Origin: a phage
Sequence record: PZ445456.1
Length of the DNA: 39,315 nucleotides
Direction: 5' to 3' (one strand)
Below are positions 1 through 39,315 of this stretch, in pieces. Both the position numbers and the translations under genes were made by a program. The notes under the pieces are model-generated. The model was not told the DNA's origin. It saw only the letters and a list, made by a program, of their open reading frames with translations, and did no database searches. Each line of letters starts with the position of its first letter. Positions within the stretch are counted from its first letter, which is position 1.

Positions 1-1761
1 ATGTCACAATCCCAAGAAGCTAAGAACGCGCTAATCATTGCGCAACTTAAGGGTGACTTCGTGGCCTTCCTGTTCGTCTTATGGAAGGCTCTGAACTTAC
101 CTAAACCAACCAAGTGTCAGATTGATATGGCACGTACACTCGCTAACGGCGACCACAAGAAGTTTATCCTTCAGGCGTTCCGTGGTATCGGGAAGTCCTT
201 TATCACCTGTGCGTTCGTTGTGTGGGTGCTGTGGCGTGACCCTCAACTGAAGATACTCATCGTGTCTGCCTCCAAGGAACGTGCTGATGCTAACTCCATC
301 TTCATCAAGAACATCATCGACCTCCTTCCGTTCCTCTCTGAGTTGAAACCTCGACCGGGACAGCGAGACTCCGTGATTAGCTTCGATGTTGGCTTGGCTA
401 AACCAGACCACTCTCCCTCTGTGAAGTCTGTAGGTATCACTGGTCAGTTGACTGGTAGCCGTGCTGACATCATTATCGCAGATGACGTTGAGGTTCCCGG
501 TAATAGCTCTACGAGTTCTGCCCGTGAGAAGCTCTGGACGTTGGTAACTGAGTTTGCTGCATTACTTAAGCCGCTGCCTACCTCTCGTGTTATCTACCTT
601 GGCACACCTCAAACCGAGATGACGCTCTACAAGGAACTTGAGGATAACAAAGGTTACAGTACAGTAATCTGGCCAGCACAGTATCCTCGTAATGACGCTG
701 AGGCTCTCTACTATGGGGACCGCTTGGCTCCGATGCTTAAGGCTGAGTATGATGAGGGCTATGAGTTACTTCGTGGTCAACCTACTGACCCTGTTCGATT
801 CGACATGGATGACCTCCGTGAACGTGAACTCGAATATGGTAAAGCTGGCTACACTCTTCAGTTCATGCTTAACCCGAACCTTAGTGATGCCGAGAAGTAC
901 CCTCTACGACTCCGTGACGCTATCGTGTGCGCTGTGGACCCTGAACGTGCCCCATTGTCTTACCAGTGGCTTCCGAACCGTCAGAACCGCAATGAGGAAC
1001 TCCCTAACGTTGGTCTGAAGGGTGATGACATCCATGCGTTCCATACGTGCTCTTCTCGTACCGCTGAGTATCAGTCTAAGATTCTGGTCATTGACCCAAG
1101 TGGTCGTGGTAAGGATGAGACCGGGTATGCAGTCCTCTACTCACTGAACGGTTACATCTACCTGATGGAAGTCGGAGGGTTCCGTGGTGGCTACGATGAT
1201 GCTACCCTAGAGAAGCTCGCTAAGAAGGCCAAGCAGTGGAAGGTACAGACAGTCGTCCATGAGTCCAACTTCGGTGATGGTATGTTCGGTAAGATTTTCT
1301 CTCCGATTCTCCTGAAGCACCATAAGTGTGCCTTAGAGGAAATCCGTGCTAAGGGCATGAAGGAGATGCGAATCTGCGATACTATCGAGCCGTTGATGGG
1401 TGCACACAAGCTGGTCATTCGTGATGAGGTTATCCGTGAGGACTACCAGACTGCTCGTGACCTTGATGGGAAACACGATGTCCGCTACAGTGCGTTCTAT
1501 CAGATGACCCGTATGACTCGTGAGAAGGGCGCTGTGGCACACGATGACCGCATTGATGCTATCGCATTGGGTATCGAGTTCCTTCGTGAAGGGATGCTTG
1601 TGGACAGCCGTGTAGGTGAAGAAGAGATGACCCTTGAGTTCCTTGAACACCACATGGAGAAACAGACCATTGGTGGTGATGCTATCCATAGCTACGAGGC
1701 TGGTGGCGTAGACATCTACTACGAGGACGATGGAGACTCTAGCTGCTTCATTGAGTGGTAA
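1..1761 (+). CDS. gp19: Terminase large subunit (T7 gp19 homolog), 586 aa
   Basis: Full-length ORF. Same length as T7 gp19 and colinear with it as recalled (MSQ..AKNALI...FRGIGKSF Walker-A-like ... DDRIDA). Its RBS AAGGAGG lies at 39302-39308 at the window end, so the window is circularly contiguous. Confidence 0.95.
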
Positions 1762-1781
1762 TAGATAATAGGAGGTATATA

Positions 1782-2228
1782 ATGAGAGTGGCAATTGATA
1801 GTATCACTGGTTGCCACATCTTCCAAGGGTGTAAGACTAAGGGTGGCTACGGTAGGATTCGTGTTAATGGTGTTCATTGGATGGCACATCGATACGCACT
1901 ATTCGTCCACCTGAAGCGTCCTTTAAGGGAAGGATGTGTGGTAATGCACTCCTGTGATAACCCTTCGTGTGTCAATCCAGCGCACTTATCTGAGGGAACA
2001 CAGAAAGAGAACATGGCTGACTGTAAGACAAAGGGCCGTATGGTTCGTGGAGGTTCTTCGGGTCCACGCAAAAGTCTTACAGAGAGGCTCCAAGAGTCAT
2101 TTGAGAAACGACTAAAGGCTGTGCTTGAGGCTAATGGCTCAGACGCTGAGGTTGCTAAGAGACTTGGTTTAAACATCCAGTGGGTCAAGAAGGCTCGATC
2201 TGGTAAACTAAATATGCACGTAAAGTGA
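1782..2228 (+). CDS. Free-standing HNH endonuclease with C-terminal HTH-like tail (148 aa from ATG 1782; the ORF track offers a GTG start at 1755)
   Basis: GGAGG at 1771-1775 lies 6 nt before ATG 1782. HNH_3-type motif string: C..GC..KGGYGRI....HWMAHRYA ... HSCDNPSCVNPAHL..GT..EN. The C-terminal AEVAKRLGLNIQWVKKARSG looks like a helix-turn-helix. Rare codons (AGG, AGA, CGA, CTA) are enriched relative to core genes. T7 has no gene at this position as I recall it. Confidence 0.8.
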   Translation: MRVAIDSITGCHIFQGCKTKGGYGRIRVNGVHWMAHRYALFVHLKRPLREGCVVMHSCDNPSCVNPAHLSEGTQKENMADCKTKGRMVRGGSSGPRKSLTERLQESFEKRLKAVLEANGSDAEVAKRLGLNIQWVKKARSGKLNMHVK

Positions 2229-2294
2229 CTTACTATGCACTATGGGCACCCTATTGAGTGAGGTATAAAAACCTAATGAAATCAAGGGTGTCCC

Positions 2295-2317
2295 TAATAC
2301 GACTCACTATTGGGAAG
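2295..2317 (+). promoter_or_regulatory. Phage RNAP promoter, phiOR position
   Basis: TAATACGACTCACTATTGGGAAG, with predicted +1 at G2312. It lies between gene 19/HNH and gene 19.5, as T7 phiOR does. Confidence 0.85.
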
Positions 2318-2331
2318 GGCACCCTAAGACA

Positions 2332-2351
2332 ACTTAAAGACACTTAAAGAC
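2332..2351 (+). repeat. Tandem ACTTAAAGAC x2 just downstream of phiOR
   Basis: Two abutting exact 10-mers. The same 10-mer recurs at 3201-3210, 3276-3285 and 3287-3296 around phiOL. This is analogous to the ...TAAAGAC repeats near the T7 left end. Confidence 0.7.
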
Positions 2352-2476
2352 TGCATATGCAAAGTGCATACTTAGTGACTAACTCTTAGAGAGACCCTTA
2401 CAGTGAGGGATGATGGTAATAGTAATTACATCCCTACTATCAGTGTAACCATCAAGTATAACAAGGAGGACGCTCT

Positions 2477-2632
2477 ATGCGCTTACTATCCGTGCTCAAG
2501 ACACTGGCAACGCATCGAGTGACTTACAAATTTCTCGTTGTACTTGCTGCTTCCATTGGTCTCGCATCTAGTGCTGAACACATCGGTGAACTGGAGACTC
2601 TGCTTTGTTCTCTACTCACTTGTGTTCCTTAG
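2477..2632 (+). CDS. gp19.5: gp19.5 homolog (51 aa)
   Basis: AAGGAGG at 2463-2469 precedes ATG 2477. The translation MRLLSVLKTLATHRVTYKFLVVLAASIGLASSAEHIGELETLLCSLLTCVP is colinear with T7 gp19.5 as recalled (..RHRVTYRFLVVLCAALGYASL...SILTCSD). It is absent from the ORF track because it is under 60 aa. Confidence 0.75.
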   Translation: MRLLSVLKTLATHRVTYKFLVVLAASIGLASSAEHIGELETLLCSLLTCVP

Positions 2633-2861
2633 ACTGATCATCGGCGCTTAGTGCGCTCTTAGTGATTATGGTCGATATACATCTTCCCTATAATCACTGT
2701 AAGAAGTCAACTCTAAGAGTAACCCTTATGTACCACTCTATGGTCTACAGGGTCTCTTAGGGTCTCTCACGTAGTCTCACCTTATGATAGAGCCTCTGTG
2801 GTTAACCTTATGAGACTTGATGTACCCCTTTAAGAATCCTACAGAAAAATCTGAGAGGGTA

Positions 2862-3057
2862 TCTCATAGTTCATACAAAGTGTTTCCCCCCCTATGGCCT
2901 CCTTCAGTTACCCCAAAGAGTCGGCCCCTATGGTAACTTTATGTTTACTTAATGTCAATCCTTATGTGTGACATTGGGTGAATCACTTGGTGTTACCACT
3001 AGATGTAGTGCTTAGTGTGACCTTATGACCACTATATGTAGTCCTCTCTGTGTCCCT
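2862..3057. repeat. Probable direct terminal repeat (single collapsed copy), with the genome left end near 2862
   Basis: TCTCATAGTTCATACAAAG...C8...CTATGG at 2862 resembles the T7/T3 left-end start (TCTCACAGTG.. / TCTCATAGTTCA..). CTCTCTGTGTCCCT ending at 3057 matches the last bases of the T7 terminal repeat as recalled. Distances from 2862 to phiOL (357) and to the A1/A2/A3 starts (about 490/625/720) mirror T7. The boundaries are inferred, not demonstrated. Confidence 0.45.
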
Positions 3058-3081
3058 ATCTGTAAGTGACCATTGAGTTAC

Positions 3082-3123
3082 TCCTTATGTCATCACCTTA
3101 TGTCATCTCCTTATGTCATCACC
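3082..3123 (+). repeat. Three tandem 13-nt units (T/A)CCTTATGTCATC
   Basis: The sequence ctCCTTATGTCATCaCCTTATGTCATCtCCTTATGTCATCacc is read directly. It is the densest part of the heptamer array, immediately right of the inferred terminal repeat. Confidence 0.85.
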
Positions 3124-3218
3124 TAGAGTCTCTCCTTATGGCTGGCTATCCTTATGTTAACCTTCAGTCGGTGCCTTCAGTCGATAGACCTTATGTTGTC
3201 ACTTAAAGACCATACAGC

Positions 3219-3241
3219 TAATACAACTCACTATTGAGGAT
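3219..3241 (+). promoter_or_regulatory. Phage RNAP promoter, phiOL position
   Basis: TAATACAACTCACTATTGAGGAT. It carries the same CGA-to-CAA and GGG-to-(A/G)AG deviations as T7 phiOL (TAATACAACTCACTATAAGGAGA). Confidence 0.75.
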
Positions 3242-3275
3242 TGGTCTTATTAATATTCCCTTCCTTATAGGGCTA

Positions 3276-3296
3276 ACTTAAAGACCACTTAAAGAC
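3276..3296 (+). repeat. ACTTAAAGAC c ACTTAAAGAC repeat downstream of phiOL
   Basis: Two exact 10-mers separated by 1 nt, the same unit as at 2332-2351 and 3201-3210. Confidence 0.7.
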
Positions 3297-3317
3297 AACT
3301 ATTTGTCACTTTAAGTA

Positions 3318-3346
3318 TTGACTCTAAGATTAACCTATGAGACTAT
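3318..3346 (+). promoter_or_regulatory. Host sigma70 early promoter (A1 equivalent)
   Basis: TTGACT (3318-3323), a 17-nt spacer, then GACTAT (3341-3346). The surrounding GTATTGACT.TAAG..TAACCTAT.A is colinear with T7 A1 as recalled. Confidence 0.75.
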
Positions 3347-3452
3347 AGCAACCGTTGAGAGACACAACGCTACCAACTACCAGACAAGACCTAGAGTTAT
3401 CTGGTAAGGCTGAAGGGTCTCAAGTAGTCATCAACCAGACATACGAAAGTGG

Positions 3453-3481
3453 TTGACTCAACGATAGAAACAACGTAGTAT
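3453..3481 (+). promoter_or_regulatory. Host sigma70 early promoter (A2 equivalent)
   Basis: TTGACT (3453-3458), a 17-nt spacer, then TAGTAT (3476-3481). Confidence 0.7.
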
Positions 3482-3545
3482 AGCAGTCGTCAACAACTGG
3501 TCGCCCTCTGAAACAACATGAGGTGTCACGGTGGCAAACAATAGG

Positions 3546-3575
3546 TTGACAGGCAGCAACAACAAGATGTAAGAT
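3546..3575 (+). promoter_or_regulatory. Host sigma70 early promoter (A3 equivalent)
   Basis: TTGACA (3546-3551), an 18-nt spacer, then TAAGAT (3570-3575). Confidence 0.65.
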
Positions 3576-3643
3576 GTACGACATAACGTTCTTGTGAAGT
3601 CCCACACTGAAAGGGACTCGGTGCTAACAAAACTGCACTTAAA

Positions 3644-3655
3644 GCTCTTTAACAA
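3644..3655 (+). promoter_or_regulatory. boxA-like antitermination element in the early leader
   Basis: GCTCTTTAACAA matches the rrn/T7 boxA core (TGCTCTTTAACAA) in 12 of 13 positions. It lies between the A promoters and the R0.3-type hairpin. Confidence 0.55.
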
Positions 3656-3694
3656 TTTGGATAATAAGCACTCTTGAGATGATGACAACAGCGA

Positions 3695-3737
3695 TTAACT
3701 CAAGGTGACTCGAAAGAGAAGCCTTTATGATAATCAC
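3695..3737 (+). promoter_or_regulatory. RNase III-type processing hairpin (R0.3 position)
   Basis: TTAACTCAAGGTGACTCGAAAGAGAAGCCTTTATGATAATCACT shares the AACTCAAGG...(G/A)CCTT.(A/G)TGAT.A.. frame with the other four copies in the window. Confidence 0.6.
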
Positions 3738-3762
3738 TGCAACCACATGAGGTACACATCCC

Positions 3763-4218
3763 ATGATTCACACTAAAGAGCAAGCTAACGTTTTCTATGT
3801 ACTGGTAAGCGCATTCCGTTCTAACCTGCACCACTTGGATAACCTTAGCCGTCATCGTCGCTTAGTTAACAGCTTACGCAATGCACCTCTGGAATACGGT
3901 AGCGTTGAGTCCACAGACTTAACTGGCTGTTACCATGAGGCTGGCATGGAGTCACCTGCTGAAGAGCAAACCATCCGAGTACGCTGCACGACCAAGGCGC
4001 AAGCTATAAGTGTCGCACGGTTGGCCTGTAACGACTATGAGCAAGACTGTGTACTGGTCTATAAGTCACAGACTCACAGCGCTGCACTAATCTTTGCTGG
4101 TGGCTTAGATGGCTGGAAGACTGAGCGCATTGGGACGTTCCAGATGGTCGCACCCGAAGTTGAACTGATTGGCAACTACACGGTCGATGAGTTCGGACGT
4201 GGCTGGAAGGTAATCTAA
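3763..4218 (+). CDS. gp0.3: S-adenosylmethionine-degrading enzyme (T3-type SAMase, gp0.3), anti-restriction
   Basis: 151 aa. MIHTKEQANVFYVLVSAFRSNL...GSVESTDLTGCY...VARLACN..EQDCVLVYKSQTH...DEFGR.W is colinear with T3 gp0.3 as recalled and is unrelated to T7 Ocr. It is the first gene after the early promoters. Confidence 0.85.
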   Translation: MIHTKEQANVFYVLVSAFRSNLHHLDNLSRHRRLVNSLRNAPLEYGSVESTDLTGCYHEAGMESPAEEQTIRVRCTTKAQAISVARLACNDYEQDCVLVYKSQTHSAALIFAGGLDGWKTERIGTFQMVAPEVELIGNYTVDEFGRGWKVI

Positions 4219-4415
4219 TGGTCGCACTCTTCGTAATCACGATGTACGCTCTGATTGGGGCGTACTTCCTTCGAGACTTCCGCAAGGGTCTGAAGGTACA
4301 CAAGGCTAACTTCTCGCACCTGAAGTATGGCTTTCTACCACGATTCACAGTCCGTGAACGCAACGGGCGCTTTAAGGCTAACAAGGTTGGTATCTTCTAT
4401 GTTGCAACACACTGA
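4218..4415 (+). CDS. Hypothetical early protein, 65 aa, N-terminal TM helix
   Basis: The ATG overlaps the gp0.3 stop (TAATG), the typical T7-style coupling. The N-terminus is hydrophobic (VALFVITMYALIGAYFL) and the remainder is basic. I recognise no homolog. Confidence 0.55.
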   Translation: MVALFVITMYALIGAYFLRDFRKGLKVHKANFSHLKYGFLPRFTVRERNGRFKANKVGIFYVATH

Positions 4416-4563
4416 TAGTTTAACTAAGAAAGTTCTGTACGCACTGGCATATGGTGCTACCAACAAGACTCTAATGCGGGCATTGCACCTGAAGCGGCTG
4501 CCAGCCAGAAAGGTAGCAAAGGCACGTAAAGAAGCACGTTTAATCATCAATTCTCTTTCTTAA
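4399..4563 (+). CDS. Hypothetical early protein, 54 aa from ATG 4399 (the ORF is open from 4327)
   Basis: The ORF fills the gap up to gene 0.7. The start is ambiguous: 4327 would overlap the previous ORF by 89 nt, and 4399 by 17 nt. Both have weak RBS. The C-terminus is basic (KRLPARKVAKARKEARL). Confidence 0.4.
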   Translation: MLQHTDSLTKKVLYALAYGATNKTLMRALHLKRLPARKVAKARKEARLIINSLS

Positions 4564-4584
4564 ACTTAAATAGGACACAATCTA

Positions 4585-5508
4585 ATGAACTACACCGACA
4601 TTCAGGCACGTCTGGCAATCATCAAGTCACTCCCGATTAGCGAACTGGACAAGCGCCAGCCTCTTCTGGTTGCACTGGCTGCTGACATCGTGAACGGTGA
4701 GACAAGCGATGGCAACGATACAGATGGGTCGCAGGGTCTTGAGTATCAGGACTATTGGCACACATTGGGTGCACTGATGCGTGATGCTGGATTCAAGATG
4801 TTAGGCAATGGTCACTTCAGTGCGGCCTACTCGCACGAAATGTTACCGGGTCGAGTCATCAAGGTTGGCTTTAAGAAAGAGGATTCAGGCGCTGCGTACA
4901 CTGCGTTCTGTAGGATGCACCAAGGCCGAGCGGGTATCCCTAACGTCTATCACGTAGCACGACATGCAGGTTGCTATACGGTCGTACTGGACCGCTTAAA
5001 AAGCTGTGACCGCTACGCTAACGATGTGCACGCAAAGTATGCAAGTGCTGCGCAGGAGTTCATTGAGTGCACTGGAGGTGATGCTGATTGGTACGCACAA
5101 TATGTTAGCAAGGAGTTCATTGAGACGTGCAAGATGATTCGTGAGTTCTTCCACGGTATTGCATCTTTCGACATGCACAGCGGGAACATTATGTTCGATG
5201 ACAACGATGTCCCGTACATCACTGACCCGGTTAGCTTCTCACATGACCGTGAACGTGAGGACGGTTTCCCTCTGGACCCTGAAGCACTGCTGGCTGAGGT
5301 CGAGGCTGTAGCGAAAGAGCGCATGATTGAACGTTGCCGCAACCGCAAGGCCAAGTGTGACCCTAACGGAACCTTTCAGGTTAACCGCAAGGCCGCAATG
5401 AAACGCCGTAAGCGCAACCGCAAGTTACGCGCCAAACGTGATGCTGAGGCTGCAAAGCACTTTGTACAGCATAGACATGGACAAAGCAGGAACTACGGGA
5501 CGCTATGA
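4585..5508 (+). CDS. gp0.7: gp0.7 protein kinase, N-terminal kinase portion (307 aa)
   Basis: [18 protein letters not shown]...[31 protein letters not shown]...[11 protein letters not shown]...[14 protein letters not shown]...[12 protein letters not shown] is nearly identical to the T7 gp0.7 kinase domain as recalled. It ends early, at TGA 5506-5508. Confidence 0.9.
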
Positions 5509-5690
5509 GGGCGCAAGATTGGATGGGTGCGCACAACTGGCACAACATGTGGTTGCACAACAACATTGCAGACGTAATCAAGATTGACCAAGTGAACGGC
5601 CTTAAGTGGCAACTAGGGGACCGCCTCGCAATACAAGCGGGTCTCCCTTTGAACATCGACAAGGCACTTGACGCTCAACTGATGGGCTGA
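5505..5690 (+). CDS. gp0.7 C-terminal (host shut-off) segment as a separate 61-aa ORF in a different frame
   Basis: The C-terminus ...[12 protein letters not shown] matches the T7 gp0.7 C-terminus (..NIDKQLDAMLMG). The ATG at 5505 overlaps the upstream stop (ATGA). Confidence 0.65.
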
Positions 5691-5763
5691 TAAGGTGTAT
5701 CTTCAAGGTCGGCACTGTCTGCTGGCCTTTATAGATAAACTTTCTTAACAACGTGAGGCAACA

Positions 5764-8415
5764 ATGACTAACGTAATCAACGCACCAAAGAACGACTTCT
5801 CTGACATCGCTAACGCAATCCAGCCGTACAACATTCTGGCTGACCACTACGGTGCACAGCTTGCAGCTACACAGCTTGAGTTAGAACACGAAGCGCACAC
5901 CGAAGGCGAGAAGCGTTTCCTTAAGGCAATGGAACGTCAAATCAAAGCGGGTGAGTTCGGCGATAACGCAGTAGCTAAACCTCTCCTGTCATCCCTCGCA
6001 CCGAAGTTTATCGAGGCGTGGAACACTTGGTTCGCTGAAGTGGAAGCGAAGCGTGGCAAGCGTCCAGTGGCCTACAATCTGGTACAGAAGGTTACACCTG
6101 AAGCTGCTGCATTCATCACACTGAAGGTCACGCTGGCTTGCTTGACCAAAGAGGAATACACGAACCTTCAATCGGTCGCCACTAAGATTGGTCGCAGTAT
6201 TGAAGACGAGCTACGTTTTGGTCGCATCCGTGACGAAGAAGCGAAGCACTTTAAGAACCATGTACAAGAAGCACTCAACAAGCGCGTTGGTATCGTCTAC
6301 AAGAAAGCATTCATGCAAGCGGTTGAAGGCAAGATGTTAGACGCTGGTCAACTACAGACCAAGTGGACCACATGGACACCTGAAGAAGCAATTCACGTTG
6401 GTGTACGCATGTTGGAACTACTCATTGGTTCTACTGGTCTCGTTGAGTTACACCGCCCGTTCGCTGGGAACATCGAGAAGGATGGCGAGTACATCCAGTT
6501 AACAGAACAGTATGTAGACCTGTTATCCAAACGTGCTGGCGCACTGGCTGCAATCGCTCCGATGTATCAGCCTTGCGTGGTCCCGCCTAAGCCTTGGACT
6601 TCTCCGGTCGGCGGTGGCTATTGGGCTGCTGGTCGCAAGCCTCTCTCTCTGGTTCGCACTGGTAGCAAGAAGGGACTGGAACGTTACAACGACGTGTACA
6701 TGCCTGAAGTTTACAAGGCGGTGAACATCGCACAGAATACTCCTTGGAAGATTAACAAGAAGGTTCTGGCAGTGGTCAACGAGATTGTGAACTGGAAGCA
6801 TTGCCCGGTTGAAGATGTACCCGCTCTGGAACGTGGAGAACTTCCGGTCAAACCTGATGACATCGACACCAACGAGGCATCACTCAAAGCATGGAAGAAA
6901 GCGGCCTCCGCAATCTACCGTAAAGAGAAGGCTCGCGTGTCTCGTCGCATGAGCATGGAGTTCATGTTGGGTCAAGCCAATAAGTTCGCACAGTTTAAAG
7001 CTATCTGGTTCCCGATGAATATGGACTGGCGCGGTCGTGTGTACGCGGTCCCGATGTTCAACCCGCAAGGCAACGACATGACCAAAGGCTTGCTGACGCT
7101 CGCTAAAGGTAAACCAATCGGTGTAGATGGGTACTACTGGCTGAAGATTCACGGTGCTAACACTGCTGGCGTGGACAAGGTGGACTTTGCAGAACGCATC
7201 AAGTTCATTGATGACAACCATGAGAACATCCTGAGCGTAGCGGCTGACCCAATTGCTAACACTTGGTGGGCCGAGCAAGACTCTCCGTTCTGCTTCCTCG
7301 CGTTCTGCTTCGAGTATGCAGGTGTGCAACACCACGGGATGAACTACAACTGCTCTCTTCCGCTGGCGTTCGATGGTAGCTGCTCCGGTATTCAGCACTT
7401 CTCCGCGATGCTCCGTGATGAGGTTGGCGGTCGTGCGGTTAACCTGCTGCCGAGCAAGGAAGTACAGGACATCTACCGCATCGTTGCGGAACGTGTGAAC
7501 GAAATCCTGAACCAAGATGTTATCAACGGGACCGACAACGAAGTAGAGACCGTGACCAACAAGGACACAGGGGAAATCACTGAGAAGCTCAAGCTGGGTA
7601 CTAAAGAACTAGCTGGTCAGTGGCTGGCCTATGGTGTGACTCGCAAGGTCACTAAGCGTTCAGTCATGACATTGGCTTACGGTTCCAAAGAGTACGGCTT
7701 CCGTGACCAAGTTCTTGAGGACACCATTCAGCCAGCTATCGACGATGGCAAGGGCTTGATGTTCACTCAACCGAACCAAGCGGCTGGCTATATGGCTAAA
7801 CTGATTTGGAACGCCGTAACGGTGACTGTGGTCGCTGCGGTTGAGGCAATGAACTGGCTGAAGTCTGCTGCTAAACTGCTGGCTGCTGAGGTCAAGGACA
7901 AGAAGACCAAAGAGGTTCTGCGCAAACGCTGTGCGGTACATTGGGTAACTCCTGATGGCTTCCCTGTGTGGCAGGAATACCGTAAGGCAGTACAGACCCG
8001 CTTGAACCTGATGTTCTTAGGTCAGATTCGTTTGCAGCCTACCGTGAACACCAACAAGGATAGCGGCATTGATGCACGTAAGCAGGAGTCAGGTATCGCA
8101 CCTAACTTTGTTCACTCAATGGATGGTAGCCACCTGCGCATGACTGTGGTCCGCTCCAATGAGGTCTACGGTGTGGAATCGTTCGCACTGATTCACGACT
8201 CCTTTGGCACTATCCCTGCTGATGCTGGCAACCTGTTTAAAGCAGTGCGTGAAACTATGGTCAACACTTACGAAGAGAACGATGTACTTGCAGACTTCTA
8301 TGAGCAATTTGCTGACCAGTTGCACGAATCACAGCTTGACAAGATGCCTGAGATGCCAGCTAAAGGTTCTCTGGACCTGCAAGAAATCCTTAAGTCAGAC
8401 TTTGCGTTTGCCTAA
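5764..8415 (+). CDS. gp1: Single-subunit DNA-dependent RNA polymerase (gp1), 883 aa
   Basis: Colinear with T7 RNAP over its whole length, including DGSCSGIQHFSA, RSVMTLAYGSKE, IHDSFGT and the C-terminal FAFA. The specificity loop QPTVNTNKDSGIDARKQESGIAPNFVHS is T7-like. Confidence 0.98.
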   Translation: MTNVINAPKNDFSDIANAIQPYNILADHYGAQLAATQLELEHEAHTEGEKRFLKAMERQIKAGEFGDNAVAKPLLSSLAPKFIEAWNTWFAEVEAKRGKRPVAYNLVQKVTPEAAAFITLKVTLACLTKEEYTNLQSVATKIGRSIEDELRFGRIRDEEAKHFKNHVQEALNKRVGIVYKKAFMQAVEGKMLDAGQLQTKWTTWTPEEAIHVGVRMLELLIGSTGLVELHRPFAGNIEKDGEYIQLTEQYVDLLSKRAGALAAIAPMYQPCVVPPKPWTSPVGGGYWAAGRKPLSLVRTGSKKGLERYNDVYMPEVYKAVNIAQNTPWKINKKVLAVVNEIVNWKHCPVEDVPALERGELPVKPDDIDTNEASLKAWKKAASAIYRKEKARVSRRMSMEFMLGQANKFAQFKAIWFPMNMDWRGRVYAVPMFNPQGNDMTKGLLTLAKGKPIGVDGYYWLKIHGANTAGVDKVDFAERIKFIDDNHENILSVAADPIANTWWAEQDSPFCFLAFCFEYAGVQHHGMNYNCSLPLAFDGSCSGIQHFSAMLRDEVGGRAVNLLPSKEVQDIYRIVAERVNEILNQDVINGTDNEVETVTNKDTGEITEKLKLGTKELAGQWLAYGVTRKVTKRSVMTLAYGSKEYGFRDQVLEDTIQPAIDDGKGLMFTQPNQAAGYMAKLIWNAVTVTVVAAVEAMNWLKSAAKLLAAEVKDKKTKEVLRKRCAVHWVTPDGFPVWQEYRKAVQTRLNLMFLGQIRLQPTVNTNKDSGIDARKQESGIAPNFVHSMDGSHLRMTVVRSNEVYGVESFALIHDSFGTIPADAGNLFKAVRETMVNTYEENDVLADFYEQFADQLHESQLDKMPEMPAKGSLDLQEILKSDFAFA

Positions 8416-8422
8416 CGGAATC

Positions 8423-8445
8423 TAATACGACTCACTATTGGGAGA
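8423..8445 (+). promoter_or_regulatory. Phage RNAP promoter (phi1.1A position)
   Basis: TAATACGACTCACTATTGGGAGA, directly after the gene 1 stop. The transcript begins GGGAGACCCTTG9TTTCCCC. Confidence 0.9.
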
Positions 8446-8467
8446 CCCTTGGGGGGGGGTTTCCCCT

Positions 8468-8499
8468 ACTTTAAGATAACTTTAAGTTTTAACTTTAAG
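8468..8499 (+). repeat. AT-rich triple ACTTTAAG repeat, a candidate origin/epsilon-like leader
   Basis: ACTTTAAG occurs at 8468, 8479 and 8492. The last copy forms TTAACTTTAAGAGG, resembling the T7 TTAACTTTA translational enhancer. The region corresponds to the AT-rich primary origin zone downstream of phi1.1A in T7. Confidence 0.35.
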
Positions 8500-8512
8500 A
8501 GGAAACATAATC

Positions 8513-9070
8513 ATGTTTACTTTCATCACTTCAGTAGGCGCTCTCGTAGCAACCATTCTTGCAGCAACATACTACAACCGTTCAAAGGTATTTCTCACTA
8601 AGCTAATCAAAGAAGAGAAGAACTCTCACGCACTCAAAGAGAGACTTGAAGATGGGTGGCGAGAGAAGCAGGAACTGGCTGGTCGAATCCGTACCTTAGA
8701 GTTCGAACAACAATATGACATGTCGAACCAACGAGAACTCATTGAGCGTCTACGCGCTGAGGCAGTGGAGTACCGCAAGGAACTTAAAGAGGCAAAGAGT
8801 ATCATCCGTGAGTACACACACAGTGACATCACGTCTATCAAGTTTACTGCTCACATCCCGGATGCTGGATGGAAGCGCACTGAGTTCAAGCTAGGTATAG
8901 GGTCTTGCGGCAAAGAGGTTACGTGTTTGCACTGGAAAGAACAGTCGGACCGCTACCTGCTGACACAGACGTGCACTGATGGTGAGCGCAAAGAGTTCAC
9001 CTATTATAAGAAAGACGTAGCTGGTTGCATTGAGATTGCACGTAAGGTTGCAGACAATACGACTCACTAA
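8513..9070 (+). CDS. Hypothetical 185-aa protein: N-terminal TM helix, about 75-aa coiled coil, Cys-containing C-terminal domain
   Basis: Clean ORF with AAGAGGAAAC upstream of the ATG and an epsilon-like leader. T7 has no counterpart between gene 1 and 1.1. The last 6 codons (D N T T H stop) are encoded by the phi1.1B promoter itself. AGA/CGA/ATA/CTA codons are enriched. Confidence 0.75.
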   Translation: MFTFITSVGALVATILAATYYNRSKVFLTKLIKEEKNSHALKERLEDGWREKQELAGRIRTLEFEQQYDMSNQRELIERLRAEAVEYRKELKEAKSIIREYTHSDITSIKFTAHIPDAGWKRTEFKLGIGSCGKEVTCLHWKEQSDRYLLTQTCTDGERKEFTYYKKDVAGCIEIARKVADNTTH

Positions 9071-9077
9071 TGGGAAA
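9055..9077 (+). promoter_or_regulatory. Phage RNAP promoter (phi1.1B position)
   Basis: CAATACGACTCACTAATGGGAAA, with predicted +1 at G9072. Confidence 0.8.
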
Positions 9078-9086
9078 CACTGAAAG

Positions 9087-9128
9087 TTAAACTCAAGGTC
9101 ATCTACATGGTGGCCTTCATGATTAACT
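9087..9128 (+). promoter_or_regulatory. RNase III-type processing hairpin (R1.1 position)
   Basis: TTAAACTCAAGGTCATCTACATGGTGGCCTTCATGATTAACT. The GGTCATC/GGTGGCC stem and flanking AAACT/TGATTAACT frame match the T7 R-site architecture. Confidence 0.7.
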
Positions 9129-9159
9129 GTCAACGATACTACCAAGAGGAAATAACATT

Positions 9160-9309
9160 ATGCGTACCAACTTTGAACCAACCACTAAGCGCAACAACGT
9201 CATCAACGAACACGGTGCTGAATGGCAGGAACGTAAAGACCGCATGAAGAAACGCCACAAGACAAAGCGTGGTAACTCTGAGAAACGTAACTGGAAGGAG
9301 GCACTCTAA
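9160..9309 (+). CDS. gp1.1: gp1.1 homolog (49 aa, highly basic)
   Basis: AAGAGGAAA RBS. MRTNFEPTTKRNN...RKDRMKKRHKTKRGNSEKRNWKEAL has a size, charge and position like T7 gp1.1. Its stop overlaps the gp1.2 ATG. Confidence 0.7.
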   Translation: MRTNFEPTTKRNNVINEHGAEWQERKDRMKKRHKTKRGNSEKRNWKEAL

Positions 9310-9581
9310 TGGGTCGCTTATATAGTGGTAACTTAATAGCATACAAAGACGCTATCGAACGCCTCAAAGAAGACCACGATGTGAGTGTGGTCGTTGAGAC
9401 TTTCCGCTATGAGAACTATGCGAGGATGCGCTGGGTATCCGGTGAGACTCTTCGAGTGGTCTTACGGAATGGCTTAGTGTTAACCTCTAAGTGTTTCGAA
9501 CAGGACGATGAAGACGTTCGCTGCAATGCACAGACTGAATGGCTTCGTAAGGTACACAGTGACCTGAAGCACTGGAAGTAA
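9309..9581 (+). CDS. gp1.2: gp1.2 homolog (dGTPase inhibitor), 90 aa
   Basis: MGRLYSGNL... and the C-terminal ..DLKHWK match T7 gp1.2 (MGRLYSGNL...QLKDWK). Confidence 0.85.
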   Translation: MGRLYSGNLIAYKDAIERLKEDHDVSVVVETFRYENYARMRWVSGETLRVVLRNGLVLTSKCFEQDDEDVRCNAQTEWLRKVHSDLKHWK

Positions 9582-9601
9582 TACGACTCACTATTGCGAG
9601 A
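9579..9601 (+). promoter_or_regulatory. Phage RNAP promoter (phi1.3 position)
   Basis: TAATACGACTCACTATTGCGAGA. The TAA is the gp1.2 stop codon. Confidence 0.85.
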
Positions 9602-9602
9602 G

Positions 9603-9645
9603 GTAAACTAAAGGTCATCTTCACGGGTGGCCTTTGTGATTAACT
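9603..9645 (+). promoter_or_regulatory. RNase III-type processing hairpin (R1.3 position)
   Basis: GTAAACTAAAGGTCATCTTCACGGGTGGCCTTTGTGATTAACT belongs to the same family as 9087 and 16395. Confidence 0.7.
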
Positions 9646-9686
9646 TTGCTTAAACATTAACCAATACACACTAAAGGAGTTCCATC

Positions 9687-10727
9687 ATGGAAATCACATT
9701 CAAGACTAACCCTTTTAAAGCTGTATCCTACGTTGAGTCTGCCATTAAGAAAGCACTCGACAAGGCTGGCTACCTGATTGCTGACACTAAGCATGATGGC
9801 GTACGTGGTAACATCGTGGTTGACAATACGGCTGACTGCCTGTGGCTGTCCCGTGTCTCCAAGACCATCCCCGCGCTTGAGCACCTTAACGGGTTCGACC
9901 AACGCTGGGCTAATGTTCTCAAAGATGACCGCTGGATTTTCCCTGATGGCTTTATGCTGGATGGCGAACTCATGGTCAAAGGCGTAGACTTCAACACAGG
10001 GTCTGGCCTACTGCGTACCAAGTGGCTCAAGAAGACAAACTGTGGATTTGATATTGGTGGAGTAGAACCTCTCAAGGGTAGTAAAGTAGACTTCTGCTTA
10101 GACCCTAAGAAACTCAAGGTTGTCTTGTATGCTGCTATGCCGTATCACGATATGGTAGAAGGCAAAGAGTACGGCGTTATGTCCCTCCTGATGCAAGAGC
10201 ATGTGCGTTCCCTCATTCCGGTTCTTAGTGAACACTTCCCGGAAATCACTTGGGAACTCTCTGAGGCCAAAGAAGTCTACGACATGGTAGAACTTCAGGA
10301 ACTCTACGAGAAAGCTCGCGCCGATGGTCATGAAGGTCTTGTTGTCAAAGACCCGCTGGAAGTCTACAAGCGTGGCAAGAAGTCTGGCTGGTGGAAGATG
10401 AAGCCTGAGAATGAGGCTGACGGAGAGGTCATTGGGTATTGCTGGGGTACTCCGGGCTTGGCGAACGAAGGTAAGATTATCGGATTCGAAGTGCTTCTTG
10501 AGAGTGGTCGTGTAGTTAACGCCACAAACATCTCTCGCGCTCTGATGACTGAGTTTACCGAAGCGTACACCAAGTGGGAGACCACTGAGGATGGCATGAA
10601 GCCAGCACCTTATATGAATTGGTCGTGCCAGATTAGCTACATGGAGGAAACTCCTGATGGTTCTCTGCGTCACCCATCGTTCGTCATGTTCCGTGGTGTC
10701 GAGTCAGACCCAACGGTCAAGATGTAA
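9687..10727 (+). CDS. gp1.3: ATP-dependent DNA ligase (gp1.3), 346 aa
   Basis: KTNPFKAVS.VESAIKKALD.AGYLIA..KHDGVRGN (KxDG adenylation motif) ... ISYMEETPDGSLRHPSFVMFRG is colinear with T7 ligase. Confidence 0.97.
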   Translation: MEITFKTNPFKAVSYVESAIKKALDKAGYLIADTKHDGVRGNIVVDNTADCLWLSRVSKTIPALEHLNGFDQRWANVLKDDRWIFPDGFMLDGELMVKGVDFNTGSGLLRTKWLKKTNCGFDIGGVEPLKGSKVDFCLDPKKLKVVLYAAMPYHDMVEGKEYGVMSLLMQEHVRSLIPVLSEHFPEITWELSEAKEVYDMVELQELYEKARADGHEGLVVKDPLEVYKRGKKSGWWKMKPENEADGEVIGYCWGTPGLANEGKIIGFEVLLESGRVVNATNISRALMTEFTEAYTKWETTEDGMKPAPYMNWSCQISYMEETPDGSLRHPSFVMFRGVESDPTVKM

Positions 10728-10737
10728 ATAAATCAAT

Positions 10738-10770
10738 GGTCAGTCCTTAGCGGGGCTGGCCTTTTGCGTT
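10738..10770 (+). terminator. Early (TE-like) rho-independent terminator
   Basis: GGTCAGTCC-ttagc-GGGGCTGGCC stem (with G-U pairs) followed by TTTTGCGTTT, immediately after the ligase as for T7 TE. Confidence 0.6.
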
Positions 10771-10795
10771 TCTATACGACTCACTATGGAGGAAC
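10771..10795 (+). promoter_or_regulatory. Phage RNAP promoter variant (phi1.5 position)
   Basis: TCTATACGACTCACTATGGAGGAAC. The core ATACGACTCACTAT is intact, while the -1/+2 region deviates. Confidence 0.65.
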
Positions 10796-10801
10796 ACCCT
10801 C

Positions 10802-10882
10802 ATGTTATTTCTAATTGTCGCTGTCATTGTTGCCACATTTGCTCTCGTTGTCATTGACGACAATTGCTGGCCTGATTGCTAA
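10802..10882 (+). CDS. Small hydrophobic peptide, 26 aa (gene 1.5 position)
   Basis: GGAGGA lies 7 nt upstream. The product is MLFLIVAVIVATFALVVIDDNCWPDC. Its stop TAA is inside the next promoter. Too short to judge by composition. Confidence 0.35.
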   Translation: MLFLIVAVIVATFALVVIDDNCWPDC

Positions 10883-10902
10883 TACGACTCACATATGGAG
10901 GA
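10880..10902 (+). promoter_or_regulatory. Phage RNAP promoter variant (phi1.6 position)
   Basis: TAATACGACTCACATATGGAGGA. The upstream half is perfect and the -5 to -1 region is altered. Confidence 0.6.
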
Positions 10903-10909
10903 CACAACT

Positions 10910-11173
10910 ATGTTAAGACTTCACTTCAATAAATCTAATGGCATCTTCTCTGCGCGTGGCTCTGACCGCTCGACCGTTCTGGCCTCTGAGAAACATGCAG
11001 TCATCCCTAAAGTGCTTGGCTCGACCATTGAGTTAGCACCTCGTGTTCACGCTGTAATCACCACTGGCTTATATAAAGAAGCGACCACTGGCTCCCGGCC
11101 TTTCATTCCGGTTCTCGTCACCCGTTTCCCTAAAGTCCGTCTGGTAATTGCTCGTATCAAGGAGGTGTTCTAA
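10910..11173 (+). CDS. gp1.6: gp1.6 homolog, 87 aa
   Basis: MLRLHFNKS...RGSDRS.V.ASE...VTRFP.VRL...RIKEVF is colinear with T7 gp1.6. GGAGGA lies upstream of ATG 10910 (the track start 10895 is inside the promoter). Confidence 0.85.
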   Translation: MLRLHFNKSNGIFSARGSDRSTVLASEKHAVIPKVLGSTIELAPRVHAVITTGLYKEATTGSRPFIPVLVTRFPKVRLVIARIKEVF

Positions 11174-11616
11174 TGGCTGACCTTCCAAGAGATAAAATCA
11201 TTGAGATTCTTGTGGACAGTAATTCAGATAAGTCTGAGACAGCAACCTGTGTTTCAGGCTTGGAGTGTCCAGATATTAACTGTAAGCAATGTCCTCTGGA
11301 TAACACTGGTGTTACGATAGGGGATATACGAATGCTGGACACACGGGTCAAGCCGAATCCTTCGAAGCAACCACATGATATAGAGGGTGTTCGCAAGCCG
11401 AGCCACTATATGTTGTTTGACGACATTGAGGCTATCGAGGTGATTGCCCGTTCGATGACCCGTGAACAGTTCAAGGGTTACTGCTTAGGGAACATCCTTA
11501 AGTATCGCCTACGTGCTGGTAAGAAATCTGAACTGGCATTCTTAGAGAAGGACATGGCGAAAGCTGGGTTCTATGGTGAACTGTACGAAAAACATAAGGG
11601 CAAGTGCTATGCTTAA
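11173..11616 (+). CDS. gp1.7: gp1.7 homolog (nucleotide kinase family), 147 aa, N-terminally shorter than T7
   Basis: IEGV.KPSHYMLFDDIEAIEVIARSMT.EQFKGYC.GNILKYRLRAGKKSELA.LEKD.AKA.FY.EL.EKHK.KCYA is nearly identical to the T7 gp1.7 C-terminal half. Confidence 0.85.
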   Translation: MADLPRDKIIEILVDSNSDKSETATCVSGLECPDINCKQCPLDNTGVTIGDIRMLDTRVKPNPSKQPHDIEGVRKPSHYMLFDDIEAIEVIARSMTREQFKGYCLGNILKYRLRAGKKSELAFLEKDMAKAGFYGELYEKHKGKCYA

Positions 11617-11707
11617 ACCTAGTGAATGGTGTGAACGTATGTTCGAAAAGACGGGCAACGTTGACTACTTAGAGTTATATAATCAGTGGAAGGAGAGAGG
11701 TCAATGA
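11609..11707 (+). CDS. Small ORF, 32 aa (gene 1.8 position)
   Basis: ATG 11609 overlaps the end of gp1.7, and its TGA overlaps the gp2 ATG (ATGA). The product is [32 protein letters not shown]. The call rests on position and coupling only. Confidence 0.45.
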
Positions 11708-11895
11708 GCAACTTAAACAAAGGGTCACTTGTAAACGGTGACAAGAAGTTCTTCGCAACGGTCGAAGGCCAAGGCCAATCGTTCGAAGTACCTGTGTTCG
11801 CTGCGTCTCTTGAAGAGGCCAACGAGTTAGCTGAATGGCAGTATGTTCCGGCTGGCTTCGCAGTGACACGCATCCGTCCAGACCGAAAGGTTTAA
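11704..11895 (+). CDS. gp2: gp2, host RNA polymerase inhibitor, 63 aa
   Basis: [18 protein letters not shown]...[29 protein letters not shown] is colinear with T7 gp2. GGAGAGAGG RBS. Confidence 0.9.
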
Positions 11896-11915
11896 TAGGA
11901 CTCACTATTGGGAGA
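11893..11915 (+). promoter_or_regulatory. Phage RNAP promoter (phi2.5 position)
   Basis: TAATAGGACTCACTATTGGGAGA. The transcript 5' hairpin is GGGAGAC-acatc-GTTTCCC. Confidence 0.85.
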
Positions 11916-11964
11916 CACATCGTTTCCCGATTTTAACTTTCAGAAACTTTTAAGGAGAAACATC

Positions 11965-12678
11965 ATGGCTTTCAACAAACGTAAAGTATTCACTTCCGCT
12001 CGTGGCGTTGCTGAACCGTATTGCTATCTGGCTAAACCGGACTTCGGTAGCGGTGACTTCAAGAACGAACGTGGTGTCTACAAGGTGTCACTTACTGTAT
12101 CCAACGACGACCCTCGCTGTCAGAAAATGATTGACGAGATTGTCGAAGCCCATGAAGCGGACTATGCTGCTCGTCTCGAAGAGTACGAAGCGAACCCGCC
12201 GAAAGTTGTCAAGGGTAAGAAACCGCTGAAGCCGTATGTTGGCGACATGCCTTTCATGGATAACGAAGACGGAACCACTACGTTCAACTTCAAGTGCTAC
12301 GGTTCGTTCACTGACAAGAAGACTGGTGAGAATAAACCAATCGACTTGGCTATCGTGGACTCCAAGGGCAAGCGCATTCGTGGCGAACGTCCAGCTATCT
12401 CTGGTGGTTCTGAACTGAAAATCAAATACACCCTGTTCCCGTATGGCTGGTCTGCTGTGGCTGGTGCAAGCGTTAAGCTGCAACTGGATTCCGTGATGCT
12501 GATTAAGCTGGTCGAGTTCGGTGGTGGTGGTGGTGATGACGATTGGTCAGACGAAATCGAAGAAGACGGTTACGAAGCTGATGAAGCACAGACCCGTCAA
12601 CGTCCGCAGAACGACTCTGGCTGGGACGAAGAACCAGAAGAGGACGATGAAGATGAAGATGAAGACGGTGACTTCTAA
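11965..12678 (+). CDS. gp2.5: Single-stranded DNA-binding protein (gp2.5), 237 aa
   Basis: TAAGGAGA RBS. FTSA.G.AEPY.Y.AKPD...RGVYKV.LT...DPRCQ.M.DEIV...GASVKLQL.SVML plus the acidic tail ending EDGDF, as in T7 gp2.5. Confidence 0.95.
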   Translation: MAFNKRKVFTSARGVAEPYCYLAKPDFGSGDFKNERGVYKVSLTVSNDDPRCQKMIDEIVEAHEADYAARLEEYEANPPKVVKGKKPLKPYVGDMPFMDNEDGTTTFNFKCYGSFTDKKTGENKPIDLAIVDSKGKRIRGERPAISGGSELKIKYTLFPYGWSAVAGASVKLQLDSVMLIKLVEFGGGGGDDDWSDEIEEDGYEADEAQTRQRPQNDSGWDEEPEEDDEDEDEDGDF

Positions 12679-13124
12679 TGGCTAAGGGTTATGCAGGTCG
12701 AGGCACTCGTGTGGGTGCCTTTCGCTCTGGCTTGGAGGATAAGGTAAGCAAGCAACTCGAAGGGAAGAACATTAAGTTCGACTACGAGCGCTGGCGTGTA
12801 CCATATGTTGTTCCTGCAAGCAACCATACATATTGCCCGGACTTCCTGTTACCTAATGGCATCTTTGTGGAAACAAAGGGTCTGTGGGATAGTGATGACC
12901 GCAAGAAACACTTACTGATTCGTGAACAGTATCCTGAACTTGATGTGCGCATCGTGTTCTCTTCAAGTCGCTCTAAGCTGTACAAAGGGTCTCCGACCAG
13001 TTACGGTGAGTGGTGCGAGAAGCATGGCATTCTGTTTGCTGATAAATTAATTCCAGTTGATTGGCTGAAAGAGCCTTCTAAGGATGTTCCATTCGATAAA
13101 TTTAAAGAGGTGAAGAAGAAATGA
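12678..13124 (+). CDS. gp3: Endonuclease I, Holliday junction resolvase (gp3), 148 aa
   Basis: VGAFRSGLEDKVSKQLE...PASNHTY.PDFLLPNGIFVETKGLW.SDDRKKHLLIREQ.PELD.RIVFSSSR.KLYKGSPTSYGE is nearly identical to T7 gp3. Confidence 0.96.
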   Translation: MAKGYAGRGTRVGAFRSGLEDKVSKQLEGKNIKFDYERWRVPYVVPASNHTYCPDFLLPNGIFVETKGLWDSDDRKKHLLIREQYPELDVRIVFSSSRSKLYKGSPTSYGEWCEKHGILFADKLIPVDWLKEPSKDVPFDKFKEVKKK

Positions 13125-13576
13125 GTAAGGTACAATTCAAACCACGCGCTGTGACAGAAGCAATCTTTGTCCACTGTAGCGCAACCAAGGCGTCCATGAA
13201 TGTTGGACTGCGTGAAATCCGTCAGTGGCATAAAGAACAGGGCTGGCTTGATGTAGGCTACCACTTCATTATTCGCCGTGATGGTACAATCGAAGAAGGC
13301 CGTCCGGTCGATGTCGTTGGGTCTCATGTGAAAGACTGGAACAGTAAGTCAGTCGGCGTGTGCCTCGTTGGTGGTATCGACGATAAGGGCAGACACGAAG
13401 CTAACTTTACGCCAGCACAGATGCACTCTCTTAAAGAGAAACTGGCAGACCTGCTGGACATGTATCCAGATGCTGAAGTGAAAGCTCACCATGACGTTGC
13501 ACCTAAAGCGTGTCCGTCTTTCAACTTGAGTCGCTGGCTGAAAACTGGCGAATTAGTAACTAGTGATTGGGGTTAA
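13121..13576 (+). CDS. gp3.5: N-acetylmuramoyl-L-alanine amidase / RNAP inhibitor (gp3.5 lysozyme), 151 aa
   Basis: AIFVHCSATK.S.NVG.REIRQWHKEQGWLDVGYHFII.RDGT.E.GR...VGSH...VCLVGGIDDKG...HH.VAPKACPSF.L.RW is colinear with T7 gp3.5. Confidence 0.96.
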   Translation: MSKVQFKPRAVTEAIFVHCSATKASMNVGLREIRQWHKEQGWLDVGYHFIIRRDGTIEEGRPVDVVGSHVKDWNSKSVGVCLVGGIDDKGRHEANFTPAQMHSLKEKLADLLDMYPDAEVKAHHDVAPKACPSFNLSRWLKTGELVTSDWG

Positions 13577-13580
13577 TACT

Positions 13581-13673
13581 ATGATGATTATTCACGAGAT
13601 GGGCCTGTACGATTTGATTTATCGCCTCGCGTTCATGCTGGCAATGGTCTACATTCTGACCCGCAAGGATTAA
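13581..13673 (+). CDS. Small ORF, 30 aa, hydrophobic
   Basis: The product is MMIIHEMGLYDLIYRLAFMLAMVYILTRKD. It fills the gap between gp3.5 and phi3.8, with its stop inside the promoter TAATAG. The RBS is weak. Confidence 0.3.
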   Translation: MMIIHEMGLYDLIYRLAFMLAMVYILTRKD

Positions 13674-13693
13674 TAGAACTCACTATGGGAGGA
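13671..13693 (+). promoter_or_regulatory. Phage RNAP promoter (phi3.8 position)
   Basis: TAATAGAACTCACTATGGGAGGA. The 5' hairpin is GGGAGGACC-gaaa-GGTTTCTCCC. Confidence 0.75.
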
Positions 13694-13744
13694 CCGAAAG
13701 GTTTCTCCCTTTGTTCGCTTAAAATTGTATAAGGAGTAACCACT

Positions 13745-15683
<1,939 letters not shown>

Positions 15684-15691
<8 letters not shown>

Positions 15692-15896
15692 ATTCATCAA
15701 CACTCTTGGTAAGCTGGTAGTTAAAATGTACTTCCGTGAAGCTAAACGTCTGAACGACAAGGCACGTAAGGATGCAGAACAGGCTCAACGCTTGGCGAAA
15801 CATGCACGTCTACTGTCTGAAGATGCAAGTGCTGGCGTTACGTCTGCTGCTAAGATTGCAGCGAAAGCAACCGACCTGAACAAGTTCTTCCTGTGA
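15684..15896 (+). CDS. gp4.3: gp4.3 homolog, 70 aa
   Basis: TAAGGAGA RBS. MFKFI..LG.L.V.MY..EAKRLND.ARK.A.Q...LA is colinear with T7 gp4.3 as recalled. Confidence 0.8.
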
Positions 15897-16075
15897 TGGT
15901 TACGATAACCCTTGTGCTCACTCTGATAACTGTGAGCGGACAAACAATAAGTCAAGTCCCTATCACGGCACCAAAGGCTGAGGCATACGAGATATGCGAA
16001 CAACAAGGGCGCTCGTGGTCTAAGGACTTGATGAAGAACGGCAGGGTTTTCACTGCCAACTACAACTGTATCTAA
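15893..16075 (+). CDS. Hypothetical 60-aa protein with a signal-peptide/TM-like N-terminus
   Basis: Its ATG overlaps the gp4.3 stop (GTGATGG). The N-terminus is MMVTITLVLTLITVSGQ and the mature part contains two Cys. I recognise no homolog. Confidence 0.5.
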   Translation: MMVTITLVLTLITVSGQTISQVPITAPKAEAYEICEQQGRSWSKDLMKNGRVFTANYNCI

Positions 16076-16089
16076 TAGGAGTACACAAC

Positions 16090-16392
16090 ATGGCTATTAA
16101 ATTCCCCGGCAACACAATCCGTCTGTCCGACACCATCGACCAGTATGTTCGTCGAGTGCACATCAACGTTCGAAACGGCAAGGTCACTTTGGTCTACCGC
16201 TGGAAGGACAGTAAGTCCACCAAGGCGCACACACAGCGTGTGACTCTGGATGACACACAGGCAGGTCGTCTGCTGGCCTCCGTTGCCGTAGCCGCTACTG
16301 TGGCTGTAGGTGAAGACAATGTTCGTCAGGTTCTGCTGGGTAAGACCGTAGAGTCTGAGGGCAACATGCTTGCTGACAAGTGTGAAGAATAA
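16090..16392 (+). CDS. Hypothetical 100-aa protein (gene 4.5 region)
   Basis: TAGGAG RBS. Clean ORF with codon usage like its neighbours. I recognise no homolog. Confidence 0.65.
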   Translation: MAIKFPGNTIRLSDTIDQYVRRVHINVRNGKVTLVYRWKDSKSTKAHTQRVTLDDTQAGRLLASVAVAATVAVGEDNVRQVLLGKTVESEGNMLADKCEE

Positions 16393-16394
16393 GA

Positions 16395-16437
16395 GTTAAA
16401 CTAAAGGTCATCTACATGGTGGCCTTCGTGATTAACT
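16395..16437 (+). promoter_or_regulatory. RNase III-type processing hairpin (R4.7 position)
   Basis: GTTAAACTAAAGGTCATCTACATGGTGGCCTTCGTGATTAACT differs from the 9086-9128 copy at only 2 positions. Confidence 0.7.
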
Positions 16438-16449
16438 TTTGTATGAAAT

Positions 16450-16472
16450 CTATTCAACTCACTAATGGGAGA
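16450..16472 (+). promoter_or_regulatory. Phage RNAP promoter (phi4.7 position)
   Basis: CTATTCAACTCACTAATGGGAGA. The upstream half is diverged and the core AACTCACTAATGGGAGA is intact. Confidence 0.65.
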
Positions 16473-16480
16473 ACAACACT

Positions 16481-16897
16481 ATGCGTAATCGTAATGTAAT
16501 CGAAGCTGAAATCGCTAAACTGGAAGCTGAACTGGCAGACGTTAAAGAGTATGAATGTGCTCGTGACTCCGCTGTCCACATCCTGAAGAACTTAGGATGG
16601 ACCCGCAAGTATGGCAAGTGGGTCAAACCAGTAACCAATAGTGGTAGCGTTGGTATGCAGACTTTCGACGCAAACAAGATGACCCACATTAAGGCTGGGG
16701 ACTTCTGCACCTCCACCAGCAACGCAGACATTTGGTATGTCCGTAAGGTCGATGGGACAGACATTTGGTGCTCCCGTGTGACTCGCATTGATGCAATGGG
16801 TACAGTCGCTGGGATTCAGTATCACAAGATGAACCACAAGAACCTGCGTGTGGTTGACCCTAAGAACTTCATGGGCTACCGCAAATCTACATTTTAA
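16481..16897 (+). CDS. gp4.7: gp4.7 homolog, 138 aa
   Basis: MR....VI.AEIAKLEAEL.DVK....R.SAVHILKNLGWT ... MTHIKAGD is colinear with T7 gp4.7 as recalled. Confidence 0.85.
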   Translation: MRNRNVIEAEIAKLEAELADVKEYECARDSAVHILKNLGWTRKYGKWVKPVTNSGSVGMQTFDANKMTHIKAGDFCTSTSNADIWYVRKVDGTDIWCSRVTRIDAMGTVAGIQYHKMNHKNLRVVDPKNFMGYRKSTF

Positions 16898-16909
16898 GGA
16901 GCAAACACA

Positions 16910-19024
16910 ATGTTACTATCCGACATCGAAACAAACGGGTTGCTGCACAACGTTAGTCAATTTCATTGTGCGGTGACTTACGACTACACAACTGACCAGT
17001 ACATCCGTTACCGACCTGATGACTTTGGGGCATACATTGATGCACTCGAAGCCGAGGTTGCTCGTGGTGGTCTCATTGTGTTCCACAACGGTCACAAGTA
17101 TGACGTTCCTGTTATCGAGAAGCTGGCGAAGCTGATTCTGAATCGTGACGTTAAGTTCCCGAAAGAGAACGTCTTGGACACATTGGTGATGTCCCGACTG
17201 ATTTACTCTAACATCAAAGACACTGATGCTGGTCTGCTGCGCTCTGGCAAGCTGCCGGGTAAACGCTTTGGCTCTCACGCTCTTGAGGCATGGGGCTACC
17301 GCTTAGGCGAAATGAAGGGTGAGTACAAGGACGACTTTAAGAAGTCACTGGAAGAGTCTGGTGATGAATACGAAGAGGGGATGGAGTGGCTGTTCTTCAA
17401 CGAAGACATGATGGAGTATAACGTTCAAGACGTTGTAGTTACTAAGGCACTCTTTGAGAAACTGTGTAGTAACACTTTCTATTTCCCGAACGAGACACCC
17501 GCTGGAAGCACAGAAGCAGAACGTTTCTGGAACGGTAGCCTTGAGGCTGTCAAGCTGGAACATGATGCTGCTTGGTTGTTAGCTAAGATGGAACGTAATG
17601 GTTTCCCTATTGACATCAAGTCCTTAGAGAATCTTTACGCTGAACTAGCTGGTCGCCGTGGTGAACTTCTGGTCGAACTGACCAACACTTTCGGTTCATG
17701 GTATCAGGCCAAGGGTGGCGTTGAGGCATTCCGTCATCCGAGAACTGGTAAGCCGCTCACTAAATATCCTCGTGTGAAGTATCCGAAACAGGGTGGCATC
17801 TTTAAGAAGCCAAAGAACAAGAAGCAACGTGAAGGTCTGGAACCTTGTGAACTGGACACTCGTGATTATGTAGAGGGCGCTCCGTATACGCCTGTAGAGC
17901 ACGTTGTGTTTAACCCTGCAAGTCGTGACCACATCACCCGTGTGCTTACCAAAGCTGGATGGGTTCCCGTTGAGTTCACTCCGAGTGGTGCACCAAAGGT
18001 AGACGATGAGGTATTGGAACACGTTAAGGTAGACGACCCGGATGCACAGCGTTGCATTGAGTTGATTAAAGAATACCTTATGATTCAGAAACGTATTGGT
18101 CAGGTTGCTGAAGGTGACAACGGCTGGCTCCGAATGATTGGAGACGATGGTCGTATTCACGGTAGCGTTAACCCGAACGGTGCGGTAACTGGACGTGCAA
18201 CTCATAGTTTCCCTAACGTGGCACAGGTGCCTTCAATCCGTGCTGCATATGGTGAACCTTGCCGTGCTGCTTTCGGTGCCGAGCACAACATGAAAGATGG
18301 TAAGCCAGACCCTTGGATTCAAGTTGGTGTGGATGCATCCGGCCTTGAGCTACGCTGCTTGGGTCACTTCATGTATCGCTATGATGAGGGAGAGTACGTT
18401 GAGACTATCCTCACTGGTGACATCCATACGAAGAACCAATTGGCTGCGGGTCTACCAACTCGTGACAACGCTAAGACGTTTATCTATGGGTTCCTCTATG
18501 GTGCTGGTGCTGCAAAGATTGGACAGATTGTTGGTGGTACTGCCGAAGATGGTAAGCGCCTCATCAAGAACTTCCTTGAGCAAACTCCGGCTATCGCTGC
18601 GTTGCGTGAAGCAATCACAGGTACACTCGTCAAGGACTCTAAGTGGGTTGGCGGTGAACAGAAAGTAACTTGGAAACGCCGTTGGGTTCGTGGCTTGGAT
18701 GGTCGTAAAGTACACGTCCGTAGTCCCCACGCTGCGTTGAACACCTTGTTGCAATCTGCTGGTGCTCTGATTTGTAAACTGTGGATTGTAGAGACTGAGC
18801 GTCTGTTACTGGAAGCTGGCCTGAAGCATGGCTGGGATGGTGACTTTGCGTACATGGCTTGGGTCCACGACGAAATTCAGGTAGCTGCTCGTACACAAGA
18901 GATTGCCGATAAGATTGTCGAGTTGGCACAACAAGCGATGCGTAATGTGGGAGACCACTTTAACTTTAGATGTCAGTTAGATACCGAAGGTAAGACTGGC
19001 GCAAACTGGAAAGATTGTCACTAA
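16910..19024 (+). CDS. gp5: DNA polymerase (gp5), 704 aa
   Basis: Same length as T7 gp5 and colinear with it. Motifs: exo SDIE.N, GLIVFHNGHKYDVP, DASGLELRCL, RDNAKTFIYGFLYGAG, AWVHDEIQV, and the C-terminal NW..CH. Confidence 0.98.
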   Translation: MLLSDIETNGLLHNVSQFHCAVTYDYTTDQYIRYRPDDFGAYIDALEAEVARGGLIVFHNGHKYDVPVIEKLAKLILNRDVKFPKENVLDTLVMSRLIYSNIKDTDAGLLRSGKLPGKRFGSHALEAWGYRLGEMKGEYKDDFKKSLEESGDEYEEGMEWLFFNEDMMEYNVQDVVVTKALFEKLCSNTFYFPNETPAGSTEAERFWNGSLEAVKLEHDAAWLLAKMERNGFPIDIKSLENLYAELAGRRGELLVELTNTFGSWYQAKGGVEAFRHPRTGKPLTKYPRVKYPKQGGIFKKPKNKKQREGLEPCELDTRDYVEGAPYTPVEHVVFNPASRDHITRVLTKAGWVPVEFTPSGAPKVDDEVLEHVKVDDPDAQRCIELIKEYLMIQKRIGQVAEGDNGWLRMIGDDGRIHGSVNPNGAVTGRATHSFPNVAQVPSIRAAYGEPCRAAFGAEHNMKDGKPDPWIQVGVDASGLELRCLGHFMYRYDEGEYVETILTGDIHTKNQLAAGLPTRDNAKTFIYGFLYGAGAAKIGQIVGGTAEDGKRLIKNFLEQTPAIAALREAITGTLVKDSKWVGGEQKVTWKRRWVRGLDGRKVHVRSPHAALNTLLQSAGALICKLWIVETERLLLEAGLKHGWDGDFAYMAWVHDEIQVAARTQEIADKIVELAQQAMRNVGDHFNFRCQLDTEGKTGANWKDCH

Positions 19025-19039
19025 TACAGGAGGCCGCTT

Positions 19040-19267
19040 ATGGCATGGCGATACAGGATTCGGGAAGTCCGAATGACTACAGGTGAGACTTTATATTACC
19101 CGCAGTTCCGTCATGAGTGGTTCCCGTTCTGGTGCCACTTTAAGGACTACCCGGAAGAACGAAGGGTGTCATTCACTTACTACAGTGATGCGCTTGAGTT
19201 CGTCAATGAGTCTAAATCCACTGATGAACCTGAAGTAAAACAGGTTGTCAAGAATCATTATCTTTAA
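19040..19267 (+). CDS. Hypothetical 75-aa protein (occupies the T7 gene 5.3 position)
   Basis: AGGAGG RBS. Trp/Phe/Tyr-rich N-terminal half and acidic C-terminal half. No HNH motif and no recognised homolog. Confidence 0.6.
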   Translation: MAWRYRIREVRMTTGETLYYPQFRHEWFPFWCHFKDYPEERRVSFTYYSDALEFVNESKSTDEPEVKQVVKNHYL

Positions 19268-19278
19268 GGAGAAACATC

Positions 19279-19572
19279 ATGGCTATTACTAAACGTTTTA
19301 AAGTATCGTTCGAAATTACAGTAAAGGTTGACTCTGAGACTGAAGTTATGATTCAGGAACGAATCCTAGACTTGGCTCGCAGTGTTCGTGATGGCGAGAA
19401 AGTTAGCGCACAGGACAAAGAGTTGCTTGTTCAGGCTCTGACTTACGGTGCAGATGGTGCTGTGGCCTTTGCTGTTAAGCAGGGTGTCCGTAATGAAATC
19501 CGTGAGATGGGCATTGAGCACCACGGAGAGGGCATTAAGTTTGCACCAGCAACTATCCGTGAGGTGAAGTAA
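19279..19572 (+). CDS. gp5.5: gp5.5 homolog (H-NS-binding protein), 97 aa
   Basis: MA.TKRFKVSF..T.K..SET......LDLAR.V..GEKV.A...EL.VQALT.G..GA..FAV ... F.PAT.REV is colinear with T7 gp5.5 as recalled. Confidence 0.85.
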   Translation: MAITKRFKVSFEITVKVDSETEVMIQERILDLARSVRDGEKVSAQDKELLVQALTYGADGAVAFAVKQGVRNEIREMGIEHHGEGIKFAPATIREVK

Positions 19573-19781
19573 TGGGTGAATATCTACGTGTACTGGCGGC
19601 TATCAAAAGCTGCCCTAAGACCTTTCAGTCGAACTATGTGCGCAACAATGCGTCACTGGTGGCTGAGGCTGCGAGCCGTGGTCATATCTCTTGCCTATCA
19701 GTCGATGGGCGTAATGCTGGCGCTTGGGAAGTAACAGGCGCTGGTGTCCGATTCCTGAAGAAGATGGGAGGTTGCGTATGA
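19572..19781 (+). CDS. gp5.7: gp5.7 homolog (sigma-S RNAP inhibitor), 69 aa
   Basis: YL.VL.AIKSCPKTFQSNYVRNNASLVAEAASRGHISCL...GRN.GAWE.T..G.RFLK.MGGCV is nearly identical to T7 gp5.7. Confidence 0.92.
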   Translation: MGEYLRVLAAIKSCPKTFQSNYVRNNASLVAEAASRGHISCLSVDGRNAGAWEVTGAGVRFLKKMGGCV

Positions 19782-19957
19782 GTCTGCACACAGACAACGT
19801 TACAGTTACCCGTGAGGCGTGGAATGACATGCAAGCATACATTCAGTCACTTGAGAAAGACCAAGAGTTCCTGAATGCTCTGAGAGCCTGTGGCGTGGAC
19901 AATTGGGATGGTTATTCAGATGCCATCGAGATGGTCTACGGGGAGGATGACTTATGA
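19778..19957 (+). CDS. gp5.9: gp5.9-like protein (RecBCD inhibitor family), 59 aa
   Basis: ATGA overlap with the gp5.7 stop. The N-terminal half ..VTV.REAWNDMQAYIQSLEKD resembles T7 gp5.9 (..VTIPRDVWNDIQGYIDSLERE). The C-terminal half differs. Confidence 0.65.
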   Translation: MSLHTDNVTVTREAWNDMQAYIQSLEKDQEFLNALRACGVDNWDGYSDAIEMVYGEDDL

Positions 19958-20868
19958 GCGCAATTACACTGAAGGAGTTCTACGAGTTACGCCAAGGGAA
20001 ATCCGATAAGGGTGTTCTCGTAATGGATGGCGACTGGCTGGTATTCCAAGCGATGGCAGCAAGTGAAGTCGAGACCGATTGGGGTGACGATGTGTGGACC
20101 TTAGAGTGTGACCACGGGAAAGCGTGGAACATTCTGGTTGACTCTATCAAGTCCTATTCGAGCCGCAAGAAGGCTTGGCGTGATGCACCTATCGTACTGG
20201 CCTTCACTGACGCTGTAAACTGGCGTAAGGAACTGGTGGACCCAACCTATAAGGAGAACCGCAAGGCATCCCGTAAGCCTGTAGGCTACCGTGCGTTCGT
20301 CGAGCGTGTCCAAGCCTTTGAGGACTGGACGTCTATCCTTGAGGACCGACTTGAGGGTGATGACGTAATGGGAATCATCGGGTCTGGTGCTAAACATTTT
20401 GGTTTCAAGAAGGCTGTTCTGGTCTCCTGTGATAAGGACTTTAAGACCATCCCTGATTGTGACTTCTTGTGGTGCACAACTGGTAACATCTTGACTCAAG
20501 ACCGGACCACTGCTGACTACTGGCATATCTATCAGACCATTAAAGGTGACTTGACAGATGGTTATGGTGGCATTCCGGGCTGGGGCGAGACTACCGCTGA
20601 GTGGCTTGAGAACCCGTATGCCTTTGAACAGGTTGAGAAAACCTTTAAGTCTGGTGCCCGTAAGGGTCAGACAGTTCTCGAATGGAAGAAGGTTGACATG
20701 GGTGAGCGGACCCTATGGGAAGCCATTGTGACACTTGGCGCGAAAGCTGGGATGACCGAAGAGGAAATCATTAAGCAGGGCCAGATGGCTCGCATCCTGC
20801 GTTTCGAAGAGTACAACTTTATCGACAAGGAGATTTACCTATGGTCGCCGGAACAGTTGCGTTCGTAA
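19954..20868 (+). CDS. gp6: 5'-3' exonuclease (gp6), 304 aa
   Basis: FYELR.G..DKG.LVMDGDWLVFQAM ... PIVLAFTD.VNWRKELVDP.YK.NRK ... SCDKDFKTIP.CDFLWCTTGNILTQ ... KQGQMARILRF.EYNFIDKEIYLW is colinear with T7 gp6. Confidence 0.96.
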   Translation: MSAITLKEFYELRQGKSDKGVLVMDGDWLVFQAMAASEVETDWGDDVWTLECDHGKAWNILVDSIKSYSSRKKAWRDAPIVLAFTDAVNWRKELVDPTYKENRKASRKPVGYRAFVERVQAFEDWTSILEDRLEGDDVMGIIGSGAKHFGFKKAVLVSCDKDFKTIPDCDFLWCTTGNILTQDRTTADYWHIYQTIKGDLTDGYGGIPGWGETTAEWLENPYAFEQVEKTFKSGARKGQTVLEWKKVDMGERTLWEAIVTLGAKAGMTEEEIIKQGQMARILRFEEYNFIDKEIYLWSPEQLRS

Positions 20869-20927
20869 TGTTCGCAATCATAGCCTTCGCTATGGTGTGG
20901 GCTGCATTTATAGCTAAGAGTGTGTAA
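20868..20927 (+). CDS. Tiny hydrophobic ORF, 19 aa (gene 6.3 position)
   Basis: TAATG overlap with the gp6 stop. The product is MFAIIAFAMVWAAFIAKSV. The call is by position only. Confidence 0.3.
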   Translation: MFAIIAFAMVWAAFIAKSV

Positions 20928-20955
20928 CTCTAGGCATTCTTCTCGACAGTGAAAT

Positions 20956-20978
20956 TAATACGACTCACTATTGAGAGG
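20956..20978 (+). promoter_or_regulatory. Phage RNAP promoter (phi6.5 position)
   Basis: TAATACGACTCACTATTGAGAGG, followed by the leader ACTTTAAGTTCTAACTTTAAGGAG. Confidence 0.85.
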
Positions 20979-21030
20979 GGTGCCTATATGATACCTACTT
21001 TAAGTTCTAACTTTAAGGAGAACATTAATT

Positions 21031-21276
21031 ATGTTAACCCCTATCAAGAAGTATATGGAGAACCCACAAGATATTCCTAATGTTCCTCGGAGTGTTATGG
21101 AGTATCTACAGGTTCAATACAATGCTGGATATGCTATTCAGTCAGGTTTAATCAACCGATTGAAACAGGCTGGATGGTCTGAAAGCTACATTGCTGGGTT
21201 CCTCGCGGGTCTCAACTATGCGTCTCAAACTCTGGACGACATGGAGGCAATCCGTAAGGAACAGGCTGAGTCGTAA
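21031..21276 (+). CDS. gp6.5: gp6.5 homolog, 81 aa
   Basis: MLTPI......NP.DIP.VPR...EYLQV.(F/Y)N ... G(F)(I/L)AGL.YAS...D..E..RKEQ is colinear with T7 gp6.5 as recalled. Confidence 0.85.
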   Translation: MLTPIKKYMENPQDIPNVPRSVMEYLQVQYNAGYAIQSGLINRLKQAGWSESYIAGFLAGLNYASQTLDDMEAIRKEQAES

Positions 21277-21285
21277 GGAGGTCTT

Positions 21286-21561
21286 ATGTGCTTTTCACCA
21301 AAGATTAAGACACCTAAAGTGAACACCGAGCAAATCCGAGCTATCGACCCAGCACCACTGACTGAGGAACCGAAAGGTATTCTCTTTGGTGGTGAAGAGG
21401 ACAACGATAGCGGAACCTCTTCTGAGGTGCCAACGGGTGGCAAGAAGTCCCTGAAGGTGAAACTGGATGACTCCGTTGAGAAGTCCAAGAAGGCAGACTC
21501 CGATGCTGCCAAGAAGAAGTCCAAGTCTGGTATCCGTACCAGTGTCTTTAAGAATAAATAA
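21286..21561 (+). CDS. gp6.7: gp6.7 homolog (virion protein), 91 aa
   Basis: MCFSPKIKTPK..T.QIRA..PAPLT.E ... LKV..DDSV.KSK matches T7 gp6.7. Confidence 0.9.
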   Translation: MCFSPKIKTPKVNTEQIRAIDPAPLTEEPKGILFGGEEDNDSGTSSEVPTGGKKSLKVKLDDSVEKSKKADSDAAKKKSKSGIRTSVFKNK

Positions 21562-21575
21562 CTAGGAGGTATATC

Positions 21576-21917
21576 ATGGGTTGGGGTAAAAAGATTAAGA
21601 AGGCTGTCAAGAAAGTAACCAAGCCTGTAGAGAAAGCTGTTAAGCAGGTCGGTAAGGCTGGTGAAGACATCGTTAAAGGTGCTGCTGGTGTCGTTGGTGG
21701 TGTTCTGTCTGGTGGTAAACCAGATGTTCAAGTCGTTGAGACCCCTGCTGCTGTACAGGCTGCACCTCCGGCTGCACAGATTATCGAGCCACCGAGTAAA
21801 GACGATGTAGACTCCGATGATGATGCACAGACTGAATCCGGCAAGAAGAAAGCTCGTGCTGGTGGTAAGAAGTCTCTGAGTGTCGCTCGTAGTTCTGGCG
21901 GTGGTCTGAATATCTAA
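21576..21917 (+). CDS. gp7.3: gp7.3 homolog (tail/host-range virion protein), 113 aa
   Basis: KK.KKAVKKVTK.V.K ... AQTESG.KKARAGGKKSLSVARSSGGG.NI matches T7 gp7.3. No gene 7 homolog lies between 6.7 and 7.3. Confidence 0.9.
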   Translation: MGWGKKIKKAVKKVTKPVEKAVKQVGKAGEDIVKGAAGVVGGVLSGGKPDVQVVETPAAVQAAPPAAQIIEPPSKDDVDSDDDAQTESGKKKARAGGKKSLSVARSSGGGLNI

Positions 21918-21930
21918 TTAAGGAGGCACT

Positions 21931-23538
21931 ATGGCAAGCTCACAGAAACGTGAAGGCTTCGCGGAGAATGGTGCCAAGGCGGTGTATGACGCATTGAAGA
22001 ACGACCGGAACTCCTATGAGACCCGTGCGGAAAACTGTGCGAAGTACACCATCCCTTCGTTGTTCCCCAAAGACTCCGACAACGCCTCTACTGACTACAC
22101 CACTCCGTGGCAAGCAGTTGGCGCTCGTGGCTTGAACAACTTGGCCTCTAAGCTCATGCTCGCTCTGTTCCCTATGCAGACGTGGATGAAGCTGACAATC
22201 TCTGAGTTCGAAGCGAAACAATTGGTTGCACAACCAGCCGAACTAGCGAAGGTCGAAGAAGGTCTCTCAATGGTCGAGCGAATCTTGATGAACTACATCG
22301 AGTCCAACTCGTACCGTGTGACACTCTTTGAGACCCTCAAGCAGTTGGTCGTTGCAGGTAACGCTCTGCTCTACATTCCTGAACCTGAAGGTGCTTACAA
22401 TCCCATGAAGCTATACCGCCTGTCTTCTTATGTTGTCCAACGAGACGCATTCGGCACGGTGCTACAGATTGTAACCTTAGATAAGACTGCCTATGCAGCA
22501 CTTCCAGAAGACGTGCGAAACGCTATGGACTCCGGTCAGGAACATAAAGGCGACGAAATGATTGATGTGTACACTCACATTTATCTTGACGAAGAAACAG
22601 GAGAATACCTCAAGTACGAAGAGATTGATGGTGTCGAAGTCGAAGGTACAGATGCTTCTTATCCGGTGGACGCTTGTCCTTATATCCCGGTTCGCATGGT
22701 ACGCATTGATGGAGAATCATATGGTCGCTCTTACTGTGAGGAATACTTAGGTGACTTACGGTCCCTTGAGAACCTCCAAGAAGCTATCGTTAAGATGTCA
22801 ATGATTAGTGCAAAAGTTATCGGCTTGGTTAACCCTGCTGGTATCACACAGGTTCGTCGTTTGACCAAAGCACAGACAGGTGACTTCGTGTCCGGTCGTC
22901 CAGAAGACATCTCGTTCCTTCAGCTTGAAAAGGCCGCAGACTTCTCTGTAGCGAAAGCTGTGAGTGAACAGATTGAGGGCCGACTGTCCTATGCCTTTAT
23001 GCTTAACTCCGCTGTTCAACGTACTGGTGAGCGTGTGACTGCCGAAGAGATTCGATATGTCGCATCTGAACTCGAAGATACCCTTGGTGGTGTCTATTCG
23101 ATTCTCTCACAGGAACTTCAGTTGCCAATGGTTCGTGTCCTGCTGAAGCAACTTCAAGCGACCAATCAGATTCCTGAGTTACCGAAAGAGGCCGTTGAGC
23201 CTACTATCAGTACCGGGATGGAAGCATTGGGTCGTGGTCAAGACCTCGATAAGCTGGAACGCTGTATTGCTGCGTGGTCTGCGCTGGCTCCTATGCAGGG
23301 AGACCCGGACATCAACATTGCGACCATTAAGTTGCGCATTGCGAACGCTATCGGCATCGACACTTCTGGTATCCTCAAGACACCTGAAGAGAAACAACAG
23401 GAGATGGCTGAGGCTGCTCAAGGTACTGCACTGGAGAACGCTGCTGCATCTGCTGGTGCTGGTGCTGGTGCACTTGCTACTGCAAGCCCTGAGAACATGC
23501 AAGCTGCTGCTGAACAGGCTGGAATGGTTCCAAATTAA
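21931..23538 (+). CDS. gp8: Portal (head-tail connector) protein (gp8), 535 aa
   Basis: Size and position match the T7 gp8 portal. AAGGAGG RBS. The stop lies inside the phi9 promoter TAATAC. Confidence 0.95.
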   Translation: MASSQKREGFAENGAKAVYDALKNDRNSYETRAENCAKYTIPSLFPKDSDNASTDYTTPWQAVGARGLNNLASKLMLALFPMQTWMKLTISEFEAKQLVAQPAELAKVEEGLSMVERILMNYIESNSYRVTLFETLKQLVVAGNALLYIPEPEGAYNPMKLYRLSSYVVQRDAFGTVLQIVTLDKTAYAALPEDVRNAMDSGQEHKGDEMIDVYTHIYLDEETGEYLKYEEIDGVEVEGTDASYPVDACPYIPVRMVRIDGESYGRSYCEEYLGDLRSLENLQEAIVKMSMISAKVIGLVNPAGITQVRRLTKAQTGDFVSGRPEDISFLQLEKAADFSVAKAVSEQIEGRLSYAFMLNSAVQRTGERVTAEEIRYVASELEDTLGGVYSILSQELQLPMVRVLLKQLQATNQIPELPKEAVEPTISTGMEALGRGQDLDKLERCIAAWSALAPMQGDPDINIATIKLRIANAIGIDTSGILKTPEEKQQEMAEAAQGTALENAAASAGAGAGALATASPENMQAAAEQAGMVPN

Positions 23539-23558
23539 TACGACTCACTAATGGGAGA
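23536..23558 (+). promoter_or_regulatory. Phage RNAP promoter (phi9 position)
   Basis: TAATACGACTCACTAATGGGAGA. Confidence 0.9.
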
Positions 23559-23614
23559 GACAATACGTCCTCCCTTTGAGTTCAACTTTATGAAATCTAA
23601 AGGAGATAACAATT

Positions 23615-24526
23615 ATGGCTGGTGAATCTAACGCTGACGTATACGCATCTTTTGGTGTGAACTCTGCGGTTGTTGGTGGGTCTACTCCTACTGAACACGA
23701 ACAGGCTATGCTTGAACTCGATGTTTCTGCCCGTGACGGCGATGATGCAATCGAGCTAGTTAGCAACGATGACCCTTATGGCAATCCAGACCCATTCGGT
23801 GAAGAGGATGAGAGTCGTACTGAGATTCGCATCTCCACTGATGGTGAACCTGAAGTAACCGAAGAAGGTGAAATCGACTATGAAGGAACCGAAGATGAAG
23901 GCTCCGAAGAGTTTGAACCAGTTGGTGACGTTCCAGATGAACTGAACGAAGCCTCAAGTCAACTCGAAGAGCACGAAGCTGGTTTCGAAGAGATGGTCAA
24001 TCAGGCTGCTGAACGTGGTCTGTCAGAAGAAACCATCGTGCGCATCCAACAGGAATACGGAGAGGACGGTCTGTCTGAAGAGTCTTACGAAGAGTTAGCC
24101 AAAGCTGGTTACTCCAAGTCGTTTGTTGACTCCTACATCCGTGGTCAGGAAGCACTGGTAGAACAGTATGTTCAGTCCGTTATGGAGTACGCTGGCGGTG
24201 AAGCACAGTTCCAAGCAATCTACAATCATCTCGAAGTGTCCAACCCGGATGCTGCTGAGTCTCTGATTAGTGCATTGGAGAACCGTGACCTCGCAACAGT
24301 TAAAGCTATCGTGAATCTCGCTGGTGCAAGCCGTGCGAAGACTTTCGGTAAACCTGCTGCCCGTAGTATCTCTAAACGTGCTGTACCTGCTGCGCCTGTA
24401 CGTGCCAAACAGTCTGGCTTTGAGTCACAGGCTGAGATGATTGCTGCAATGTCTGACCCTCGCTATCGCCACGACAGTAAGTTCCGTGCGGAAGTTGAGC
24501 GTAAGATGATGTACAGTCAGTTCTAA
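23615..24526 (+). CDS. gp9: Capsid assembly (scaffolding) protein (gp9), 303 aa
   Basis: Very acidic and low-complexity, lying between portal and major capsid. AAGGAGA RBS. Length is close to T7 gp9 (307 aa). Confidence 0.9.
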   Translation: MAGESNADVYASFGVNSAVVGGSTPTEHEQAMLELDVSARDGDDAIELVSNDDPYGNPDPFGEEDESRTEIRISTDGEPEVTEEGEIDYEGTEDEGSEEFEPVGDVPDELNEASSQLEEHEAGFEEMVNQAAERGLSEETIVRIQQEYGEDGLSEESYEELAKAGYSKSFVDSYIRGQEALVEQYVQSVMEYAGGEAQFQAIYNHLEVSNPDAAESLISALENRDLATVKAIVNLAGASRAKTFGKPAARSISKRAVPAAPVRAKQSGFESQAEMIAAMSDPRYRHDSKFRAEVERKMMYSQF

Positions 24527-24528
24527 AT

Positions 24529-32365: not shown

Positions 32366-35300
32366 GTGGATAAGTATAACCCGAACGAACCGCATGAATA
32401 TGATGCGTTATTTCAACAAGCTGCTGACACACATGGAGTCTCCTATGGCCTTCTTCGGAAGGTCGGTTGGGTAGAGTCCCGATTCAAACCTACGGCCCAA
32501 TCTCCAACAGGGCCACGAGGTGTCATGCAGTTCACTAAGGCAACTGGTCAGGCTTATGGCCTACAGTCTGATGAGGACTTCAACGACCCGGCTAAGTCTA
32601 TTGATGCTGGCGCTCGTTACCTTGCAGACCTCGTTAAGAAATACAATGGGGATGAACTCAAAGCTGCCCTAGCGTACAACCAAGGCGAGGGGCGTAATGG
32701 TAAACCTCAATTGGAAGCCTACGACTCCGGTAACTTCGCTGGCATCGGTGATGAGGGGCGCAACTATCTCCGCTCACTTCTGGATGTCGCTAAGTCTCCT
32801 AAGAGTGGTGACATTGAGTCCTTCGGTGGTATCACCCCAAAGGGTAAAGGGATTCCGTTCGATGCTGCTATGAGTGGTATCGGGAAGAAAGGAAAGGTAA
32901 CTACAGAACTCCCTGAGTCTCACTCAATGTCCTTTCAAGGTAAAGAACAGGCCGCTCCCAATCAGCCGTTCGGAAAAGACTATTGGGAAGCAAAAGGAAC
33001 TACACTCGACGAAGCCAATGAGCGTTCAACCTTCTTCGGATTCGGTAACGCTGCTGAAGCAGAACTCTCCAACTCAACCTTGGGTGTGGCCTTCCGTGCT
33101 GGTAAGCGTGATAATGGTTTCGATGTTGTTACTGATGTACTTCAACCGACACGGTTTAACAGCCACATTTGGTCGCCTGAAGAACTCGAAAGGATTCGCA
33201 ACGAAGTGAAGAACCCGGCGTACATGAACGTAGTGCTTGGAGGTTCCTCTGAGAATCTGGATGAACTCATCAAGTTAGCCAACGAGAACTATGAGTTGGA
33301 CGCTAAGGCCGCTGATGCTGGACTTGGTGCGAAACTATCTGCTGGGATTATCGGTGCTGGTGTGGACCCTCTGACCTACGTTCCAATCGCTGGGACTGCG
33401 GCTAATGGATTCAAACTGGTGAACAAGGCGCTGATTGTTGGCGCACAGGCAGGTGCTCTTAACGTTGCCTCTGAAGGTCTGCGTACATCGGTGGCTGGTG
33501 GTGATGCTCACTACGCAGAAGCTGCCCTTGCTGGTATGCTGTTCGCTGGTGGACTGACAGCCATCGCTGACGGTGTTGCCGCAGGTCTCCGTAAGTCTGG
33601 CGCTGAACAGATTGAGAACCCGTTTGCTGCTGCACAGATGCGCTTTGAGGCTCGTGAGACTGCCCGTAACACTGGTGGACATGACGCAAGTCGAATGCCT
33701 CCTAGTGAAGACCGAGTGTTCTCACAGCACAACGGCGTTGAGTATTCACCTCTTGAGACCGAACCGGGTGCCGTAGTGTTGCGTGATGGTTCCATTATCA
33801 GTGACACCAACTTAGCTAACCCGATGACAGCCAAAGAGTTCGCCGAGGTGGACCCTGAACGTGCTGCGTGGGGATTGCCTATGCGTGGACTGAGTGAAAT
33901 CGGCTTGAGGACTTTACGTTCTGAACATGCTGAAATCCGTGGTCTCGCTAAGGACTTAGTGCGTTCACCTACAGGGATGGAGTCTGGCTCACATGGTAAG
34001 TTCGGTGCTACCGCATCTGACATCAAAGAGCGACTGCACAGTACCAACCAGCGAACCTACAATGACCTCTATGATGCAATGAAGGAAGCAATGGCTGACC
34101 CTGAGTGGTCCGTGGGTATGTTCAAGCGTGGTGCTCAAGGTGCCCGTCAGGAAATCTATCGTCGTGCTGCTATCGCTATTGAGCGTCCAGAACTTCAAGC
34201 CAACTTAACGAAGGCTGAACGTAAGGTGATGGACATCATGAAGGAACACTTCGACCTCAAGCGTGAGATGATGGAGAACCCGGCTATGTTCGGTAACAAG
34301 GCAACTTCCATCTTCCCTAACAGTCGTCACAAAGGGACTTACGTTCCTCATGTGTACTCACGGGAAGCCAAGCAGTTGTACTCACAGGCTCTTGGTGGCT
34401 CTGATGGTTTACAGGAAGCTATCGCTGCAAGCTGGATGACATCTTATCGTGCACGTCCAGAAGTTAAGGCTCGTGTTGATGAGCACTTAGCGGAGACTTT
34501 GGGTATCGACCCTAAATCTGTGACTGAAGAGATGGTGATGAAACATGCTAGAGACAAGGCTTATGGTATTGCGAAGACCGATGAGTTCAACTCTTCAAGT
34601 GTCATCGACGATAACATTGAGGGTCTCGTAGGGATTGAGAACAACTCGTTCCTTGAAGCCCGTAACCTGTTCGACTCTGACATGCCAGTCACCTTACCGA
34701 ATGGACAACAGTTCTCTGTGAATGACCTCCGTGACTTCGATATGAAGCATGTGATGCCAGCCTATGACCGCCGTGTTGATGGTGACATCGCTATCATGGG
34801 TGGTACAGGAAAGACTACTGCTGAACTCAAGGATTCCATTATGGCTCTCGATAAGAAGTCTGAAGGTAAAGGCACAATGAAAGGTGAAGTGGAGGCGCTC
34901 AAGGATACCGTTAAGATTCTCACAGGCCGTGCTCGACGCAATCAGGATACTATGGGTGACACTATGGTTCGCGCTCTGTCCGATATGTCCTTCTTCACGA
35001 AGAACGCATACATGGGCTTGCAGAACCTAACTGAAATCTCTGGTCTCTTGGCGAAGGGTAACACCCGTGCGATGCTTCATGGCATTCCTGCTCTGCGTGA
35101 CCTAGCGTTCCGTAACAAGCCAGTGTCCGGTAAGGAACTTAAGGAACTACACTCTATGGTGTTCGGTAAAGAGTTCGATGACTTAATCAGACCGACACGT
35201 CAGGACATCATTCAGCGACTCCGTGAATCTACGGATACACCTGATGTTGCCGCTAAGGTTGTTGGTACGGTTAAACACACCACTCAAGAGTTGGCTGCTC

Positions 35301-36313
35301 GCTCTCCGTTCACTAAGTTCCTAAATGGTACTTCCAACTACATTCTGGACATGGCCCGTCAAGGTGTCATGGGAGATGTGGTAACTCATGCCATTACAGG
35401 TAAGGGTGCCAACAAGTGGATTAAAGGAGACATGCTGAAATCTGCGAGTATCTCTAAGGAACAGTGGGAAGGCATTCAGAACCTCATCCGTGAGAACGTC
35501 ACTCAAGGTGCTGACGGCAAGTACACCTTCAAGGACAAGCGTAAGCTGGCTAATGACCCGCGAGCTATGGACCTGTGGCGACTGGCTGATAAGGTAGCTG
35601 ATGAAACAATGCTGAGACCACACAAGGTGTCCTTACAGGATTCCCATGCGTTTGGTGCTCCTGCTAAGTTGGTCCTTCAGTTCAAGTCTTTCGTAATCAA
35701 GTCGATGAACTCTAAGTTTATCCGCTCCGGTAACGAAGCCTTTAAGAACCATCGTGCTATGGACATGGCGCTGACCTATGCTATCTCTGGTGGCATTGCT
35801 GGCTCCTACTATGTTGCACAGGCTCACTTGAAAGCTGCTGGTCTTCCTAAAGAGCAACAGAAGGACTACTTGAAGAAAGCCCTTGACCCTAAGATGATTG
35901 CCTATGCTGCTGCGTCCCGAAGTTCACACCTTGGGTCGCCTCTGAGTATCGCAAACTTCGCTATGGGCGCTGCTGGTTATGACCAAGGTCTCATGGTCCG
36001 CTCTACGATTCTCCCGAAAGGTGAGGACAAGCGGGAACGGAACAAGGCGGTAACTTCTCGTGACATGAGTGACTCCATTATGGGTGCATTAGGTGAACAG
36101 ATTCCTGCTCTTGGATTCGCCGGGGCAACCTTTGCTGCTGGTCGAAATGCTTATGGTGTCCTTACGGCTCCTAACAAAGTGACCGAGCGTGAGATGATGA
36201 CTGGTCTGATGAACGCTCATCGTGAGATGGTTCCGAACGACCCAATCACTCAACAGATGCTCATTAAGTTCTATGAGGCTAACGGTGTTCACCTTAAGTC
36301 TGACAAGAAGTAA
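32366..36313 (+). CDS. gp16: Internal virion protein D with N-terminal lytic transglycosylase (gp16), 1315 aa, GTG start
   Basis: TAGGAGG RBS followed by a GTG start. MDKY.....(P).YD.LFQ.AAD..GVSY.LLRKV.W.ESRF.PTA.S.TGP.G.MQFTKAT ... LKAALAYNQGEGR is colinear with T7 gp16 throughout. Confidence 0.96.
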   Translation: MDKYNPNEPHEYDALFQQAADTHGVSYGLLRKVGWVESRFKPTAQSPTGPRGVMQFTKATGQAYGLQSDEDFNDPAKSIDAGARYLADLVKKYNGDELKAALAYNQGEGRNGKPQLEAYDSGNFAGIGDEGRNYLRSLLDVAKSPKSGDIESFGGITPKGKGIPFDAAMSGIGKKGKVTTELPESHSMSFQGKEQAAPNQPFGKDYWEAKGTTLDEANERSTFFGFGNAAEAELSNSTLGVAFRAGKRDNGFDVVTDVLQPTRFNSHIWSPEELERIRNEVKNPAYMNVVLGGSSENLDELIKLANENYELDAKAADAGLGAKLSAGIIGAGVDPLTYVPIAGTAANGFKLVNKALIVGAQAGALNVASEGLRTSVAGGDAHYAEAALAGMLFAGGLTAIADGVAAGLRKSGAEQIENPFAAAQMRFEARETARNTGGHDASRMPPSEDRVFSQHNGVEYSPLETEPGAVVLRDGSIISDTNLANPMTAKEFAEVDPERAAWGLPMRGLSEIGLRTLRSEHAEIRGLAKDLVRSPTGMESGSHGKFGATASDIKERLHSTNQRTYNDLYDAMKEAMADPEWSVGMFKRGAQGARQEIYRRAAIAIERPELQANLTKAERKVMDIMKEHFDLKREMMENPAMFGNKATSIFPNSRHKGTYVPHVYSREAKQLYSQALGGSDGLQEAIAASWMTSYRARPEVKARVDEHLAETLGIDPKSVTEEMVMKHARDKAYGIAKTDEFNSSSVIDDNIEGLVGIENNSFLEARNLFDSDMPVTLPNGQQFSVNDLRDFDMKHVMPAYDRRVDGDIAIMGGTGKTTAELKDSIMALDKKSEGKGTMKGEVEALKDTVKILTGRARRNQDTMGDTMVRALSDMSFFTKNAYMGLQNLTEISGLLAKGNTRAMLHGIPALRDLAFRNKPVSGKELKELHSMVFGKEFDDLIRPTRQDIIQRLRESTDTPDVAAKVVGTVKHTTQELAARSPFTKFLNGTSNYILDMARQGVMGDVVTHAITGKGANKWIKGDMLKSASISKEQWEGIQNLIRENVTQGADGKYTFKDKRKLANDPRAMDLWRLADKVADETMLRPHKVSLQDSHAFGAPAKLVLQFKSFVIKSMNSKFIRSGNEAFKNHRAMDMALTYAISGGIAGSYYVAQAHLKAAGLPKEQQKDYLKKALDPKMIAYAAASRSSHLGSPLSIANFAMGAAGYDQGLMVRSTILPKGEDKRERNKAVTSRDMSDSIMGALGEQIPALGFAGATFAAGRNAYGVLTAPNKVTEREMMTGLMNAHREMVPNDPITQQMLIKFYEANGVHLKSDKK

Positions 36314-36314
36314 T

Positions 36315-36337
36315 CAATACGACTCACTATTGGGAAG
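36315..36337 (+). promoter_or_regulatory. Phage RNAP promoter (phi17 position)
   Basis: CAATACGACTCACTATTGGGAAG. The 5' hairpin is GGGAAGGCT-cacac-AGCTTCCC. Confidence 0.88.
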
Positions 36338-36383
36338 GCTCACACAGCTTCCCTTCTATTATACCCAACTAAGGAGGTACATT

Positions 36384-38258
36384 ATGGCTCTCAAGATTCG
36401 TACCGTAATGACTTATCCGCTAACAGGTGCTGTGGACTTTGCAATCACCTTTGAATACTTAGCGCGTAAGTTCGTGACGGTAACTCTAATTGGTAAAGAC
36501 CGTAAGGAACTGGTTCTCAATCAGGACTATCGGTTCACCACTAAGACACAAATCACTACAACACGCACGTGGACGGCGGCTGACGGATATGACTCTATTG
36601 AGATTCGTCGATACACCTCCGCGACTGACCGTCTGGTTGACTTTGCTGATGGCTCAATCCTTCGTGCATATGACCTAAACATCGCACAGATTCAAACGCT
36701 TCACGTTGCTGAAGAAGCACGAGACCTCACTGCGGATACCATTGGTGTCAACAACGAGGGTCACTTGGATGCGCGTGGTCGACGCATCGTCAATGTAGCT
36801 AACCCTATAGATGATGGCGATGCAGTCAACCTGCGCTCTATCAAGCAGTGGAACGACTCCGCTCTTAACTCTGCAAACAGGGCAAAGGCTTCCGAGGAAG
36901 AAGCAAAGCGACAGACTGATTGGGCCGGACGTATGCGCAATGAGTCAGAACAGTTCCGTAACGAGGCCAATCAACACCGAGCGGTGGCTGAGTCTGCCAA
37001 GGACCAAGCAATTACCGCTAAGAATCAAGCTGAATCGGCAAGAGACCTCGCTTCAGGTTCTCGGAGTGAAGCATCAAGGTTCGCTGAAGAGTCCAACCAG
37101 TATATGTCACGGTCTAAGCAATGGGCTGTCAACCCGGTAGATGTTGTAGTCACAGATGGTGAATACTCCGCGAAGCACTGGCAGCATCATTCTAAGGTTG
37201 AGGCCGACCGCTCGAAGAGAGAGGCTGACCGAGCAACCACTGAGGCTGACAAGCTGGGAAACATGAACGCACTTGCAGGTGCCATTGAGGAAGTAAGTCC
37301 AGACCACGTTGTTTCATGGTCGGCTACAGCTAAGTTTAAAGGTGAACTCATTGCCAACCGCTCAATGACTCTTCGTGCAGCGGATGAACAGGGTGCTATG
37401 GGACAGATGGTTCACGAATATGACGACACAGTCGGACGTCATGTCTCGAATACCTATTGGGCCATCAAGCACCCACATAGAGGAGAATGGCATGTTCCCT
37501 ATAAGATTCTAAACCTACCTAACGATTCTGCGGCGTGGGAGATGCACTTCGGGGACTTAATGCGTTGTTATAATGGATTGAAGGTCGAAGGGTTTAATAA
37601 ATCACTAGATGTAACCAATCAGGCGAATACTGCCGTTCGAACGGTGGCATATGGTCCGGGCGATTTGACCCAAGGGGCGTGGGTGTGTAACACTCGTTGG
37701 AACTTCTACGATTCAGGGTTAGAAATTGGATGGGTTCGAGGTGGTTCTACGAACGGCAACGGCCTAATCCGGTGGAAGCCGGAAGGAACTCAAGCGACAT
37801 ATCATGATATTTGGCTAAACCCGGGCGGTGTGGTGCAGTTCCCCGAGAAGATTCTCGTAGGGGCGGGTGGTGCCTCCGTTGGTGTTGATGGTAATATTGA
37901 TGGCTCACTTTGGGGTGGTAATCTATACGGCTGGCTGAACAACCGCTTAGGTGATCGACCAACGTTTGCTCAAGGAGACGGGCGCTATGTTCGAAAGAGT
38001 GCTGGTTGGGCTGAAGTATGGAGTGGTTCCGCTGGTGGTGGGGTATCCGTAGGTCTCAATCAGGATGTCCGCTGGAGAACTATCTGGATTCAAACTCAAG
38101 GCAGATGGAACCCTGTTCAGATTGGGGACGATGGGGCTTACTATATCTCGTCTATGGGTGGGTGGCTACAGTTCACAATCTCAGACAACGGGAGAACTTT
38201 CCGTAACGATGCAGACAGAAGCTCTGTTCCTACGAGAATCTTGGTTCAAACCCAATAA
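36384..38258 (+). CDS. gp17: Tail fiber protein (gp17), 624 aa
   Basis: AAGGAGG RBS before ATG 36384 (the track start 36222 lies inside gp16). The N-terminal about 150 aa (FEYLARKFV.VTLIG.DRK...DRLVDF.DGSILRAYDLN.AQIQT.HVAEEARDLT.DTIGVNN.GHLDARGRRIVN.AN) and the C-terminal tip (W..VWSGSAGGGVSV...D.R.R.IWI.......GW L.F.I..NG..F.N.AD.RSVP..I.V) are T7-like. The middle is diverged and longer. Confidence 0.95.
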   Translation: MALKIRTVMTYPLTGAVDFAITFEYLARKFVTVTLIGKDRKELVLNQDYRFTTKTQITTTRTWTAADGYDSIEIRRYTSATDRLVDFADGSILRAYDLNIAQIQTLHVAEEARDLTADTIGVNNEGHLDARGRRIVNVANPIDDGDAVNLRSIKQWNDSALNSANRAKASEEEAKRQTDWAGRMRNESEQFRNEANQHRAVAESAKDQAITAKNQAESARDLASGSRSEASRFAEESNQYMSRSKQWAVNPVDVVVTDGEYSAKHWQHHSKVEADRSKREADRATTEADKLGNMNALAGAIEEVSPDHVVSWSATAKFKGELIANRSMTLRAADEQGAMGQMVHEYDDTVGRHVSNTYWAIKHPHRGEWHVPYKILNLPNDSAAWEMHFGDLMRCYNGLKVEGFNKSLDVTNQANTAVRTVAYGPGDLTQGAWVCNTRWNFYDSGLEIGWVRGGSTNGNGLIRWKPEGTQATYHDIWLNPGGVVQFPEKILVGAGGASVGVDGNIDGSLWGGNLYGWLNNRLGDRPTFAQGDGRYVRKSAGWAEVWSGSAGGGVSVGLNQDVRWRTIWIQTQGRWNPVQIGDDGAYYISSMGGWLQFTISDNGRTFRNDADRSSVPTRILVQTQ

Positions 38259-38302
38259 TGGAATACAACGAGGCCAAGGATGGCTGACACTAGGAGGACA
38301 CA

Positions 38303-38509
38303 ATGCTGTCATTAGATTTTAATAACGAGGTAGTGAAGGCTGCACCGATTGTAGGGACAGGGGTAGCCGATGGCGCTGCCCGTCTGTTCTTCGGGCTGTC
38401 ACTTAACGAGTGGTTCTATGTAGCCGCAATTGCCTACACAGTGGCTCAAATTGGTGCCAAGGTAGTCGATGTGATTATCAAATGGAAGAAGGAGGGCAAA
38501 GATGTCTAA
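38303..38509 (+). CDS. gp17.5: Type II holin (gp17.5), 68 aa
   Basis: MLSLDFNNE..KAAPIVGTGVAD..ARLFFGLSLNEWFYVA.IAYTV.QIGAKVVD is nearly identical to T7 gp17.5. Confidence 0.95.
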   Translation: MLSLDFNNEVVKAAPIVGTGVADGAARLFFGLSLNEWFYVAAIAYTVAQIGAKVVDVIIKWKKEGKDV

Positions 38510-38771
38510 CGATAAATCATTAATCCAATTCCTTGAGATGCTGGATACTGAGATGGCTCAACGTATGCTGAAAGACCTTCAGGATGACGATAAACGCACA
38601 CCTCAACTGTACAACGCAATCGGGAAACTGTTAGAGCGTCACAAGTTCCAAGTATCCAAGCTACAACCAGACCGTAACATCCTTGGTGGACTTGCTGATG
38701 GCCTTCAGGAGTATCAGAACCTAGTAGGTGACGATGGTCTCACTGAAGATGAGAAGTACACGCTGAACTGA
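38502..38771 (+). CDS. gp18: Terminase small subunit (gp18), 89 aa
   Basis: DKSLI.FLEMLDT.MAQRML.DL.D...R.PQLYNAI.KLL.RHKFQ..KLQPD..ILGGLA is colinear with T7 gp18, which has the same length. Confidence 0.95.
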   Translation: MSNDKSLIQFLEMLDTEMAQRMLKDLQDDDKRTPQLYNAIGKLLERHKFQVSKLQPDRNILGGLADGLQEYQNLVGDDGLTEDEKYTLN

Positions 38772-38775
38772 TGGA

Positions 38776-38815
38776 ATAACTCAAGGCCACTACATCTAGT
38801 GGTCTTTATGATATT
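38776..38815 (+). promoter_or_regulatory. RNase III-type processing hairpin (R18.5 position)
   Basis: ATAACTCAAGGCCACTACATCTAGTGGTCTTTATGATATT, with stem GGCCACTA/TAGTGGTC in the shared AACTCAAGG...CTTTATGAT frame. Confidence 0.65.
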
Positions 38816-38869
38816 TCAACACAACTCACGGTAACGCTACGTGAAATCTGAAAATACGGGAGGGTAGTT

Positions 38870-39315
38870 ATGCTCAAGAATTTAAAGAGCTACGCCATCG
38901 CTGTGGCCTTTGTCTTGGGGATGACCCTTGCGTACAACCACGGATATGACAAAGCTAACACTAAATGGGAACAGGAGGTGCACAATGAGTACGTTAAGAA
39001 AGTTAAGGCGACTGAGGATAAACAGGCTGCTATTAACGAAGTCTCACGACAATACCAAGAAGACCTTGCGGCGCTGGAAGGCAGCACTGATAGGGTCATT
39101 AATGATTTGCGTAACGATGGTAAGCGGCTGCGTGTCAAGCTGTCAAACACCTCACGAGAGCTCCAAGCTAACGGTGGATGCCTCGCTGATGGTCGAGCCG
39201 AACTTGACGAAGAGTTTAGTAAGCGTCTTATCGGAGTAACTCAAAGAGGGGATGCGTGGATTCGTGCGCTCCAAGATACAATAACTGAAATGCAAACTAA
39301 GAAGGAGGCTAAGTA
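38870..39315 (+). CDS. gp18.5: i-spanin (Rz-like, gp18.5); the stop codon is completed only by wrapping to window position 1
   Basis: GGGAGGG RBS. N-terminal TM, then KWEQEVHNEYVKKV ... YQEDLAALEGSTDR.I.DLR.D.KRLRV ... DGRAELD ... GDAWIRALQDTI.E.Q is colinear with T7 gp18.5. The frame ends ...GCT AAG TA at 39315, and base 1 (A) supplies TAA. Confidence 0.9.
   Translation, partial: MLKNLKSYAIAVAFVLGMTLAYNHGYDKANTKWEQEVHNEYVKKVKATEDKQAAINEVSRQYQEDLAALEGSTDRVINDLRNDGKRLRVKLSNTSRELQANGGCLADGRAELDEEFSKRLIGVTQRGDAWIRALQDTITEMQTKKEAK
38985..39239 (+). CDS. gp18.7: o-spanin lipoprotein (Rz1-like, gp18.7), embedded in gp18.5 in another frame, 84 aa
   Basis: AGGAGG lies 6 nt before ATG 38985. MSTLR.LR.LR ... 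KKTL.RWK.ALIG...ICV...SGC (lipobox) ... VD.SLMVEPNLT is colinear with T7 gp18.7. Confidence 0.85.
   Translation: MSTLRKLRRLRINRLLLTKSHDNTKKTLRRWKAALIGSLMICVTMVSGCVSSCQTPHESSKLTVDASLMVEPNLTKSLVSVLSE

Follow-up and report, generated by a model that had tools for sequence, protein, structure and literature searches.

Organization of the gene 19–phiOR interval

The window analysed here, a stretch of 39,315 nucleotides from a T7-like phage of the direct-terminal-repeat type (sequence record PZ445456.1), opens with gene 19 (terL; positions 1..1761), and all features described below lie, like this gene, on the plus strand. Gene 19 encodes the large terminase subunit as a 586-aa ORF with its stop codon at 1759-1761, and a Pfam search assigned its product to Terminase-T7_RNaseH-like (E=9e-40) and Terminase_6N. 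Directly after the stop, the heptamer TAGATAA (1762..1768) is identical in alleles with and without the downstream gene and represents the left end of the ancestral gene 19–phiOR spacer, which has been retained. The two kinds of allele diverge after TAGATAA(GTA), which places the left junction within ~3 nt past the heptamer.

A ribosome-binding site, GGAGG (1771..1775), was recognized from the sequence 6 nt 5' of an ATG, and the site annotated in phage ETEP21B occupies the equivalent place. The gene that follows, a free-standing HNH_3 / His-Me-finger endonuclease gene homologous to T7 gene 7.7 (1782..2228), is intact and encodes 148 aa plus a stop codon; the ATG at 1782 is its likely start, the GTG at 1755 overlapping terL. 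The product comprises a nuclease domain (aa 1-86; 1782-2039), a linker (aa 87-98), and a three-helix HTH (aa 99-139; 2076-2198). A non-coding 3' flank (2229..2294), which is kept among alleles that carry the gene, leads to a phiOR-type promoter for the phage RNA polymerase (2295..2317). The promoter, TAATACGACTCACTATTGGGA, perfectly matches the consensus of the genome's 12 phage promoters, its equivalent in Yepe2 is annotated as phiOR, and it forms the right boundary of the segment. Gene 19.5 lies further downstream (2477..2632), a 51-aa ORF that matches PHROG 2193 (E=5e-24) and bears this name in related phages.

Because a perfect T7-type promoter starts at 2295, the interval from the gene 19 stop to phiOR measures 533 bp. 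The corresponding T7 coordinates, 39130 for the stop and 39229 for phiOR, confirm the T7 gap of about 100 bp with which an earlier sequence-only reading had contrasted this interval. That reading had also described a 148-aa HNH_3-type nuclease with an HTH-like C-terminus, starting 20 nt past the terminase stop with its own GGAGG, and the coordinates above together with the family matches below agree with this description, including the motifs it quoted. The genome contains no other HNH gene. A tblastn search of the window with T7 gp3.8, gp5.3, and gp7.7 gave the post-19 gene as its sole match, with no paralogues at the 3.8, 5.3, or 7.7 slots, and the 7.7 slot (21917-21931) is empty. The earlier placement of HNH-like ORFs at the T7 3.8 and 5.3 slots is right for gp3.8, an HNH_3 protein, and wrong for gp5.3, a PD-(D/E)XK protein; gp7.7, the nearest T7 homologue, did not figure in it. 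An Rfam scan of the window returned no matches.

Protein family, fold, and active site

The protein matched Pfam HNH_3 (PF13392) with 28.3 bits (E=1.4e-6), above the gathering cut-off of 24.8 bits, and PHROG 6254 “HNH endonuclease” with E=2e-57; an NCBIfam search with it gave no match. PF13392 is carried by all of its close homologues, and T7 gp7.7 shares 39% identity with it over 99 aa (E=7e-19). The predicted fold is nearest to those of the homing endonucleases I-HmuI and I-PpoI, the same two proteins that were matched in a profile search. We found that H56, C58, C63, H68, and N77 align residue for residue with I-PpoI H98, C100, C105, H110, and N119, and that these five residues, together with C11, do not vary among 35 homologues. 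The earlier reading had named degeneracy of the catalytic residues as a result that would count against it, and the alignment points the other way.

The five residues delimit the beta-beta-alpha-metal catalytic core (1947..2012), from H56 (1947-1949) to N77 (2010-2012), and the structure model contains the corresponding strands (52-56 and 69-73) and helix (74-84) at pLDDT >90. C11 (1812-1814) would be the fourth zinc ligand. The remaining cysteines are at positions 17, 52, and 81, and the full set (11, 17, 52, 58, 63, and 81) contains no CxxC pair. The protein thus has the catalytic His and metal-binding Asn of the I-PpoI/I-HmuI type and a Cys3His zinc site, together with a DNA-binding domain, the C-terminal HTH.

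The dN/dS ratios were 0.11-0.26 against the 9 orthologues with unsaturated dS, the only ones used, and 0.10-0.26 for the nuclease domain taken separately, by which measure the gene is under purifying selection. Such selection fits a domesticated function as well.

These data bear on the view that the gene is an inactive relic, in the form of a drifting ORF or a dead nuclease whose HTH merely binds near phiOR as a regulator. The HTH domain is present, the HNH_3 score is barely over the cut-off, and the rare codons discussed below suggest low expression. However, the catalytic and zinc-binding residues are all invariant, the nuclease domain itself is constrained, and the truly decayed copy in phage fPS-9 looks quite unlike this one, so that we regard a relic or regulator as very unlikely.

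Codon usage and expression

Rare Arg codons, to which the earlier reading had drawn attention, are indeed enriched in the HNH gene, at 8/13 compared with 23% in 25 large genes (Fisher p=0.004). Its overall codon index of 0.63 is low, yet inside the range of the other small ORFs and the tail-fibre gene. Searches for phage promoters and terminators found neither between gene 19 and the HNH ORF. The gene would therefore lack a promoter of its own and presumably be expressed late, by read-through at the end of the gene 17-19 transcript, with translation from its own ribosome-binding site. The T4 gene mobE, whose product nicks one strand, is likewise without a promoter (PMC2790892).

Occupied and empty sites across relatives

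The distance between the gene 19 stop and phiOR is bimodal among related phages, being either 81-92 bp (empty) or 526-555 bp (occupied) with none between, and the phages collection contains 58 occupied and 39 empty records. Occupied alleles are found among Berlinvirus phages, at Helsettvirus phage fPS-9 and fPS-59-like loci, and among T7-like phages with HNH genes of the Vi06/IME390 type. The cassette sits at one exact site, ~10 nt past the gene 19 stop, and the junction position agrees to within ~5 nt across occupied alleles. Alignment of the gene 19 to 19.5 intervals, as the sequence-only reading had suggested, has thus defined both the boundaries and the empty site.

The history of the gene differs from that of its surroundings. 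CarlSpitteler, the nearest genome, is empty, although its terL shares 98.1% nucleotide identity with that of the window and its downstream sequence 97-100%. The best match to the HNH gene itself reaches only 88.8% at the nucleotide level and 86-88% in protein, and no deposited allele is identical. Synonymous divergence of the HNH gene is ~2x that of terL in comparison with P1338 and D226, and ~2.5-3x in comparison with PP74 and ETEP21B, while occupied and empty genomes have terL 3' haplotypes in common as far as the stop codon. By these comparisons the history of the HNH gene is incongruent with its flanks, i.e., the gene has moved horizontally. In the terL 3' SNP tables no variant segregates with HNH presence and the flanks in the window match empty genomes best; no co-conversion tract from a known donor was found there, and the donor of the cassette is not in the databases. 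In principle, an accessory gene that is gained and lost by ordinary recombination, with no drive from an endonuclease, could also show such a patchy distribution.

In fPS-9, an 86-bp frameshifting deletion takes out exactly the catalytic core. Judged from its sequence, this is a decayed copy, which fits a cycle of invasion and decay.

The distribution also bears on whether the HNH protein is a packaging accessory that acts together with the terminase in the manner of HK97 gp74, by cutting or nicking concatemers near the junction ~0.8 kb downstream. The gene adjoins terL and lies upstream of phiOR and the pac region, Barth et al. noted that a homing endonuclease gene located at a genome terminus could be domesticated to process the ends (PMC10448857), and a Hafnia T7-like phage that lost a different terL-adjacent HNH gene formed small plaques (PMC8861465). 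A packaging role would require the HNH gene, and conservation in all close relatives is therefore expected; instead, the gene is absent from T7, from CarlSpitteler despite its 98% identical terL, and from 39 records of the phages collection, and it has lost its core in fPS-9. The family assignments differ as well. HK97 gp74 belongs to PF01844 rather than PF13392, and a direct comparison detected no similarity (BLASTP E=0.11; hhalign probability 0.1%). The [CxxC]2 zinc site of cos-associated HNH enzymes (PMC3592412) is absent here, and the partnership, known from cos phages, is specific to Terminase_1 according to Kala et al. 2014, in the form quoted in PMC8861465, whereas this terL is T7-type and the phage has direct terminal repeats. 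The HK97-style partnership, the second proposal of the sequence-only reading, was rejected because the HNH family differs, the terminase family differs, and the gene is dispensable; we consider a packaging accessory extremely improbable.

The replaced spacer and the candidate target

The cassette takes the place of a conserved 87-bp gene 19–phiOR spacer, and comparison of the alleles shows a replacement of this spacer rather than a clean insertion. The empty spacer is 96% conserved, compared with 81% at the adjacent third codon positions of terL. We also considered a clean insertion with a remnant of the target site and rejected it, the homology being weak and at most suggestive: in the Berlinvirus group, the first 35 bp of the spacer resemble the 3' end of the HNH gene (nhmmer E=0.0015-0.09; z=2.7-3.9 in shuffled global alignments), while neither method detected such homology in the T7-like group.

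The 3' flank (2229..2294) shares at most 61% identity with the empty-site spacer and is kept across alleles whose HNH genes are only ~70% identical. Adjoining the promoter, it contains an imperfect inverted repeat, GGGCACCC...GGGTGTCCC, at 2244-2293. Folded as a single RNA sequence, the flank reaches -25.5 kcal/mol (z=-2.9); a search for conserved structure with RNAalifold gave a weak consensus of -2.0 kcal/mol, with compensatory change in 3/13 pairs.

Considering its conservation and position, the target of the HNH enzyme is probably this non-coding spacer and not the terminase coding sequence. A candidate nick or cut site, in or beside the 87-bp spacer, is TAGATAAGTA^TGCGGGAAAGGTGCATAGG. The first proposal of the earlier reading, a homing endonuclease acting near the terminase/packaging region, is well supported by the comparative evidence as to the kind of element.

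A probable homing-type mobile cassette

We consider it quite likely that positions 1769-2293 constitute a mobile cassette with a free-standing homing-type HNH_3 endonuclease gene, related to gene 7.7 and with an I-HmuI-like architecture. Homing is well supported by the fold, the invariant residues, the polymorphism at one site, the uncoupled haplotypes, purifying selection, and the decayed copy, and this comparative picture is characteristic of free-standing homing endonuclease genes. During co-infection with an HNH-less relative, the enzyme would bind the empty allele and nick or cut it, most likely inside the conserved spacer, beside the insertion point. The break would then be repaired from the HNH-carrying genome by the phage recombination machinery, with gene 19 on the left and the phiOR/pac region on the right as homology arms, and the cassette would be copied in. 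The carrier itself is proposed to be immune because its own target is split and replaced. Such an element would be dispensable for the phage and might persist by over-transmission, with occasional decay. Neither for this protein nor for any of its orthologues did the literature searched demonstrate cleavage, a target site, or biased inheritance, and it contained no apparent biochemical characterization of the orthologues; for gp7.7 or the post-19 site, the only experimental information it gave was the statement that gp7.7 is removable in T7.

A different outcome of the same molecular activity would be a domesticated or weaponised nuclease that benefits the phage, e.g., by cutting competing phages or other DNA, with super-Mendelian self-copying not the main result. 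Purifying selection on both domains, retention of the gene across several genera, and its presumed late expression as part of the structural transcript are in line with it. Yet many close relatives do without the gene and the fPS-9 copy has decayed, the strict single site with shuffled flanks is what homing predicts, and we saw no NCBIfam matches and no sign of any other target; this alternative appears unlikely.

It is also conceivable, though we think it highly improbable, that the protein is a partly domesticated site-specific nickase with the 87-bp element as its natural target, and that low-level nicking near phiOR/pacB would help origin firing or duplication of the terminal repeat in concatemer processing. 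If true, T7-type phages would have their own equivalent of the partnership between HNH protein and terminase, at some point along the “gradient of selfishness” that has been proposed for terminally located homing endonuclease genes.

The homing-type gene described here is real but ordinary, since annotations of many related phages already place it in this position, among them those of Yepe2 (as “gp7.7 homolog”), Berlin, Yep-phi, PP74, and Vi06. What is new is another allele at a site recorded in dozens of T7-like phages, i.e., routine annotation. The locus nevertheless offers a clean natural system, with a near-isogenic pair of occupied and empty genomes (this phage and CarlSpitteler/Bas68), a site defined to a few nucleotides, and a natural core deletion in fPS-9; homing, the length of co-conversion tracts, and competitive effects are therefore directly measurable in T7-like phages. 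The comparison also flags an 87-bp non-coding element beside phiOR that is more conserved than neighbouring synonymous sites.

Comparison with known systems

Orthologues downstream of gene 19, annotated as “gp7.7 homolog” or “HNH homing endonuclease”, are present in Yersinia phages Yepe2, Berlin, Yep-phi, and YpP-G, Salmonella phage BP12A, E. coli phages P1338, D226, and ETEP21B, and Pectobacterium phage PP74, with more distant ones in Salmonella phage Vi06 (“7.7”) and IME390. They resemble the gene in the window in site, length (144-156 aa), domain order, and the conserved 3' flank, and their proteins are 70-88% identical to its product (~50% for the Vi06 group). This allele differs in belonging to a genome whose closest relative has no HNH gene. 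T7 gp7.7 and gp3.8 are HNH_3 proteins that combine this domain with a zinc-binding loop, as here, and gp7.7 shares the HTH-like C-terminal tail; gp7.7 is non-essential, and its slot differs, lying between genes 7.3 and 8, where this genome is empty.

Of the two structural matches, I-HmuI (PDB 1u3e; Bacillus phage SPO1) is an intron-encoded HNH enzyme, 20% identical and without the Cys3His zinc site, whereas the present gene is free-standing and intergenic. I-PpoI (PDB 1a73; His-Cys box) is encoded in a eukaryotic intron, forms a dimer, and has a second zinc site but no HTH, and its sequence similarity to the HNH protein is marginal (E ~1 with a single sequence, 0.008 with a profile). HK97 gp74 and the cos-site HNH nickases are alike in that an HNH-superfamily nuclease gene lies beside the terminase genes near the genome end, but gp74 is essential for cos cleavage, while the HNH gene here is dispensable.

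T4 MobE is similar to the arrangement that we propose, being a free-standing HNH enzyme whose promoterless gene is expressed by read-through from an upstream essential gene (PMC2790892). In phages that lack the homing endonuclease gene, MobE nicks the neighbouring locus on one specific strand, and it is inherited at high frequency (PMC2790892). It differs in belonging to another phage family and in targeting the nrdB coding sequence, whereas the candidate target here is a non-coding spacer.

Results

Setting and annotation of the HNH gene

The window is a circularly permuted T7-like genome of the Berlinvirus / BA14 type, and over a 25-kb stretch it shares ~93% identity with Escherichia phage CarlSpitteler (Bas68), PhiV-1 and relatives. 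Gene 19, encoding the large terminase (terL) with a T7-type RNaseH-like terminase domain, spans 1-1761 (stop codon 1759-1761) and is followed by a GGAGG at 1771-1775 and by the HNH gene, which runs from an ATG at 1782 to 2228; its 148-aa product has the motifs quoted in the sequence-only reading. A phiOR-type phage promoter starts at 2295 (+ strand); it is a perfect copy of the genome's phage-promoter consensus, of which the window holds 12 sites, all on the + strand, with 0 expected by chance, and it is the counterpart of the feature annotated phiOR in Yepe2. The gene 19 stop and phiOR are 533 bp apart here, as compared to 99 bp in T7 (stop 39130, phiOR 39229), close to the ~100 bp first given for T7. 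The sequence-only reading was thus borne out on the GGAGG, the start 20 nt after the terminase stop, the length of the product and the 533-bp interval, while the plausible start is the ATG at 1782 instead of a GTG at 1755. Downstream of 19.5, at 3219-3239, is a more diverged promoter-like site (3 mismatches); it is probably a phiOL-equivalent past the collapsed terminal repeat, which would place the concatemer junction within the window, ~0.7-0.9 kb past the HNH gene.

The Yepe2 record lists the HNH gene at the same place as 'gp7.7 homolog', directly followed by a phiOR annotation, and many records name it 'HNH homing endonuclease' or 'predicted endonuclease 7.7'. For the post-19 HNH gene, our literature search brought up no experimental work; the sole match on gp7.7 states that T7 can be freed of it. 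As the gene has been annotated since Yepe2 and no experimental study was found, the window carries a new allele of a known, annotated element, which is real, correctly described and ordinary. Its initial description was accurate overall, with corrections to the start, the nearest T7 protein and gp5.3.

Protein family and active site

Pfam places the HNH protein in HNH_3, slightly over the curated cut-off, with sub-threshold matches to a homing-endonuclease zinc loop and an HTH (helix-turn-helix) family, and PHROG 6254 ('HNH endonuclease') covers it end to end (E=2e-57). In a confident AlphaFold model (pLDDT 88.6), an N-terminal beta region precedes the beta-beta-alpha core (strands 52-56 and 69-73, helix 74-84), and a linker of lower confidence connects this core to a three-helix C-terminal domain, in agreement with the proposed HNH_3-type nuclease with an HTH-like tail. 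The homing endonucleases closest to the predicted fold are I-HmuI and I-PpoI, and a profile search against PDB sequences also returned these two. In a pairwise HMMER alignment, H56, C58, C63, H68 and N77 fall with identical spacing on I-PpoI residues 98, 100, 105, 110 and 119, which we take from the published structure to be the general base (98), three ligands of the first zinc site (100, 105 and 110) and the metal-binding Asn (119). Residues C11, G22, Y23, G24, H36, H56, C58, D59, N60, C63, H68, L69, G72 and N77 are invariant in a 35-sequence alignment. Since the catalytic residues are both invariant and aligned to I-PpoI, the active site is intact, and the refuting condition of degenerate catalytic residues falls away.

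Occupied and empty alleles

We compared 80 IMG/VR loci with related terminases, plus GenBank loci. Between the gene 19 stop and the phiOR-type promoter, these loci have either 81-92 bp (empty) or 526-555 bp (occupied) and no other spacing, and every member of the longer class carries an HNH-gene homologue. Occupied Berlinvirus genomes include Yepe2, Berlin, Yep-phi, BP12A, P1338, D226, ETEP21B and PP74, and occupied loci outside Berlinvirus include Helsettvirus phage fPS-9 and fPS-59-like loci. T7-like phages (terL ~80% aa identical to that of the window) are also occupied, by Vi06/IME390-type HNH genes whose proteins are ~50% identical to the window's. No homologue follows gene 19 in any of ~50 loci of a more distant terminase group (terL C-terminal part 67-68% identical) or in three T3-promoter-type loci. 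Among phage records, 58 contain most of the cassette (the HNH gene and its flanks) and 39 have an uninterrupted empty junction.

When occupied alleles are aligned with empty ones, as had been proposed, the left junction falls within 'TAGATAA(GTA)|', 7-10 nt past the stop, or the equivalent 'TTTA(TG)|' in the T7-like occupied group, and the right junction is the upstream edge of the promoter. The cassette (~1769-2293) substitutes for an 87-bp spacer rather than being cleanly inserted into it. Similarity between the first 35 bp of the spacer and the final codons of the HNH gene is weak (nhmmer E=0.0015-0.09; alignment z=2.7-3.9) and was not seen in the T7-like group; it could stem from an ancient insertion after TAGATAAGTA with later divergence.

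The spacer is non-coding and 81-87 bp long (CarlSpitteler locus 2262-2348; T7 39131-39211), and its T7 and Berlinvirus-group versions are recognisable homologues. No function is annotated for it, and phages with the cassette lack it. Across ten empty Berlinvirus-like genomes it is on average 96% identical, as compared to 81% at adjacent terL third codon positions, which argues that it is a constrained cis element. Homing enzymes typically exploit conserved sequence. Because the spacer is conserved and is the sole consistent difference between occupied and empty alleles, we infer that it, and not the terminase coding sequence, is the candidate target of the HNH enzyme.

Directly upstream of phiOR, occupied alleles carry an imperfect inverted repeat (window 2244-2293, GGGCACCCTATTGA...TCAAGGGTGTCCC). 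Its counterpart in the fPS phages is a perfect 13-bp repeat of other sequence (AGCTACCCATTGA/TCAATGGGTAGCT), a difference suggestive of compensatory change. Across alleles, the final ~35-40 bp of this flank are nearly identical and far better conserved than the HNH gene.

Mobility, selection and decay

The closest genome overall, CarlSpitteler, has an empty site; its identity to the window is 98.1% in terL, 99.1% in the last 111 bp of terL and 97-100% for 600 bp past the promoter, while the best match of the cassette reaches only 88.8% nt (86-88% protein). At synonymous sites, the HNH gene has diverged ~2-fold as much as terL from P1338 and D226, ~2.5-3-fold as much from PP74 and ETEP21B, and about as much as terL from BP12A, Yep-phi and Yepe2. 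In the last 250 nt of terL, haplotype blocks are common to occupied and empty genomes up to the stop codon, and no variant there segregates with the HNH gene. Since the occupied allele lacks the spacer, gain and loss both need recombination with the other allele, for which gene 19 and the phiOR region would serve as arms.

Purifying selection acts on the gene (dN/dS 0.11-0.26 overall, 0.10-0.26 in the nuclease domain), more weakly than on terL (0.04-0.14). In the Yersinia phage isolate fPS-9 (LT960606.1), an 86-bp out-of-frame deletion removes exactly the H...N catalytic core, and the rest of the cassette is >95% identical to fPS-59, so that fPS-9 is a natural HNH knock-out in a viable isolate. 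Its orthologue (locus 2012-2375) appears in the annotation as a pair of small 'phage proteins', g049 and g050. Invasion, a nuclease kept by selection and occasional decay are the classic life cycle of a homing endonuclease, the first of the two readings put forward from the sequence.

The rare Arg codons once read as a mark of foreign origin are indeed enriched in the HNH gene (8/13 vs 23% genome-wide, p=0.004). The codon usage of the gene as a whole is low, as it is in the tail-fibre gene and several small ORFs. The tail-fibre gene (36222-38258) has the lowest codon index among large genes, with 32/55 rare Arg codons, and the 75-aa ORF in the '5.3 slot' (19040-19267; PHROG 18049) has 6/7; both look like exchangeable modules, and their shared richness in rare Arg codons means that these are not specific to the HNH gene.

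In the related phage IMGVR_UViG_3300034358_000001, the terminase gene is split (2218-2900) by a ~650-bp insert. Rfam recognises a group I intron in this insert (RF00028, 76.6 bits), which also holds a 146-aa ORF with weak PHROG matches to homing/HNH endonuclease families and N-terminal motifs that are GIY-YIG-like by eye only. The post-19 HNH gene is present in this genome too, which marks the terminase region as a hot spot for homing elements.

Discussion

The second reading, a partnership between the HNH protein and the terminase as in HK97, fails on four counts. HK97 gp74 belongs to PF01844 and the HNH protein to HNH_3, and direct comparison detected no similarity of gp74 to the protein or its family profile. 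The [CxxC]2 zinc site that defines cos-associated HNH nickases (PMC3592412) is absent from the HNH protein. According to Kala et al. 2014, cited in PMC8861465, the partnership is Terminase_1-specific, whereas the window terminase is T7-type. Finally, T7 and phages whose terminase is near-identical lack the gene, and in fPS-9 it is inactivated. A weak form of the partnership, in which a homing endonuclease gene close to the terminus has been partly domesticated (discussed in Barth et al., PMC10448857), is no more than speculation.

The closest T7 protein is gp7.7 (39% identity, E=7e-19), ahead of gp3.8. No homologue was found at the window's own 3.8 or 7.7 slots. T7 gp5.3 is commonly placed among the 'HNH-like' ORFs; we found it (NC_001604 16483-16839) to be a PD-(D/E)XK endonuclease (PF11645, E=1e-10) and no HNH protein, which corrects the sequence-only reading.

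No phage promoter, + strand sigma-70-like promoter or terminator was found between gene 19 and the HNH ORF, and the closest phage promoter on the upstream side is at 36315. The gene is probably expressed late, by read-through and from its own RBS, resembling the read-through expression described for T4 mobE (PMC2790892). The analogy to I-HmuI and T4 MobE suggests that the enzyme may nick one strand rather than make a double-strand cut.

Follow-up and report, generated by a model that had tools for sequence, protein, structure and literature searches.

The window, that is, the whole stretch of 39,315 nucleotides of phage DNA analysed here (PZ445456.1), carries on its plus strand an open reading frame (ORF) of 185 codons plus stop (8513..9070), which is almost certainly the gene 1.05 of a Berlinvirus of the BA14 type, standing where that gene normally stands; all the features described below lie on the same strand. 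The standard order is gene 1 (RNAP), the promoter phi1.05, an AT-rich origin-type leader, gene 1.05, the promoter phi1.1, the R1.1 element, and gene 1.1. Specifically, the ORF lies directly after RNAP gene 1, before genes 1.1 and 1.2 and the ligase gene, and between phi1.05 and phi1.1, a layout that is also annotated in BA14, T3, and phiYeO3-12. The phage itself is a Berlinvirus that is 98% identical to phage nasanit in the gene 1.05 region, with a nucleotide identity of 92-98% to the Berlinviruses whose ORF between phi1.05 and phi1.1 is gene 1.05, and the encoded protein is 97-98% identical to deposited copies.

The preliminary description of this DNA had recognised no homolog of the protein, a statement that database searches overturn. 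The C-terminal half matches the Pfam family PF25755 (Phage_T3_1_05, “phage T3 gene 1.05 protein”) with 97 bits and E=6.2e-28 at a gathering cut-off of 27 bits, with aa 106-176 aligned to profile positions 2-72 of 73; the protein also matches PHROG 8103 (E=1.7e-60) and PHROG 6440, while a profile search of NCBIfam gave no match. Homologues with this domain are annotated as gene 1.05 in BA14, 285P, Kvp1, T3, and phiYeO3-12, the domain is carried by at least 623 phage genomes, and the family amounts to 168 representatives at 50% identity. Its core motif, F-K-L-G-x-G-x-C-G-K ... Q ... D-G-x-x-K-x-F-x-Y, is present in the window protein, where the residues found are F125, L127, G128, G130, C132, G133, K134, Q152, D156, G157, K160, F162, and Y164. 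The ORF is hence no orphan, yet the family to which it belongs is itself functionally uncharacterised: on the function of gp1.05, the literature gave only genome-annotation tables and an evolution study of T3 deleted for ligase. What does stand from the earlier account is that of a well-signalled, membrane-anchored class II gene, which is genuine and whose function is uncharacterised.

Two phage RNAP promoters frame the gene, with cores AATACGACTCACTA at 8424 and 9056 that are 632 bp apart and the ORF filling the gap, as had been noticed before; the window contains 15 such sites, all on the plus strand, against 0.28 expected by chance. The upstream promoter (8423..8445, from -17 to +6, with +1 at the G in 8440) is equivalent to the one named phi1.05 in BA14 and aligns with T3 phi1.05 and T7 phi1.1B. 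As read from the sequence, the 5' end of its transcript is GGGAGA...TTTCCC (8440..8466), which may pair into a hairpin; T3 has GGGAGAC...GTCTCCC at this place, and the G run at 8451-8459 is G9 in the window and G4-G5 at the equivalent place in relatives. The AT-rich leader that follows (8466..8545, the 3' limit being approximate) has a GC content of 0.25-0.30 over 8460-8540 and includes the gene 1.05 ribosome-binding region GAGG (8499-8502). The three ACTTTAAG repeats reported earlier are indeed present, at 8468, 8479, and 8492, and the whole window holds 10 copies versus 1.3 expected.

This leader aligns with the rep_origin of the T3 RefSeq record (5682-5758) and with the T7 AT-rich block located after phi1.1B, and the phiYeO3-12 record has a rep_origin feature at the equivalent place. 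In the RefSeq records of both T3 and phiYeO3-12, the primary origin lies directly 3' of phi1.05 and overlaps the 5' end of gene 1.05. In the window, a phage RNAP promoter is thus directly followed by an AT-rich block that shares homology with annotated origins, and the ACTTTAAG-bearing leader is a putative primary origin element. Moreover, ACTT[T/A]AAG repeats follow only 4 of the 15 promoters, those at 2296, 3220, 8424, and 20957, which correspond by gene order to phiOR, phiOL, phi1.05, and phi6.5; phi1.1A/B are the primary origins of T7, and phiOR and phi6.5 are secondary origins (PMC8373140).

The downstream promoter, phi1.1 (9055..9077, with +1 at the G in 9072), overlaps the last five codons and the stop of gene 1.05. 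As the preliminary description had seen, the promoter supplies the end of the gene: the final codons GAC AAT ACG ACT CAC TAA are the phi1.1 core, and the stop codon (9068-9070) occupies promoter positions -4 to -2. Beyond phi1.1 lies an R1.1-type RNase III processing hairpin (9081..9132), which aligns with the annotated T3 R1.1 and with the T7 element after phi1.1A and whose RNA fold has -18 kcal/mol and z=-3.15, although an Rfam search of 8300-9400 matched no family, this hairpin included. The next gene, 1.1 (9160..9309, 49 aa), has a ribosome-binding region nearly identical to that of gene 1.05.

The comparison with T7 requires two corrections. The AT-rich origin had been thought to be flanked in T7 by phi1.1A and phi1.1B; the T7 sequence has an R1.1-like element between these promoters and the AT-rich block after phi1.1B, in the order phi1.1A, R1.1, phi1.1B, AT-rich block, gene 1.1, with no ORF between. 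The equivalence of the promoters had also been reversed, the site at 8424 corresponding to T7 phi1.1B with the AT-rich block and the site at 9056 to T7 phi1.1A with R1.1. Specifically, the T7 promoter and its CTTAAG-rich AT-rich block are homologous to window positions 8423-8545, and the T7 promoter and R1.1 hairpin to positions 9055-9132, so that with respect to T7 the window order (promoter, AT-rich block, gene 1.05, promoter, R1.1, gene 1.1) is permuted.

Neither the earlier suggestion that a cassette landed directly against the promoter nor a displacement of the origin is supported. An overlap of this kind recurs in homologues whose stop lies inside or against a phage promoter, namely in Berlinviruses, T3/phiYeO3-12 (the T3 stop being a TAA on the promoter's 5' edge), AP10, one Klebsiella phage, and two Pseudomonas phages, and these phages differ in promoter sequence; because at least four promoter specificities show it, the overlap is ancient. 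A recent orphan cassette inserted in a T7-type origin would account for the lack of the ORF in T7 and phage Berlin and for rare codons that are mildly raised relative to neighbouring core genes, and is nevertheless scarcely credible: the same slot is filled by gene 1.05 in Teetrevirus, Berlinvirus, Przondovirus, Apdecimavirus, and an IMG/VR contig, the stop-promoter overlap is conserved, and the origin-type leader is kept upstream of the gene, as in T3. Lying in its usual slot beside the putative origin, gene 1.05 is therefore not a novel cassette that displaced it. Rather, the segment appears to have a dual use, its leader as the putative primary origin and its 3' end as a promoter.

Codon usage bears on the same point. 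AGA/CGA/ATA/CTA make up 8 of the 185 codons (4.3%) versus 1.8% in the genome background (p=0.019). The previously noted excess over flanking core genes is real with respect to the RNAP (0.5%) and ligase (0.3%) genes and disappears with respect to the other small ORFs of the genome (4-7%), which the gene equals; a foreign origin deduced from codon usage was rejected on this ground. The gene is nonetheless accessory in the pan-genome sense, being deletable in T3 (PMC2696425) and absent from phage Berlin and T7; of 68 Berlinvirus-level records, 40 lack it, among them those of all 31 Y. pestis phages. The junction in Berlin looks like a deletion between the near-identical ribosome-binding regions of genes 1.05 and 1.1. 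Gene 1.05 follows the RNAP gene in enterobacterial phages and one IMG/VR contig and precedes it in two Pseudomonas phages, and a short metagenomic contig shows no RNAP gene next to it; universal adjacency to the RNAP gene is not upheld. Of three single-protein queries of IMG/VR, two found no match and the third led to two loci.

The protein consists of one N-terminal transmembrane (TM) helix, a heptad-like helical stalk of about 80 residues, a beta-domain of about 72 residues, and a disordered tail. The AlphaFold2 model of the full length (mean pLDDT 88.8; 83 for the domain only) has a single helix at aa 2-102 and six strands at aa 106-177, while the promoter-encoded tail, aa 182-185, is disordered. 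The anchor (aa 1-22, 8513..8578) lacks any charged residue and has a Kyte-Doolittle hydropathy of +1.88 over aa 1-19, and the stalk (aa 23-102, 8579..8818) has a hydrophobic periodicity of 3.5 residues (p about 0.002 versus shuffles); the TM helix and the charged heptad-like region seen in the preliminary description are thus both upheld. The beta-domain (aa 106-177, 8828..9043) corresponds to the “T3 gene 1.05” domain of Pfam. T3/phiYeO3-12 gp1.05 has a homologous beta-domain, occupies the same slot between genes 1 and 1.1 with the same phi1.05 and phi1.1, and likewise overlaps phi1.1 at its 3' end; however, T3 gp1.05, at 90 aa, is essentially the beta-domain alone, with no TM helix, no stalk, and no second Cys. 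The complete TM, stalk, and beta-domain arrangement of 185 aa is shared by Berlinvirus gp1.05 (BA14, 285P, Kvp1, nasanit, and PhiV-1; 88-98% identical to the window protein). It is also found in gp5 of Klebsiella phage KP32, a “fusion protein” whose type is about 186 aa long, with about 37% identity to the window protein and an unrelated stalk sequence. The fusion with 1.05 had already been remarked by the BA14 and KP32 annotators.

The charge pattern predicts, by the positive-inside rule, an N-out/C-in topology. In all 81 TM-bearing homologues (81/81), K/R never precede the helix and are enriched behind it, and the helix begins at residues 1-7, so that no residues would be left on its extracytoplasmic side. 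With this orientation, the stalk and the beta-domain would be cytoplasmic and the helix merely an anchor. The 69 members that consist of the beta-domain only, T3 included, have no signal sequence and must therefore be cytoplasmic. The outline of one N-terminal TM helix, a long charged helix, and Cys in the C-terminal part superficially resembles that of i-spanins (Rz-type), a candidate that was rejected: the charge signature is opposite, and the gene lies between those for RNAP and gene 1.1. Unlike i-spanins, gp1.05 is predicted to be N-out/C-in, is encoded in the class II DNA-metabolism block and not in the lysis cassette, has no partner lipoprotein gene, and has anchor-less homologues.

The predicted topology also bears on the superinfection-exclusion or envelope role suggested earlier, according to which gp1.05 at the inner membrane would block the DNA entry of a second phage or alter the envelope. 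The TM helix in 81 of the 169 family representatives and the early/middle class expression from a phage promoter are compatible with such a role, which is nonetheless highly unlikely: nothing is predicted to be exposed to the periplasm, the TM forms all share the N-out/C-in signature, and the conserved part is the cytoplasmic domain. Moreover, 88 of the 169 representatives, T3 included, have no TM helix, and about 40% of the members have no anchor at all. A substitute N-terminal amphipathic helix that would bind the short T3-type forms to the membrane was rejected, the hydrophobic moment being not significant in T3 (p=0.12) and significant in only 1 of 19 short forms.

Conservation is concentrated in the beta-domain, whose mean identity is 60% versus 25% for the stalk and whose dN/dS is 0.06-0.29 at dS up to 0.8. 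Among the 169 representatives, G128, G133, Q152, and G171 are invariant, and C132, F162, G130, R172, Y164, F125, and K160 are conserved at 96% or more. Of the four Cys to which the preliminary description drew attention (132, 138, 154, and 172), all are present, but as a conserved feature the set does not stand: C132 alone is family-wide (168/169), C154 occurs at 56%, and C138 is variable. Since only C132 is conserved and the beta-domain is predicted to be cytoplasmic, a metal site or disulfide formed by the four Cys was rejected. The fourth distinguishes the window copy from the other Berlinvirus gp1.05 proteins: position 172 is Arg in 166 of 169 members (98%), and its codon (9026..9028) is CGC in nasanit, BA14, Carena, BP12A, and SWJM-03 and TGC in the window, where the C-terminal motif G-R-(I/V)-E consequently reads G-C-I-E, without the Arg. 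This R172C copy may be functionally impaired; its family membership stands.

Changes of this sort at conserved residues, which also occur in cluster P0002 (G130D plus C132R), together with the origin-like leader and the promoter borne by the segment, would suit an ORF kept mainly as spacer or regulatory DNA between origin and promoter and encoding a functionless protein. Such an explanation has very little probability in view of the dN/dS of the beta-domain and that of the stalk (0.09-0.28), and of the conservation of the domain in at least 623 phages, including the Pseudomonas phages in which the gene precedes the RNAP gene rather than following it. As for the fold, Sm/SH3-like small beta-barrels (Hfq, LSm/Gemin, the WYL domain of BrxR/DriD/CapW, and SspB) are counted among the nearest known systems, with no sequence-profile match; Sm, Hfq, and WYL gave no Pfam match for gp1.05 at E up to 1, and searches of the PDB found no relative of solved structure, the profile searches yielding chance-level matches alone. 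The net charge of the beta-domain (median +1) is not notably basic and therefore lends no support to nucleic-acid binding.

Conversely, the stalk varies in sequence at a conserved length (median 85.5 aa). It has a nucleotide identity of only 44% to Carena between flanks of 94-100%, and the N-terminal half of the gene is a recombination hotspot. The stalk allele of the window occurs in only 23 phage records, and at least three allele classes, each under purifying selection, exist within one genus. No free-standing TM and stalk module turned up, the module occurring only within gene 1.05.

This sharp swapping between phages with near-identical flanks, the multiple allele classes, and the accessory, dispensable nature of the gene are in keeping with a role in host takeover or anti-defence. 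Here, the beta-domain would sequester or inhibit a host protein or a small-molecule immune signal, the anchor would place it near membrane host factors, and the stalk alleles would diversify under host-phage conflict. Many T7 host-takeover proteins are small early/middle proteins, which gp1.05 resembles. Such a role is unlikely but a serious contender. The variable part is the stalk, whereas the domain that would do the binding changes very little among phages whose hosts range from Escherichia to Pseudomonas and Aeromonas, which argues for a partner that is itself conserved and against defence systems specific to particular strains, and the literature gave no link between anti-defence and gp1.05. 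PADLOC (PADLOC-DB) profiles matched neither the window gp1.05 nor that of T3, a result that is uninformative on this role because PADLOC models defence and not anti-defence proteins.

Genetic information comes from T3 evolved without its ligase, in which gene 1.05 was changed in both lines, by deletions (5659-6041 or 5665-6006) in one line and by F22S in the other, and both the deletion and the substitution were scored as strictly compensatory for the ligase deficiency (PMC2696425). F22S hits the conserved Phe of beta-strand 1. The deletions also cost T3 its annotated origin, together with a promoter and a portion of R1.1; their compensation could hence be regulatory, and only F22S implicates the protein itself. 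Moreover, the T3 form is short and anchor-less, and what holds for it may not hold for the form with a membrane anchor.

Taken together, gene 1.05 identity, the architecture and topology described above, a mechanism in DNA metabolism, and dual-use DNA form the best overall explanation, which is put forward tentatively, with chances somewhat below even. Its mechanistic part is doubtful when taken by itself: the beta-domain, as the functional unit of gp1.05, would bind a conserved cytoplasmic partner linked to phage DNA metabolism, be it nucleic acid or a protein of replication or nick processing, and in the long forms the stalk would set the membrane distance, keeping the partner about 12 nm from the inner membrane if it is one continuous helix. 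The contrast in identity between domain and stalk, the near-invariant polar residues C132, Q152, K160, and R172, and the low dN/dS back the beta-domain as the functional unit, and the T3 ligase results, together with the location of the gene on the putative origin, in the class II DNA-metabolism block, provide the link to DNA metabolism. The stalk swapping and the presence/absence polymorphism run contrary to this mechanism, since genes for host interaction or anti-defence show them just as typically. The activity would be dispensable in the laboratory and costly under limiting ligase; it would be useful in nature, since the gene is under purifying selection.

A bolder and rather improbable version of this mechanism makes gp1.05 a module, so far overlooked, by which T7-like phages would tie replication to the membrane or keep nicks under control. 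Its conserved cytoplasmic beta-barrel would bind nucleic acid close to the origin, or else a factor of the replisome or of ligation, a stalk conserved in length and interchangeable in sequence would keep the long forms about 12 nm off the inner membrane, and gene 1.05, the origin, and the downstream promoter would travel as one compact unit. If true, such a module would explain the relief of the T3 ligase deficiency on loss of gene 1.05.

As a discovery, the locus matters little, because public annotations already contain the named gene with both its flanking promoters, as well as where the origin lies. What is added is a structural and evolutionary description of a widespread yet uncharacterised gene of the best-studied phage group: a predicted N-out/C-in anchor, a swappable stalk of fixed length, a beta-domain without a solved relative, the invariant Cys/Gln/Lys/Arg set, a stop codon consistently in or against a promoter, and presence/absence polymorphism within one genus. 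These combined features, together with the published genetic link to loss of ligase, make gene 1.05 a tractable target for knock-out and pull-down experiments.

The ORF at 8513-9070 on the plus strand (185 aa), located correctly by the preliminary description, which recognised no homolog of its product, is gene 1.05, which is widespread in the T7 group, already known and annotated, uncharacterised in function, and present here in its usual surroundings. Specifically, Pfam PF25755 ("Enterobacteria phage T3 gene 1.05 protein") covers residues 106-176 with a score of 97 bits (cut-off 27), the protein also hits four PHROG families, all of unknown function, and a 791-bp region of the window shares 98% identity with the Berlinvirus Escherichia phage nasanit and 92-96% with four others, PhiV-1, P483, 285P, and BA14. 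In the BA14 record, the ORF is labelled gene 1.05, lies between promoters phi1.05 and phi1.1, and carries the remark "fusion protein with gene 1.05". Moreover, the window protein matches 525 phage records by tblastn (623 when a divergent short member is the query), and 168 family members, each of at most 242 aa, are retrieved when 1.84 billion representatives are searched exhaustively by profile. Matches in the viral structure library are solely uncharacterised proteins from T7-like phages of Pectobacterium, Dickeya, Klebsiella, Salmonella, Pseudomonas, Ralstonia, Aeromonas, Delftia, and Erwinia, and no paper in the literature searched gives gp1.05 a function.

The sequence observations of the preliminary description are largely correct, and what fails is the orphan insertion that displaced the origin. 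Two promoters with the core AATACGACTCACTA at 8424 and 9056 (phi1.05, 8423-8445; phi1.1, 9055-9077) flank the gene as described; the core occurs at 15 sites in the window, all 15 on the plus strand, against a chance expectation of 0.28. The three leader repeats are also present (ACTTTAAG at 8468, 8479, and 8492; 10 copies in the whole window versus 1.3 expected), and nothing else in the neighbourhood is as AT-rich as the leader (GC 0.25-0.30). Just past the phi1.05 start site, the 5' untranslated leader carries a G9 homopolymer (8451-8459), at the position of G5 in nasanit and G4 in BA14 and Carena; a 5' hairpin loop may truly vary in length there, or the run may be an artefact of sequencing a homopolymer.

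In the T3 RefSeq record, the order is phi1.05 (5642-5664), primary origin (5682-5758), gene 1.05 (5717-5989), phi1.1 (5984-6006), RNase III site R1.1 (6003-6053), and gene 1.1 (start 6082), a layout shared by phiYeO3-12 (rep_origin 5995-6136). In T7, an R1.1-like element lies 3' of phi1.1A and a CTTAAG-rich, AT-rich block 3' of phi1.1B. The counterparts of the window leader past 8424 are, by alignment, the T3 origin and the T7 block past phi1.1B, and the segment past 9056 (R1.1, 9081-9132), which folds as a stable hairpin (-18 kcal/mol, z=-3.15), aligns with T3 R1.1 and the T7 element past phi1.1A; the proposed equivalence of the two promoters to phi1.1A and phi1.1B, in that order, is therefore reversed in content. 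By the same homology, the origin is the gene 1.05 leader and is still in place, and this leader probably has origin activity. At least two ACTT[T/A]AAG repeats within 110 nt after a promoter are found at only 4 of the 15 promoters (2296, 3220, 8424, and 20957), by gene order the equivalents of phiOR, phiOL, phi1.05, and phi6.5, of which phiOR, phiOL, and phi6.5 are promoters associated with origins in T7; besides the leader, the repeat-bearing regions are 2296-2400, 3220-3330, and 20957-21030. In T7, phi1.1A/B are the primary origins, and phiOR and phi6.5 are secondary ones (PMC8373140). Origin-type AT-rich elements may be marked by this repeat. Within 9580-9680, downstream of the phi1.3-equivalent promoter at 9580, aaactaaaggtcatc...ggtggcctttgtgattaac nearly repeats the R1.1 hairpin and is presumably RNase III site R1.3. 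As to the window itself, a 586-aa ORF, taken from its size to be the putative large terminase, begins exactly at base 1 (1-1761), and the RNAP gene starts at 5764 versus 2986 in the BA14 record; it seems, therefore, that the window is a whole genome whose start has been shifted by ~2.8 kb to this ORF.

The last codons of gene 1.05 (GAC AAT ACG ACT CAC TAA) are, as had been noticed, the promoter core itself, so that the C-terminal residues (NTTH in the window protein) are dictated by promoter sequence. Over the whole segment, the DNA has a dual use, coding for the protein and also supplying a promoter and an origin-like leader. In each lineage examined, the homolog stop lies inside or directly against promoter-type sequence repeated elsewhere in the same phage: at -4 to -2 of AATACGACTCACTA in the window and other Berlinviruses, as the TAA of gtTAACCCTCACTAA in T3 and phiYeO3-12, within TAAcgactcac in AP10, and in TAAaaaccctcacc and TAAaaccctcactgaaacag in Pseudomonas phages UNO-SLW4 and PPpW-4. 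In Klebsiella phage YMR1, the gene end, TAAttaggacacactat, presumably resembles a K11-type promoter, and no repeat of it occurs within the short locus. The recurrence of the overlap across lineages rules out a recent landing of a cassette against phi1.1, and the arrangement is ancient. The reported excess of AGA/CGA/ATA/CTA codons is weak (4.3% of the ORF versus 1.8% of the genome, p=0.019), and other small ORFs here reach 4-7%.

The AlphaFold2 model of the protein (24 homologs in the input, mean pLDDT 88.8) comprises a single helix (aa 2-102), six strands (aa 106-177), and a disordered tail (aa 182-185). The N-terminal hydrophobic segment already recognised has a Kyte-Doolittle mean of +1.88 over the first 19 aa and no charged residue in aa 1-22, and the heptad-like region corresponds to a stalk (aa 23-102) with a significant hydrophobic periodicity of 3.5 residues (p ~0.002). 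Among 169 motif-bearing representatives, 70 combine a TM helix, a long helical linker, and the beta-domain, 11 have a TM helix and a short linker, 19 a long N-extension without TM helix, and 69 the beta-domain alone, including T3 (90 aa). The helix of each of the 81 TM forms starts at about residues 1-7, with a mean of 0.02 K/R before it and ~3.1 in the following 15 residues; by the positive-inside rule, the topology is therefore predicted to be N-out/C-in, with stalk and beta-domain in the cytoplasm, and the anchor-less members agree with this placement. A role in the envelope or in superinfection exclusion, for which the protein had been named a candidate, is disfavoured, because the predicted topology exposes nothing outside the membrane and many homologs lack the anchor.

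Stalk length is conserved (median 85.5 aa, IQR 75-87), and mean identity is 25% in the stalk versus 60% in the beta-domain, where G128, G133, Q152, and G171 are invariant and C132 and F162 (99%), G130 and R172 (98%), Y164 (97%), and F125 and K160 (96%) nearly so. Foldseek against the PDB gives a best E of 0.22, and PDB profile searches return chance-level matches only. In the window, codon 172 (9026-9028) is TGC (Cys) in place of the CGC (Arg) of nasanit, BA14, Carena, BP12A, and SWJM-03, the Arg of a G-R-I/V-E motif kept in 166 of 169 family members. This single C-to-T change may be a sequencing error, or it may have impaired the window copy, an outcome compatible with constraint having relaxed during propagation. 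Elsewhere, homolog cluster P0002 (42 member sequences) carries G130D and C132R in an otherwise invariant loop, and P0031 (110 aa) is an internal-deletion variant with most of the beta-domain gone; both suggest gene decay in some lineages.

Nucleotide identity between the window and phage Carena is 0.96 at the RNAP 3' end, falls to 0.56 in the TM codons and 0.44 in the stalk, and returns to 0.94 in the beta-domain, 0.99 in R1.1, 1.00 in gene 1.1, and 0.99 in gene 1.2. BP12A and SWJM-03 show the same sharp drop, so that the N-terminal half is a module open to exchange. Berlinviruses with flanking genes 90-100% identical carry three or more unrelated alleles of TM and stalk (window 8513-8812); the window allele is found in only 23 phage records, always within gene 1.05. 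The SWJM-03 allele looks chimeric, Carena/BP12A-like in its first 12 aa and last ~18 stalk residues and different in the middle. Both halves are under purifying selection (dN/dS 0.06-0.29 in the beta-domain, with dS up to 0.8, and 0.09-0.28 in the stalk within an allele class).

The gene is absent from some relatives, and its position varies. Phage Berlin (NC_008694, locus positions 100-260) lacks gene 1.05, phi1.1, and R1.1, and its phi1.05-type promoter and ACTTTAAG leader abut the ATG of gene 1.1, the outcome that recombination would give between two nearly identical ribosome-binding regions, those of genes 1.05 and 1.1. Of 68 Berlinvirus-level records, 40 have this junction, the 31 Y. pestis phages all among them; T7 likewise lacks the gene, and the paper on the Kvp1 genome describes a region around gene 1.05 in which Kvp1 and Berlin are dissimilar (PMC2579914). 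In two Pseudomonas phage genera, a 1.05-domain gene lies in the early region directly upstream of the RNAP gene (UNO-SLW4 locus 3393-3674; PPpW-4 locus 3375-3680), its stop still abutting a phage promoter; one short metagenomic contig has no RNAP adjacent to its 1.05-domain gene. Such presence/absence polymorphism and allele swapping fit a binder employed in host takeover or anti-defence, the main alternative and a rather unlikely one, to which the high conservation of the beta-domain across very different hosts is the poorer fit.

When ligase-deleted T3 was evolved on a ligase-defective host, line A gained deletions 5659-6041 or 5665-6006 and line B gained F22S in gene 1.05, both scored as strictly compensatory (PMC2696425). 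The T3 phi1.05 and phi1.1 promoters (NC_003298, 5642-6006) are 23-bp direct repeats exactly 342 bp apart, and the spontaneous deletion 5665-6006, which removes exactly these 342 bp and with them both gene 1.05 and the origin annotated there, is what recombination between the repeats would yield; with such promoters on either side, the gene is therefore easily lost. Since the deletions also take away the origin, a promoter, and a portion of R1.1, their effect is confounded; F22S, at a residue aligned with the conserved Phe of beta-strand 1 (F111 in the window protein), is free of this confounding. Gene 1.05 can therefore be dispensed with in the laboratory, and losing it is an advantage under limiting ligase. 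Its identity, architecture, purifying selection, and dispensability, and the dual use of its DNA, are shown. It is possible, as a tentative proposal, that the beta-domain attaches to a conserved partner in the cytoplasm with a link to DNA metabolism, which the stalk of the long forms would keep at a fixed distance from the membrane.
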